64,000 nucleotides of DNA from Entomortierella parvispora E1425 (GCA_020891255.1 BQFW01000009.1:744001-808000), one strand, 5' to 3'; counted from the stretch's first letter, positions 1-64,000 are shown. Notes: generated by a model from the sequence alone, not told the origin. Numbers and translations: made by a program.

Positions 1-1211
1 TTCGATTCACGTCCTCGACTAGGGATGGTGTCGAATCGCTTGAGGTTGGGGGCTGAGCAGAGTAGCTTTTGGATCGCGACGCTGGAAAGAGTGGGGTTTA
101 GAGCAACGACCCGTACATTTTCCAATGTCGCAGCGTGTTGTAGAAGCGCGTCCACCACTTGGGATCCGATCGTCCCGTAAATGCAGCCACTTAATCCCAC
201 TGTCTTCCAGCCTTTGGGACTGCCTTGAGAGATCAGTCGGAGCAAACAGGTGTTCTCCAGGTCATCTCGAAACACAGAGTCCACAAGACTTAAATCTTCT
301 AAAGACAAAGGACGACGGTTCATCAAGATTTCGCAGAGAATTCTTAAATCCGCCCCATCACCGGCCACCGTCAGGCTACGCAAGTTCTCGAGGGATGTCG
401 CAGGCTTAGGCCAGCGTGAGACCCGGTCTAACAAGGCATCTCTCTCCTCTCCTGTCATCCAAGGAATACGTGAATCGATCGCGAACATGTAGCTGTTACC
501 CACGTTGTCAATGACTCTTAATTGCTCGAGACTTGCTGGAAGTGCTGTCCAAAGTCGAGCCTCATCCTCGAATTGCCCTTTTTGCCTCAGAGGCAACACT
601 GCTGTGGTAAACTTCACGAGTTGTGTAGATCGTGCGAGAACGTCGAGCAGTGGATCCAGGTGGATAGACGATTGTATAGGAAGACTGTGCGTTGAATAGA
701 GTGACAACGGCATTGAGTACCGTGAACGCGGGACCATTCGACCAAAACTATCTGTCACTTGATCTGGAGGGGGTGGTCGAGGCGGGTCATCCCCAAAGTG
801 AACAAAGAGCTCCTCGATGAGCAAGGCATTCTCTTTTGGGACGATTTGTGCCTGACCATCATCGTTGACCTCTTTGTCCTCTTGTCCTGCTTCTTTGGTA
901 GTTTCGGCAAGGAGAAATGCATCCAGTGTTCTTGTGTAGAGGACCTTCAAGACTCGAATCCGATGGACGTTCCGGGCTAGAGACACGGGACCGTCGGTAG
1001 AACCAGGACCGTAGGCATCATTGAAGTAGTGAAAGGAGAACAGGTTCTGGATCTCGACTGTGTGCCAGATTCGGTCAATGAGCTGCTCATACCATGCCCT
1101 GTTGACGCGGACGCAGACTGTGAGATCGTGCTTGCAAAGGGAACCGAGCACCATTTCCAGACTTTCAGGCGTGAGATCAAATAGACCTCGGGGTCCATCA
1201 TGGCACGCCAT
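1..1211 (-). CDS. F-box protein with LRR-like body (runs off the window edge, 3' partial)
   Basis: Manual translation from ATG at 1211 gives MACHDGPRGLFDLTPESLEMVLGSLCKHDLTVCVRVNRAWYEQLIDRIWHTVEI (F-box pattern). The frame stays open to base 1 and ends ...LSSVAIQKLLCSAPNLKRFDTIP. It is absent from the ORF track because there is no stop codon in the window. Confidence 0.82.
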   Translation of the reverse strand, partial: MACHDGPRGLFDLTPESLEMVLGSLCKHDLTVCVRVNRAWYEQLIDRIWHTVEIQNLFSFHYFNDAYGPGSTDGPVSLARNVHRIRVLKVLYTRTLDAFLLAETTKEAGQEDKEVNDDGQAQIVPKENALLIEELFVHFGDDPPRPPPPDQVTDSFGRMVPRSRYSMPLSLYSTHSLPIQSSIHLDPLLDVLARSTQLVKFTTAVLPLRQKGQFEDEARLWTALPASLEQLRVIDNVGNSYMFAIDSRIPWMTGEERDALLDRVSRWPKPATSLENLRSLTVAGDGADLRILCEILMNRRPLSLEDLSLVDSVFRDDLENTCLLRLISQGSPKGWKTVGLSGCIYGTIGSQVVDALLQHAATLENVRVVALNPTLSSVAIQKLLCSAPNLKRFDTIPSRGRES

Positions 1212-1545
1212 TATTTCCAGGGCAAAAAGTTTTGAATGAGGAGGCTAAAAAGAAGAAGAAGGAGAGAATGAGATGAAGAGGCAAGGAATGGCCAATGAGG
1301 AATGGAGATGAGGTCGACTGACAGCGCCTTTTGTTCTGTTCATTGACAAGAAAGAGCCCCACTGCAAGGCAAGGTTTAAGTTTGGTGGCAAAATCAACAA
1401 AGTCCTTCAACCAGTCAAAAGACGCTTCACAGAGAGCATCGTGCGTGAAGTGAACCACGAATTCCTGCCTTTTGCGCGTGTTCTGCCATTTGCCCACAGA
1501 TTGAACATGAGGGAAGATTCAGCCAAGATTTTACTGTGTGTGGGT

Positions 1546-2508
1546 TCATTCAATGGTACTTTTGTGGAGCGTGGGCTTTTTCTCATCCTGCTTGACTTTT
1601 TCAAGATCGTAGCTGGGTGGCAAAGCCTCCTCGTCCTCATCGGAAGAACCTGTCCGTTGGAGGACCCAAGTCTCTATATTCGCGCTTGTTCGATAAATAC
1701 CAACGTCAAAGGACGCCGCTAGTTTGAACCCAATCAAATGGAGGTTGGCCAGGATCTTTCCCTGCATCACCCGCGAATCAATGACATTTTGTGCTCCTTT
1801 TTCATACAAACTGCCCACCAGTTGAAAAAGTACCGATCCATCGTTGCCAACCCTTTCATTCAGGATTCTGATCAAGCAGCAAAAAGTTGCGAAAGAAATG
1901 AGGGTAAATGAAAAGTTTGTCTCGTTAATACAAGAAAAAGGCACCGATCGCTGATCATTGGGATTAATGGAGGCGAGAAAAACATACCCATTGCCGTCTT
2001 TCCAGTGCGTCGCAAGTGTATCTCGGATAAATTGCAGAACAAGGTCGGATGCATCCGTGACCCTGATCCCGCTCCATGCTTGGAAACGAATGACAAACAG
2101 GTCTTGGGGGCCTATGGTTGCCTTCGGGGGCAGAGGGTCATATTGAAAAAACATGGTGAACTGCATGGAGTGCCACCATGGCGTGGACTTGATCAAGGCC
2201 CATCCAGACTCAGTCATATACTTGAACACAGCCACCATCAGTCGCCAGGTCTTTGGGTCCTTGGATCGATCAAACCAATTGAAGTGCAAGGAGAAAAGGT
2301 GCGAGTCCCCTTCCTGTCGTTCCCACGCAATTGGATCATTAGAGACTCCAGAGTTCAAGGTGATCAGTTTTCGAATATCGGGGACCAAAGCCGGAAGGCC
2401 AATGAGCCGAATCGCAGTGGTGGTATCGTGCTCGCTGATATCGAAAACGACGCTCCTGATAATACTCGGATGGGTTTCCTGATTGGGGGTTGCTGTGCCT
2501 ACGAGCAT
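1546..2508 (-). CDS. Uncharacterised ~280-aa protein with C-terminal PPSY motif (copy A of a tandem pair)
   Basis: ATG at 2508 (MLVGTATPNQ) aligns with the ATG of copy B. An in-frame 120-bp GT-AG intron at 1868-1987 (GTATGT...GATCAG) splices to give THWKDGNG-ILNERVGNDGSVLFQL. Clear homology to 3000-3942. Confidence 0.75.
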   Translation of the reverse strand: MLVGTATPNQETHPSIIRSVVFDISEHDTTTAIRLIGLPALVPDIRKLITLNSGVSNDPIAWERQEGDSHLFSLHFNWFDRSKDPKTWRLMVAVFKYMTESGWALIKSTPWWHSMQFTMFFQYDPLPPKATIGPQDLFVIRFQAWSGIRVTDASDLVLQFIRDTLATHWKDGNGYVFLASINPNDQRSVPFSCINETNFSFTLISFATFCCLIRILNERVGNDGSVLFQLVGSLYEKGAQNVIDSRVMQGKILANLHLIGFKLAASFDVGIYRTSANIETWVLQRTGSSDEDEEALPPSYDLEKVKQDEKKPTLHKSTIE

Positions 2509-2999
2509 CTTGTCTGTCAAGTCTTTGAGATGAAAATGAGTTGCGTTGGGGAGATAAGAGAGCGAAGATGAGAGGAAAGGAGACCAAAAATCGTGATTGA
2601 GGAGCTGGGAAGAGCGGGAAGGACCCAGATGTGTCTCCTTACTTCTCGGTGTTCTTGTCTGCACGGCCCCTAGCTTGGCGGGTGGCAGTGAAGTCGGTCA
2701 CCTGATCATGATCATCCTTCTTCCAGCGGACGAGCAGCGTCAGCTCAACGGAATGGTCTTCATTGTCACTGCCTCGCCTTGAAAGAACCGCAGGTTGAAC
2801 AGTCTCAGCATGCTGGGTTTACTGTCAAAAAAAAAAAAAAAAAAAAAAAAAAAGTTGCTTCTGTGACGTGACGGTCGGTCGCGTCCACAAACGTGGGAAG
2901 TCCTTTATTGATTGCAATCCCCTTGACTTCTGCCTCCATCTGTACACTTGAAAAGGGGTTCAAGTGAAGATGTTCTTGTGGTTTCATACAGTCTTTTTC

Positions 3000-3942
3000 C
3001 TATTGTAGGTCAAGTTCTTTCTCGTCTTTCAGCTTCCCATGATCGTAGCTGGGCGGTGAGAGTCTTGTGTCCTCATCAAATGGATTTGTCGAACCTGATC
3101 CTCGGACCGGACCGATCCTTCGAAAAACCCGTGTCAAAAGTAGCTGGTCTGATGCCCCCCAAACAAACACCAATGTCAAAAGACGCTGCGAGCTTGAACC
3201 CTAGCGATTGAAGACTGGCCAAGACCTTGCTTTGCACGCCCCGCGAATGGATAACGCTCTCCGATGCTTTGCCATACAGGCTGCTCGGGAGTTCGAAGAC
3301 AACCGAGCCATCCGCTGTAGTTCTTTGATTTTGGACTCTGTTTCAAAGAACAAAATGAAAGCGGCCATGTCATTAAGAGAGGAGGGTGAGCCAGTGATCA
3401 GTAGATCTGAGAACAGAAAGCTCTTACTCTTTTCAGCGCGTTGTAACTGCATCACGTACGCACTGCTGTGCCTGGTTGGATGCGCCAGTCACCGTGATCT
3501 CGCTCCGGTTATTAAAGGCTTGGAAACGTACAACAAACATGTCGCAGGGGTCGATGGGCATCTTGGGAAGGAAAAGGTCATACTGAAAATACAAGGTGAA
3601 CTGTCTGGAGTTCCCCCATTGTGAGGTCTTGATCAGGGCCCACCCTGCCTCCGTCATATACTTGAACGCCGCCGTCATCAGCTGACACGTCTTGGGATCC
3701 TTGGATTTATCAAACCAGCTGGAGTTCAAGGTGAAATAGTGCGAGTCTCCTTCCTGACGTTCCCATAAGACTGGTGGATCGCAACAGGTTTCCGATTTCA
3801 AAATCAGTTTTCGGAAATCATTGACAAATTCTGGAAGGCCAATTTGTCGGATGGCAGTTGTAGTGTCGTACTCGGTGATGTCGAAAACGATACTTTGAAT
3901 GACAATTGCACTAGCGTCGTCAAAACCAGAGTTCACAAACAT
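3000..3942 (-). pseudogene. Disrupted paralogue (copy B) of 1546-2508
   Basis: MFVNSG...SIVFDITEYDTTTAIRQIGLP aligns with copy A. There is an in-frame TGA at 3433-3435 where copy A has Trp, then an intron (GTAAGA...AAACAG). The downstream exon (ADGSVVFELPSSLY...GFKLAASFDIG) shifts frame near the G6 run at ~3155-3160; the shifted frame restores DEDTRLSPPSYDHGKLKDEKE and stops at 3000. Confidence 0.75.
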
Positions 3943-6342
3943 CCTTTCTCTACTGCTGTCCTATGAAGGGTTGTCCTGAGATGGTATGGGAGCGTGGGGG
4001 TGGGAGGGGAAAATGACCAAAGTGGGCTTGGAACGAGACGGGTAGGGTGAGGTGCTTCCCCTTTCTCGGGTGTCATGTAAGGCGAAGCAAGTGAACAGAG
4101 AATAGCGGTCATCTGACCATGATCCACCCATCGGTCCTTTACCCTTCCAAGGAAACGAACGTCCAAGGAAACGAACGGAGCTTCTCCTTGGCACGATCTT
4201 GTTTGTTGTGAAGAGAAGAGTACCAAAACAGCGTAGTAGAGTTATGGCGTCACTTTTTGCCTGCTCAACTTTGCTGCCAATTGTCTGCGCCACGCTATGT
4301 CATGAACTTTAAAGTGCCACTCGTCACCCTCATTTCCGCTGCCTTTCCCACTCCCTCTCACGTATTTCCTCTGTCTTTACCACTTTTTGTAAACGGAGGA
4401 ACGGCGAGAGGGACCAAGACTCACAAATTGAAGAGGCAAAGGGTTTCAGACAGCAATTTCCTTGAGCAGCAGCCCCGTTAGAATATAAGGATTGCGCACA
4501 GGGCTGTTTGGTAATCGCCTTTCTGTGTGACGATTCAATCGCGTCAACAAACGTGGGAAAGCCTCATATTCGTAGTTGCACCTTCTATCCTTCTGTAAGT
4601 CTTTCTTGAGAGTAGATGGCAGGTGTTTGCCATTTGAGATCCATCGACCAAGGAGATCTCGTTCGAGTACAAAAGAGTCGGAGTCGAATGCCATGCGACT
4701 GTGGGGGAGGGAACAGCTGCAGGATGTTTCCATAAGCGGGATAAAGAGAAGAAAGCGATCGAGAGCCACCCTGGCTTACTCTTTGACAGGGGCAGAGAAG
4801 TGTCATATGTAATCTAGGTAAGAGGCTGGGGAGACAAGTCCAAAGACCCTTCATTGAAAGGACAAAGGGGTGATGAAAAAAAAGTCCGCCATGGAACCCT
4901 CTCCTCCCCCCACTTGATGTGGAATTTGATTGGACTTCTGTCGTTTGATGGTAGCATGACCAAGAAAGGCACCGATGCCTTCAGTGCTTGCTTGTCCGTG
5001 GAGAAGATGAAAATAAAAAATGGCGCTAGGGGTGGAGAGTGATGGATTGCCAATGGATTAGAAAGAGCATGTCCTTGCTGTTGCGTCGGCCTTTGATTTT
5101 TGGCTGTTCGGCCTTTTTTATTTAATCTTTTTCACGAATGAATTGTTGCCTTCTGGCCATGGTCTACGAAGAAAGACCATTCGGATCTCATCCTTCTCTT
5201 GTAGGAAAAGAACTCATTGGCAGGGAGAGGATCGGGGACACAGCAACGAAAACCTTGTCTATTCCCAGGGGGAGGCAATGCACTCAAAATCAAAAATGAC
5301 TGCGGGTGCTTTGTTACAAAGGACTTTTGCAAGGTTCAACTTTGAGCAAAGTGGGTCTCCGATCTGCAGATTTTCGCCGTTCTGCCCGGGGAATAAACCA
5401 CGTCTGTCTCTTTTACCCCAACGGACCAAAATGGTCTTCATCGAGTCCACCTCTGGCTATCATGTTCTTTTCTGTTTTACAGTGTGAAGGAGGGCGGTAC
5501 TGGTTGCCATCAATTTCAAATGTCGATGCGGTACATCACACGGAAGCGGATGTAGGTATCTCTACAAAGGTGTACCGAGAATGAGTTGGCAAATGGGCCA
5601 ACGTCTCCTCGATCAGGAACAGCCCTTCCCGATGGTGTTTTTAATGGGATATCCCGATCCACAGGGAATGTTATTTGACACGCAAGGATAACCGTTAATC
5701 CGAACTGACACCTTTCCAGTGAGGACCGTGTTGCGTGGGACAAAGATCAAGCCTCAAGAATTCATGGACCGATTCCCAACAGAGAACACAGGGGGAAGAC
5801 TGGACCTGCAACCCCCGCAGACACGTCCACATAGCACCTGCGACATAAGATACCAACTCTCTTTACATTATATTACCACGGCGCACATCATTCTATAAAG
5901 TACAGTTACGGTACCATACAATACCAAACAAAAAAAAATACTACTCAGTCCAAACCCTGTGCTAGACAAACCTTGGCGAAAGCAAGTTGCCCGTGGGCTA
6001 TTTCCCTCGAGCGCTCCAGTTTTCGGCGACAATACGGCCAACTGACTGTGCCCCAGAGATCCTTCTTGTGCCGAGCATTTATAAAAGGATCATCCTCGGA
6101 CCCTTTTTTCCGTTTTCATCTCTCCACAACTGTTCCCTCAATCACCTTCAGCTCCTCTTCATTTCTCCATCGGTCAATTGATCCATCATACCCATTATTC
6201 CACTCGGATCAAACCCACCCTTCTTTTCTCTTATCAGCTCTTTCCCTGAACACCAACTTTTTTACGTCCGCCAATATTTCCACATACCTCACCCACCCAA
6301 CCCCACAAAAACACAGCCTCCTCCAAAACCACGTTATACAGA

Positions 6343-7710
6343 ATGGACAAAACTGAGGCTTATGACGCCACAAGTGTCCTCAGTGACAAAGAGTCCGTCG
6401 AGGTGGACCTGATGGCCGAAAGGCCCGAGCAAGGCTCTTCCTACCTTGCTTTCTTTAACGTCGTCTGTGTGGTCGCTGGTAAGAATACTTGCCTTCTCCA
6501 CATTCGTCATGGTATGGTTGGACCGCTCTAACGCCTTCTTTTGTTTCGTCTCTCAGGTACCGGAACTCTTGGTTTGCCATATTCTCTTCGTCTCGGCGGA
6601 TGGATCAGTATTGGTATCATGATGCTCTCTCTGTTCATGTCCACCTACACTGCGATCTTGCTCATGAAGTGTCTGTACTACAATGGAAAGTATCGTCTCT
6701 CTTCTTATCAAGAGGTTGGTCGACACGCCTTTGGTAAAGCAGGGTATATCACCGTCTGGTGCTTTCATACCTCGATCGTGTTGGGTGCTCCCATCATGTA
6801 CTTGATCCTGGCTGGTACGCAGATGCAGAGCTTGGTCGACAACACTGCCATCACTCTCAAGGCCTGGGTCTGGATTGCCGCCGCTGTGGTAGCAGTTCCC
6901 TTTATCACCATGAAGACCTTGAAGGAGGTCGCTGTTATGTCTGTCTTTGGAGCCTTGGCCACTTTGGTCTTGGTCATTGTCGCCGTTCGCGGATCGGTCA
7001 TGGACATGAGCAACCCCAAGTACGATACCGTCGGACACGCCAACGTGATCTTGAAGAACTTGCCTTCCACTGTGGCCTCGATCTCCATCTGCTTCGGAGG
7101 CAATGTTGTTTACATGCACGTCGAAGAGGCGATGCGGTACCCCAAGAGCTGGAACCGCGTCGTTGCCGCCGCCCTCGGAGTTTGTTCCATCCTGTACTTG
7201 GCCACGGCTATTCCCGGTTATATCACGTATGGTGACCAGGCCGAGTCCCCTATTCTCACCAACTTGCCCGCAGACACCTTCACCAAGGTGGGCACCATTG
7301 TCATCATCATCCACGTTATCTTGGCCGCGCCTATTCTCCTGACGAGTTTTGCCCTCGAGTTTGAGCGTCTGACAGACATCACGGTCGCACGCCGAGGCAA
7401 GGTCATGGAGCGCGTCTACAGAACCTTGTCTCGCTTGGTAGTGATTGGTTTCTGTGGAGGCATCGCTTGCACGGTCCCTTACTTTGGCGACTTTTTGTCT
7501 TTGTTGGGCGCTTTGGGCAACTGCACATTGATCTTTGTGCTGCCCATCCTGTGCTATTTCAAGTTGATTGGATGGAGACAGATGAGGTGGTACGAGCTGG
7601 TCTGGTGCGCTATCATTGTCATCATTGGCGTCATCTCGGCTGTTATTGGGTCAATTGACGCCATCAAAGCCCTCCGCATCGACTTTTTGTCGGATTCCGC
7701 CAACCAGTAG
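6343..7710 (+). CDS. Amino acid/auxin permease (AAAP, Aa_trans) family transporter, AVT-like; 2 exons
   Basis: Exon 6343-6478 plus exon 6557-7710 (intron GTAAGA...TCTCAG) gives SSYLAFFNVVCVVAGTGTLGLPYSL. Many hydrophobic helices, and the PYFGDFLSLLGA motif typical of the family. Confidence 0.93.
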
Positions 7711-8177
7711 AGCACTTGAAGAGATATCCATCCATATTTGTACACTAGATCCAACCTCCAAAAACCCACCGTCGCCTCTATCTTAGACATTACAGAAGAA
7801 GTGAACTTGTATATAAACGCAAACCTGCTTTCACAAACAAAACATTATTCTCTCCACACTCGGCATTTTGACGCATGCGGCAATCGCCTTGCATTACAAT
7901 TGGTGGCAAATGTGACTGTCTGTTTATTCTTTTCCATCCTCCGAGGTCGGCAGTCACCGCACTAACTCCACACTTGCCCTTCTTTCCCCTCCCTCCTCCT
8001 CCTCCTCCTCCGCACCCTCCGCACTTGCATTGCACGCATCTTGGACTCTCCATCCTCCCTCGACCGTTGCATCGCCCTCTCTTCTCTCATCCCTTGACCG
8101 GATTCATTCACTTGTCTCTACTGGTTCCACATCCAGAAAAGGAAAAAAAAACAAAGGCTCCCCCTGATCAGCACACG

Positions 8178-11013
8178 ATGTCTGTCTTCCGTTCATTCAT
8201 CAATGCCCAGAGCGCATTGACCGCCCAGGCCCGCAGGACCTTCTCCACCGCCATGTACGGAAGTGCCGGCGCCCCCAAGAAGCCCTCTTGCATCAACCCT
8301 GACATGCTCTACCTTCAGCCCCGCTGGCACGTTCAGAAGGACCAGGCTCTCCAGCAGGGTCCCGGCAAGGTCCTTGCTGGCATGATCCAGAAGCGTTGGA
8401 ACTCGGCTGCTGCCCAGCCTGTGGAGCTTGTAAGTTTCCTTTCCCCTTGCTCAACCCTTCGCCATCCAACATGATAATGCTGAGTAGAAGTGGGGTTTGC
8501 AAGCTGACTCCGAAAGGCAACACTTTTGGTTCTTCATCGATCAAACAACTGATCCTTTGACTCTTCTATCTTCTTTGGACGGATATAGACCAACATCCAA
8601 AAGTTGCGCAACATTGGTATCTCGGCCCATATTGATTCAGGAAAGACTACCTTGACGGAGCGTGTTTTGTTCTACACTGGAAGAATCAACCAGATTCACG
8701 AGGTCCGTGGCAAGGACAATGTCGGAGCCAAGATGGATTCCATGGAGTTGGAGCGTGAGAAGGGTATTACCATTCAGTCTGCTGCTACCTATGCTGCCTG
8801 GAAGGGATACAACTTTAACATCATTGATACTCCCGGTAAGAAACAGCGGACAAGTCATTAGGAGGACGATAAAGGAGAGCCGGCTCTGCTGTGAGGAGCA
8901 TCAGGACTCTCCACATAACGATCATGGAGACTAATACGATGTTGCTTTGTCTTTTTGCGTGAGTATAGGGCACGTCGATTTCACCATTGAGGTCGAGAGA
9001 GCTTTGCGTGTGTTGGATGGTGCCGTTTTGGTCTTGTGCGCTGTCAGTGGAGTTCAGTCCCAGACCATTACTGTCGATCGTCAGATGAAGCGCTACAACG
9101 TTCCCCGTATCTGCTTTATTAACAAGATGGATCGGTATGCTATTGGTTTCTTCCCGTTGGATATGCCATGGAGCGGTGTATGATCAGAAAACTTACATCG
9201 TCTTTTTTTTTTTTAAAAAAAAAATAGTGCTGGTGCCAACCCCTGGAAGGTCGTGGAGGCTCTCCGTACCAAGCTGAAGATGCACGCCGCTGCTTTGCAG
9301 ATCCCCATGGGCGCTGAGGACAACTTCAAGGGAGTTATCGATCTGTTGAAGTGGAAGGCCCTTCACTTCGAGGGTGCCGATGGGTATGTCTGTTTTACAT
9401 TGCTAAACCTTTTTTCACTTTTTCAATGAGGAGCTCTGGGATACGCCACCAATTTTATGTTCTAATACGTTCAAATCCGGATTCCATTTAGTGTCGATGT
9501 TGTCGAGAGAGATATTCCCGAGGAGTTCTTGGAGTTGGCTAACGCCAAGCGCGCCGAGTTGTTTGAGCATTTGGCCGAGGTGGACGAGGCCATGTCTGAC
9601 ATGTTTATCATGGAGGAGAACCCCACTGGCGAGCAGTTGGCTGAGGCGATCCGTCGTGCTACCATCGCTCGCAAGTTCATCCCCGTCATGATGGGATCTG
9701 CTATCAAGAACAAGGGAGTCCAGCCTTTGTTGGATAGTGTTTGCGCGTACTTGCCCAGTCCCGACGAGGTCACTAACATTGCTTTGGATCTCAAGAACGA
9801 GGAGGCCAAGGTTGAGTTGTCTTCGAGCGAGAAGGACCCCTTCGTCGGTTTGGCTTTCAAGTTGGAGGAGGGACGTTTCGGTCAGTTGACTTATATGCGT
9901 GTGTACCAGGGTATGTTGCGTCGCGGAGGCTTCATCACCAACGTCAAGAACGACAAGAAGATCAAGGTGCCTCGTCTCGTCCGTATGCATTCAGATGAAC
10001 TCGAGGATGTGGACGAGATTGGACCAGGAGAGATTTGCGCCATGTTCGGTGTGGACTGCTCCTCTGGCGATACCTTCACGGATGGTGCCCTTCAGTACTC
10101 GATGACCTCGATGTTTGTCCCCAACCCTGTGATCTCGCTTTCGCTCAAGCCCAAGGGTAAGGAGACCCCCAACTTCTCCAAGGCCTTGAACCGTTTCCAG
10201 AAGGAGGATCCTACTTTCAAGGTCCATGTTGATGCCGAGACCAAGGAGACTATTATTGAGGGTATGGGAGAGTTGCATTTGGAGATTTACGTCGAGCGTA
10301 TGCGTCGTGAGTACAATGTCGACTGCGTGACTGGAAAGCCTGTGGTCGCTTTCAGAGAGGCTATTACCGATGGATCCAAGTTCAACTACACCCACAAGAA
10401 GCAGTCTGGAGGATCTGGTCAGTATGGTCGTGTCCAGGGTTACATTGAGCCCGCTGAGATGGATGAGGACGGCAAGGATGCTTTCTTCGAGTCCCGTGTC
10501 GTCGGAGGCAACATTCCCACCAACTATATCCCTGCTTGCGAGAAGGGATTCAAGGAGGGTATGCAGAAGGGTTTCTTGATCGGTCACCCTATCACTGGAG
10601 TCCGTATGGTCTTGGAGGATGGTGCCGCTCACGCCGTCGATTCCTCAGAATTGGCTTTCAAGATCGCCACCTTGAACGCTTTCAAGGAGGCCTACTTGAA
10701 GTCGAGCCCCGTCATCATGGAGCCCATCATGAAGGTGGATGTCACCGCTCCCATTGAGTTCCAGGGTACTGTTATCGGCGGTATCAACAAGCGCAAGGGT
10801 ACCATTGTCGATACTGAGTCAGGAGAGGATTACTTCTCATGTGTGGCTGAGGTCTCCCTGAATGCCATGTTCGGTTACGCCTCCGAGATCCGTGGTCAGT
10901 CTCAGGGCAAGGGTGAGTTCTCGATGGAGTACTTGAGACATCAGAAGGTCTTGCCCCAGGAGCAGGCCGAGTTGATCAAGGCCTACCAGAAGAAGCAGAA
11001 GGAGGACAAGTAA
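8178..11013 (+). CDS. MEF1: Mitochondrial elongation factor G1; 5 exons
   Basis: Arg/Ala/Ser-rich presequence-like N-terminus. Motifs [23 protein letters not shown]-like ([10 protein letters not shown]), DTPGHVDF and NKMD. Introns at 8430-8588, 8836-8968, 9135-9227 and 9384-9491 all keep the frame. Confidence 0.97.
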
Positions 11014-11433
11014 AAAAAATAACATCCAGGACGAGTTGTGAGTATTGTTCTTTTTCTCTTTCCCATCGTTTGCATTTTCCTCCATAGTTTTTTCATGTCA
11101 TAGACAAATTCCTTTGTTTTTCTTTCATCATATCCCCCCCAACTTTACACATATTAAACATTTGTACCTTTGTATCATTTCTCACATTTGATCGACTGAA
11201 GGACGATCTACATATTTTAATTAGAAGTTGTATGGGTGAAAAATGAGGAACGCAAGGATGGTATACATAGCAATAGATAGTACAAAAGCAGGAGAGAGAG
11301 AAAAAGAAGGGCAAAAATATACAAAAAAGAAGACAAAAGCAGAAACAAGAAAGCAAGCAAAAAAAAAAAACATTCAAAGAAAAACAAGAAGAAAAAGAAG
11401 GTGCAAAAATAAAGTGCGGCAAGGGCGGTAGGA

Positions 11434-14400
11434 TTATCGACCGCCAGCCTCGGCGGCAGTGGCGGCAGCAACGGCCTGTCGACCCGCCACCACCCAAGGA
11501 TGATGAAAGAGTTCACTCGACATGGGACGACGCGCGCCCTGGGTCTGCAACAGCCAGCGCACCAGGTCCTTGGATTCGTCCGACACGGCGCTCACCCCGC
11601 GCATTTTGGGCACCACCATCACATGGGCAATATCCTCGGCTGCGGAGGCGGCGTTCGAGGCCGCCAAATTGCTAAATGACAATGGGTTGGTCGAAGATGT
11701 CTCTGGAACAGCCGCTGTCTGGGGAACAGACGATTCTGCCAAGGTCGTGGGCGACGGCGCCGACGCCGCCGCCGCCGCTGCTGCTGCCGCCTTGTGTTGT
11801 TGCTGTTGCTGAAAGATCTCAGCCGCAGAGGTAGAGTGGGTGGACCCAAGACTGGCCGTCGACCCATTCCGTTGATGCAAATCCATCAAACTGGCCCGTT
11901 TAATCGACACGGACTCTCCCGGGAAACCAAACTCTGCATGTGCGACCATGCTCAAAAAACTCTTTCGACTCATGCCCGGTCGCATGTTGAACGGCAGGAA
12001 CCCAACCAAAAGGGCGTACAGGACCACGCCCAGGGACCAAATGTCGGCCTCCCGCCCGTCATATGCCTGACCCAAAATAATTTCCGGCGCGGCGTAATCC
12101 TCGGATCCACATCGGGTCGTCAAAAGCGGTGCATCCGGCTCAATGACTTTGGCTAGTCCAAAATCTGTCAGCTTGACCTTGGGTCGCAATGGCGCACCCG
12201 CCCTTGGCTCGAGAAGGACATCTGAAGAAAGGAATAAAAAAAAAAAAAAAAAAAAAGGTCACAAACAAAAAAAGAATCAAGGTTAAGATGCTACCCCATG
12301 ATATGAAATCAAACGTTGCACAAAGAAAAAGAAAGATGTCTTTGTTCCCGCTGATGAGACACAATTTTCGGTTTGTGCCTTTGTTGTTCCGTGTGCATCT
12401 AGCCGTGTTTCCATGTTTGTTTGTAGTCGTGGGTGGATGTCGGACCAATGATTGACGCACACACCCAAAATGACCCTGGCGTTGGAAACGAGGCAGGGGT
12501 CAATCCTTCCCCAGCAGGGTGAAAAAGAAAAGAGGGTTCACCCTGCTGTTTGCTGAAGGTACACCTGTCACAGTAAAGAGAAAAAAAACACAACACTCCG
12601 TCGTTCCTTTCTGTGCTTCCATGCTCATGTTCCTTCCTGTCAGATTCTTTCCCGAAAAGCCAAGGGTCCCGAGTCAGTCCCTGTTGTGTGGGGTCCTTAA
12701 AAAACTTACTCTCCAGTTTGAGATCTCTGTGCACGACATTGTTCTCGTGCAAATAGTGCACGGCTAACGAAAACAAAAAGAGGGAAAAAAAAATAATTAG
12801 ATCATCGATCATCTGAAAAAGGACCATAATATCCTCTCAATCAAACACAACAGCAAGTATGGCGTGTTTTGCAACACCACTGGGTTCTTTGATGACTGTA
12901 CCATCAACAATCTGGGCAAAGATGAACTGAATATCTGCCTCGGACGCAATGGCTCTCTTGTCTGCCACAAACTCAAAAAGTTCGCCTCCAGAGGCATAGT
13001 CCAACACGATGCACATCTGAAGTGAAGTTTCGACCACTTCTCGGAATCCAATAATGTTGGGGTGCTGAATCGACTATGCAGCGTAAAATAAAGGGGGTGC
13101 AGACGCAACCGTGGAAAAGTAAGAGGTCAGCCATGATTACCAAAGGCATTCCAAGGAGGTGTCAGATCACATCCATCATGAAACAAACAGAGAGTAAAGT
13201 CGGGCATGTGGTCAGTAAAAAATGAACAAAGAAGTAAGCCAAGGGAGGGCTTTAAGGTGTACCTTGAGCAGTTCCGATTCACGTTGGACACTGATCCCAA
13301 GACGGTCGCTAGACTGAATCATGGCCCGACTCATCACCTTGATCGCAACATGGTCCCCAGTTCGAGTGTCCACCGCCATCTTCACCTCTGAGAAGCTACC
13401 CCGCCCAATGTTGTGCAGAAGCTTATAGGGTCCAACAGAGTTTTTAAGTCCAGGGTAGATCTTTCGCTGTCCGCTACTGGTCGGAGCAGACGAGACAGCC
13501 GCAATGGTCGACCCCGGATTTGAATCCTGATTCAGTACCGAGGACTCTGAAATATCGTCGCCATTGACCTTTTCAGCGTGCTGGGGCGAGACCCAGGACG
13601 AGAGGCTCGAATGACTGGATGAGGGAGGGTCCCGGAAGATGTTTGAGGAGCCGATGGTTGACCGCGTGAGCGGGGAAGGCAAGTTTGAGAACAGGTTGGA
13701 TTGGGAGGAGGACGGGGTCAGCAGCGGATTCCGATGCAAAGGCTGTTGGGAGGATCTGCTGCTGGGGAGCTGGTGCGAGTGACGATTGTTGTGGGGTAGA
13801 GGTCGTGCAGCTGCAGGAGACGCGTGGCTCAGGATCGAGTGGGGATCACGAGAAGGGGGAGTCGACGGATCCACATCCTCGTCATCCTCCCCCGTGGCGT
13901 GGATGCCTTCTTCAGGGTGAACAGGAATGCCATCCGGATTAAAGCCCATGGCCAGACCTCCGACTATGGCGCCCATCGTCGACCTCGAGCCTAGACTCGG
14001 TGAACCTCCCGTCGCGATCATGCTCTCGCCTCCGTCGGCACCGGTGGAGACCGGATGGGCAAAGATATTGCTCCCGTGGTGCGAGTGCGCCTGGTTGTAT
14101 GAGAACGACCGAGCATGCGAGGAAGAGGACGCATACCTGCCCTTGGTTTTGGACAGGTCCAGCAGGTCGCCCTTGGCCAGCACAGGCGTGGTGGACGGTA
14201 CCACGGCCGAAGTGGAGACTGGAATGACAATGGGCGGGGGTGGAGATCGGACGGTCGGGGTGGACGGCATTGTGGACGAAGGAGTTGTGGGTGATCGCGG
14301 CATGGGCGCAAGGCGAGGCGGCGGTCGAGGGGTCGGAGTGCTGTTGTTGAATGCGTCGTCCCATGCAGTGTGCTTTCTGGAGGGAGCTACGGATGCAGTG

Positions 14401-14576
14401 GACGCCATGGACGGGACCATGGCATCGTCATTGCTAGGTCCGAGGGCAGTCGTCGACAGCCTGGCCAAGGAAGGACTGTGGGGTTTGGAGAAGAAGAGGT
14501 CGTTCTTTGACAACGGCGGAGGAGAGGCCAAGGCATCCTGGGCCTCTGAGACAGCTGAGCTTGGAATAGAGGCCAT
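11434..14576 (-). CDS. Ser/Thr protein kinase, CAMK group (Prr1/Ppk27-like), long low-complexity N-terminus; 4 exons
   Basis: Motifs IGRGSFSEVK, VAIK, HRDLKLENVLL (spliced), DFG, CGSEDYAAPE and DIWSLGV. Exons 14576-13263, 13073-12902, 12763-12710 and 12221-11434 join in frame. Confidence 0.92.
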
Positions 14577-14859
14577 GGCGGGAAAAGAGGGGTTGAGTGC
14601 AGTGGAAGAGAGAAAGAGAGAAAGAGAGAGTGAGTGAGGATAGAAGAGAGAAGAGAGGTGAAGATGGACAAGGAAGGACGGTGGTGAACAAAAGAGACGA
14701 GAGGACAGACAGGCAGACAGGCAGACAGACAGACAGGCAGACACCAAAGGAAGAAGAGTACGAAGAAGACGAAGAAGACGAAGAAGACGAAGAAGAGAAA
14801 TAAAAAAAAAAAAAAAAGAAAGAAGACCGAACGAAAGAAAAGGAGTCATCTCGTCATCG

Positions 14860-14935
14860 AGCGTGAGTGTGTGTGTGTGTGTGAGTGTGTGAGTGTGTGA
14901 GTGTGAGTGTGTGAGTGTGAGTGCGTGTGTGATGT
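14860..14935. repeat. Compound (GT)n/(GAGTGT)n microsatellite upstream of the kinase
   Basis: Directly visible: gagtgtgtgtgtgtgtgtgagtgtgtgagtgtgtgagtgtgag... Confidence 0.9.
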
Positions 14936-15302
14936 GTGAAAGTGGAGAAGTGTGCCACTTTGCGTTCATTTGCTCACTTTCTCTCCCTTGAATTCCCTCG
15001 TTTCTTTTTCTTTCGTCCGTCCGTCCGTCCGTCCCTGTCGACGCGCGCGCTAATTCGCTGACTGGAGGGCAAACGGAGTTCTGTCAGGTCTGTCTGTCGG
15101 GTCTGTCTGTCTGTCTTTTCTGTCTCTCTGTCTGCAGGGAACAAAAACACCCACAGCGCCACGTGCCATTTTCGGGCTGCTCTCTTTCTCTCTCTCCGTC
15201 TTCACCTGCTTGCCTGCCTTTTTTTTTTTTTTTTTTTTTGGCCTGTTGGCTTGTTAGCTTGTTGGCTTGTTGGCTTGTTGGCTTGCACCTCCAGGCAATA
15301 GA

Positions 15303-16211
15303 GATCACCTGACTCTGTCAATGAAAGCCAGTGTGCGGATCTGAGAAAGTTGTCGTTCTCAACGAGTTTGGAGAAAAACACACATCTGCGAGATTTTAGC
15401 ATGGATCGATGCTTCTCGGCCAAAGAACCACGGCGTACTTGGTCCTGAACGCGAGCGACATCCTTTTGCTAGTGAACATTGCCGTTCAAAGTCGGGATCA
15501 CCTGACTCTTGATAGCATCCAGCGAGGGATGGATCTTTGGATCGGTCGTTTCTCGACGAGTTTGGCAAAAACCACACAGTTCAGAGACCTTGCCTTGAAT
15601 CTGCCCTCCTCCGCGAAGGAAATATATCTCGCTTGTGTCAAGCGGCAACTTTTTTCTAATTGCAATTGCTTTAAAGCACCACACTGAAGTGGGTTCAAAT
15701 ATATTGAGTGGGCTATTCCATACCCCATCTTTTTCGTCATTGGATTCAGCACTTTTCCTGGCCATTGGGTGCAATTGAAGGTCGGGCCCTTTCGCATGCT
15801 TGTGGAGCAGAAATCCCTTCTCTCCACAGCGACTGCATCATGGCTGGTTGACATATTGAAGTGTAAGTTTTATGTAGCAATGTTGACTAGTAAAAAATCG
15901 CCCCCCGTTTTCAGGACCAAGTGCGCCGTGGTTCTCTGGCCAAGGAGCATCGATCCATGCTAAAATCTCACAGATTTGTGTTTTTCGCCCAACTCGTCGA
16001 GAAACGACTGATCCAAAGATCCACCATCCCTCGCTGGATGCTATCAAGAGTCAGGTGATCCCGACTTTGAGCAGCAATGTTCACTAGCAAAAGGATGTCG
16101 CTGGCATGCGAGACCAAGTGCGCTGCGATTCTTTCGCCGAGAAGCATCGATCCATGCTAAAATCTCGCAGATGTGTGTTTTTCGCCCAAGAAACAACCCG
16201 ATTCTCAGATC
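15303..16211. mobile_element. Foldback/MITE-like non-coding element with inverted arms made of ~193-bp units
   Basis: GATCACCTGACTCT occurs at 15303 and 15496 (period 193). The segment 15338-15590 is the reverse complement of ~15960-16211. The right arm (~15873-16211) holds ~1.75 units. No credible ORF and no clear TSD, so the mobile status is inferred. Confidence 0.55.
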
Positions 16212-16431
16212 TGGTATCTTGCATGCTTCATACCTCAAATATATTTTAAAAAGTAAAATTTATATAAAGATATTATTGCGTCACCGTACGCGTACTTGAT
16301 GTATTGCCTAATTCCCCCCCAAACGATCAATCTCCTCTGTCCTTGGTTCCTGTATTCTCATTCGACATCACCGCCTTACATCTCCACTCTTTGCCTTCAT
16401 TCTTTCTCTCTTCACATCGCATACATTCATA

Positions 16432-18035
16432 ATGGACAAGCGCAAGGAAGCACCAACATCCGATGGCGTCCTCATCAAGAGGCAAAAGCCCGAGACTGAG
16501 AACACCTCCAATGCCGTCACTATTCAGACAAAAGGCGCCAGTGGCGCACTTGTGCAAACTGTAAGAACAATCGATGCTGGACAGGAGCTGATGCGGCACT
16601 CGCGCAGTATTAGAACTAGTCAATGGAGAAATCAGTCTTCATTGGCGAACATGATACCTTGACTATCAGGATCTACTTTTATTCAAGATGCATGAGCTCA
16701 ACCATTTCTTTCCTATGTCACTCTAGGTAAAGCGAACATCTGCTTTGAAGGCGCCCATCATGCTCTTGCAAGGACAGTCAGCAGAGCTTTATACCTGTAA
16801 ATTCAGTCCTTCGGGAGAACACATCGCCTCAGCAGGAGCAGAAAAGAGCATCTGTAAGCTTTCAGCGGATACAGCAAGGATTACGCGTTTTTGTCCTTCC
16901 AGCAAAGGTGCATACTGACATTGCCCGCGTTTTGCTCACACGGTAGATCTTTGGAACACATATGGAGACTGCACCAACTACGGAGTCATCAAGGGTCACA
17001 TTGGAGCTATCTTGGAGTTGCATTGGTCAAGGGACGGAAGGTATTTTCAGGAACTGATTGACCGTCAATGTCTCAAAGAGATATCTCAGATCACTTATCC
17101 CAGCACTTTCGATCTACAGTATGATTTTCACAGCAAGCACGGACAAGACCTGTGGTGTTTTTGATGTCCAGACAGGAGAGAGAATCAAGAGATTCAAGGG
17201 TCACACAACCTTTGTCAACAGTTGCTCACCCGCCCGGAAAGGTCCTGAGCTGCTTGCAAGTGGATCTGATGATGGCTCTGTGAAGGTACGGCTGTTTTAC
17301 TACACTGCCTGATAATAGCTTATGACCGTTCCCTTACATTGCTCTTTTCTCCTTTAATTGTGCACATAGATCTGGGATCTTCGCTCCAAGAATGCAGTCG
17401 AAACCTTTGAATCACAGTACCAAATCACATCGGTCTCGTTTTCTGATGCCGGCGATTTAGTTTTTGCTGGAGGGATCGACAACAATATTGCGGCTTGGGA
17501 CATGCGCAAAAAGAGTGTAGCATACTCATTGACAGGACACATGGATACGGTGTCTGGTATCAGCTTATCACCCGACGGGAACCAGCTGTTGTCTAATGGC
17601 ATGGATAACACCGTTAGAATCTGGGATGTCAAGCCCTTCTCCGCAACAGGCAACAGACTACTGAAGACCTTTGAGGGAGCACCTCATGGATTTGAGAAAA
17701 ACTTGATTCGCCCAGCCTGGTCAAAAGATGGCTCAATGATCGGTGTCGGCGCTGGAGATCGTACCATGGTGATCTGGGATACATTGACTCGCAAGATTTT
17801 GTACAAGTTGCCAGGACACAAGGGATGTGTTAATGATGTTGACTTTCACCCAAGGGAACCTATCGGTAAGTTCGTCATTGCCAAAAAAAAAAAAAAAAAA
17901 AAAAAAAAAGAATGCCGTGAAGTTGGTTGTGATGGTCCTTGTTATTAACCGGGTAAAGCTCTTTTTTCTTCAATAGTTGTGTCTTGCAGTACGGACAAAA
18001 ACATGTTCCTGGGCGAAATCAACCCAAGCAAATAA
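16432..18035 (+). CDS. SNRNP40: U5 snRNP 40-kDa WD40 protein (Spf38/Cwf17-like); multi-exon
   Basis: Spliced segments include VKRTSALKAPIMLLQG, FTASTDKTCGVFDVQTGERIKRFKGH, GAPHGFEKNLIRPAWS, KILYKLPGHKGCVNDVDFHPREPI and a C-terminal STDKNMFLGEI. Confidence 0.92.
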
Positions 18036-18505
18036 ATGTACCAACCTCACCCAAGCTTTTTATCCATCATATTCCGAGACTCTGCATGCATGTGTCTAGA
18101 CCCTGGTCGATCGAGACGTTCTGGACGTACAAAGCAGTTAACGTGCACATGGGTCAAAGGAAGGGCTCTCAAGAAAAATATTTCCATCGACCCGTTCATC
18201 TTGCTCGGTGAAAGGGGAGGGAGGGGGCGAGGATCCAGCATTGTTTGTGTCCACAAAGATCGGCTGGTTGTTTCCATCAGCATCCCTTCTCCCCTTTCCC
18301 TTGTTTGTCTGCCTTACATTCAGCGAAACTCTTCCACCTCTTCCTCTTCCTCCTCCTCCCCCTCCTCCTCCTTCTCTTCCTCCTCCTCCTTCTCTTCCTC
18401 CTCAAACGAACCACTTCTTGACACCGTCCTCCTCATTAACAGAATCAACGTTGGATTTGAGTGGTCAGCGCTTTTATTTTGACACACTCCTGGGACTAAG
18501 CAGTA

Positions 18506-20494
18506 ATGATACATCGAATACTCAACACAACAGCCATTTTTTTCATCAGCTGTGCAATTTCTGCTTTAGTCGTTGGAGCGTCGCCGACAGTCCCTTTTGT
18601 CCCTGTGGCCGTTGGTGGAGCGGCGTACGGAAAGGCTGGGACTCGACTTCTCGTCGTCGGTGGCAACGCTATGACCAATACATTGGCCGGGCCAAATCTC
18701 AATCAGTTCTTCGCATTGGATCTGACTGTGCCATGGCAGGCGTCTTCACCGGCTTGGATTGAAATGAACAACAAGAGCGTACCAACGCAGACTCTCTTTA
18801 CAGGAGCCGTTTCCGTTGACGGGAGCCTGTTTGTAACTTTTCGATCAGGCAACATTTTATCCTATCGATATCGTATTGACAAGGATGAGTGGAGTCCTTC
18901 AGCAGTTGTTGTGCAGGATCCTCAGGTAGTGGGTCTCTTTCCAGCAACGGATTTGTCAACGGACAGTACGAGCGGCAATATTTATGTGGCGGGAGGATAC
19001 CAAGGAGATGACACGCAAATGTACGTGTACGATCCAGCAAAGGATGCAATGCTGCCCAGCTTTTCTATCCCAAGCAACCAACTATTGGATCGAAACTCGT
19101 ACGCGGCTGCGTATGTGAAGAGCCGGCAAAGTATATTTTACTTCGGAGGGATCGCGAGGAACGGAATCACCAGTCCAGGTGATATTACCGAGTTTGTGTC
19201 TGCGACCCAGACTTGGTCCACACTAGTAAGCAATCGGGAGCTACAAACAAGGCTCTGTCAAAACTGGCACCGACAGATCTAACTGACTGTTGGTATAATC
19301 GACTAGAGCTTTTCAGGAAATCCAGGAGTATCCAGGCCTCCGCATCGTGTGAACCTGTGCATGGTTGCAAATGATGATGGGACCAAGGTGGTGGTGTTTG
19401 GAGGGGTGTTGGATAACAGTATCTGGGCAACGGACATTTGGGTTTTGGATGTTCAGACCTTGCTCTGGACTATGGGTCCTGTGAACCAACTCCCTCGACA
19501 GAACCCTGTCTGCGCCATTGCTGGAAACACCTTTGTTGCCTGGGGAGGTATGAATTTTTTTTATTGTGTCGCAACCAGTCTTGATGAGCTTTGGCAAAGT
19601 ACGAACAAGATTGCACAGCCAACTGATCCTCCCTTTTTTTTATCTCCAGGTTTCGATCCTACCGATTCGATAGGAACGACTGTACTGTATGACATTGGTC
19701 TTAACCAAATGGTCTCCAGCTACACCCCTTCAGCGTCTTATGTCGCGGCGTCCAACAAAGGATCCAAGAACATCATTATCATTAGTACCTGCTCCGTGCT
19801 CGCCATCGTGGTGGTTCTCGGTCTGTCGTACTGGATATTCCGGAGGCGAAAGACGACCATGGGATCATATTTGTCCATTGGGAGTAGTAAGAGAAACAGA
19901 AACTCGGAACCAAGCTCATTCATATCCATCAGGGATTCAGTCTTCTCTTCCATGCCTGAATCTGCGACCGCTATAAAGATGGTCGACTACCTGGAACACT
20001 CAGGACGACGACAGGAGCATCCGCTACGACCAGTTAGTAGTTCCAATCGGGGCACAGGATTTCAGCCCTATTCAGTAAACTACGACCATCGCCGAGATCC
20101 TCAAAAACTTGAGCAACAACAATATCAGCAGCAGCAACAACGGTCATCTCAACCAAATAGAACAAGCAAATACGAATATGACCCTTACCCAATACGACAG
20201 GTGCAGGACCCACACGCCTATCGACCTCAGGATGACCCCACCATAGCGGCCTTGAAAGAAAAACGTATCCTTAAGCGTGAGATTGAAAAACAAAAACTAG
20301 AACTGGAGTTGCAAAAACAACAGATGAAATTGGAGCAACAAAGACAGGAGCTTTTGCGATGGAATCCGAATCGGGCAGCGCTCAGTGACGGAGTAGGGGT
20401 AGAGCCTGTCAGAGCAGCCGTCGTAGGAGGAACAGCCGGTGCTGAAGGAAGCGCTCAAGTACCTGCTATGAAAAAGAGAGATGGCGTTCGATAG
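18506..20494 (+). CDS. Kelch/galactose-oxidase-type beta-propeller, type I membrane protein
   Basis: Signal-peptide-like N-terminus. Kelch-like blades (LLVVGGN, IYVAGGY, IFYFGGI, VVVFGGV, FVAWGG). TM helix IIIISTCSVLAIVVVLGLSYWIF followed by RRRK. Gln-rich/coiled-coil tail. Introns 19226-19306 and 19548-19649. Confidence 0.85.
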
Positions 20495-20901
20495 TCAAGT
20501 CGATATCCAGGAAGCATCATCTGCTGGAGAGGGACAATCGAGACCAGCAAGCGCTCTCTTTCCTTCTGGAGCGCGATAAAGACAACTTGATCAACTACAT
20601 TCGAGCACTCTGAGCGTTTCAATGAACTTGCCCGTCGACAACTTAACCGATCATGGGCATCATTATCCTCAAAATACATCCAGGGCGCCGATATCAACTG
20701 TCTATGAGAATCGGTCGTCGTTGTCACCATGAAAAAGATATCGCATCACGTCCACCCTTTTGAGAAAAGTTGACAGAGATTTGTCCACCAAAATCAACCG
20801 TTGGAGCCCCCTTCAGTTCTCGTGTTATTGTTTGTTTTGTTCATTAGCACGTCTTTGCGCCTCCCCTATCTCGGCCTCGTCCTCCGTGCTCCCTCCCCCG
20901 T

Positions 20902-20904
<3 letters not shown>

Positions 20905-20939
<35 letters not shown>
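20905..20939. repeat. (TC)n microsatellite
   Basis: Directly visible uninterrupted TC run. Confidence 0.9.
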
Positions 20940-20943
<4 letters not shown>

Positions 20944-22539
20944 TCATCTGGATTTAATTCTTTTTTTAGGACGTGAAAGTAGACCAGATTTTGAAATCGG
21001 GGCAGCCTTTCGTCTAAGTTGGATAATGTTGAGGGCGAACAATGAAAGAGTCCTGATCTGCTCACTCCATGCAAACCAACACTTTGTTGATCTCTTCAAT
21101 AAAGGACATGGTGTTAAGAGAGCCAGTCAAGATGTTGATCCGACTGGTGTGGGAGGGGAAGAAAGAAAACATCATACTCGTATCCTCCAAATTGATGGCG
21201 ATCTTCTCTCTTCCTTGGAAGGGACAGAGGCCAAAACTGAAGAGTCCGATCTGATGACAGTGTTCTATTCTTTCCTTCTTTTCTAGGCGGAAGCGGCCAT
21301 GATGTAAAAATAAATAGACGTACTTGTAATGCTCTGGCGGAAGACAATGACAAAAAAAAAAAAAAAGGCAGGACTTGGTGTAGAACCACGGCAATGACAA
21401 AGATAGAAGCTGGCCAGTAGTAAAACTGAGAATTGCCGGAGGGGCATCCCTCACAATAAAGACGGATACCCTTATGATTTTCATCTTGATAGAAGACTTT
21501 CTCTGTCATTGCAGACTATGGCCTTCTTTGATGGTTTAAGCAGTCGGTAGGTTCTTGGGTTCTTGTTGCTATAAGATTCAGAAGTCTAGCAAGTGCGACA
21601 ATGGCCATGTTGCTCCCTTTAAGTTGATCTGCGCTTGTTTCCCACTGACTGAATTCACTGGTAGTTGGGGGCCAAGTGGAAATCATATTGATGTATGTCT
21701 GCTCTCTATGAACAGCGACATGCCGGTGTAATTCAGCATGGAGATCGACAAGAGCAGGCAGCGTTGACTCGAAATAGTTCCTGATGGATCCTAGGAGTCT
21801 GCTGAGAATCTTGTTATGTCGAAAGAGCGGGCTTGTCCGAGGCCAGCTCCAGAGGATGGTCAAGGAATGATTACAAGTCCTTGCGCTGACTGTCCAGAAA
21901 CACTCGGCTATCATGCCTGGTGACACATAGGGTGTAAAGGGCGTCATTGCTCTTTTGTGGCCTGAATTGATGCGACAGAAAACTCATCATGCATCATTCA
22001 GTCGGCGGTGCTGTGAGTGCTAACCACTTGAGAGTTAGAACCTTTTTTTATTTTATTTTTTACAGTTGGGTCAACAAGTACCGTCGAACCTTTGAAAAGT
22101 TCGAGTTGTTCATCATGCACTGGCGTAATTCGGATAAATCTCTGCTAATCCTGTTTGCCACAAGTCAAATTCTACTGGAGTGGTCAATGAATTCAAACTG
22201 ACGCCTGGTTCTGTGTTTGGCGCCCAAATCATACTTTGCAACCTTGTGAATGAAAGTAGGGAGTGTTGCTTTCCACCATGCATTTTTTGCGTTTGCTCAA
22301 CTTCCAATTGGGCAGTGTAGACTGTTTGGTGGCCATCGGCAGTGCCGTTCTCCGGTAGCACGAACCACATAAAGATAAAGGAAGTGGTAAGCGAGGATCA
22401 ACAAATCAATCCTGGGACCCCTGTCTGCGTTTCTGAATCGAGAGCAAAAAAAAAAAAGCGCCACCAACTTTGTCAATGATCACGTGCAAGACGCACAGAC
22501 CATGTTAGGTGAGAAGGGCATCACCTTTGGCGACCGATC

Positions 22540-23010
22540 AGTGTGTGTAATGCGGGAGCAGTATTGGATGCCTATTTCTCTCTACAAACGAAGCTGGTCT
22601 CGACAATTTTATCCGCATCAGCGTTGAACCTTCACATACAAGACCCCATTCAAAGAGAGGCTTTCGAGCCTTGGCAGGTCCTTCAGCCGTCGCTGTAGCA
22701 TCTCCTGAAGTGGTTTGCTCAGGTATGATTTCTCTCCGGAAGGGGCTGTCCAGCGAATCTGCTCCTCTCCTCCATTCCCTCCGTCGGTCAATGATACCAG
22801 AGAGTGATCCGATTTCTCGACGCACCGAAAGTCCCTCCAACGAAAGAGATTACAATGTCGAACAACCCCATTCCGACTCAAAAATCAAAGATGTAGTCGC
22901 TTCATCGAGGGGCACCCTGTTATGGAAATGAAATCTCCTCAGACTTGTGAATTCTCGCGACCTGATTACCTCGCTGACGGCAAAGAGCAATCATGCGCAT
23001 CCGTCTCTGA
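22540..23010 (-). pseudogene. 3' remnant of an F-box-family gene
   Basis: VIRSREFTSLRRFHFHNRVPLDEATTSLIFESEWGCSTL*SLSLEGL aligns with VLSPDFAALRFLHFKSHYRFTEEQKSLLFDTEWRCLNLEALTLDG of 24956-26341. It has an in-frame TAA, and no N-terminal part is recognisable. Confidence 0.65.
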
Positions 23011-23109
23011 AGTCCGTTCCCAGGAAAGTCTCACGTGCGTTGCCACCAATTTTTTTTTTTTTTTTTTTTTTGGTAGTTCAGTCATGGACAAGGACATTTA
23101 TGGTCAGTC

Positions 23110-24514
23110 CTACACCCTCTTGTATCGAGTGCCATCAAGCAAGAAGGTCTTCAGCCTCGGCAAACTTGAAGTTGAAAACCCAATCCCAGATTTTGATCTC
23201 CAGCGTGCTCTCGTCTCCACCGAACTGCTGAGTCTTCCTCTAGTCGGTCCATGTCCAGCTGTTCCTTCATTTGGAGACTCCCAAAGCCGCTCAATGGGAG
23301 ATACTCCAGCTGGCTGCACCCCCATTTTGGCGTCATCATTGCCTGAGAAACCCCACAGGAATCTCTGGACCTCATCTTGATTTCAAGGTGCTTCAAAGAG
23401 ATAAACTTCCCAGACACAAGTGACCTTACGAGTTGATCCATGCTCTCCTCCTCCTCGACCGCGTCGCCGTTCAGTCGATTCAGTCTGAGGACTTGCAAGG
23501 TATTAGTATGCAGCTTCGGTGTGTTCCAGAGTGTGTAGTCCAAAAAGTGTGCCTGTGCACTCAATTGCTGAGAACTTGACAGGTTCGGTCCAGAAATGTC
23601 CAGAAATATCCACTGAGGCCAGACATTTTCCTGTCTCGGGTTCATTCTGCATAGATCAAAAATTGGTCGAGTCGAGGACAGAGCCGACCCAGCAGGGACA
23701 TGGCCTTGCCCAAGAATGAAATTCCGCCCGTCAAGGACCCAGTCATATTTTCGGAAAAGTCTATATGTGGCTTCAAGACAATTCTCTCCAGTTCAGGGCA
23801 GCATTGGAGAAATTGTTCAAAGGGGCTGGCCAGTGAAAGTTGGTATCTCCCAAGTAGTTATAGCTCCTTGATGGGAAGATTTTTCTGTGGAAAAGGTGGT
23901 TGTGAGAGAGCTTGCATGAAGCTAGAATCGTTTTCCATGGAGAAGACGTACAGGCGAGGAAGACTGAAGAACGTGTCCTGCAACTGACAGTAAGTCAGAG
24001 TTGACCAGTGGTAGATGTCCAGGCGTGTAAGATTGTCTGATTGTCACTGTGCAGTTGCAGCGTGTGTATCAATCACAGCATTAAGGTCATGGGGACTGAT
24101 ATAACTCCAGGTCAATCGTGCTAAATTTCTGATTCTTTACAACAAGGCGCAGTATTGGAGACTTCAGCAGCAAAAGTATCTGAGTTGAGAGAACAATGTA
24201 CTGGCACTCAAGAAAGGCGATATGGAGTCGTCATCACAGACTAGAATTTGAACATAGATAGAGTTCTTATCCAAAATTTGGCGAGGAACCTCACTCATAT
24301 CGAATAAAGAATGAATCCGCCAAACGAGAGGGACCATGGCGTGATATCGTGCAGTAGGTACGCGGCAGAGCCGCAATAGCGTAGCTGGTACAAACGTACC
24401 TCCATGAAGGTCAATAATCCAAAGAGGGTGGAACTCGACAATGAGTGCGACAATCTCGGGTGTTTTGAGCGCAATGGTGGATGCGGATGTACTTGTTCTG
24501 GGGGTTGAGATCAT
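23110..24514 (-). pseudogene. F-box-family pseudogene, paralogue of 24956-26341
   Basis: ALKTPEIVALIVEFHPLW...PATLLRLCRV matches ALAIPEIVSLIGEFIPLW...PAALLRLSRV. Later segments NLTRLDIYHWSTLTY...LPIKEL*LL...FEQFLQCCPELE, KWGCSQLE and LPRLKTFLLDGTRY lie in different frames, with stops. Confidence 0.8.
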
Positions 24515-24955
24515 GCTGGATGGGAAAGTCGGTGATGGATGAAGCACCGACATGCATGCATTCATGAAACAAGCAGAAGAAAAAAAAAGGCACGCTGTCA
24601 ACACAGCCGCACGACAAAGGCCCGCGGTTTTTTTCCCGCTTGGACGACAGTTGATTGGTGGTTGCAATTGGGCGTTCTTTGGAGCTGTGGTGGTCGATCG
24701 TATTTGCTCCTTCCTCCGCGGGCGTTCCTGTGACCCATAATCTCGATTCTTACATTCTCTTCTCTCTGACCGAGGGCCATTGATGACACATCATTGAAAG
24801 AGTGGTTTGTTTATTGTGGACGTTAAAAAGGACGTGTTACGACCAGCGCAACATTGTTAGGGACTCTTCTCGTTTGTCGTTATATTAGTTTGTTTTTCTC
24901 CGCTACTTCCTCTCTACCATCTGTTATTCCTTGGAGAGATGCGATACCAAGCATG

Positions 24956-26341
24956 TTACACTCCTCCGAGGGAAAGAGTTGTGAGCTCGGGCAGACCCCC
25001 CGATGGTCCGTGGCCGTGATGACCACAGCCCCCGATTCGCTTTCGATTGCGGGATCTCCGTTGAGTCTTTGCTCTCCACCTTGATTTGGCACCATCACTC
25101 ATGTCCTCCTGCTCGATGGGAGATTCGTATGCATCTGAGGACCAGTGACCATCGAGGGTGAGTGCTTCCAGGTTTAGGCATCGCCATTCCGTATCGAAGA
25201 GCAGGGACTTTTGCTCCTCTGTGAATCGATAGTGGCTCTTGAAATGGAGGAATCGGAGGGCCGCAAAATCGGGCGATAGGACTGCTTGCAGCAGGAGTTC
25301 GGCTTCTCGGGAGGCCTTCTTGTACTCGAGGCACTCCAGTCTCAGACTCTGCAACGAGGTTGTCTCGAGCATCAACATGGACAATAAAGACTCGTCTACG
25401 GACCTGATGGAGGCATCCAGCGCCAACAATCCGTTGTGGTGGGGATCAGCGACGGCAATCGTGGCCGAGTATTTGGCATCCTTGTCCAAAGGCGAGCGAA
25501 CAACGAGGGTTCGGAGATGTGGGCAAAATCGGCGTGCCCAGGCCACTGCCTTTGTCAGGGATTGATCGTGGAAAATGGGTGGCATGCGCTCGGAATCGGG
25601 CATGGGCGCCACTAGCGCGAATTGCTCGAGGAATGGGCAGCATTGAATAAAGTGATCAAAGAAAAGCGAGTCGGTGGAGGGAATGAGCTCTTGTTCTTGA
25701 ATCCACTCCAGCTCTTTAATGGGAAGGGAGGTGATCGCAAAGGGGCCCTCAGACAGGTTGCTGATGTCTTTAGGGGTGGTAGTCAATGAAAGGGATTGGA
25801 GTCGGGGGAGACAGCACAGCATGTCCAGCAATTGTTGGTATTTCAACGTCGTCCAGTTTGCAAGGCGAAGGTGTGTGAGCGTGGGGCTGATGGATTGCAA
25901 GACTTGGGTGGTCTCGGGAAGGTCCTTGAAGACCGAATGCCACTCCAGGTGAGTAACTGTCCCGATCCTCTTCATCAGTTCGTAAATGATCTCGTTATTG
26001 CCAGCAAAAGAGATGCGTTTGACTTGGTTGAAGGAGGCGACCTCGGTCCATGAGGGTGATGCCGGTTGGATGCGGTAGTAGAGGGTTCGGAAGAAGAAGC
26101 TGTTCCTGGCAAGAACGTCCTCGGGGACATCATGCATGGAATCGTGACAGTACACTCGCCAGATGATTGGCAACAACGACTGATGCCAAGTCTTGCAGAC
26201 ACGGCTCAGACGAAGGAGTGCAGCTGGCTCGAACTTATAGTCAAAGTAGAAATGGTGGGACCAAAGGGGGATGAACTCGCCAATCAGGCTGACAATCTCT
26301 GGGATGGCGAGTGCGGGAGTGGTGGGTAGTTTCGAGACCAT
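24956..26341 (-). CDS. F-box protein with LRR-like body, single exon (~461 aa)
   Basis: ATG at 26341. F-box-like ALAIPEIVSLIGEFI...LLRLSRVCKTWHQSLLPIIW, repeated L-x-x-L-x-L strands, a W-x-C-x-x-LE motif and a C-terminal LPELTTLSLGGV. Confidence 0.85.
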   Translation of the reverse strand: MVSKLPTTPALAIPEIVSLIGEFIPLWSHHFYFDYKFEPAALLRLSRVCKTWHQSLLPIIWRVYCHDSMHDVPEDVLARNSFFFRTLYYRIQPASPSWTEVASFNQVKRISFAGNNEIIYELMKRIGTVTHLEWHSVFKDLPETTQVLQSISPTLTHLRLANWTTLKYQQLLDMLCCLPRLQSLSLTTTPKDISNLSEGPFAITSLPIKELEWIQEQELIPSTDSLFFDHFIQCCPFLEQFALVAPMPDSERMPPIFHDQSLTKAVAWARRFCPHLRTLVVRSPLDKDAKYSATIAVADPHHNGLLALDASIRSVDESLLSMLMLETTSLQSLRLECLEYKKASREAELLLQAVLSPDFAALRFLHFKSHYRFTEEQKSLLFDTEWRCLNLEALTLDGHWSSDAYESPIEQEDMSDGAKSRWRAKTQRRSRNRKRIGGCGHHGHGPSGGLPELTTLSLGGV

Positions 26342-28417
26342 ATTTTTGAATTTTTGCGAAAGTTTGAATGAAGAAAAGAAAAAAAAAAGGTGGAGATCGG
26401 ATCCTTTAAAAACAAGAAAGACCCTGGACAACCTTTTCTTTTGTTTGTTGACCCAGGTTCGGGCTCTACGCGTGTCGCGTCCAGCAAATTAGGGGGCCTG
26501 AAACCTAGGTGACTTGCGGTGTGCACTGCCACGCGAGACAGTACGTCGCGTCCAACTCATATGGGTTTCAATCCTAGGCAGTGCACTGCCACTGGAGTAA
26601 GCAAGGAACAAGCAGGATTTGGCATGCTTCGATGGTGGCGCCAAAAAAGCAACGGTAGTCACCCCCTGAGAAGAGGGGGTTGTCCTTGTAACTTTTGAGA
26701 ATGTTGGAATCCTCCCTCCAGACAAACATAGATCTGCAAGAGAATCATGGCGATCAGTGGAGAGAAAGTCCTCTTGGGTGTGTGAGTACCGCTGGGCAAG
26801 TGTAAGTATCGCTGAAGAGAGAGGTGTTGTGCCTCTGTGAGCTGACAATCACGCACGCGATTATCGAGGGTTGTTCCGAGGAAGCGGTCAATCGGGTCCG
26901 GAAGGACAGTCTACCTTTGCTTTCTGTGAACGTCAAAGCCGATTAAGTGAGGCAACTCTATGATCCCCAGTGCGGGAGAAAGCAAGCAGCAACCAAGGTC
27001 AACGCAAAGGCATGGGGGAGTGGTGCAACAAAGGGTGTGAGCCTGCTGTGCTTTTTTTCTGTCTTTTCTTTTTTTTTCTTGTCAGATGCGTTCTTTGCCT
27101 TTCGCCGAAAATGCGGGAAACGCTCCAAACAACGTTTATCCATGACATCTTTTTTTTCTCATCGACGCTTGAATGCCTTGCTATATTTACTGGGCGTTTC
27201 TCTTTATCCCTTTTCTGGCTTGTCTTTTGGACACAAAAAAAAAAAAATGTTGCGCAAAGCACACGTTTAACATTCACCAAAAAAGGTCAGTGCACAAAAT
27301 TTTTTTTTGTTCAGTGGCCTTTTCTGTGGGTAAAGCGCCAGCTTTTGAAACCCAAATGGACGGTTCCCAGTCGACCGAGCGCCATTTCTGCTGAAGAAAG
27401 TGAGGGAGAGAAAAAAAAGAAGGCTCTCTTTGGAGTTCGTTTATTTACATGATGGGTACCATTACGCCTTCAATGTGGATGTACTTGCTTTTTTTTCTTG
27501 CTTCCACTCCATTGTCCAGTCATCATTCCAGTGGTTCGTCTTGTGCCCATTGCCGATTATTTGTTTTCTGATCTACCCCCGCTATTTTTCTCGCTCTCGT
27601 GACTGAGGACGCTTTCATGCTGTCATTCAGTTTTACCGGCCCCCCAGATGTTAGATTCAAAGACGGAATGAAAAGGCAGGAATGTTCTTATCAACGCTCG
27701 CATTGCCTTTGTGTTTTTTGCATACATGTACCCTCTTCTTTGTTGTTGACATTGAAGTTATGGATTCATCTATGAGCACTTGGGATGAAAAGGACACTTT
27801 GGAGAAGCACAGTGCAATTTTGATCCGGAAGAGCAAGGTCCAAAGAAACAAAACGGTCTATCCGATCTGGCGATCGACGCCTCACTTGAAAGTACGTTCA
27901 TGATAGGTCGGACCCCAGATCTTGGACGAAAGGTGGTTTTGATTACAATAAGCTGAAAAGGCGAAGGCAAGCTCCAAAGATCCATGGACGGGGATGAATG
28001 GGAGGCACTGCTTAGAAGGCACCGACAAGGATGTACGCGACCTTCTGCCTTTTTTCAGTTTTTGTCAAGCTGTCTTCATTGCATCGCCCAATCTTTGTTT
28101 TCAAGGTACGTGGCAGTAGCATGGCAGTAGCTGTTGGCGCCATTCCGGTTGAGCGCCCAATCGGGCGTTCCGCACGGTGCCTTTCGAGCAAAAACAAAGC
28201 CAGAGTGCGTGGGAGACTCCAGAATGAGGGGTAAAAAATAAAAACGCGTCAGAAGACAGGACAGCCTGCAATTGGTGGCGACTATTAAGGGGTCCCCCAC
28301 GTTCTGATCCCGTGCTCCTTTCTCTTGGAGCATTGAGCACGAAACTTCTCCCGCCCCTTTGTCTGCAACGACGACATCACTCCCCCCAACCCTTTTACTC
28401 ATTACACCATCCTTCTC

Positions 28418-29732
28418 ATGGCTGTCCTCAGCGCCGAATGGGCCTCGACCCTAGTCGAGTTGCCAACCCTGACATTTCATCATGCCCTCTTGCCACTGAG
28501 CATCTTTTCAGCCCTGCACGGCATTCGTGTCTCGATGGCCTACCGTCAAGCCATCGAGGCCGCCGCAGCGCAATCCCTCAAGGACGGTTCCTCGCCTCCA
28601 AAGCCCACGCGCGTTCCTTGGGGCCAGGCCCTGTTGTCGGTCTTGGCCATGTCCCTCGGTGGCGGCTTCTCTGCCAGTAAGTTGGTTACTGTAGCTGTCG
28701 CGTGTCGCGTGTTTCCTTTTTTTTTTTTTTTATCGCGAAATTCACAAAAAAAATAAAATGGTGTTACTGACGACTCTGGAAATTCTAGGTATCCTTCTCG
28801 GCATGCCTCCGTCCTGGCTCGGCTCCAACGTCGTCGTGCCAACTTACGCCCTGTCCTTCTTCCTGATCCAGTACACCTTTGTCTATGATCTCATTGTCCA
28901 GACTATCCCTCCCGCGGTTCTGGACCCACTTTTGATTGTGGCAGATGGCTCCTTGCGTGCGTTGACTATTACCAAGTTGGGCGTGGATGGTTCCCGGATG
29001 CGGTTTGCCGCTGACGCCGGTAAAGGTGGAATGGTGCAGTCGGAGCCTTGGTTCGCCATGCTGCTCCTGGGTATGATTGCAGGCTCTGGTGGAGGCATGT
29101 GGGCCGATGTTTTGAAGTTGAAGAGCCATCAATGGACGTTGAGCGCCACGCCAGGCTGGGCCAAGGAGGCCACTTGGGATATGAAGGCGGCCTTGATCAG
29201 CGCCTTTTTCTATGCCGCCTCGACCTCCCCTCAGTTTTATGGATTGATGAACCGCGACACTGCTGGCGCTGCATTGACGAGCACCGGAGGCTTGTTGGAG
29301 ACGCAGGATGCGAAGGCCATGACCATGTTGTTGCTGTGCTCACTGTTGCTGGGAAAACAGGCAGACCAGTCGTCGGGCGTGTTCACTGGGTTGGTAAAGT
29401 CGTTCACTAGCAAGGCCGAGGCCCTGTCGAGTGCGTCTTTGAAAAAGTCCAAGAAGAGCCGACAGGAGGATGAGGACGAGAGCGTCGAATTGAACAAGAT
29501 TGACAAGGAGGACGACGATTCGTACTCATCCCTGAGACAACGCCGCCGAAAGGAGGACGACGATTTGGTCGTCGAGGACGACGAGGAGGAGGAGGTCAAG
29601 AAGGGAGGACGTGGTCGCAAAAAGAGTGTCGCTAGCAAGAAGAAGAAGGAGCCCAGCCCTTCTCCCGTGCCCTCTACCTCTACGCCCACACGTAGCACAC
29701 GTCTCCGACGAGCACCCCGTCAGGAACTTTGA
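28418..29732 (+). CDS. TRIC (TMEM38)-like trimeric intracellular cation channel homologue; 2 exons
   Basis: Intron 28677-28788 (GTAAGT...TTCTAG). The spliced protein has two internally repeated helix bundles with Gly-rich signatures (AMSLGGGFSASILLGMPP and WFAMLLLGMIAGSGGGMWAD), then W...MKAALISAFFY. The spacing resembles TMEM38 as recalled. Charged C-terminal tail. Confidence 0.65.
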
Positions 29733-29956
29733 ACTAGGAGCTTCCTCAATGTTTGTGCAGCGCAACTTTTCCTTTGTTTTCTTTATGTAGTTTATCTATT
29801 ATTTTTTTTCATTTGTTTTTCAGTGAATTAATTATATTTCGGATTACGATGGATTATGGATACGTGAAGGTGCTTTTTGCTGCTGCTTGTGTCCATCCCC
29901 TTATTCAAAAGCAACAACCAAGAAAGAAAGAAGGAAAAAATGCTAGAAAAAACCAC

Positions 29957-32900
29957 TTAATTATCTCCAACGCCACCTCGATGAGTAAAGGCAAGACTGA
30001 TGAAAATGATCAAAAAAATAAGGGCAAAAGTGACGACGGAGCAAATGAAAGCGCCCCTGGATGGACCTGGCACAGACTGGTCCGTGAAGAGATCAAAAAG
30101 TTCTGGCAATCTCGGTCCAGTGGACAAGACAAAAGTCGACGTTTCATTGTTCAGGGACTTCATCACTCGGATGGTACATTTCCGTCGACGGAGGCTCCTT
30201 GGGAATGAAGACGAAGAAGTATCGTCGTCGCCTGTCCTGCGATTTGATTGTCGAGGGCCGTCATGAGGATGATGAGGATGATGATGATGATGATGGAGGT
30301 GGTGGTGTTGGTGGTGGTGGTGCACATCGTGGTCAAGATCGTCCACGGTAGGTGCAATTGAAGATGCACGTGAGGATGAGAAAGCGACAGAAGACCTCTG
30401 GCGCCTATGACTAGAGGCATGTCCTCCGTTACCGGGACCATAATATCCGCTTGAAGCCCCTCCTGTTGTATTCATTGCATCTCGGAATGATGGTGCGGGT
30501 GTGTCCATATCTGAGAGCGGGTATCTGGATGATGAGGCATATGATCGACCACTTGGGACTGGTCGGATCACAGGTCCCGGCCCACTCATGGTAGAAGAGC
30601 GGACAGGTCCTCCTGTCGCTGCAGAGACATCTGTCATGAAGGTATTCCCGTTGTTTGAAGTCACAGAGGATGAGCGATCGGAGCGTACCAGAGGAACAAA
30701 AGGCGCTGGACTGGATTGGGACGAATCAAGAACAGACTGGTAGGTGGGCGAGGTGACATATCCTTCACCACTGTCTTGCTGGTGATGACTGCTTCCCGAG
30801 ATATTAGGGCCAGAATAACCTTGGAACTCGTCCACCTCTTCTTCGTCAGCTTCTTCAGTGATCCAAACCTCGGCGACAGGTCCTCCTTTGACGCGTTGCC
30901 CCATCACTAGGGAGTCGTCCCTGACCAATTGGAAGAATCTGGATTTGGTCTTTCGTGGCATTGGCGGGAGTTGAGGAGGTGGGGTCATGGGTAGTGGGGG
31001 CGGAGGAGGTGTTGTTGAGGAGCGCGGGCGGATTGATGTCATTCCAAACTGAGAACTTTGGTCCTCAGAGACGCCATCTACAAAATCCTGTCCACCATCC
31101 GAATGGAATGATATTGGAGGCGGTGAGTCAGCTGGCGGCGGTGGTGACAAAAGTGAGAGGTTCTGCTGCTGCTGCTGCTGTTGTTGTTGCATGAGAAGTT
31201 CTGCTTCTGCTGCGATGACCTCTTCCTCTCTCCATGCGTAATATAAACCTCTGACACGCATCGTGATCTCCATCGATTGTCGATGTTGTGTCGACTCCAA
31301 GCTCAAGTACCTCTTCCAGCGGGCGACCAGTCCTAAATTCTTTGTCGCTTTGCTAACTTCGTCATCCAAGCCCAGTTCTTTTCTCCGCTGTTTCTCCAAG
31401 CGTCGCTTCTTCTTGTTCTCTTTGGTCCTGTAGTCCAATCGAGTTCGCCACCACATCATCACTTCCTCCATTGGACCTTCCTGTCGACAGCGCTGCAGAT
31501 TAGATTCATGATGAGTCGACCACCAGATCCAAGTTTGAGGATCATCTGCAGTGACAAATGCAAAGCTCGGGTGCTTGAAAAACTCTGAAGTCAAGGCATT
31601 GTTGAAGGCGTTGTTTCGCTGTACTGCTCCATGGCCCCCTGCCGACGCCGTAGGGCTAATGATCGCCTGGAGATTATGAGCCAAAACCGCGTCCGCCTCT
31701 TCACCTGCGTACCCGTCATTAATGTGTACATGCTGGACGGAAGGAAGTGTCGTCCGGACAATCGTTCCAGGTGGCGCCAAAGAGGGGGGCCGTGAGGGGT
31801 GTTCCGTCTCCTCTAGCGAGGGATTGATTTGATGCACTGAAGATGGCGGCTCTAAGCCAACGTTTTCACTGCCATGAGAAGTCGTTCCTTCAGTTCCAAC
31901 AGGGCTAGCCGCTACTTCTGCTTGAGCTGCAATTACTGGAGGTGACTGCACCACGTCGCTATCAGTCGTGGACACTTGTGCCTCCGTCGCGGGCGCTGTT
32001 GAGGAGGAAGGTGTTGGTGCCATGACTGCAGCTGAGAAAGAAGGCTGTGTGCGTCGGAACAACCTATGTTGTCTGGAGAGCTGATTTACATGTGAAGAGT
32101 TGACTGTGGGCCATCCTGTACCGGCTTGTCTTCGAGTCAAAGGTGGAGGCCGTCCTCGGATGTGTCCAACAGGAACGCGTTCCATTATTCCATCTCCATC
32201 ATCCTGCTCTTCCTCACCAATGCCGTCGCCAGGATGATGATTCATGAGGTGGCCATTTTCAGAAATACCGTCCATAGCCACAACAACTGCCGTTTCGTCC
32301 CTCGTACTAGAATCACTCCTAATGATTGGCGATTGTTGAGAATCGGAGCCTGTTACTGGAGGTGGTGATAAAGGCTGACTCTGACTGGATAGTTGTCGAG
32401 CGTGTTGTTGCGAATGTGGCGCTGAAGAGCTGAGTCCACTCAAAAGTGAGGTACCTGGGGTAGAGGTTCTATTCCCGTTCCTGGACCTACTCCTCCCGGA
32501 CGAGATCGAGGTTCGTGGTAGAGCCGATGGCGCTGCAGCTTCAATCTGTCCACTGTTCGCGTCGGGAGCCATTGTGGAACGCAGTGCACTTGGAGTAGGC
32601 TCAATCGTGGCGGTTGCCATAAGACTCCTTGTCTCTTGTACGTCCGTAGTGCGAGGCACCAGGCTTGTGGTTGCGGAGTGTTTAGGATCCATGAGATACA
32701 GCAGATACATTATCGTGTCTTCCACCCAGTACTCCAATGTCCAGGGTCTCTCGGACTGCGCTCCTTGACGGAGTCGTGGTGAGGATAACAGGGGGGATCC
32801 AATCGGCACCTGTAATAGTGGTCCTGGTCCAGCAGCCTGTAGCGATAGTGAAGGCTCCCTATCTAGCCGCATTTCAGCAGAACTGGATGACGATGAGACC

Positions 32901-34204
32901 GGATTCGGGTGAATGGGTGAGTCCTCGTGGCTCAACCTCCCGGCACGACGTAAATCATCCTCATGTTCCTGTGGCTGTTGAAACTCGTCAGGTCCTTGGC
33001 TGGGGATGACTGTATAAGTGATACTCTGCACTGCTGGGATCTTGAAGGGCAATCCTTGTTCTGGTAAAGACATGTACTCTGGCAGCTCGTCCTCTTCCAG
33101 AAAGGGGCGTCTGAACATGGCCAACGGCATGGCTGCGGAAGAGGTTGAGGGTAGAAGAGTAGGATCGTCATCGCCATTGTCCCTTCCTGTATCCATGTCA
33201 GAGCCATTAGGCAGTACCCCGGGTGCTCTTTCTCTACTCCAGAGGGAAGGGGGACTCCTCCAAGACAGAGAGGATGATGTAGGTCGCACGCCTTCAAGAT
33301 TGGGGTTATTGCTTTGTTGAGAGAGGGCTGACAGTCTAGCGTGGTAAGCTGATGTTCCTGGTCCTGGATCCACGCCATTCTCGAGCCCTGCTATGCCTGA
33401 TCCAAACAGAGACGAGCGGTGATATTGGTATTGGTGCACAGAAGAATTTCCGGAAAGGACTGCAGATGCTGGCATGGTTGAGGAATTTATCAATTGCGGT
33501 GGGTCATCGTCTGCCGTGTAAACAGGCGGGTCTACTGAGTTCTCCTGAGTAATTGTGTCGGAGACATCGATGGTGACTGAGAGCGGACGAGCAACACGTT
33601 GAGGCGAGCTTGAGGAGGACTGGAAGGATGGGGAAAGGCAGCCTTTCGCTGAATGAGATATGGGCGGAGCATTATGACCCCGCTCTCCTGAAAATTGATC
33701 CAGACTGATTCTCGAGGGAGGCCTTGTGGAAGGTGCTGCGGTGGCCGTCGCTGTCGTTGTGGCCGCCTGAGTTGATGCCTCAACTGACGCCGATGGCGAA
33801 GTACAGCGAGGAAGCACTGCCGATGGCGGGGTCGGCACTGTGGTAGAAAACGTTCCGAGGGGCGAGGACACTGTGGATTCTTGTGGTAAATGGGCGGGCA
33901 AGGCCGAGACCGTGATGAAGTTGGAAGAAACCGCTCTCAGTTCTTTTTGATTCTCTTCATTAGTGTAACCAGAGGCGTTATTGGTGTTGTGACCAGGTGG
34001 AAGCGTCTGCCCCTCTAATTGAGTGCCAGGCTCGGCGACCTCTTGCGTAGTGGGTGTTGATAAAGGTGTGGTCGACGAGGATGACGAAGAGGTAGACGAA
34101 GTGACGAGAGAGGAAGTCACTGGAATGGTGGATTCAGGAGCTGTAACAGAAGCAACTGACGTTGCAGCAGTTGTCGAAACAGTCGATGAATCTGGAGACA
34201 GCAT
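29957..34204 (-). CDS. Large low-complexity uncharacterised protein (1415 aa) with PY motifs and a C-terminal hydrophobic helix
   Basis: Uninterrupted 4.2-kb ORF, S/P/T-rich, with polyQ and polyH tracts, PPVY and LPEY motifs, and aromatic-rich ordered islands (PWTLEYWVEDTIMYLLYLMDP; FFKHPSFAF...WIWWSTHH). Confidence 0.85.
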   Translation of the reverse strand: MLSPDSSTVSTTAATSVASVTAPESTIPVTSSLVTSSTSSSSSSTTPLSTPTTQEVAEPGTQLEGQTLPPGHNTNNASGYTNEENQKELRAVSSNFITVSALPAHLPQESTVSSPLGTFSTTVPTPPSAVLPRCTSPSASVEASTQAATTTATATAAPSTRPPSRISLDQFSGERGHNAPPISHSAKGCLSPSFQSSSSSPQRVARPLSVTIDVSDTITQENSVDPPVYTADDDPPQLINSSTMPASAVLSGNSSVHQYQYHRSSLFGSGIAGLENGVDPGPGTSAYHARLSALSQQSNNPNLEGVRPTSSSLSWRSPPSLWSRERAPGVLPNGSDMDTGRDNGDDDPTLLPSTSSAAMPLAMFRRPFLEEDELPEYMSLPEQGLPFKIPAVQSITYTVIPSQGPDEFQQPQEHEDDLRRAGRLSHEDSPIHPNPVSSSSSSAEMRLDREPSLSLQAAGPGPLLQVPIGSPLLSSPRLRQGAQSERPWTLEYWVEDTIMYLLYLMDPKHSATTSLVPRTTDVQETRSLMATATIEPTPSALRSTMAPDANSGQIEAAAPSALPRTSISSGRSRSRNGNRTSTPGTSLLSGLSSSAPHSQQHARQLSSQSQPLSPPPVTGSDSQQSPIIRSDSSTRDETAVVVAMDGISENGHLMNHHPGDGIGEEEQDDGDGIMERVPVGHIRGRPPPLTRRQAGTGWPTVNSSHVNQLSRQHRLFRRTQPSFSAAVMAPTPSSSTAPATEAQVSTTDSDVVQSPPVIAAQAEVAASPVGTEGTTSHGSENVGLEPPSSVHQINPSLEETEHPSRPPSLAPPGTIVRTTLPSVQHVHINDGYAGEEADAVLAHNLQAIISPTASAGGHGAVQRNNAFNNALTSEFFKHPSFAFVTADDPQTWIWWSTHHESNLQRCRQEGPMEEVMMWWRTRLDYRTKENKKKRRLEKQRRKELGLDDEVSKATKNLGLVARWKRYLSLESTQHRQSMEITMRVRGLYYAWREEEVIAAEAELLMQQQQQQQQQNLSLLSPPPPADSPPPISFHSDGGQDFVDGVSEDQSSQFGMTSIRPRSSTTPPPPPLPMTPPPQLPPMPRKTKSRFFQLVRDDSLVMGQRVKGGPVAEVWITEEADEEEVDEFQGYSGPNISGSSHHQQDSGEGYVTSPTYQSVLDSSQSSPAPFVPLVRSDRSSSVTSNNGNTFMTDVSAATGGPVRSSTMSGPGPVIRPVPSGRSYASSSRYPLSDMDTPAPSFRDAMNTTGGASSGYYGPGNGGHASSHRRQRSSVAFSSSRASSIAPTVDDLDHDVHHHHQHHHLHHHHHHPHHPHDGPRQSNRRTGDDDTSSSSFPRSLRRRKCTIRVMKSLNNETSTFVLSTGPRLPELFDLFTDQSVPGPSRGAFICSVVTFALIFLIIFISLAFTHRGGVGDN

Positions 34205-36785
34205 TCCTGTATGCGTTTTTGCTTATTCCTGAGACGATAACGCCGATTGAATGTCGCAAGATCCCACGGACGTGCGTGTTCCCGCTGCTTTTACTATTGA
34301 TAATAAGTTGCATGATGCAGGAGTGAAGAGATGACAGGTCGATGTGCACGAGGATACAAAAAAAAAGTATTAAAAAAAAGATAGCACGAGATGAAAAGAC
34401 GAGCTGAGGTCAGTCAAAGATAAAGTCGTTCGTTGGGCGAAGTCGAATGAGTCCAGTTTCAGGGTCAGCAGTTCAAGGCGGGAGCAGGGATGATGTACCT
34501 TGTCAAAGGGAGGGGATGAGTAAACGGATGCGATCCGCGACGAGGACGAGTATCGGCAAGGAAAATGAGAGGGATTGACGGTGGGGTATGAGCAGGAGCA
34601 GAGGTGCGGACAAGAGGGAAGACAACTGAGGAGAGGAAAGGGACAGATAGAAGAAACAAATGCGCAAGAAGGGGGGGGGTTCCAGTCAGGAGAAGGGGTT
34701 TCCAGTCAATGGCAACAAAAGAGTGAGGGAGGAGGAAGAAAGGACGGGAAGGACCCTTGGTGTGTGGAGGAGGAGGAGCTAGGGAGGAGGGCAAGAATGA
34801 GGGAGATTGGCCATGCATGCACACATACACACACACACACACACATACACCGAGGGACAGATTACAGAGATGGATGAAGGGATGAAAGGAAAAGGATGAT
34901 GAACAGCGAAGGCCCATGGACCGCAGCGTGCTCTTTTTTTTCTTTTTTGCTGCCGTGAGAACGACAGTCGACAGGTGCATCGTTGTGCAGATTGTATCCT
35001 TGTGTGTGTGCTTGTTTGTATATCCTTGCCTTGCTTGCTTGTGACAGTGACCACCGTCCAAAGACAGCCAACGATAGGCACAGGACCCTCTCTCGGCCTG
35101 ACTGCCAGCGAATAGCTCGGCTCCCTTGTTTCTTCGTTGCTTTGTGTCTGTGCCCTCTTTTTCTCTCTTCTCTCTCTTCTCTCTCTCTCTTTCTCTCTTT
35201 TCTCTTGGCTCTGTCTCCTGTCCTGCATTCACATCCATTCGCCCATCTTCTCTCTCTTTAATCCCCCTTCCTTCCATCAGCACTGCACATGCACATGCAC
35301 ATGCACGACTGTCTCACACGTAGTTACAAGGATAGAACCAGCAGCGTCGACTTGTATCTGTACAGATCACACATGTCCTTTCTGCCTGCCAGATATGAAC
35401 TGTGGATTGCATGAGGTCGAGCTTTACAGACCGACCATGCCATTCTACCGCCTCTTGTCGAGTTATCGGTGCCATTAAAGCAATTCTACACCTTTATCTC
35501 AGCGTTGGTAAATCCGGCATTTTGCTCGCTGCTTCCAGTCTTGCATTCAACATCAAGTTCCATCAGAATTTACTTCAGGTTCTCTGTTGTGCCCGATCCA
35601 CTAGCTATTTCCCGTAACGGCATGCGATACTGACGAGCATCACATGCACGGGCATCGATCAGGGTAAAACAAGAACTCAACATCCACTCAATTCAAAGTC
35701 ATGATATTAGGGTCATTGTAGCCAAGACAGATAACCCGATCCCGCCGAGGGTATTTTGGCGCGACCATTAAAGACGCTGACAGTACGACTCGTCTCATGG
35801 TCATGTATCACCTTGAGGATATAACTACTAGCTGAAGGGCGATAGTGGTGGACATCGAAGGTGATTAGATTCGGAAGATATATTGCCTTCTAGTACTTGC
35901 AATAAATTACTTTCCCATTCGATCTCATGCATCATACTTTAGCATGGGCGGTTGGGGAACTGCAGATCAATGAAGGCCACGAGGCAAAGGTTGGAAATAG
36001 ATCGTTATGATTTATTAATAGTTGGCAGAATAGGCAATGGGGTGAATCTTTGTGTCGAAAAGCGCGCGTTTCTTGTCGCGTCCTAGTCGCGTCGACCAGA
36101 ACCAAGGGCCGGATTCCCCAGACTTCTTGATCTGATAACGGAAATAGCAGATTAAAAGACGCTTCAGAAAAGGACGTTACTATTGGCGAAGTATTTCTCC
36201 TCCCTCACATTGCTGCACAGAATCGGTGAGTGAACTTCCTGGATCATGATCACTTTTCAGTCTGCGTGCGGCACAAACACGGCTGTTCACCGAACATCTG
36301 TTCAACTTCATTGTTCACCTAGTTCATAGTGGCTATGGTCCAACTCTAAGAAAGGTACATATCGGTCGAAATTATTGGGTGGCGATACATGATAACGACT
36401 TCCTTGGTTGAGTTTTTGCTGGCAAATATCAAACTTCATGATACCGAGTCGAAGAACTGAGTCCGATGAAGAGTGGACACAATCGAACGATGCCAGGCCG
36501 CATGATGCCAGGCCGTGTGATGCCGGCTTGCAGATCTTTTCTTGGGTGATGATCTCTGTCGTTGTCCTATTCCATGGTCTTCAATAGGATTGGTACTGCT
36601 CAGTGACCCAAGTGGGCCCTCTCCAAAGGCAAGTTCTTAGTTTAGTACTAGAGCTACTCTGAAGCAACCCACCGTATTGGTGGGAGGCTCCGTTGCAGCT
36701 GTCTATTTGCTCGACTCAAGTGCTACTGCCAGACAAGAGCTTCAAGAGCTTTCATATGTTGTAGCAAGCGATACGTGCTTGTTCA

Positions 36786-39700
36786 TTTTTTTTTGTACAA
36801 GTCCTTTGGACCATGCAACGAGAGAACGACTTTTTTTTTTGGATTTCACTTGAGATTTTAATAAGTGATGCAGAAGGCTATTGGGCTATGGTTGTCATGT
36901 CTTGTCGGCCCGTCGATCGGACACTGTTCTTGGAACCTATTCCTACTTGCACTCTTGCCGAGGAGGGGAAGAGAAGGATGAAGAGAAAGGAAATGCAACT
37001 CACCATGATCAGTACGTCCCAAGTCGTCCAAGTTGTCCATGTCCCCGTCCATGTCCCGCTCTTCCATGTCCTCCAACTCCCTGTCCATGTCCAACTCTTC
37101 CATGTCCTCCGACTCTTCCGTGTCCACCGACTCCCTGTCCATGTCCAACTCTTCCGTGTCCACCAACTCCCTGTCCATGTCCAACTCTTCCATGTCCTCC
37201 AGCTCCCTGTCCATGTCCAGCTCTTCCATGTCCTCCAACTCCCTGTCCATGGCCAACTCTTCCATGTCCACCAACTCCCTGTCCATGTCCAACTCTTCCA
37301 TGTCCCCCAGCTCCCTGTCCATGTCCAGCTCTTCCATGTCCTCCGACTCCCTGTCCATGTCCAACTCTTCCATGTCCTCCAACTCCCTGTCCATGTCCAA
37401 CTCTTCCATGTCCACCAACTCCCTGTCCATGTCCAACTCTTCCTTGTCCACCAACTCCCTGTCCATGTCCAACTCTTCCTTGTCCACCAACTCTTCCATG
37501 TCCTCCGACTCCCTGTCCATGTCCAACTCTTCCATGTCCTCCAACTCCCTGTCCATGTCCAACTCTTCCTTGTCCACCAACTCCCTGTCCATGTCCAACT
37601 CTTCCTTGTCCACCAACTCCCTGTCCATGTCCAACTCTTCCATGTCCACCAACTCCCTGTCCATGTCCAACTCTTCCTTGTCCACCAACTCCCTGTCCAT
37701 GTCCAACTCTTCCTTGTCCACCAACTCTTCCGTGTCCTCCGACTCCCTGTCCATGTCCCGCTCTTCCATGTCCCCCAACTCCCTGTCCATGTCCAACTCT
37801 TCCTTGTCCTCCGACTCCCTGTCCATGTCCAGCTCTTCCAAGTCCTCACCTAAAACCTATCGAAAAAGGAGCAAAAGGCTAAGCAGAGGACATAAGTGAG
37901 GGTCAGTACGAGCCGACTTAGTGATCTTAATCATAGAGACAGAGAGCGAGGGCTGGAAAGAATGAGAGTAAGGAGGAAAGGCCAGAGTGCGAGTAAGTGA
38001 TAGAAGGAGAAGGGAAAAAAAACGAGAAGTCGAGATTAGTAAGAACAGATGGCTTCAACATCATCAAACAGAACAAACTTATCGTGAAGCAACATTGTGA
38101 GGATGAAAATGTTAAGGTGAAGGTGACGGTGAAGGTGAAAGGTGTTGGTGATGGTGGTCCTGTTGCTTGTGGTGGTGCCAGATGGAGAGGGAGAGGTAGG
38201 TGAAGGGTCGGGGAGAGAAAGAGAAGGAGAAAGGAGAAAGGAGAAAAGCGAAAAGCGAAAAAAAGGCGAGCACCTTTTGTGCCGCGCAACTTTTGCCAAG
38301 AGGACGAAAGGAGGGTGACGACAACGCATTGTCGCGTATTCAGTCGACTCGGACTGAATGGAGGAGAGTGGCCCGGGTCCTCGTTGTCGGGAGGAGGAAA
38401 GACACATGGTGAAGGAAGGGAAAGGGAAAGGGAAAGGGAAGGAAACGATCAGTGAGTGCGCTGATTGGTTGCTTGGATGAAGGGCTGGAAAGACATTGAA
38501 AAGACATGCAGAAAATGCGGTGGATAGACATTCAAAGCATGGAAAGATGTCAAGGGATAGAGGGAGAGAGTTGTAGTCTTTGCCCTCACCATCATCGTTA
38601 CCATCGCTATCACTATTGCCATGAAGGATGGAAGGAGGAACAGAAAAAGAGGGACAGAAAAAGAGAGAAAGACAGGTGGAGAGGGGAGACATTTACATGG
38701 TCGCCATGTCCCTCTTCCCTTTCCCTCTCCGGCCCCATAGTCCCTTCGCTCTTGTAAAGCCTCACAGCAATAAAGGACTGGGATAGTATGGAGAAGGACC
38801 ACTGCAACTGCGCTGTTGCCATCATCATGGCCATTCTCATCGTGATGAAGGAACGAAAGCTGGGTGGAAAAGAGAAAGAATGCATTTGCACAAAGGCCAT
38901 GTCCATTTTTTTTTCATTTCTCTCTCATTTTCTGACGCACTTTTTCTGTTCCTCCTTCCATCCTTCATGGCAATAGTGATAGCGATGGTAACGATGATGG
39001 TGAGGGCAAAGACGACAGCTCTCCCCCTCTATCCCTTGACATCTTTCCATACTTTGAATGTCTATCCACCGCATTTTCTGCATGTCTTTTCAATGTCTTT
39101 CCAGCCCTTCATCCAAAAGCAACCAATCAGCGCACTCACTGATCGTTTCCTTCCCTTTCCCTTTCCCTTTCCCTTCCTTCACCATGTGTCTTTCCTCCTC
39201 CCGACAACGAGGACCCGGGCCACTCTTCTCCATTCAGTCCGCGTCGACTGAATACGCGAGCAATGCGTTGTCGTCACCCTCCTTTCGTCCTCTTGGCAAA
39301 AGTTGCGCGGCACAAAAGGCTCTCGCCTTTTTTTCGCTTTTCGCTTTTCTCTTCTCTTCCAACCCTTCACTCCCCTCTTCTCTTTCCACTTTCCACTCTC
39401 CTCAACCCTTCGCTCTCATCTTCACCACCATCACCACCACCTTTCACCACGCCGCCTTTCCACGACAAGTTTGTTCCCTTTGCTGTTGCTGGACGTCTGC
39501 TCTCACTGATCTCGCCTTCTCGCTCCTTTCTCGCTCCTTTTCTCACTTACTCGCACTCTTGCCTCCTTGTCTCCTACCTCTGTCTCACAGTCTCTCGCTC
39601 TCTGATCAAAAAGAACAAGCTGTTTGGTACTCACTCTCTCCTCCGTCCCAGTTTTTTTTTTCTTTTTTCTTGATAGGTCTAGGTCAAGATCAGGATGCAT

Positions 39701-40154
39701 ATATGAAATAAACTGGCGTTGTCGTTGGGGGAGTTTTACTAACTTACTAACATACTAACTTACTAATGTTTTCATCTTTTTCACGCGGGACTCGAGGACG
39801 ATCAGGATTTTCAGGATGCAAATATGAAATAAACTGGCGTTGTTGTTGGAGGTGCCTTTCTCATAGACTAGATCATGGACTAGATCAAGGACTAGGTCGA
39901 GGACTCGAGTTTTTGAATGCCATGATCATGGTGAGTTCGCCTTCCCGTTCTTCCTCCTCTTTTCAACTTTCTCCTTGGCAAGAGTGCAAGTAGGAATAGG
40001 TACTCAAGAACAGCCCCGATCGACGAACCAACAACACAAGGCAACGATAGCTTCAATAGCCTTCTGCATCACTTATTAAAGGATCAAATGAAATCAAAAA
40101 AAGTCGTTCTCTTGTTGCATGATCCAAAGGGCATCACATACAAAAAAAAAAAAA
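36786..40154. repeat. ~3.4-kb imperfect palindrome (head-to-head inverted duplication)
   Basis: 38241-38648 is the reverse complement of 38941-39351, with about 10 differences by manual count. Exact distal matches: 36935-36959 vs 39977-40001 (25 bp) and 36857-36883 vs 40054-40080 (27 bp). Spacer 38649-38940. Confidence 0.92.
37040..37845. repeat. 36-bp minisatellite (CTCCCTGTCCATGTCCAACTCTTCCATGTCCTCCAA), ~20 full units plus three 18-bp units
   Basis: Unit count read from the periodic translations (MEELDMDRELVD, PCPCPTLPCPPT). No stop codon in any frame of the unit. Confidence 0.95.
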
Positions 40155-40641
40155 CGACAAAAAAGCTGACAATCCACTTTCAAAAGATGCAGTTCGACCT
40201 CATCACCAGCCAGGCAGGTTGCACAAGAATCATGGCATCCAGCTTTCAACAAGGCAATACACTAATATGGTTTCGTCCGCAGGTCTGCTGGTATGATCGC
40301 GACAAAGAGCGTCGTGCACAAAAACAACACACGGACCACATGTTTTGGTGCCACCGCAACCTTACTCTGAAAATTGCGCCCAATGGCTGAGAGCAATGCG
40401 CGGCTTCCTGAATTCCAAAGACGGGCAATCTTCCCAGCAACGTAACCCGTTCTGTCATTCCCCACAGTCCCCTCTCGCTCTCACCTCCGCATACACTCAT
40501 TGCTCTCTGCCACTGGGCTCAGGAAACCAGGCCGCGGCGCGTGGACAAGCTCAAAGAAACCGCTGAGTATAGGATGCATGGTGTCTATTAAAATCTAATC
40601 TATGGTTCTGAGCATCCCAATATGTCAAATTGCTTTTAGGA

Positions 40642-43600
40642 TCATGAGGGCGGCGTTGGTGGTGTGAACAACGATGGCAGGCTCGAAATGGCTCCTCCCC
40701 TTCCAGCAATGGATCCAGGACCGCCGCTGCTACCCCCAACTAAGGTCGAGGCCGCCGTGCTTCCTGTCCCGGGTCGTTTGTGTGATACAGAATTTCGCTG
40801 CACGTTCGCAGTCAAATTGCTGCTCCCATTGCTTCGGACCCTTGAAATAGGTACCATGCTAGAAGTGGACCCAGGTAATCCACGCTCTGCCACATTCAGT
40901 GACATCTGACGCCCAGCGGTTGGTCCGTGTCCACTACCGCCACTACCCCCAAAAGTCGACTCTCTTTTCTTGATCTCAGCCAAAGCCAGGACCAAGTTTC
41001 CATAGGCGCCTGAGGATCCCAAAGAATTGGCATTCACATGCATGTTGTAAAGCTCCTGTTGCTGTTGCTGACTCAGGCTTGGTGTCTGCTGTTGAAGCGA
41101 CAGTTGTTGCTGCTGCATTGCCTGTGGGGGAAAATACGAGGTTGATTTGCGTTGGGGTGGACCTGCACGAGCATGGACCGAGTTGGAAGGACTCACAAGA
41201 CTGACTGCACTTGTATTGCCATGTCTTCCGCTGGGTCCACCTCCTCGAGTAACAGCCGGACCGTCCAAAGTGGAGTTTAAGTCCACAACTGATCCTGCCA
41301 GTGAGGTCGCTCGGGATGTGCCTCTGGATCGGCCGCCAAGTGGAGAGGGCAAAAAGCTACCCAGATCAATGCTAGACCGTGCACTTCTGGCCCAGGCTTC
41401 CAAGTCGTTCACGAATCCATAGGCACCGAAATAGATCACGGCTAGATCTACTGCGACCTGCAACACGCAAAAGAAGGCCATTGAGCCTAGCAAAGCAAAA
41501 GGAGTCATCTTCTCTGAAGGCACCGCCAGTAAACAGAGGATGAAAACGGCGTTCAGGAAGCGAGAAAGATAGACAATCTTTTGAAACCTATCATACGACC
41601 TCAGATTGATCCATTTGAGCAACGAATTACACAAAAAGACCAGCGAGCAGACCACGAGAAAGTACTGTTTCGTTAAGTTGTAATCTGTCGGTCTTGCCAA
41701 GGCACCACCAGCTCCAGAAGAGGCTGAAATAGAGAGAGATCGTCTTTCCAATGGGATATCGAACCCATGAGCAAACTTTTGGTTAAAAGGAACCGAAGGC
41801 GGTATAACTCCATAAACGAGACTGTGGGCACTTGTGGCGGGACCATCGCCGACATCCGTTATATGGTGCTCCTCCTTGTAGAGGCGGATCAAATCCAAAG
41901 CGCCCATTCCGAACAAAACGATGCAAATGTGCAAAGGGAGGTGCAGGTAAGCCCATAGCTGCGAAAGCGTTGTGGTTTTGTGAAAGATCTGGACACGTGC
42001 GGGACTTCAGGTCAGCAAAAGAAGTTATGAATGTATTTATCAGCGACAATTTGGGCAAGAACTTACATCCTCCGAAAAGTCGTCAAAGTATAGCCACCAG
42101 AGAGCGTAAAGAATCACGGTCGTGAAAAAAAACAGGAGCAAGTACATGTATTGACCAGATACCCAAGCACTTGCTCCTGAACTAAGTCCGACCAACCCGA
42201 TAATGTTCTAGATATCACAGAGGCAATGGAAGAATATCAGTAATTGTCCTATAGACTAGAAAGTAAAGGTCGACAACTGAATCCTAGGTACTGCGCCATA
42301 CCTCGCCTAGGACAATGATCGTAAAGAGAGCAAACCGTTCCGGCAGGTGACTTCCTGCAAATGTCACCGAGGTTCTTCGACCGAATGAGATCAGCACAGC
42401 CACCTCGATCACAATGGTCGAATACCACATCACGTAACGCCAATCAACGTTGTGGACAAGAATCGAGAGCCCCCAGATTAACATCGCAAGTAAGTTGCTC
42501 CCGATCTGCAGCCACAATGGCGTCAAAGACTTTTTGGACCGATTCCGCCTTGCCCAAAACAAAACTAATACAAAGGGCTGTGTATTAGTGAATGTGCTCA
42601 CGGTATAGAACCACAGGAATAGGGAATACACATTTAACCCTTTTTTCCCCCCTTACCATTGCCATATTCGATCACGAGGACCCCTTTGAGAACAATATAA
42701 CTAATAATAAACCCTTTTGAGGTCTTGTCAAGGTGGTCTGAGGAGAACGCTCCGAAGGAGATGAGTGCGCAAAACTCCACGAGCTTCAATACTTTGGTGA
42801 AGAGGTCATCCATGTCATATCTTGCAGCCCAAAACGTCTGACCTGCCCACTAGTTCCAAGAAACAGAAATATATAATCTCTTGTTAGATTATAAGCGTGC
42901 AGAGAGACCATGTCGTGGCAGTGCAAAAGTGTACTTACAGTCCACCACATGATGACGAACCATCCGACATAATGGGCCAAGGCAGCTGGTGAGTGGTTAG
43001 GGAGAGCAACATGAAACAGGAGATTTGTGAGTACAGAAAATCTTGAGAAAAAAAAAGTTGCGCTTGTTGCACACAGGGATTCTTACTGCCCCCAGTGATA
43101 GGATGGTTGTGGGTAAAGTCAGTCAAGTTTGCCACGAACAGCAGGTCGTAAAACAATTCTAATATTGCAGATCCGTCAGTAAGACCTATCTCAGGAACAG
43201 TTCCATCTTGCCAGATTGTATTCCTCTTACCTAGCCAACTTGCTTTCGGCTCCTCAACAGGCATAGTCGATAGATCTGTGGTGGGTCGTCTATAGCGCTT
43301 TTTCCTACGCCTGCTCTTCTTCTCATGGTGGGATGATATTGACTCTCTCCTGACAACTGCGATGGACTCGCCGTTTAAGATTTGATCGTCTTGAGCAAAT
43401 GTAACTCCCGGTGCTAGGTACGAGACAAATGTGAAGAAGGTAAGGACTCTATGATCGAGAAGCTCGCACATGACAGAATCCAGTACTTTGCAAACATACA
43501 GTCCGGTGTGTTGTCGGTAAAGATGATCTGAACATCATAATTTCGAGGTAATTTTTCGAAGTATGACGCCAACTCCTCCTTTGTCTGAATCACCTCCACG

Positions 43601-44829
43601 TCTGTGCGCTCCTGTGCCGTCAGCTCAAGCTCGTCCACTAGTGTTGCCAGATTGCGTTCGCTCAGTGGGCAGATGGGTTCACTATGTGCATCCTCCTGCA
43701 GGTGGATTTCTAAGTATTCAAAAGAGAACCAAAAAGGATGTTAGGAGGTTGTCTCTGATAAGAATGGCGAAGCGAACACCGATAATCATGCATAAGCTCC
43801 AGGGATAGTATAGCAGCACTCCTTACCGAAATGCACGCGAACCTCTGGCTCGTCGTCTGAAGTTGCTGATTCAGAGTCAGACAAGACCCTGGATGGAAAA
43901 AAGAGAAAGCGCCACCAAAATTTAAATTAGATTAAAGCCAAGACAAAGGCACCAAAAAAAAACGGGAGGCATATGAACAGTGTCGACTTACTTTGTCAAC
44001 GGAGTACCAGAAATACCATCTGGGATCCCAGCTGCAAGGGCCATGGCTGCTTCCTGGACTTTCTCTTGGCCGTAAGGAGGTGGGATGATCATCTTGGATG
44101 GTTGCTCCCTCATCTTGAACTGGGTCATACTAGGACGTGATCGGGGCATGATTGGTCGAGCTGCAGCCGTAGTCGTGGCCGCGGCTGTTGCACTGCTCGA
44201 TCCCCCTTCTGAAAAAGTTGCCTGTCTATGAATGGAATGACAAAGCTATCAGGTAAGAGATCTCCAGATCATTTTTGCCGCCTTGGTGACTGAAAAGAGT
44301 CAGCGCGTGGGATGTACCTGTCTCGGTGAGACTGACTTCGCTCAAAGGCTTTCCTGCGTAGAGACTGAAGGTTCGTGCCCATGCCCTCCGCAAAAGTCTG
44401 ACTAGCCTGAATGCCAGTTCTCAGGGGCTCCAACATCTTCGAGAACGATGGGTTAGGGGGTCGGACTCCGGTGTTCGCAATCTGTGGAGGATCTGATCTA
44501 CCCTCCCCACCTCGCTCGCCGACTATGGTTGTCGATTCGGTTTCTTGTAGGGGGTCATGTATCGTCGTGGTATCAGCAGCGCCATTGGTATCGTGCTCAA
44601 GAATAAAAGCAGAGTGGAGGGAAGAAGGTGATTGAGAAAAAACCTCTTGTTGTTGAGGTGGCGAGGTTGAGGATGGATTGCCTTGTGGGATTGAGATTCG
44701 ACTTGGTAAAGTAGTGGAATGTGCATTAGAATTAGACAAAGGAGAATGAGTCGAAGGGGATGAGCTGGATGGCTGCCCTTGGTTCGCCAGGCTGTTCCGA
44801 TGGGGGGATGAGGATGGCGGGGAGGCCAT
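40642..44829 (-). CDS. LtrA (low temperature requirement A) family membrane protein; about 10 exons
   Basis: Spliced motifs LELFYDLLFVA, HYVGWFVIMWWTW, HLPERFALFTIIVLGE, LYALWWLYFDD and LWAYLHLPLHICIV. Canonical GT-AG junctions were traced for the membrane-domain exons; N- and C-termini are low complexity. Confidence 0.85.
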
Positions 44830-45306
44830 GGAACAGGATGCGAGGGGGTGGGTGATGAACGAATGCGAATGAGAAAAAGGAACTGCAAGACAAAGAGCTG
44901 GCTGGTCCTTTGGTCGTTCCTGCGCCTGAATCGTTCATTTGCTCCCCTTCTGGCGCCGCCCAATTGCTCTCAACCCTGACGACATTGTCCGTTCTTTGTT
45001 CCTCGGTATCTCACTTTCCTCCCTTTCCATTTTCATGATCCCTCCTTCATTTGAACCGAGGTCAGGGGCATCGTTGTTTCCTGCATATTTTTGGTTTAGT
45101 CCCCCTTCTCCAACGGTCCAATCGTTTTTTTTTTATTTATTTGTGGGTGCAAGATCTACATCTCTGAGTTCAGGTCAAAACGGAACTGGAGATCAGAATA
45201 TGAAGAGTTACTGTCTTCACCCAATATCCAATATGCTTGCCTCCCTCCCTGTAACTCTCAAATCCGTTCTCGCTTTGCAACAATCGTCTCTTTTTATTAC
45301 ATTTGT

Positions 45307-46034
45307 TCAGACCCACTGCATTTGCCTCGAGTTCGCCTGCAATCCCAGCAGCGTCCCAGAGACATACCGAACCTCGAACCTCGCCTCGCTTTCATCCACC
45401 AGTGTGTTAAACAATGTGAGCGAATTCCACAAGTGGTTCAAATCCGAGGCATGACAGCGCAAGACTGCTGATGCTGCTGTTGTTGCTACATGGGTCCATT
45501 TGACGGTAGCCGTTTTTCGCAGTGCAGATGTCACAGCTGTTGTTGACTGTGATGATGAAGATTCTGCGGTAGTATCTGCGGGTATATTGCTGCTCTGGAT
45601 CGAAGTGGGTGGAGGAATTGAAGTAGCGAGTCTGTTGTAGGGATCCTGTTTAGCATCTGTCCAGTATCCAAGGATATCAATATTAATGCCCCCACCCATC
45701 GTGGCACCAAAGAGATCCTGAACAGCACTAGACAACATCCTCCTGAAGGTCATGATCGAGAGCTCGTATTTTGAAGATGATTTTGGCTTTGCTGAATGTC
45801 CATCGTGCTGCGAATCCATTTCACTGGCATGGTAGCAAACGGAAGAAAAATGTTAGATACAGACAATAACTATCTCTCCAAGATGCTCAAAGACAAGTGC
45901 GGACCAAAAGATATTCCCAGGGCTTACACTGTCAAGTAGATGTAGTAGGACTCGGTGGCCTCGGAAAAACGAGTCAACTTGAGAGGCGTGGCCTGTTGTT
46001 TGGCTGCGGGAGCGGTGTCTATCTCCATGTCCAT
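45307..46034 (-). CDS. RNase P/MRP subunit, Rpp14/Pop8-like; 2 exons
   Basis: Exons 46034-45928 and 45823-45307 (intron GTAAGC...TGCCAG). YYIYLTVEM...TFRRMLSSAVQDLFG...IDILGY...SAVLRCHASDLNHLWNSLTLF...FEVRYVSGTLLGLQANSR parallels the Rpp14 pattern (FKQLLISAVKDLFG...LDILTY...SAILR...LWSSLTLL...VSPFLLALSGNSR). Confidence 0.8.
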
Positions 46035-46539
46035 TATGATGTTTGCGTGTTGTTTATCCTCGATGGAAGCGACAGGGTATAGGTTCTGAAGGCGTCGTTT
46101 CCTGAAAGCTGTTCTGCTTGGCTTTACTCTGGTGTGGCTGTAGCGTGCGAGGTGGTCCTGGTCGTCCAGTGGATGGTCCTGTTGTTGGCGTGCTTGAGCG
46201 GTGGTGTTGTGCGGAGAGAGAAGAAGTGGGGGAGCACGTCAGTCGCAAGGGACGCAAGAGGAGGAAGAGAGGGCAGTCACACATTTTTTGTTTTCTTTTT
46301 TTTTCTTTTTTCTCATCTCCCAGATGGGAAGCAACTCCTCCTCTCGACAAAGAGAACATTCAGCCAAAAGATCATTCCCTCTTTGCTCTCTCTGCATCCT
46401 TCATCTTCTCATCCCTCATCCCACCTTTTCTCCCTTCCCCGCCTCTCCTCCCCTTCTCCACGTACCCCGGGCTGATTTGATATTCTCATTTCATCTTAAC
46501 CTTCTACGTTTTTCGTCCCTAATCACAACTCATTCTACT

Positions 46540-47876
46540 ATGGACTTGCCCGCAACCAACATCTCGATGGTGCCCCAGGCGCCCAAGGTGCCCAAGACCA
46601 CAACAGAGAAGGAGAACACACGGAGACTCATTGTTGTGCTCGAGTCCGCTTGCTTGGAGACCTACAAGGTCGGCAAGGACAAGGATGCCCGCTACCAGTT
46701 GCTCAACTGCGATGACCATCAGGGAATCCTCAAGAAGATGGGCAAGGAGGTCACCGATGCCCGTCCCGACATCACTCACCAGGTATGCCTATGCTGCCTT
46801 GACCTCTCTGAAAATCGACTGCGGACATGCTGACTAGCTGCAGGAAATCTGAACACGAAAGCCGTGGGAAAGATCTCGGTGCGCTTTTTATTTGGATGCT
46901 TCGAAACGGACACCATGGATGGGCTGGATGACGCACAGCCCAGGATTCATTAACCGGCACGCAAGGGGCAGGAAAGGGATAGATATAATGAGATGTTTTC
47001 AGTTCAGACAAGAAGATGAACCTCTGACACGACAACTATGCTAGACGCTGTCAACTTCAATCTTGTGGACGCGGCTTTATGCCCAAAGAGCAAACGATTG
47101 TGGCTGGAGGCACAGCATGTACTAACTGAGGTTTTGCCTTTTGCCCACTTTTCTGCTGCGATTGAAATGATAGTGCTTGTTGACCCTTTTGGACAGTCCT
47201 TTGAACAAGGCCGGTCTTTTGCAGGTTTATATTCACACTGCCAGGAACGTCCTGATCGAGGTCAACCCTCACGTTCGTATTCCTAGAACTTTCAAGCGTT
47301 TCTCTGGATTGATGGGTATGCTTGACAAGCCAGGGATATTCATGACTGCAGCAGGGGTTTAGATGGAAGATGACTATGATATTTTGGATCTTTCATGACT
47401 TACGACATATTTTTCTTTAAAAAATAGTTCAATTGCTCCACAAGTTGTCGATTCGCTCCGTCAATGGATCCGAAAAGCTGCTGCGTGTGATCAAGAACCC
47501 CATCACAGACCACTTGCCCACAAAGTGCTTGAAGCTTGGTATGGGGTGTTGGTCAAGTGACCTGACACGGTTAGAAGGTCGCGAATTGAAATATTGAGAA
47601 GCCGATTATTCTAACGCCTGATATGCTCTGTCACTCGTACTCCCTCTTTTAGCCTTTTCATACGATGCCCCCGTTGTCGCATTGAGAGAGTTTTTGCCTA
47701 CGATCCCTGAGGACTACTCGATCTGTGTCGCCATCGGTGCCATGGCTCACGGAGAGGACAACTTTGCAGACTCGTACGTTGACAAGAAGATTGGTGTCTC
47801 GGGATACCCCCTCTCAGCCTCAGTCGCCTGTGGAAAGCTCTGCTGTGGTGTTGAAGATCTCTGGGGCATCATCTAA
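46540..47876 (+). CDS. EMG1: 18S rRNA pseudouridine N1-methyltransferase Nep1/Emg1; 4 exons
   Basis: [28 protein letters not shown]|[46 protein letters not shown] and [13 protein letters not shown]. Confidence 0.96.
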
Positions 47877-48303
47877 GTGAGATGCTTTGACAAGAGAACG
47901 GGCTTTTGAAAGATATAGGAGAGCGCTTCATGTCGTTGGTAGTCAACAATCTCAGGACGAATGGCTCAATACCGGATTTCTTTCCTCCTTCCATCAATCC
48001 CCCTTGCACTATGGTTTTTTTTTTGTCGTTCAATCTTTCTTCGTTTACTATTCTTTTTCTGCAATGCAGCTGTACAGTTCCATATATTTTCAACCATATA
48101 TTCATTCGCACTCGACTCATCCTCCACTCACGTATATTTTCAACAAATTATATCCCTCCCTCTCACTCCTCATCGCCCGTTCTTCCTCATTGTTAGCCAA
48201 AATCGTGCGAAAGGACTACAGTTTGTTTCTCCTTTTTTTTTCTAGTTATCCGCATTTCATTAAAATATTCTTTTTAAAAAAAAATGTCTTTCTTTGAGAG
48301 TTT

Positions 48304-48939
48304 TTACTTCTCAGCTGGGGGTTGCTGAAGCAATTGAACCAATTGCTCCAACGATTCTTGGATCCTGTCCTCCACTCCAGCCTCCCTCCAGACCTTGATC
48401 TGATCCTCGGGGACTTTTCCATGCTCCTGCAATGTTTGCATAAAAGTTCTCACGGGGATTGGTAGGAGAACATTTGTGGCGGCGGCCTGCATTCTCAGTC
48501 CTCCAAGGATGCCTCTGAGGTGCTCCGCGGCTTTGTTACCACCGTGTCCTCCATAAGTCACGATGGCAGCGGGCTTTCCCTTCCACTCGTAAAAGAGGTA
48601 ATCGAGCGCGTTCTTCAGGGAGGCGGGGACAGACCAGTTGTATTGTGGGGTGACAAAGATAAATCCATCGTACGAAGAAATGACTGACGACCAGGCGCGT
48701 GTGTGGGCGTGGGCATAGTGAGGCGTGGGGTCTGAAGGAGGGAAGGTCGAAGGCACCGCGGGCTCGTCGTAGAGGGGGAGACCTTGGTCGGCAATGTCGA
48801 GAATGGTGAATGAGACGTTCGACGGTGCGAGTGGGGCGACGACTGACTGAATGTAGGTGGAAATGTAGGGGTTGACACGAGGGACGCGGGTACTGCAAGA
48901 GATGATTGCAATCTTCTTGTTATCGGTGGAGGGAGTCAT
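48304..48939 (-). CDS. NADPH-dependent FMN reductase (flavodoxin-like, Lot6/ChrR family), intronless
   Basis: STR phosphate loop (SCSTRVPR), FVTPQYNWSVPASLKNALDY, WKGKPAAIVTYGG and GGNKAAEHLR. Confidence 0.92.
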   Translation of the reverse strand: MTPSTDNKKIAIISCSTRVPRVNPYISTYIQSVVAPLAPSNVSFTILDIADQGLPLYDEPAVPSTFPPSDPTPHYAHAHTRAWSSVISSYDGFIFVTPQYNWSVPASLKNALDYLFYEWKGKPAAIVTYGGHGGNKAAEHLRGILGGLRMQAAATNVLLPIPVRTFMQTLQEHGKVPEDQIKVWREAGVEDRIQESLEQLVQLLQQPPAEK

Positions 48940-51786
48940 GGTGAAAGTGAATGAGGGTTGTGTGAAGATAAAGTGAAGAAGGAATGAAGTCGAGGAATGA
49001 GGAATGAAGAAAAGATCATTCAGGGACGCGCCTTTTTATTGGTTTTCTACGACGTGGAACAATGTCCATCTGATAATTTCCATATCCGTTTATTTATCCG
49101 TGTTTTATCCGTTCTTCTTCGGAGACCAATTGAAAGTACTGTGCGTCCCTCTAACAGCAGCGCCTCCCTGTCGAGGCCAACCATAGCGTAGGAGAACAAG
49201 CTCACCAAACGTCGGTTGAAGAGCATCGTCTATCCAGGATATCTTTCGCTGCGCCTGCCATTGGGACAGATTATCAAGCTTGGTCGTTTCCCGTAAGGTT
49301 GTTTTGATCATTTTCAATACAGTAGTCGAAGTCAGGATTTGCATCTTGAACGCATCCGCCAAGACAGTGCGCAGGTGCTCTTCCACCTTCTACCCACTAA
49401 ACCTACCGTCCGTGGAAACAATCGCAGCTAGTTTTCCCACTCGTGAAAGAGACAATCGAGTGAGGTCATGAGTCTCGGACACCACAGTTATACGCCGGCG
49501 TTACGAAGATGAAAACATCAAAGGATCAAACCTGAGCGGATCGTAGAATGAGTGTGTGCTCGTGTTGACAGTGCTGAGGGACAGTGCTGAGTTAGGTTCT
49601 CGGATGAAGACTGGTTGAGATCGAGGGGCTCGTCAAAGATGAAGCGCTACATGCTTTGGACGGAGTCCAATCAGGATTGGTCTGCGGGACTGGAAGTAGT
49701 GACAGCGACTTTTTTTTCAATCTCATACTCTGCCCCCTGCTGGTAGGATGGATTAGGTTGGGTGGCAAAGACAATATGTAGGAGCGAATTCATCTAAAGC
49801 TCCCTCGATCCTACACGTACTCCGCCCTGCAAGTATCTTTCAGCAATGAACCCTTGACTTTTGAGATGACAAACACGCTGTCTGTGCAACAAGAGGCCAG
49901 TTTGACATAGAAATCCTAGGCGTTATTACAGTTCTGAGTAGCGTTCTGAGCGACTCCTCAGGAACCTATTTATTCCTTTCCGTCTTCCCCACCCACCCTC
50001 ACACCCCCTCGGCCATCAGCAAACAACGCAACGCAGTTTCAAAGAGCAGACTTTCAGGTGATGTACGTACCTTTCCTCTGGTGTGTGTTGCTCCCCACAT
50101 TTGGACATTTGGGGAGTCCCAATCTGTACTCGCGGTTTGAACTTTTCTGCTGTTTATGTCGTGTAGCATGCAAGGCTCGATCTCAAGCCACCCAGGCACG
50201 CAAACCAAGCAGCACTTTCCTGAATGAAATGACCCGCAAAGAAGCGTTACACTGTTCGCCGCATGGAACAACTGATAATAACGGCATTGTTTTGTTCCTG
50301 GATCGCCAACCTTCTCTCCGTAGATGCCCTGGTCTACGAGGAAATCACAACTTTTCCTACGTCCTCTGCCGCGGAAAAACGCTGGCAGGATGCTATTTTG
50401 CATGAGATAGATAAGGGGAAAGGATGGACCCCCTTGCCTCTTTTCTTGTGGTCACCAGGTGACGTTTTAGACCAATCTTCCTACCACAACCCATCTTTTA
50501 GACTGGCGGCTCCGTTGAAAGGCTCAAAAGTCGACACCATGTCTGATCAACACACAGGTGATAGATGTTTACAAGCGTGAGTGCGCCGTGTGGCGATGGA
50601 CCCAAACAAACACCAAGCAAAGTAAACAACAACACACACTGTTCTATGAAGCGACTACGAAAGGAAGGATCTGAACAGATGGTCCTTGATGACTCCCCTT
50701 TGGATAAGCCCGATTGTGCCAGACCTTCCATCTTCGAATTTTATCAAGGGGCAGGAACGATTTTCCCAACTCAAACGCTCTCTTGAGATTGAGTTTCCCT
50801 CTCGTTGTGATCGGCAGGAATGATGGATTTGGTCATGTCGATGGTCGTGGACTTGGTCAACTTTTGTCATCCTTTCACGAGTAGAACCGGGCAAAGGAAT
50901 TACTTTGCTGGCAATCACACGATCTTTCAAAGGCACAATAATGGCACAAGAGGGAGAAAGAGACTTTCAGAGATAGGGCCGGTTTCAAAAGTGGTTAAGT
51001 CGTTCATTTCCCCAAGGCCAATGAGTGGAGCGCCATCGGTTTCTGAGACTCCAGAAGTGACGAGGCAATGAATGCATCGCTTGGTACCTAGTACAGTAAG
51101 CGGGTGAGGTGAAACGAGAGACTAGGGCAACAAATGAATGACAGTTGACAAAGGTCATCGGTTCAAACTGCCCTTTGTCCCTGGATCGACCAGGACAATT
51201 TTCTGTTTTCTTTTTCCTGCCCAGAGAACTTTACTGCCGTTTTGCGCTGTCTAATCTTTTTTTTTATTTTATTTTTTGCGGGGGAAGCCATGCATGGACC
51301 GTGAGCTCAAACAAGGAAGCAATGAAAATCAGACGAGAACAAACAAGGGTGGGAAAACCTTCTTTCATTTGTTTTAGATTGGTGGCGATCGAACAATGAA
51401 GAGGAACACAAATGACAGCAAAGGTACCGAGGATGCATGCACTAGAACATCCCAGAAGAGGACTGCCGACAGATGCAGACTGAAGGACAGACAATCCAAA
51501 GAGAAAAGAGTTCAGTCAGAGAAGAGCACAAAGAAGAGGACGAACCCCAGCCCAGCCCTCGCGTGCGCCCACAGCCACGTCCGGCCGTTTCGTCACCGAC
51601 GGTGGCCTAGAAGCGCACCAACGAGGGCCCAAAATCAAGCTTTCTTCCGTTAGGCCGGACCTGCGGGTTTTAGCCTATTGCGTGCGTGCTTCGACCGTAC
51701 GCGCCCCCTGTTTGTCCACCCCACCCCACCCCTGTTGCACCGTACTCGCTGGTCCACGGACCGGGACCTCGTTACATCGGTGCAAG

Positions 51787-51793
51787 TATAAAG
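51787..51793 (+). promoter_or_regulatory. TATA-like box upstream of the permease
   Basis: TATAAAG about 165 bp before the ATG at 51952, followed by a CT-rich leader. Positional inference only. Confidence 0.35.
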
Positions 51794-51951
51794 ACGCATC
51801 CCATCAGCACGACATCCTTTTCCCCCCACATCTCTCTCCTCCTTTTCGCTCCTTTTCTTTTCTTTTCGTTCTCCCCACCTCCCCCCTCTTTCTCTGCCTC
51901 CGCTGCTTTATCTCCCACGAATACCACTTTACATCACCACCATATCCCATC

Positions 51952-53580
51952 ATGGAGAAAGGAGAAGCCAGCTTCTCGTCAAATGATGAGAGCAAAATTG
52001 AGGAGAACCCTGTCGAGAACCCTGAGTTCAACCTGGCGGAGAAGCATGACCAGCTCGCCCGTGGACTCAAAAGTCGTCATATTCAGTTCCTTGCTCTTGG
52101 AGGAGCCATTGGAACTGGACTCTTTGTCGGCTCTGGTGCCATCCTCGCCTCCACTGGCCCAGCCCCCCTCTTCATGGCCTATCTGTCCATGATGCTGGTC
52201 GTCTGGAATGTGATGAACAACTTGGCCGAGATGGTGGTGTATCTCCCCATGCGTGGTATCACAGTCCCTTACTTTGTGGGTCGATTTGTAGACCCAAGTC
52301 TTGCTTTCGCCGTGGGTTGGAACTACTGGTACGCCTACGCCATGCTTATCGGAGCTGAGGCAACCGCCGCAGGAATCGTCATTGACTATTGGCAACTCCC
52401 TGTCAACATCGCTGTATGGATCACTATTGTTCTCGTCGTCATGCTTCTCCTCAACATCATCGCCGTCAGCTTCTTTGGAGAAGCCGAGTTCTGGTTTGCC
52501 AGTATCAAGCTCATCACCATCTGTGGCCTTATCATCACCGGCGTCGTTATCTTCTTTGGAGGTGGGCCCGACCAGCACAGCGTGCTAGGATTTCACTATT
52601 GGAAAGAAGCTGGTGCATTTGTAGAATACAAAGCAGCGGGAAGTGCTGGTCGCTTCCTGGCCTACTGGCACGCCTTTATCAGCGCTGGTTTTGCCTTCAT
52701 CACCTCGCCCGAGCTTATCGCCATTGCTGCCGGTGAGACCATTGATCCCCGCAAGAACATTCCCAAGGCTGCCCGTCGCTTCGTCTGGCGTTTGGCCATC
52801 TTCTACGGCATCTCTTCTCTCCTTATCGGTATCCTCGTCCCTTCGAACGACCCCAACCTTCTCGGAGCCTCCAACGCCAGCGCATCCCCTTTTGTCATTG
52901 GCATCCAGCGTGTCGGCATCCCTGTTCTCAGCCATGTGATCAACGCCGCCATCTTGACCTCTGCCTGGTCTGCGGGCAACTCGTTCTTGTACTCTGGAAG
53001 CAGAGTTTTGTACTCCATGTCTCTCAATGGCCAGGCTCCCAAGTTTTTCGGCATCACCAATCGCCGTGGAGTTCCATATGTCGCAGTCCTGTTCACTTGG
53101 TGCTTCTCACTGCTGGCGTATCTGAACGTCTCCTCCTCTGGTGCTACCGTCTTCAATTGGTTTGTGAACATCTCTACTATCTCCGGCTTTATTGCCTGGA
53201 TTGTGGTCATGATCACCTACCTCCGTTTCCGCCGAGCCATGGAATTCAACGACATGTTGAAGGTCCTCCCTTACAAGACACCCTTGCAGCCCTATGCCAC
53301 CTACATCACACTGTTCATTGTCTCGTTGCTGACGATCACCAGTGGATTCCAAACGTTCATCCCATTCTCTGCCCAGAATTTTGTGGCAGGTTACATCACC
53401 ATTCCCTTCTTCTTGATTCTCTACATTGGCCACAAAATCTATTACAGAACGCCCCTGTATATCCCTGTGGACCAAATCGACTGTCTCACAGGCAAGAAGG
53501 AGATGGACGAACTCGAGGCCATGACAGAAGACCGTGTGGCCAAGAACTGGTGGATGAAGGTCTGGTACTGGCTGGCTTAA
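51952..53580 (+). CDS. APC/YAT family amino-acid permease, proline-permease-like (Put4/PrnB type), intronless, 542 aa
   Basis: LARGLKSRHIQFLALGGAIGTGLFVGSG, FGEAEFWFASIK, AAGETIDPRKNIPKA and LTSAWSAGNSFLY. About 12 hydrophobic segments. Substrate specificity is inferred. Confidence 0.93.
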   Translation: MEKGEASFSSNDESKIEENPVENPEFNLAEKHDQLARGLKSRHIQFLALGGAIGTGLFVGSGAILASTGPAPLFMAYLSMMLVVWNVMNNLAEMVVYLPMRGITVPYFVGRFVDPSLAFAVGWNYWYAYAMLIGAEATAAGIVIDYWQLPVNIAVWITIVLVVMLLLNIIAVSFFGEAEFWFASIKLITICGLIITGVVIFFGGGPDQHSVLGFHYWKEAGAFVEYKAAGSAGRFLAYWHAFISAGFAFITSPELIAIAAGETIDPRKNIPKAARRFVWRLAIFYGISSLLIGILVPSNDPNLLGASNASASPFVIGIQRVGIPVLSHVINAAILTSAWSAGNSFLYSGSRVLYSMSLNGQAPKFFGITNRRGVPYVAVLFTWCFSLLAYLNVSSSGATVFNWFVNISTISGFIAWIVVMITYLRFRRAMEFNDMLKVLPYKTPLQPYATYITLFIVSLLTITSGFQTFIPFSAQNFVAGYITIPFFLILYIGHKIYYRTPLYIPVDQIDCLTGKKEMDELEAMTEDRVAKNWWMKVWYWLA

Positions 53581-55515
53581 ATCAAGTGCCTTGGGTAGCC
53601 CCATGTGGACGATCTTAGTATTTATAAAAAGTGTATAATAATAAACTATTTCTGAGGGAGGAACATTACCTCCCCTTCGACTCCTCAAACAACCCAACCC
53701 TCAATATTACTGCCGAGAAGGAGCAGTACAAGAGATGTCCTTTGTCATGCTGAAGACCCCACTAAGCTGAGTGTCTGTTTTGTGGAGGGAAAACGTCCCG
53801 TTGTTTTGTTTTTTCGTTGGAATCGGGAGATCGACCTCCTGTCGGCTGAGGACAGTGAGGGCCAGGGGGTGTTGAGCGATCCTGTGCTAGTGAGGTGTCT
53901 TGGTTTCGGGCTTTTGCACAAAGTGGGAGGGGGTTGTTTGTGCTAGTGCAAACCGAGGCAAAAGCAATGATGTCGCGACCAAGGCGAGGAGGTCCTCCGA
54001 TAGGGAGCATATTCCCAACAAAAACATGACAATGACGATTTGTTGAATGAACAGAACGGCGATTGACCTTTTTGTGTTCACGAGTTCCTCGCAGCATGGC
54101 GTTGACTGAATACCATCATGGAGGTTCCTTTTCGACTCTGTGAGGTCTCTCATTGAACCACTGGTGAAAAAAAAAAAATGGTTTGTGCTCTACTGCACCG
54201 AGGGAGGTCCAACCCCCGCCCTTGGAGAGTCCATTGGTCCGCTGCGAACCCCTTGATCTTGCTCGCTTTTCCTTGTCAGTCAGCATCCTACATCTCAAAC
54301 GGCCCCTCGTCAAAAGACGACGGAACGAATGAACGTGTTGATGTTTCCGTTGGATTTTACACTGATTTAGAGGCTTATCTTTCATGGCTGGATTGCGACC
54401 TAGGGACTGCTGTACTCGTTGCCAGTGCCCCCCGCCAAAGAACATACGTGAAAGCTTCGAAATCGAGGGCGTTGCCGTTAACAGGTCGACAAGACTAGCT
54501 GAGAACTTTTGTCTCGCCTGGGGAATGTTCCTTTGATTGGTCGTTACCCGCGGTGATTCGTCATGACCTCAAATGGGGTGGATCGAGCACAGAGCACCAA
54601 GGTTGTTGGCGCCCAGTGGACTAGTGGATTTCGATGGTTGATGTCTGACCCCAGATTGCAACAGAGAGCCTCACCAGAGAGAGTGAGATACGGCTCCATG
54701 CACGGAGAAAGAACTCATGGGACTCAACTCTCCCAGAAATATAGGAAAAATGTTGGGCGGGGTCACATTTATCAGGCACAGGCCTAACTTTTTAGCACCA
54801 TGTTGACGTCCATTGCCATCCCTTCCTTAATGGAGACTAGCATGATAAAACAGCAGCTTTGCTTCTATTGCAAGACTAACGTGTTCCTGACGAATAGACT
54901 GAAAGAACAAAACAGAAAGGAAAGAGAATGATGTCATGTTGCAATAATTTGCCAAGGAAGCAATACGATATCTCTATTGAAAAAGTTCTTGAACAAGCAA
55001 GACTGGTATTGAAAGCAGTTTTTGTCCCCTAAAATGCCTCATCTGACACGTCTGCTATAACTCGAATGCCCCGCAATGGCTAGAGTCCATCGGCTGAACA
55101 GGGTACAATTGCGGCGTTTCTTGAGCGAGCACAACCGAGTGTTTGTTGTTCAGGTCAAAGTCGTGAGAAAAAGTCGGTGAGAAATCAAAAATATGTCCAG
55201 CAGATCTTTATCCCTCCTAGAGAAAGATATTAACGACTGCCCTCTCTCTGGCAAGTCACCTTGCATGTGCCGCCGAAGCCTCTGCAGCAGGTGCAGGCAA
55301 TTGTGCTGTGTCCTGTGTTGCCATGCTTTTGAATCGACAGCCAAAAGACTCTTGGATTGAAAGGCTACTCTGGTACAGCTCATGTTCTCTAAAGAAAGAC
55401 AGACTTACAAAGTGATGGAGAGCAAAAGTGGCCCGGACGTGATAAAAAACAAAAAAAGAGTTGAGTGGCTCAACCGCGAACCCTCCACCAGGTCTTGTTG
55501 TCGGGTTGCATTGTT

Positions 55516-55902
55516 TTACTGGAGATTCTGCTCTTGGTAAAAGATGAAGGGGATATCGGCTTCAGTCAAGGGCACATAGCCCTTTGAGTCCTCGTTCATG
55601 ATCACGACGGGGCCTGGGATCTCTGCGATGTGGATCTTGGAGCATCGCTTGTTGATGGGACCACCGCCCCTGCCATAGTTGGTGCGAATGAATCCTGCAA
55701 GACGGTAACCCTTTTCGGCAAGCTTCATGTCTCCAAATGCAAGGCCCTCGTAGTGCTCGGACTCCAGGAGCTCGCTCAGTTTAGTGGTCGACGTGTAAGG
55801 AATGACCTTGATCTCTCCCTCCACGGGAACATACAAGACTGTCCTCTTTGTCCTGTCTCTGTTCTCAAAATCAGGGAGCCCGGAAGGTGGATTTAAGCTC
55901 AT
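55516..55902 (-). CDS. Small (128 aa) DUF3846-like protein, intronless
   Basis: ATG at 55902 follows a pyrimidine-rich leader. The order TVLYVPVEGEIKV...LSELLE...PINKRCSKI...IPGPVVIMNED...G.VPLTEADI resembles the DUF3846 pattern as recalled. The CDS looks real; the family call is tentative. Confidence 0.55.
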   Translation of the reverse strand: MSLNPPSGLPDFENRDRTKRTVLYVPVEGEIKVIPYTSTTKLSELLESEHYEGLAFGDMKLAEKGYRLAGFIRTNYGRGGGPINKRCSKIHIAEIPGPVVIMNEDSKGYVPLTEADIPFIFYQEQNLQ

Positions 55903-57012
55903 TGTTGAATGCAATTGGATGAATGGAGAGATGGAGAGATGGATTGATGAACTGGATGAAAGAATGAACAATGGGCCGATTAATTGCTAGCGCCATGCAT
56001 CCAAACACCGCATGGGCCGTGAATTCACGTCTAAACTCACGTCCTTCTTCAGCTGAATATCCCCTCCCAAAATCAGCCACACGATCAGACATTGAGCAAG
56101 ACGGAGAAAGAAAAAGAGGAACGACAATCTTTATCGTGGTGTGCAATCGGGCATGACCCCTCTTTAAACCACGTATCAGATCCTCACTCCTCTCTCTCTT
56201 CTGTCCAAGTCTGATCTCTATAAAGGCAATGCACATGTTAGGATCGAATAGGAGCCCTCTCCTCGCAAGGGGACATAAAATTATCATAAAGTTTTGGGAG
56301 TTTGATATCAGGCCAAAAGACGGGAAGTCTGGCCCAGGACAGGGGGGGTTGACGAAGAAGGACCGAGTTTGGGGTGCAATGGAAATTCTCAACTCTCGAG
56401 ATTCCAGCCCCGGTCCCTCCTCTAAGTATCTTTAATCTCGGCGCTAGCAGCGTGCCCAAAGGCATCACCGCGTCAATTACTCTTCCCATAACACACCACA
56501 CAAAACACATTATCCGGCTAACAAAGGGGAAATCTGGGGGGCTGAGACTGAGGTCCTGTATACGACAGAATCCACAATTCAGCGACACAGCAGAAAAAAA
56601 GGGGGCGGGATAGAAATGTTGCAAAGGTAGAGAAAAGTCCAAGAAAAAGATCCAATGGGTTGGGTTGTTGTGGAGGGGCATTGTCCATCCTCGACAGGGA
56701 AGTGCGATCCAAGTCAAGGGAAAAAAAAAAAAAGAAAAAAAAAATGTCAAAAAAAAGTCCAAAAACTTTTCAAAAAAAAAAAAGTGAAAAAAGTATAGGG
56801 AAAGGATCAAGGGTGACAGAGCTGCGATATAGAATGTAGAGAGTGGTTGCAGTTGAGCTTGACAAAGAAAGAGAGGGGAGGGGGTAAAACACAAAAGAAA
56901 AGGGTTGATGGTACAGAAAAAGAAGATGGTAAAAAATGTACAGCTCAAGCAAACGGAGGAATATGAGGATCGGAAGAGTCTACGCGACAGCGACGATCAA
57001 AGGGGGTATCAA

Positions 57013-59256
57013 TCATTCGCTGGCAAAGACGGCGATCGAGGATGCGGCCTGCTGCCACATGTTGCCATCGAGTGCTTCGTTGGCATGACGAGAGAAGCCG
57101 CTCAAGGCCATATTCATCGAGGCGGCAGTGGCAGATGACGATGACTTTGAGGACGAAGTATGTCCAGACGACGACATAGAGGAATCATTGTCGTCTCGCT
57201 CCTGGTCAGCTGAAAGATTAGAGCTGCCCTCGTTGTCATCATCTTTGTCCATCGTCATTCCACGGCCCATGAACGCGTTCGATTCCTCGTGGGAGCTCAG
57301 GAAAGCTGCCATCATCTCAGTGGACTGGTTCTGGAGAAGACCTGCGTTTGCAGAAGCCCAGTGATCAGGAGCGGACGAGAGTCCGAGGTTGTTCGGACCA
57401 GTCTCTGATGTGGTTGGAGTGCCTGACATCTGGTGTGCCTGGATCAAGTTGAGCAGCTGTTGTTCATGGTCAAGGGTGGATGCTTGCAGGGCTGGCATAC
57501 CCAAACGGTATCGCAGAACGTGGCATCGTTTCTCGAGAATGTTCAAGAACTTGTACATTTGACCTGGACGCATGTGCTCCACCAATAGTTGGAAACGCGC
57601 GTCGTCAAAGATGAGCGACTTTGGAGGCGTACCAGATCCGGGCGTGAGTGTGTTCGTGTGGCCAGCGGTTGGGGCACCAAAGGCAGTGGGAGGGAGTGCG
57701 TAATGGCTCATTGGCGCTGTTCCTGAGCTGGCATCAGGATAAGTCATAGGCGAACAGACGGAACTCGAGGGCGAAAAGGCACCCCCATCGTTGGTCAGCT
57801 GCGGGGAGCTGTTGTTAGAGGAAGGAGACAGGTTGGCGGACAGGAAGGAGGCAGCACCAAAAGCTGAATCTTGAGCGGTGATAAATGAAAATGCCTGACC
57901 CAACAAGAGTGCGTTGTTAAGAGAACTAAGTGTTGCAAAGGCATCGGCGCTGGATGACATGGGACTTGGCATCTGAGGAGAAAGAAGAGGGCTCTTGTTC
58001 TTGTCTGAAGCATCATCGGTGTTTCCGTTTGCATCTTCATCGACCGTCTTGTCATCATGAGAAGAGTCGGACGAATCAGACGAAGGAGCAGAGTCTATAT
58101 CGCAACCCACGCTCTCTGGCGACGAGATCACAGGTGAAGACGCCGCGGGCGACATTATGGTCTCTTTCTTTGGTGAGGAGGGTGATGTCTTGGATGTAGC
58201 AAGCGAGTATGGTGCTGAGGACTCTCGAGGGTTTCCGAGACTGTTGGAGGGCTTTTGACGAACATGAAGAGGTCGATGTCCGTTGTATTGCTTGTAATAG
58301 AGCCCACAGGCGTTACAGAGGGAATGCTTGCGATCAAGGGTACGTCTCCAAAGAGGGGTCTGTGTCACCTTGCAGTTGAAACATTCCAAAGCGCGAGGAG
58401 GACGAGCGCTCTGCTTCTTCGGCTTTTGGGACTTGGAGCCGAGTTTCTGAAGGGCTGTCAGGCTCCAGAGTTGACTGTCTGCCTTGGACGAAAGAGCTGT
58501 GGCGCCAGCAGAGTCTGAGCTGGACGCCGGCTTGGCCGCAAGAAGAGTGGGCGTGGCCTTGACCAGGTCAAGTTCACCGAAAGGATCACTGTCGTTTCTG
58601 GTCGGCAACTCTGCAAGAGGCTCTTGCTGCTGCTGCTGATTGTGCATCTGAGCATGCATCATCAGTTGCTGTTGGAATTGCTGTTGTTGCATCTGTTGTT
58701 GATGCTTGAGCAACTGAAGCCGAAAGTACTCTTGTTGTTCGGGCGTGGGCTGCAAATCATCTTCATCATCATTCGAAGTGGCAGCTGCTGACCCCCACGA
58801 AGCGGAAGAAGTGGTCGTCGATGACTTCGCAGATCGAGCGAAGGTTTGGAGCGGCTGTTGCTGTCGTTGTTGTTGTTGCTGCTGTTGCTGCTGCTGTAGT
58901 TGTTGACGTTGCTGCAACTGCTGTTGCAACACGGCCAATGCTCGTGTGCCTAGAATGGGCAGTGGAGAAACAGACACGTTAGGCTATCAGCTCAAGGAAA
59001 TAACCATTGGCTTAGCAAGTAGTCACAACATACCTGATATGTTTTGGAGGATTGAGCTGGCCAAGTCTTTCAATGGGATTCCAGCTGGGGTCATCTCGTC
59101 GGATGAGATACTCTCGAGGATGCTGTTCCTCTGGTTAATGATGTGCTGCTGCAACAACTGCTCGGGACCGCTTGGACGAGATATAGCTCGCTTGGCAGCG
59201 ATGGGCCAGACAGAGGAGGTGGTCGAGGATGCACTGTCGGTATTGCTGGGGGCCAT
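57013..59256 (-). CDS. GATA-type zinc-finger transcription factor (C-X2-C-X18-C-X2-C); 2 exons
   Basis: [38 protein letters not shown]. Exon 59256-59034 plus exon 58949-57013 (intron GTATGT...TTCTAG). PolyQ tracts. Confidence 0.93.
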
Positions 59257-62200
59257 GATTTGACCGTTGGCTGGGGTTAAAACGAGGGATGTCTGTGGGC
59301 GAGTGTGACACAAGGGGAGAAGAAGGAGAGTCTACTGGACAGGAGGGCAGTTGGTTAGATGTGAATGAGGACGAAGAGGGAGAGTCGGAGAAGGGGAGAA
59401 GAGAAAAGGCGGGAAGGAAGGGAGCTGTGCTTCGGTCGAGATGTTCGGAAAATGCAAAGAATGACTCGGATAGTTTAGGGCGATAGGCGGGCCAGCAAGG
59501 TTTCGATAGAAAAATCAAAAGCACGCAATCGCACGGCACTGGATCCCTGCGGAGGATTCCAATCAGTGGCTCTTCAGCCTTCACCCCAATTACTCACTCG
59601 CAGTCGAGTTGGAAAGATAGTGTGTGTAGTGTGTCAAGAGAGGACCGAGATTAGCACCTTACCTGTCTGTACACCTTCCAGTCAAGAAAACAATTAGCAC
59701 TCAGAGAAGGAAGGAGCGGTCGAGTGTGTAAGTGCGAGGGGGGGGGGGGGATGAGTGATAAAAGCCCAGCAAAAGAAGAGTAAGGAGGAAGAGGCAGCTG
59801 CCAGAGAAAAAGCAACAGAGTGTGTCAATGGTGAACAGATGAGTGGAAAGGGGTGGAGGCGTTGGAGTCGAGTGGGCGAGTGTAAAGGAGGGTGAAGAGG
59901 AGTTTCCGAGCTGAGGAAACAGAAAAGAGAAAAAGAGAAGAAAGGAGGGAAAAAGAGGCGACACGCCTCGGCTGTCTTTTTGGCCTCCATTTATAATGAG
60001 AGCACAGTTGATGGTCCAGGCCCAATTGCGCTCTGGCGAGATGCAATTGCCTTGGACCCGGTCCAAGTGAAAAAAAAAACAGACACACACACCCCCAAGA
60101 GAGCCTTGCGTCGTGGCGGACATGCTGTTCTTGTGTCTCCCCACGGAAAATAGTCTGAGTCCTTGGATCCGCCCCTTTATTTCAGTTGTTGCATGGGTTG
60201 GACAGATGATCGTTTGCAGCTCCAGCAAGAGCAATCCCATTGACAAAGCCAGGTAGTGCGACCATCTCTCGTGGATTCAACTCCTTGAAATAGAAAGATA
60301 CATTGCCTCCAATCCCTGGGACATGCACAGCGAAAGATGATTGCGAATTGCCACTCTCTCACCAGCCTCTACCTGACCCTGTTTTATCTTCAACAGTCAT
60401 CTCCAAGAACAAAAAAAAAAAGAGGGACAAAAGAAAGCGACGCAGCAAAAGGATGGGCGTTGCTGCAGGGGAGACGCGCAGGTTTATTCTCCATCTCTCA
60501 AGATGGCGTGAACTGTGGCCAATCAGAGCGCTCTCTTCTTCCTTCCAGCGCTCTAACGCGTCATTTTTTGGGCAGTCACCGACTCTCCGAGCTGTCAAAA
60601 ACTGTTTGTTTGCTGTCGAAGCTGGGTCCTGTGGGTGTCATGCTCGCACAAGCGCACACAAGACAAACAGCGCCTGTGTCTGTGCTGCCAAAGAGAAACC
60701 CCACGTTGCTTGGCTTTATCTGACTTTACCTCTCTAGACTCTGTGATGTCGCAAGGATAGTGGAGGGTGGCACCAGTTCATCTTTCAGGAACATAGACTT
60801 TTTAGAACTTCGGACCTGGATGCACGCCTTATCGACTCATTGTTTTTTTCATATCTCGTTTTTGACCGTGTTTTACGACTTTGATCGTTGAAGCAGGTTG
60901 TCATTGACCATGTCCGCTTTGATTACATAGCCAACTTCTCCACGCCAATGTGCCCCAACATCTTTTTTCGTGGGACCAATGGTTTTATTTGCCCATGCAC
61001 CTCCTAACTCTCAATGGTATTAATGCTTCTTGTTGGAGCTCAACTCAATCAAAACAGGGCCAAGAGCACAAGAACGAATGTATTGAGCTGCAGATGGTCC
61101 AGCGAGATTGCAGTTTGAAAGCGCGACAAGGGCGGGTGCAGATGCATGATTATTACTTGGTAAAGATATCTGGTTGAATTCAACAACAGGGAGCTCTGGA
61201 CAAGGGAATCCAAACAGAAAAGGAGCTTCAGACCAATTGAGGGGTGGCTAGTGGCACCAATGTCGTTACACCCCACAACAATAGCAGTGCTGGGACATAG
61301 AGATCAAAGGAAGTTCCGGAAGTATTCGATCCATTCAAGGAAAGAAAAAAGAGAAAAAAAGCCGACACAAACACGTTTTCGCGCTCGAGCTCGAAAACAA
61401 ATATGAATGGTCTCGAAAACGCACACGAAAATAAACAAAGATGAGGGCGAGGAAACTAAAGGCGAAGAAGAAAGAGATGTGGCAACAACCTCACGATGAT
61501 TATTATTGTTTTAGAGTGTGCCCATTGTCGACTTCGACTTTTGTTGGCGAGGTCTTTTTTACGCTTTTTCTGTGAGCGAGGGTTTTTGCGCTGCCCTGGG
61601 TGCTCTTTGTACCACGCTGTGTTATTACCAATCTTTCGCCAGGCGCTGAACTGCCAGTCGTGTGCTGAAGAGGCTACGACCGTTATGAAAGAAAGGGATA
61701 CACTTGGTGTCACCTTAAAAATGCCAGATGCTGGCGACCCTGGTGCAATTCCTCGGTAACACGCTCCACAATTAATAACCCCGACTTGACAAGTTTGAGG
61801 ACGATGACGGTTAAAGAGTGTCCCATAGAAGGAGCAACAGAACGCAGGCATGTACCTTTCGAAGACCCCTCCCATTGCAGCAGAAAAGAGCTGCTCACTC
61901 CCATCTGCAGTGCCAATACTCCATCTTGCCAGAGGTGGAGTAGCTCCATTTTCTATTTTAACGGTGCGCCAAGAAAATGGAAAACAGGCGCCTGAGCTAT
62001 CCAATTGCCTCGATCATCAAAACTAGAGTCAAAGGGCCAAGTTGGTGGCGGAAATACTCCAGCACAGCTCTTTGGCCAAAGCCACATTCCACAGGTCAAA
62101 GTGAGAAACTGGCAGACCGGGAAGTGTCACTTTGGAGACGCGACACAGCGCCGCGAGGGTCAACGGCGCAGTGGCTGACAAAGTGCATGCGCAAGGCGAG

Positions 62201-62582
62201 GATGACGGCTGGGCCGGAGCGGCCAAGAAGAGCAAGCCAGCAAGAAAAGAGCAGCGGCAGCGGCAAAGCCCCAGGGCCGAGTAAAAAGCCAATAGGATTT
62301 TTCAGCGAGCCAAAAAATAGCCGCGAAGAACCCGGCCCGCATCACGTGGCAGCTGTCAAAGTGCCGATCGGCATTTTTTTTTTTTTGGACTGCAGGCACT
62401 CCCTTTGCTCGACCCTTTGCACCCCCTTCCTCCTTACTTCGTTCTCTTCACTTTCCTCTTCCCACTCTCTCCACTCTCCACTCTCCACTCTCCACTCTCT
62501 ACACCTGTTCTCTCCTCACCTCATCTCCCATTCAAACCCCATACCTCGGTTTCATCAATTCCCCCCCCCCCCCCAACTCAAA

Positions 62583-63722
62583 ATGTCCGCAGACGTCTCC
62601 GCCCTTCAACTCTCCCCGTCTCCAGCTGCCACCGGTCGCCTCGACATTGTCTTCAGCCAAGCGCCCACTCACATGCGATGGATTGAATCCACCACTGAAT
62701 GTCGCCACATTGAAGCTCTCTACCTCCTCGTCGACGACGCTCGCGACGCTCATATCAAGCAGCTCCTTGCCTGCTTCCCTACCCTGACAGAACGAAACCG
62801 TGTGGTCCGTTATGCCAACGTCAAACTCGATCAGAACTTCCCCGGATCTCAGTGTCGGTTCCCAGACCACCGGGACCCCCATCGAACCCGCCCTCCATTT
62901 GGTCAATTGATCCGTGTCGAAACTCGATTCACAGCCCTGGGAAACACCTCCTTGACGTTTCAGCACCGTTTTTTGACTGTGCCCAAGTCGCAGGCCAATC
63001 GGGATTTTAACAACCGGAACGAGGATCATTTGTACAGCCAGTTGGAAGAAGGCGACGAGCCCGAGCGGGTCTTTGCCAGTGCTGAGGGAGGGATTGTGTG
63101 CATCAAGTGGCAGACGGACGAGAAGGGCTTCCGATTCTTCAGACCGACCCCAGGCATCTTTTCGCATGGAAACCTTCGTCAGACCCTGGTGGCGCCCTCG
63201 GTCGTTAATTTTCTGCGATCAGAGGCACCGGAAAGGAGAGCGATTGGATCGGCGAGACCCAAGAATGCGTTCAGGGTTGAGATTCATCTCCGAAAATCAG
63301 ACGAGGATGAGCTGGGACATGTTACCAACTCGAGATATGTTTCGTTGGTCCACGATGTGCTCACCTTTGGATTGAGGACTGGATACTATGCCAACGGATC
63401 AGGAGCACAAAGGACGCAACTGGACTTGCCCGTGGATCCTGAACATCAGATGGTGCCTCCCTCCTCCGCGGTCGCCGTCCCCGCTGGATCGGCTTTTTAC
63501 AAGAAGGGCAAGGTCTTCGAGTTGTACACGGGTTATGAGCGCGAGTTGAAGGTCAAACCCGAGGTCTATGTCTGGAGTTGGGTCGAGCCTACGAGGATTG
63601 GGGGTGAGTTTGATGTGATTCGATTCGAGATCTGCTCCACGGATGCTCAAGGTCAGGAGCAGATTGTGTCGTTGTGCAGGACCATTATTCATGATGATAC
63701 CCAACTGCAAGCGTCGTTGTAA
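62583..63722 (+). CDS. Double-hotdog acyl-CoA/acyl-ACP thioesterase-like protein (379 aa), intronless
   Basis: Likely start MSADVSAL at 62583. The second half has RKSDEDELGHVTNSRYVSLVHD (D-x-x-GH-V-x-N-x-x-Y 4HBT motif) and YERELK. The first half has IRVETRFTALGNTSLTFQHRF, a hotdog strand pattern. Confidence 0.8.
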   Translation: MSADVSALQLSPSPAATGRLDIVFSQAPTHMRWIESTTECRHIEALYLLVDDARDAHIKQLLACFPTLTERNRVVRYANVKLDQNFPGSQCRFPDHRDPHRTRPPFGQLIRVETRFTALGNTSLTFQHRFLTVPKSQANRDFNNRNEDHLYSQLEEGDEPERVFASAEGGIVCIKWQTDEKGFRFFRPTPGIFSHGNLRQTLVAPSVVNFLRSEAPERRAIGSARPKNAFRVEIHLRKSDEDELGHVTNSRYVSLVHDVLTFGLRTGYYANGSGAQRTQLDLPVDPEHQMVPPSSAVAVPAGSAFYKKGKVFELYTGYERELKVKPEVYVWSWVEPTRIGGEFDVIRFEICSTDAQGQEQIVSLCRTIIHDDTQLQASL

Positions 63723-64000
63723 AACAGAAGAAAAAAGAAAAAAAGAACAAAAAAAAGGGAAAGATTGGGCCAACAAAGCTCGGAAGATATAGAAACAGGA
63801 AACACTCGCATCTCGTAGAAACAGCATCTTTATAAAATCTACCTACTTGTAACCTTGAGAACTGTGGCACCAGCTATGGTGAAGCATCATGATATCAAAG
63901 TGTAGCTGGGGATATTCTCATTATGTACGGTCGACAGATCGTGTGGAGGCGGTGGGAAAGTTTTATGGTCATCTCCATTGCAGACTCCATGGTGAAAGCA

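Follow-up and report, generated by a model that had tools for sequence, protein, structure and literature searches.

The closest described systems to the locus reported here are the sex-chromosome palindromes of primates and mouse (P1–P8 on the human Y and those of the X), in which two inverted arms flank a unique spacer and in which gene conversion, concerted evolution, spacer inversion and a clustering of rearrangements at the centre have been described (PMC8327919, PMC8600007, bioRxiv 10.1101/800185). In the primate X and Y palindromes, recombination between the arms leads both to gene conversion and to inversion of the spacer (PMC8327919, PMC8600007), the orientation of which differs in about half of the comparisons between species (PMC8327919). 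These palindromes span from 10 kb to more than 1 Mb, contain protein genes that are expressed in testis, and have arms whose identity exceeds 99% from end to end.

Two other classes of inverted repeats share features with the present one. Endogenous hairpin-RNA loci, such as the hpRNA genes of Drosophila and the palindromic siRNA loci of those budding yeasts that have RNAi, likewise have inverted arms separated by a short loop, with a potential for several hundred bp of double-stranded RNA; their defining marks are Dicer products and one transcript that traverses both arms. Foldback transposons have long, unequal inverted arms with tandem sub-repeats.

Here we describe a palindrome of about 3.4 kb in the fungus Entomortierella parvispora E1425. 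In contrast to the primate and mouse palindromes, its arms and those of its paralogues measure 1.2–1.9 kb, homogenisation at the loci of contig 9 is limited to the inner 0.43 kb, no protein gene is evident, and exchange also occurs between paralogous palindromes. In contrast to the hairpin-RNA loci, it is known from its sequence, in which the processing-like signals point outward. The reading that we prefer, to which we give a probability of about 0.7, is that of a small palindrome within a family of four segmentally duplicated loci, the arms being of two paralogous types, S and T, and the centre being homogenised by gene conversion up to a boundary set by heterology. The locus would thus join the gene-converting palindromes, a known class, as a small member, with conversion limited to the centre and with exchange between palindromes in addition; on present evidence, it opens no new mechanism. 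It provides a compact and well-resolved case, on an ordinary fungal chromosome, of arm-to-arm conversion, exchange between paralogous palindromes and spacer reorientation.

Structure of the Palindrome

The window is the 64,000-nt stretch 744001–808000 of contig 9, and positions in it are counted from its first nucleotide. Features of the left arm are given on the minus strand, those of the right arm on the plus strand and the spacer without strand. All searches of the genome refer to one assembly of 38.9 Mb in 20 contigs; the published E1425 assembly combines Nanopore with Illumina data and underwent Pilon polishing (PMC8759367).

A repeat search of the window recovered the inverted repeat at 36779–40154, the very place where the first-pass annotation had put a 3.4-kb palindrome (36786–40154). 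Its core consists of three abutting pairs, 38473–38668/38921–39116 (96% identity), 38332–38474/39117–39259 (99%) and 38235–38331/39261–39357 (96%). In the alignment of eight arms from this and the paralogous loci (see below), the left core arm (38235–38668) and the right core arm (38921–39357) of the window are 97.6% identical, with 12 substitutions and two indels (of 1 and 2 nt) between them, in good agreement with the roughly ten differences and the 1-bp indel noted earlier. The left core arm carries a CCAAT box (ATTGG at 38464–38468 on the plus strand), a (TTCCCT)n tract and a CT-rich outer end; in the right core arm, the CCAAT box is at 39123–39127. Between the innermost core arms lies a spacer (38669–38920), which is unique and asymmetric according to both the repeat search and k-mer orientation; a spacer had been announced correctly, but it measures 252 bp instead of some 290 bp. 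Two inverted arms with a unique, asymmetric spacer are thus present at this locus.

Identity along the arms is far from uniform, high in the core and low outside it, as the first-pass annotation had foreseen, but its course is a step and not the gradient that had been proposed: the window-by-window profile stays at 93–100% over 38925–39345 and then drops to 33–58% within about 60 nt. Farther out, there are patches of 57–87% identity, and 39694–39874 gives no alignment at all. The outer arms are unequal in length, about 1.45 kb on the left and about 0.8 kb on the right, where 1.2 kb had been assumed for each. The exact islands reported in the outer arms were all recovered by the repeat search (I5, I7, I9 and I12), and the last stretch common to both arms (I4) ends at A/T tracts (36779–36837/40096–40154).

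The left, T-type arm ends in a terminal block (36779–37011; I4, I5, I7 and I8) that is homologous to the end of the right arm and terminates in a T9 tract, which reads A9 on the outward strand. Within it, a putative intron-like segment of 61 nt runs from GTGAGT to AG (36943–37003). Inward of this block, a minisatellite of about 22 units of 36 nt (37043–37853), found only in T-type arms, faces about 180 nt of unrelated right-arm sequence (39694–39874) and three 12-nt repeats; it is followed by island a (37979–38009; I9), which is complementary to island c (36941–36959). In the pairing of islands a and c, the G·U cases number three per strand and so assign no strand.

The right, S-type arm begins outside the core with a CT-rich, leader-like part without ATG (39358–39693), which includes island a (39544–39563). 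Next comes an S-specific segment (39690–39870), in which two 60-nt direct repeats (39690–39749 and 39811–39870) surround four tandem TACTAAC-like octamers (39736–39766). A putative intron-like segment of 63 nt, again from GTGAGT to AG, occupies 39931–39993, its 3′ part being island c (39977–39995). The arm ends (40056–40154) with island d, which contains ATTAAA (40075–40080), an A7 tract and an A13 tract (40142–40154). The flank immediately beyond (40155–40535, plus strand) lies outside the palindrome at this locus, and at the other loci it is co-duplicated with the S arm.

A Family of Four Loci with Two Types of Arms

The whole palindrome is repeated at three other places in the genome, at 728432–731712 of contig 9 (inverted, about 52 kb away), at 923080–926724 of contig 9 and at 1520401–1523318 of contig 11, so that the genome has four palindromic loci, all but one of them on contig 9. 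The palindrome in the window is far above chance expectation and no accident of assembly; the three further loci repeat the structure with different, internally consistent divergence.

Two types of arms can be told apart: the short S type, like the right arm in the window, and the T type with the minisatellite, like the left arm. The three contig-9 loci are S–T pairs, the cores of which are 97.6, 98.0 and 99.5% identical, while their outer arms reach 75–81% where alignable; near-identity is therefore confined to the inner 0.43 kb at these loci, the outer arms ranging from 33 to 87%. The contig-11 locus is an S–S pair, 97.7% identical over 1474 bp. The S-specific segment occurs in five copies genome-wide, every one of them in an S-type arm. 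The terminal block of the window’s T arm is 82–84% identical to all S-type ends but only 54–57% identical to the other two T-type ends, which differ from it in the last 130 nt. Hence, the collinearity of both arms up to the poly(A) tract that had been described applies to the locus in the window and not to the other two T-type arms.

The genes that flank the four loci are unrelated from one locus to the next and mark no mating-type or other special region. The extent of the duplicated segment also varies, and at the 728-kb locus it takes in part of a neighbouring gene. No sharp ends or target-site duplications were found at the four loci, where homology fades gradually and to a locus-dependent extent, and in a genome-wide search, neither the S-specific block nor the characteristic island motif of 16 nt occurred outside these four loci. 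Owing to this combination of unrelated neighbours, varying extent, fading ends and confined motifs, we consider the loci to be low-copy segmental duplicates and no transposon-like family. The old inverted duplication suggested at first is borne out by these data. The possibility raised with it, that the arms would match a dispersed repeat family, applies only in a weak sense: the loci are four low-copy segmental duplicates and do not form a family of the transposon kind.

A foldback-type or other mobile element, that is, a non-autonomous transposon inserted at four sites, would account for the unrelated genes adjoining the four loci, and arm tandem repeats that vary in copy number are also a feature of foldback elements. 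We nevertheless regard it as highly improbable: unlike foldback transposons, the loci lack defined termini and target-site duplications, and there are only four old copies, 6–20% diverged, with co-duplicated flanks of differing length, including the gene part beside the 728-kb locus, and with an island motif seen nowhere else in the genome. A search for relatives in metagenomes returned only seven chance matches, in high-GC bacterial contigs.

Outward Signals and Coding Potential

The eight arms have a common arrangement of signals on their outward strands. In all eight, GATCATG is followed by GTGAGT and, about 60 nt on, by a pyrimidine-rich stretch and AG; the boundaries of this intron-like segment are kept in every arm and the length of its interior varies, with a weak branch-point match in the last intron-like segment. 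ATTAAA and then A tracts follow on the outward strands of all arms. The S arms also have a 340-nt CT-rich, ATG-free stretch, the TACTAAC cluster and several ATGs, each of which meets a stop within a few codons. It is plausible that the arms are outward, spliced transcription units that are either non-coding, as seems probable, or decayed. Since the signals resembling splice and poly(A) sites are directed outward on both sides, the core looks like the common upstream, promoter-like region of the two units; both this role and the outward transcription are what we infer from the disposition of the signals.

Comparison of the copies supports the earlier statement that no shared reading frame survives. 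Between the S copies of contigs 9 and 11, 13 out of 16 indels are not multiples of three, as holds for most between-copy indels in the leader-like part of the S arm (39358–39693). In the T arms, the array at the 923-kb locus has about six one-nt frameshifts, the 728-kb copy has a 10-nt insertion at the array end, and the three T copies have no frame in common. For the minisatellite and the two arms, the open reading frames of every long frame, with exons read in place and unjoined in the coding checks, gave no match in Pfam, and a word-indexed protein search with two frames of the array, the acidic and the Gly/His-rich one, gave no homologues. A divergent pair of protein-coding genes was considered and rejected in view of the frame-breaking indels, the lack of a Pfam match and the lack of homologues for the two frames. 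A C-terminal Cys-Ile-Thr-Tyr-stop common to the five S copies resembles a prenylation box; this candidate was also rejected, as the shared frame has no start codon and the upstream frame shifts between copies.

Concerted Evolution of the Core

The variants of the core were compared across the six core arms of contig 9 (three loci). A minimum of 11 variable sites or indels occur in both arms of a single locus and in neither of the other contig-9 loci: four at the 923-kb locus, three substitutions and a (TTCCCT)n deletion at the 728-kb locus, and two or three at the locus in the window. Not a single site inside the core sorts the arms by S or T type. In the maximum likelihood tree of the core, the arms pair by locus (support 97/95, 90/93 and 100/100), the window’s own two arms, which are the least homogenised (2.4% apart), forming no supported pair. 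In the tree of the terminal block, all S copies group together (97/97) and the T copies fall outside. Shared locus-specific variants and pairing of arms by locus are the marks of concerted evolution in a gene-converting palindrome, and both are found here.

Derived states common to both arms of one locus need copying between the arms, and we conclude from the paralogous loci that gene conversion between the arms maintains the similarity of the core, as the first-pass annotation had considered possible. Strong selection is not the main cause, because core identity between contigs 9 and 11 (83–85%) matches that of the outer S arms (85–86%). The segment 39225–39300 is an example: it has only 57–81% identity between the contigs (50-nt windows) and a 24-nt indel, yet it is near-identical across the six contig-9 arms.

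Purifying selection alone, acting on a regulatory module or exon that both arms share and conserve without copying, might appeal to the CCAAT box and the CT-rich block, which are among the best conserved parts between contigs 9 and 11 (90–98% in 50-nt windows). The whole core, at 83–85%, is much less conserved, and derived variants restricted to one locus, a microsatellite deletion among them, could not come to lie in both arms without copying, which makes this explanation very improbable. The cores of the contig-9 loci diverge by 2.7–4.5%, as against 7–8% for outer arms between more distant loci, so that some constraint on the core could exist besides transfer between loci; for two 50-nt blocks invariant in all S copies, an independent-branch test of extra constraint was not significant (Spearman 0.26, p = 0.10).

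Similarly, the variants bear on the idea that the palindrome, or the near-identity of its core, is an artefact of long-read chimeras or of short-read polishing. Pilon polishing of a Nanopore assembly, as used for the published E1425 genome (PMC8759367), can blur near-identical repeats. The four loci, however, show differing, tree-like divergence, with a unique spacer and diverged outer arms, and variants shared within a locus are the opposite of what cross-mapping during polishing would produce; we assign this possibility an almost negligible probability.

The length of the homogenised tract is 0.43 kb at the contig-9 loci versus 1.47 kb at the contig-11 locus. Its outer edge is identical in the three contig-9 loci and sits where the CT-rich sequences of the S and T types differ by indels. 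The simplest reading is that conversion reaches as far as homology permits. A conversion tract that halts at the onset of old heterology would give a sharp identity step that needs no functional explanation. The central homogenisation of head-to-head duplicates also calls for caution when conserved promoters or leaders are read as the result of selection, or when such paralogues are used as markers.

These observations also weigh on the alternative of a hairpin-RNA or siRNA locus, in which read-through of core, spacer and core would fold into a double-stranded RNA stem of about 430 bp that feeds RNAi, and in which selection for pairing would keep the cores alike. Mucoromycota have RNAi, and the 1123-nt centre (38235–39357), if read through, is predicted to form a near-perfect hairpin of −920 kcal/mol, albeit as a trivial result of the repeat. 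On the other hand, every processing-like signal on both arms is directed away from the spacer, the homogenised tract varies in length with the locus and ends where old heterology sets in, conservation of the core between contigs 9 and 11 is nothing out of the ordinary, and a search of Rfam gave nothing beyond chance (MIR529, with 24 bits against a threshold of 75). Selection for a hairpin of about 400 bp, as put forward at first, thus finds no support in the variable tract length, the ordinary conservation of the core, the position of its edge or the direction of the signals, and we think a hairpin-RNA locus unlikely.

Spacer Orientation and Transfer between Loci

The spacer at the 923-kb locus is flipped relative to the S and T arms as compared to the spacers in the window and at the 728-kb locus. 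The centre of the window’s palindrome (38235–39351) aligns to the plus strand of the 923-kb locus with 96.4% identity and both outer arms align to its minus strand, and the k-mer orientation of the spacer confirms the flip. The spacers of these two loci differ by no substitution over 254 positions and by one 3-nt indel, while their outer arms are about 7% different; at the 728-kb locus, which is the closer sister of the one in the window, the spacer differs at 6 of 254 positions. Since the spacer is free of substitutions where the outer arms are some 7% apart and the sister spacer has six differences, the comparison indicates that the central segment has recently moved between two loci that lie in opposite chromosomal orientation. 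The flip could be explained either by this transfer between loci or by a crossover between the cores within a locus. Accordingly, the occurrence of the spacer in both orientations, established here from paralogous loci and not from individuals, may reflect transfer between loci instead of inversion in place.

In the mechanism that we propose, the arms would be two old, diverged paralogues, S and T (the latter with the minisatellite), of a probably non-coding unit. Recombination between them would be confined to the centre, where only the two 0.43-kb cores and the 0.25-kb spacer retain enough homology. Non-crossover repair between the inverted cores would copy one arm onto the other and so make the cores 97.6–99.5% alike, and exchanges through the centre, either inside one locus or between loci in opposite orientation, would invert the spacer or substitute another for it. 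Old heterology, the indels between the CT-rich sequences of S and T, would determine how far outward homogenisation reaches; a function of fixed length would not. If the core is promoter-like, the visible effect of conversion would be that the two units are kept under the same control.

A bolder variant, which we hold to be quite unlikely, would make the centre a still active recombinational switch, with inversion of the spacer, or its exchange between loci, taking place in living nuclei. If so, turning of the spacer would change which outward unit, S or T, adjoins which end of it, and a hairpin RNA may arise by read-through in one of the two orientations. All that speaks for such a switch is that both spacer orientations exist among the paralogous loci and that the spacer has recently been exchanged between two of these loci.

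Islands a and c Form a Complementary Pair

Two short conserved stretches in the outer arms, islands a and c, are mutual reverse complements, at 39544–39563 and 39977–39995 in the right arm of the palindrome (the short type, S) and at 37985–38006 and 36941–36959 in the left arm (type T, which carries a 36-nt minisatellite). This reverse complementarity extends over 16–18 bp and is present in all eight arms of the four loci; the two islands, separated by 410–1410 nt, flank a variable repeat region.

At pair 1, C-G is changed on both sides to T-A in one T arm. Pair 17 occurs as C-G, T.G or T-A among the arms, again with both sides changed, and there are mismatches at five positions in some arms. 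Structure prediction recovers this helix, but the region gained no extra stability over shuffled sequences (z = −0.42). G.U pairs favour neither strand, with three cases on each. Judging from the sequence, the islands could pair as a long-range RNA helix over the AG of the intron-like segment (GTGAGT...AG), or they could be an inverted DNA motif in two copies.

Conserved Blocks, Minisatellite and Arm Ends

Within the S arm, two related blocks of ~50 nt (39674–39750 and 39816–39860) show little or no variation among the five S copies, where flanking sequences diverge by ~15% between contigs. Each block contains two ATGs, both stopped 2–3 codons later. A test on independent branches for reduced substitution within these blocks was not significant.

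All frames of the T-arm minisatellite (37043–37853) are open, and its least variable translation in the window and in the copy at 728 kb of contig 9 is a Gly/His/Gln-rich 12-residue repeat. The copy at 923 kb, by contrast, switches frame about six times via 1-nt deletions and has stop codons in the acidic frame, which argues against translation of the minisatellite.

The last ~130 nt of the T arm in the window (36779–36910) are S-like, with 82–84% identity to every S copy, while the T arms at 728 and 923 kb have a different end in common, 54–57% identical to that of the window. These relationships are at odds with the locus tree obtained from the remaining arm sequence and hint at a further old exchange.

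Flanks beyond the S Arm

The palindrome is adjoined by a minus-strand ORF of 430 codons (40642–41934), membrane-protein-like and without a significant Pfam match. Part of it (41116–41610) is duplicated beside the 728-kb palindrome (L021, 3538–4034; 86% identity), where the duplicate lacks a 580-bp stretch. Past the S arm's A13 tract, the block 40287–40340 is 95% identical between contig-9 and contig-11 copies, above its surroundings.
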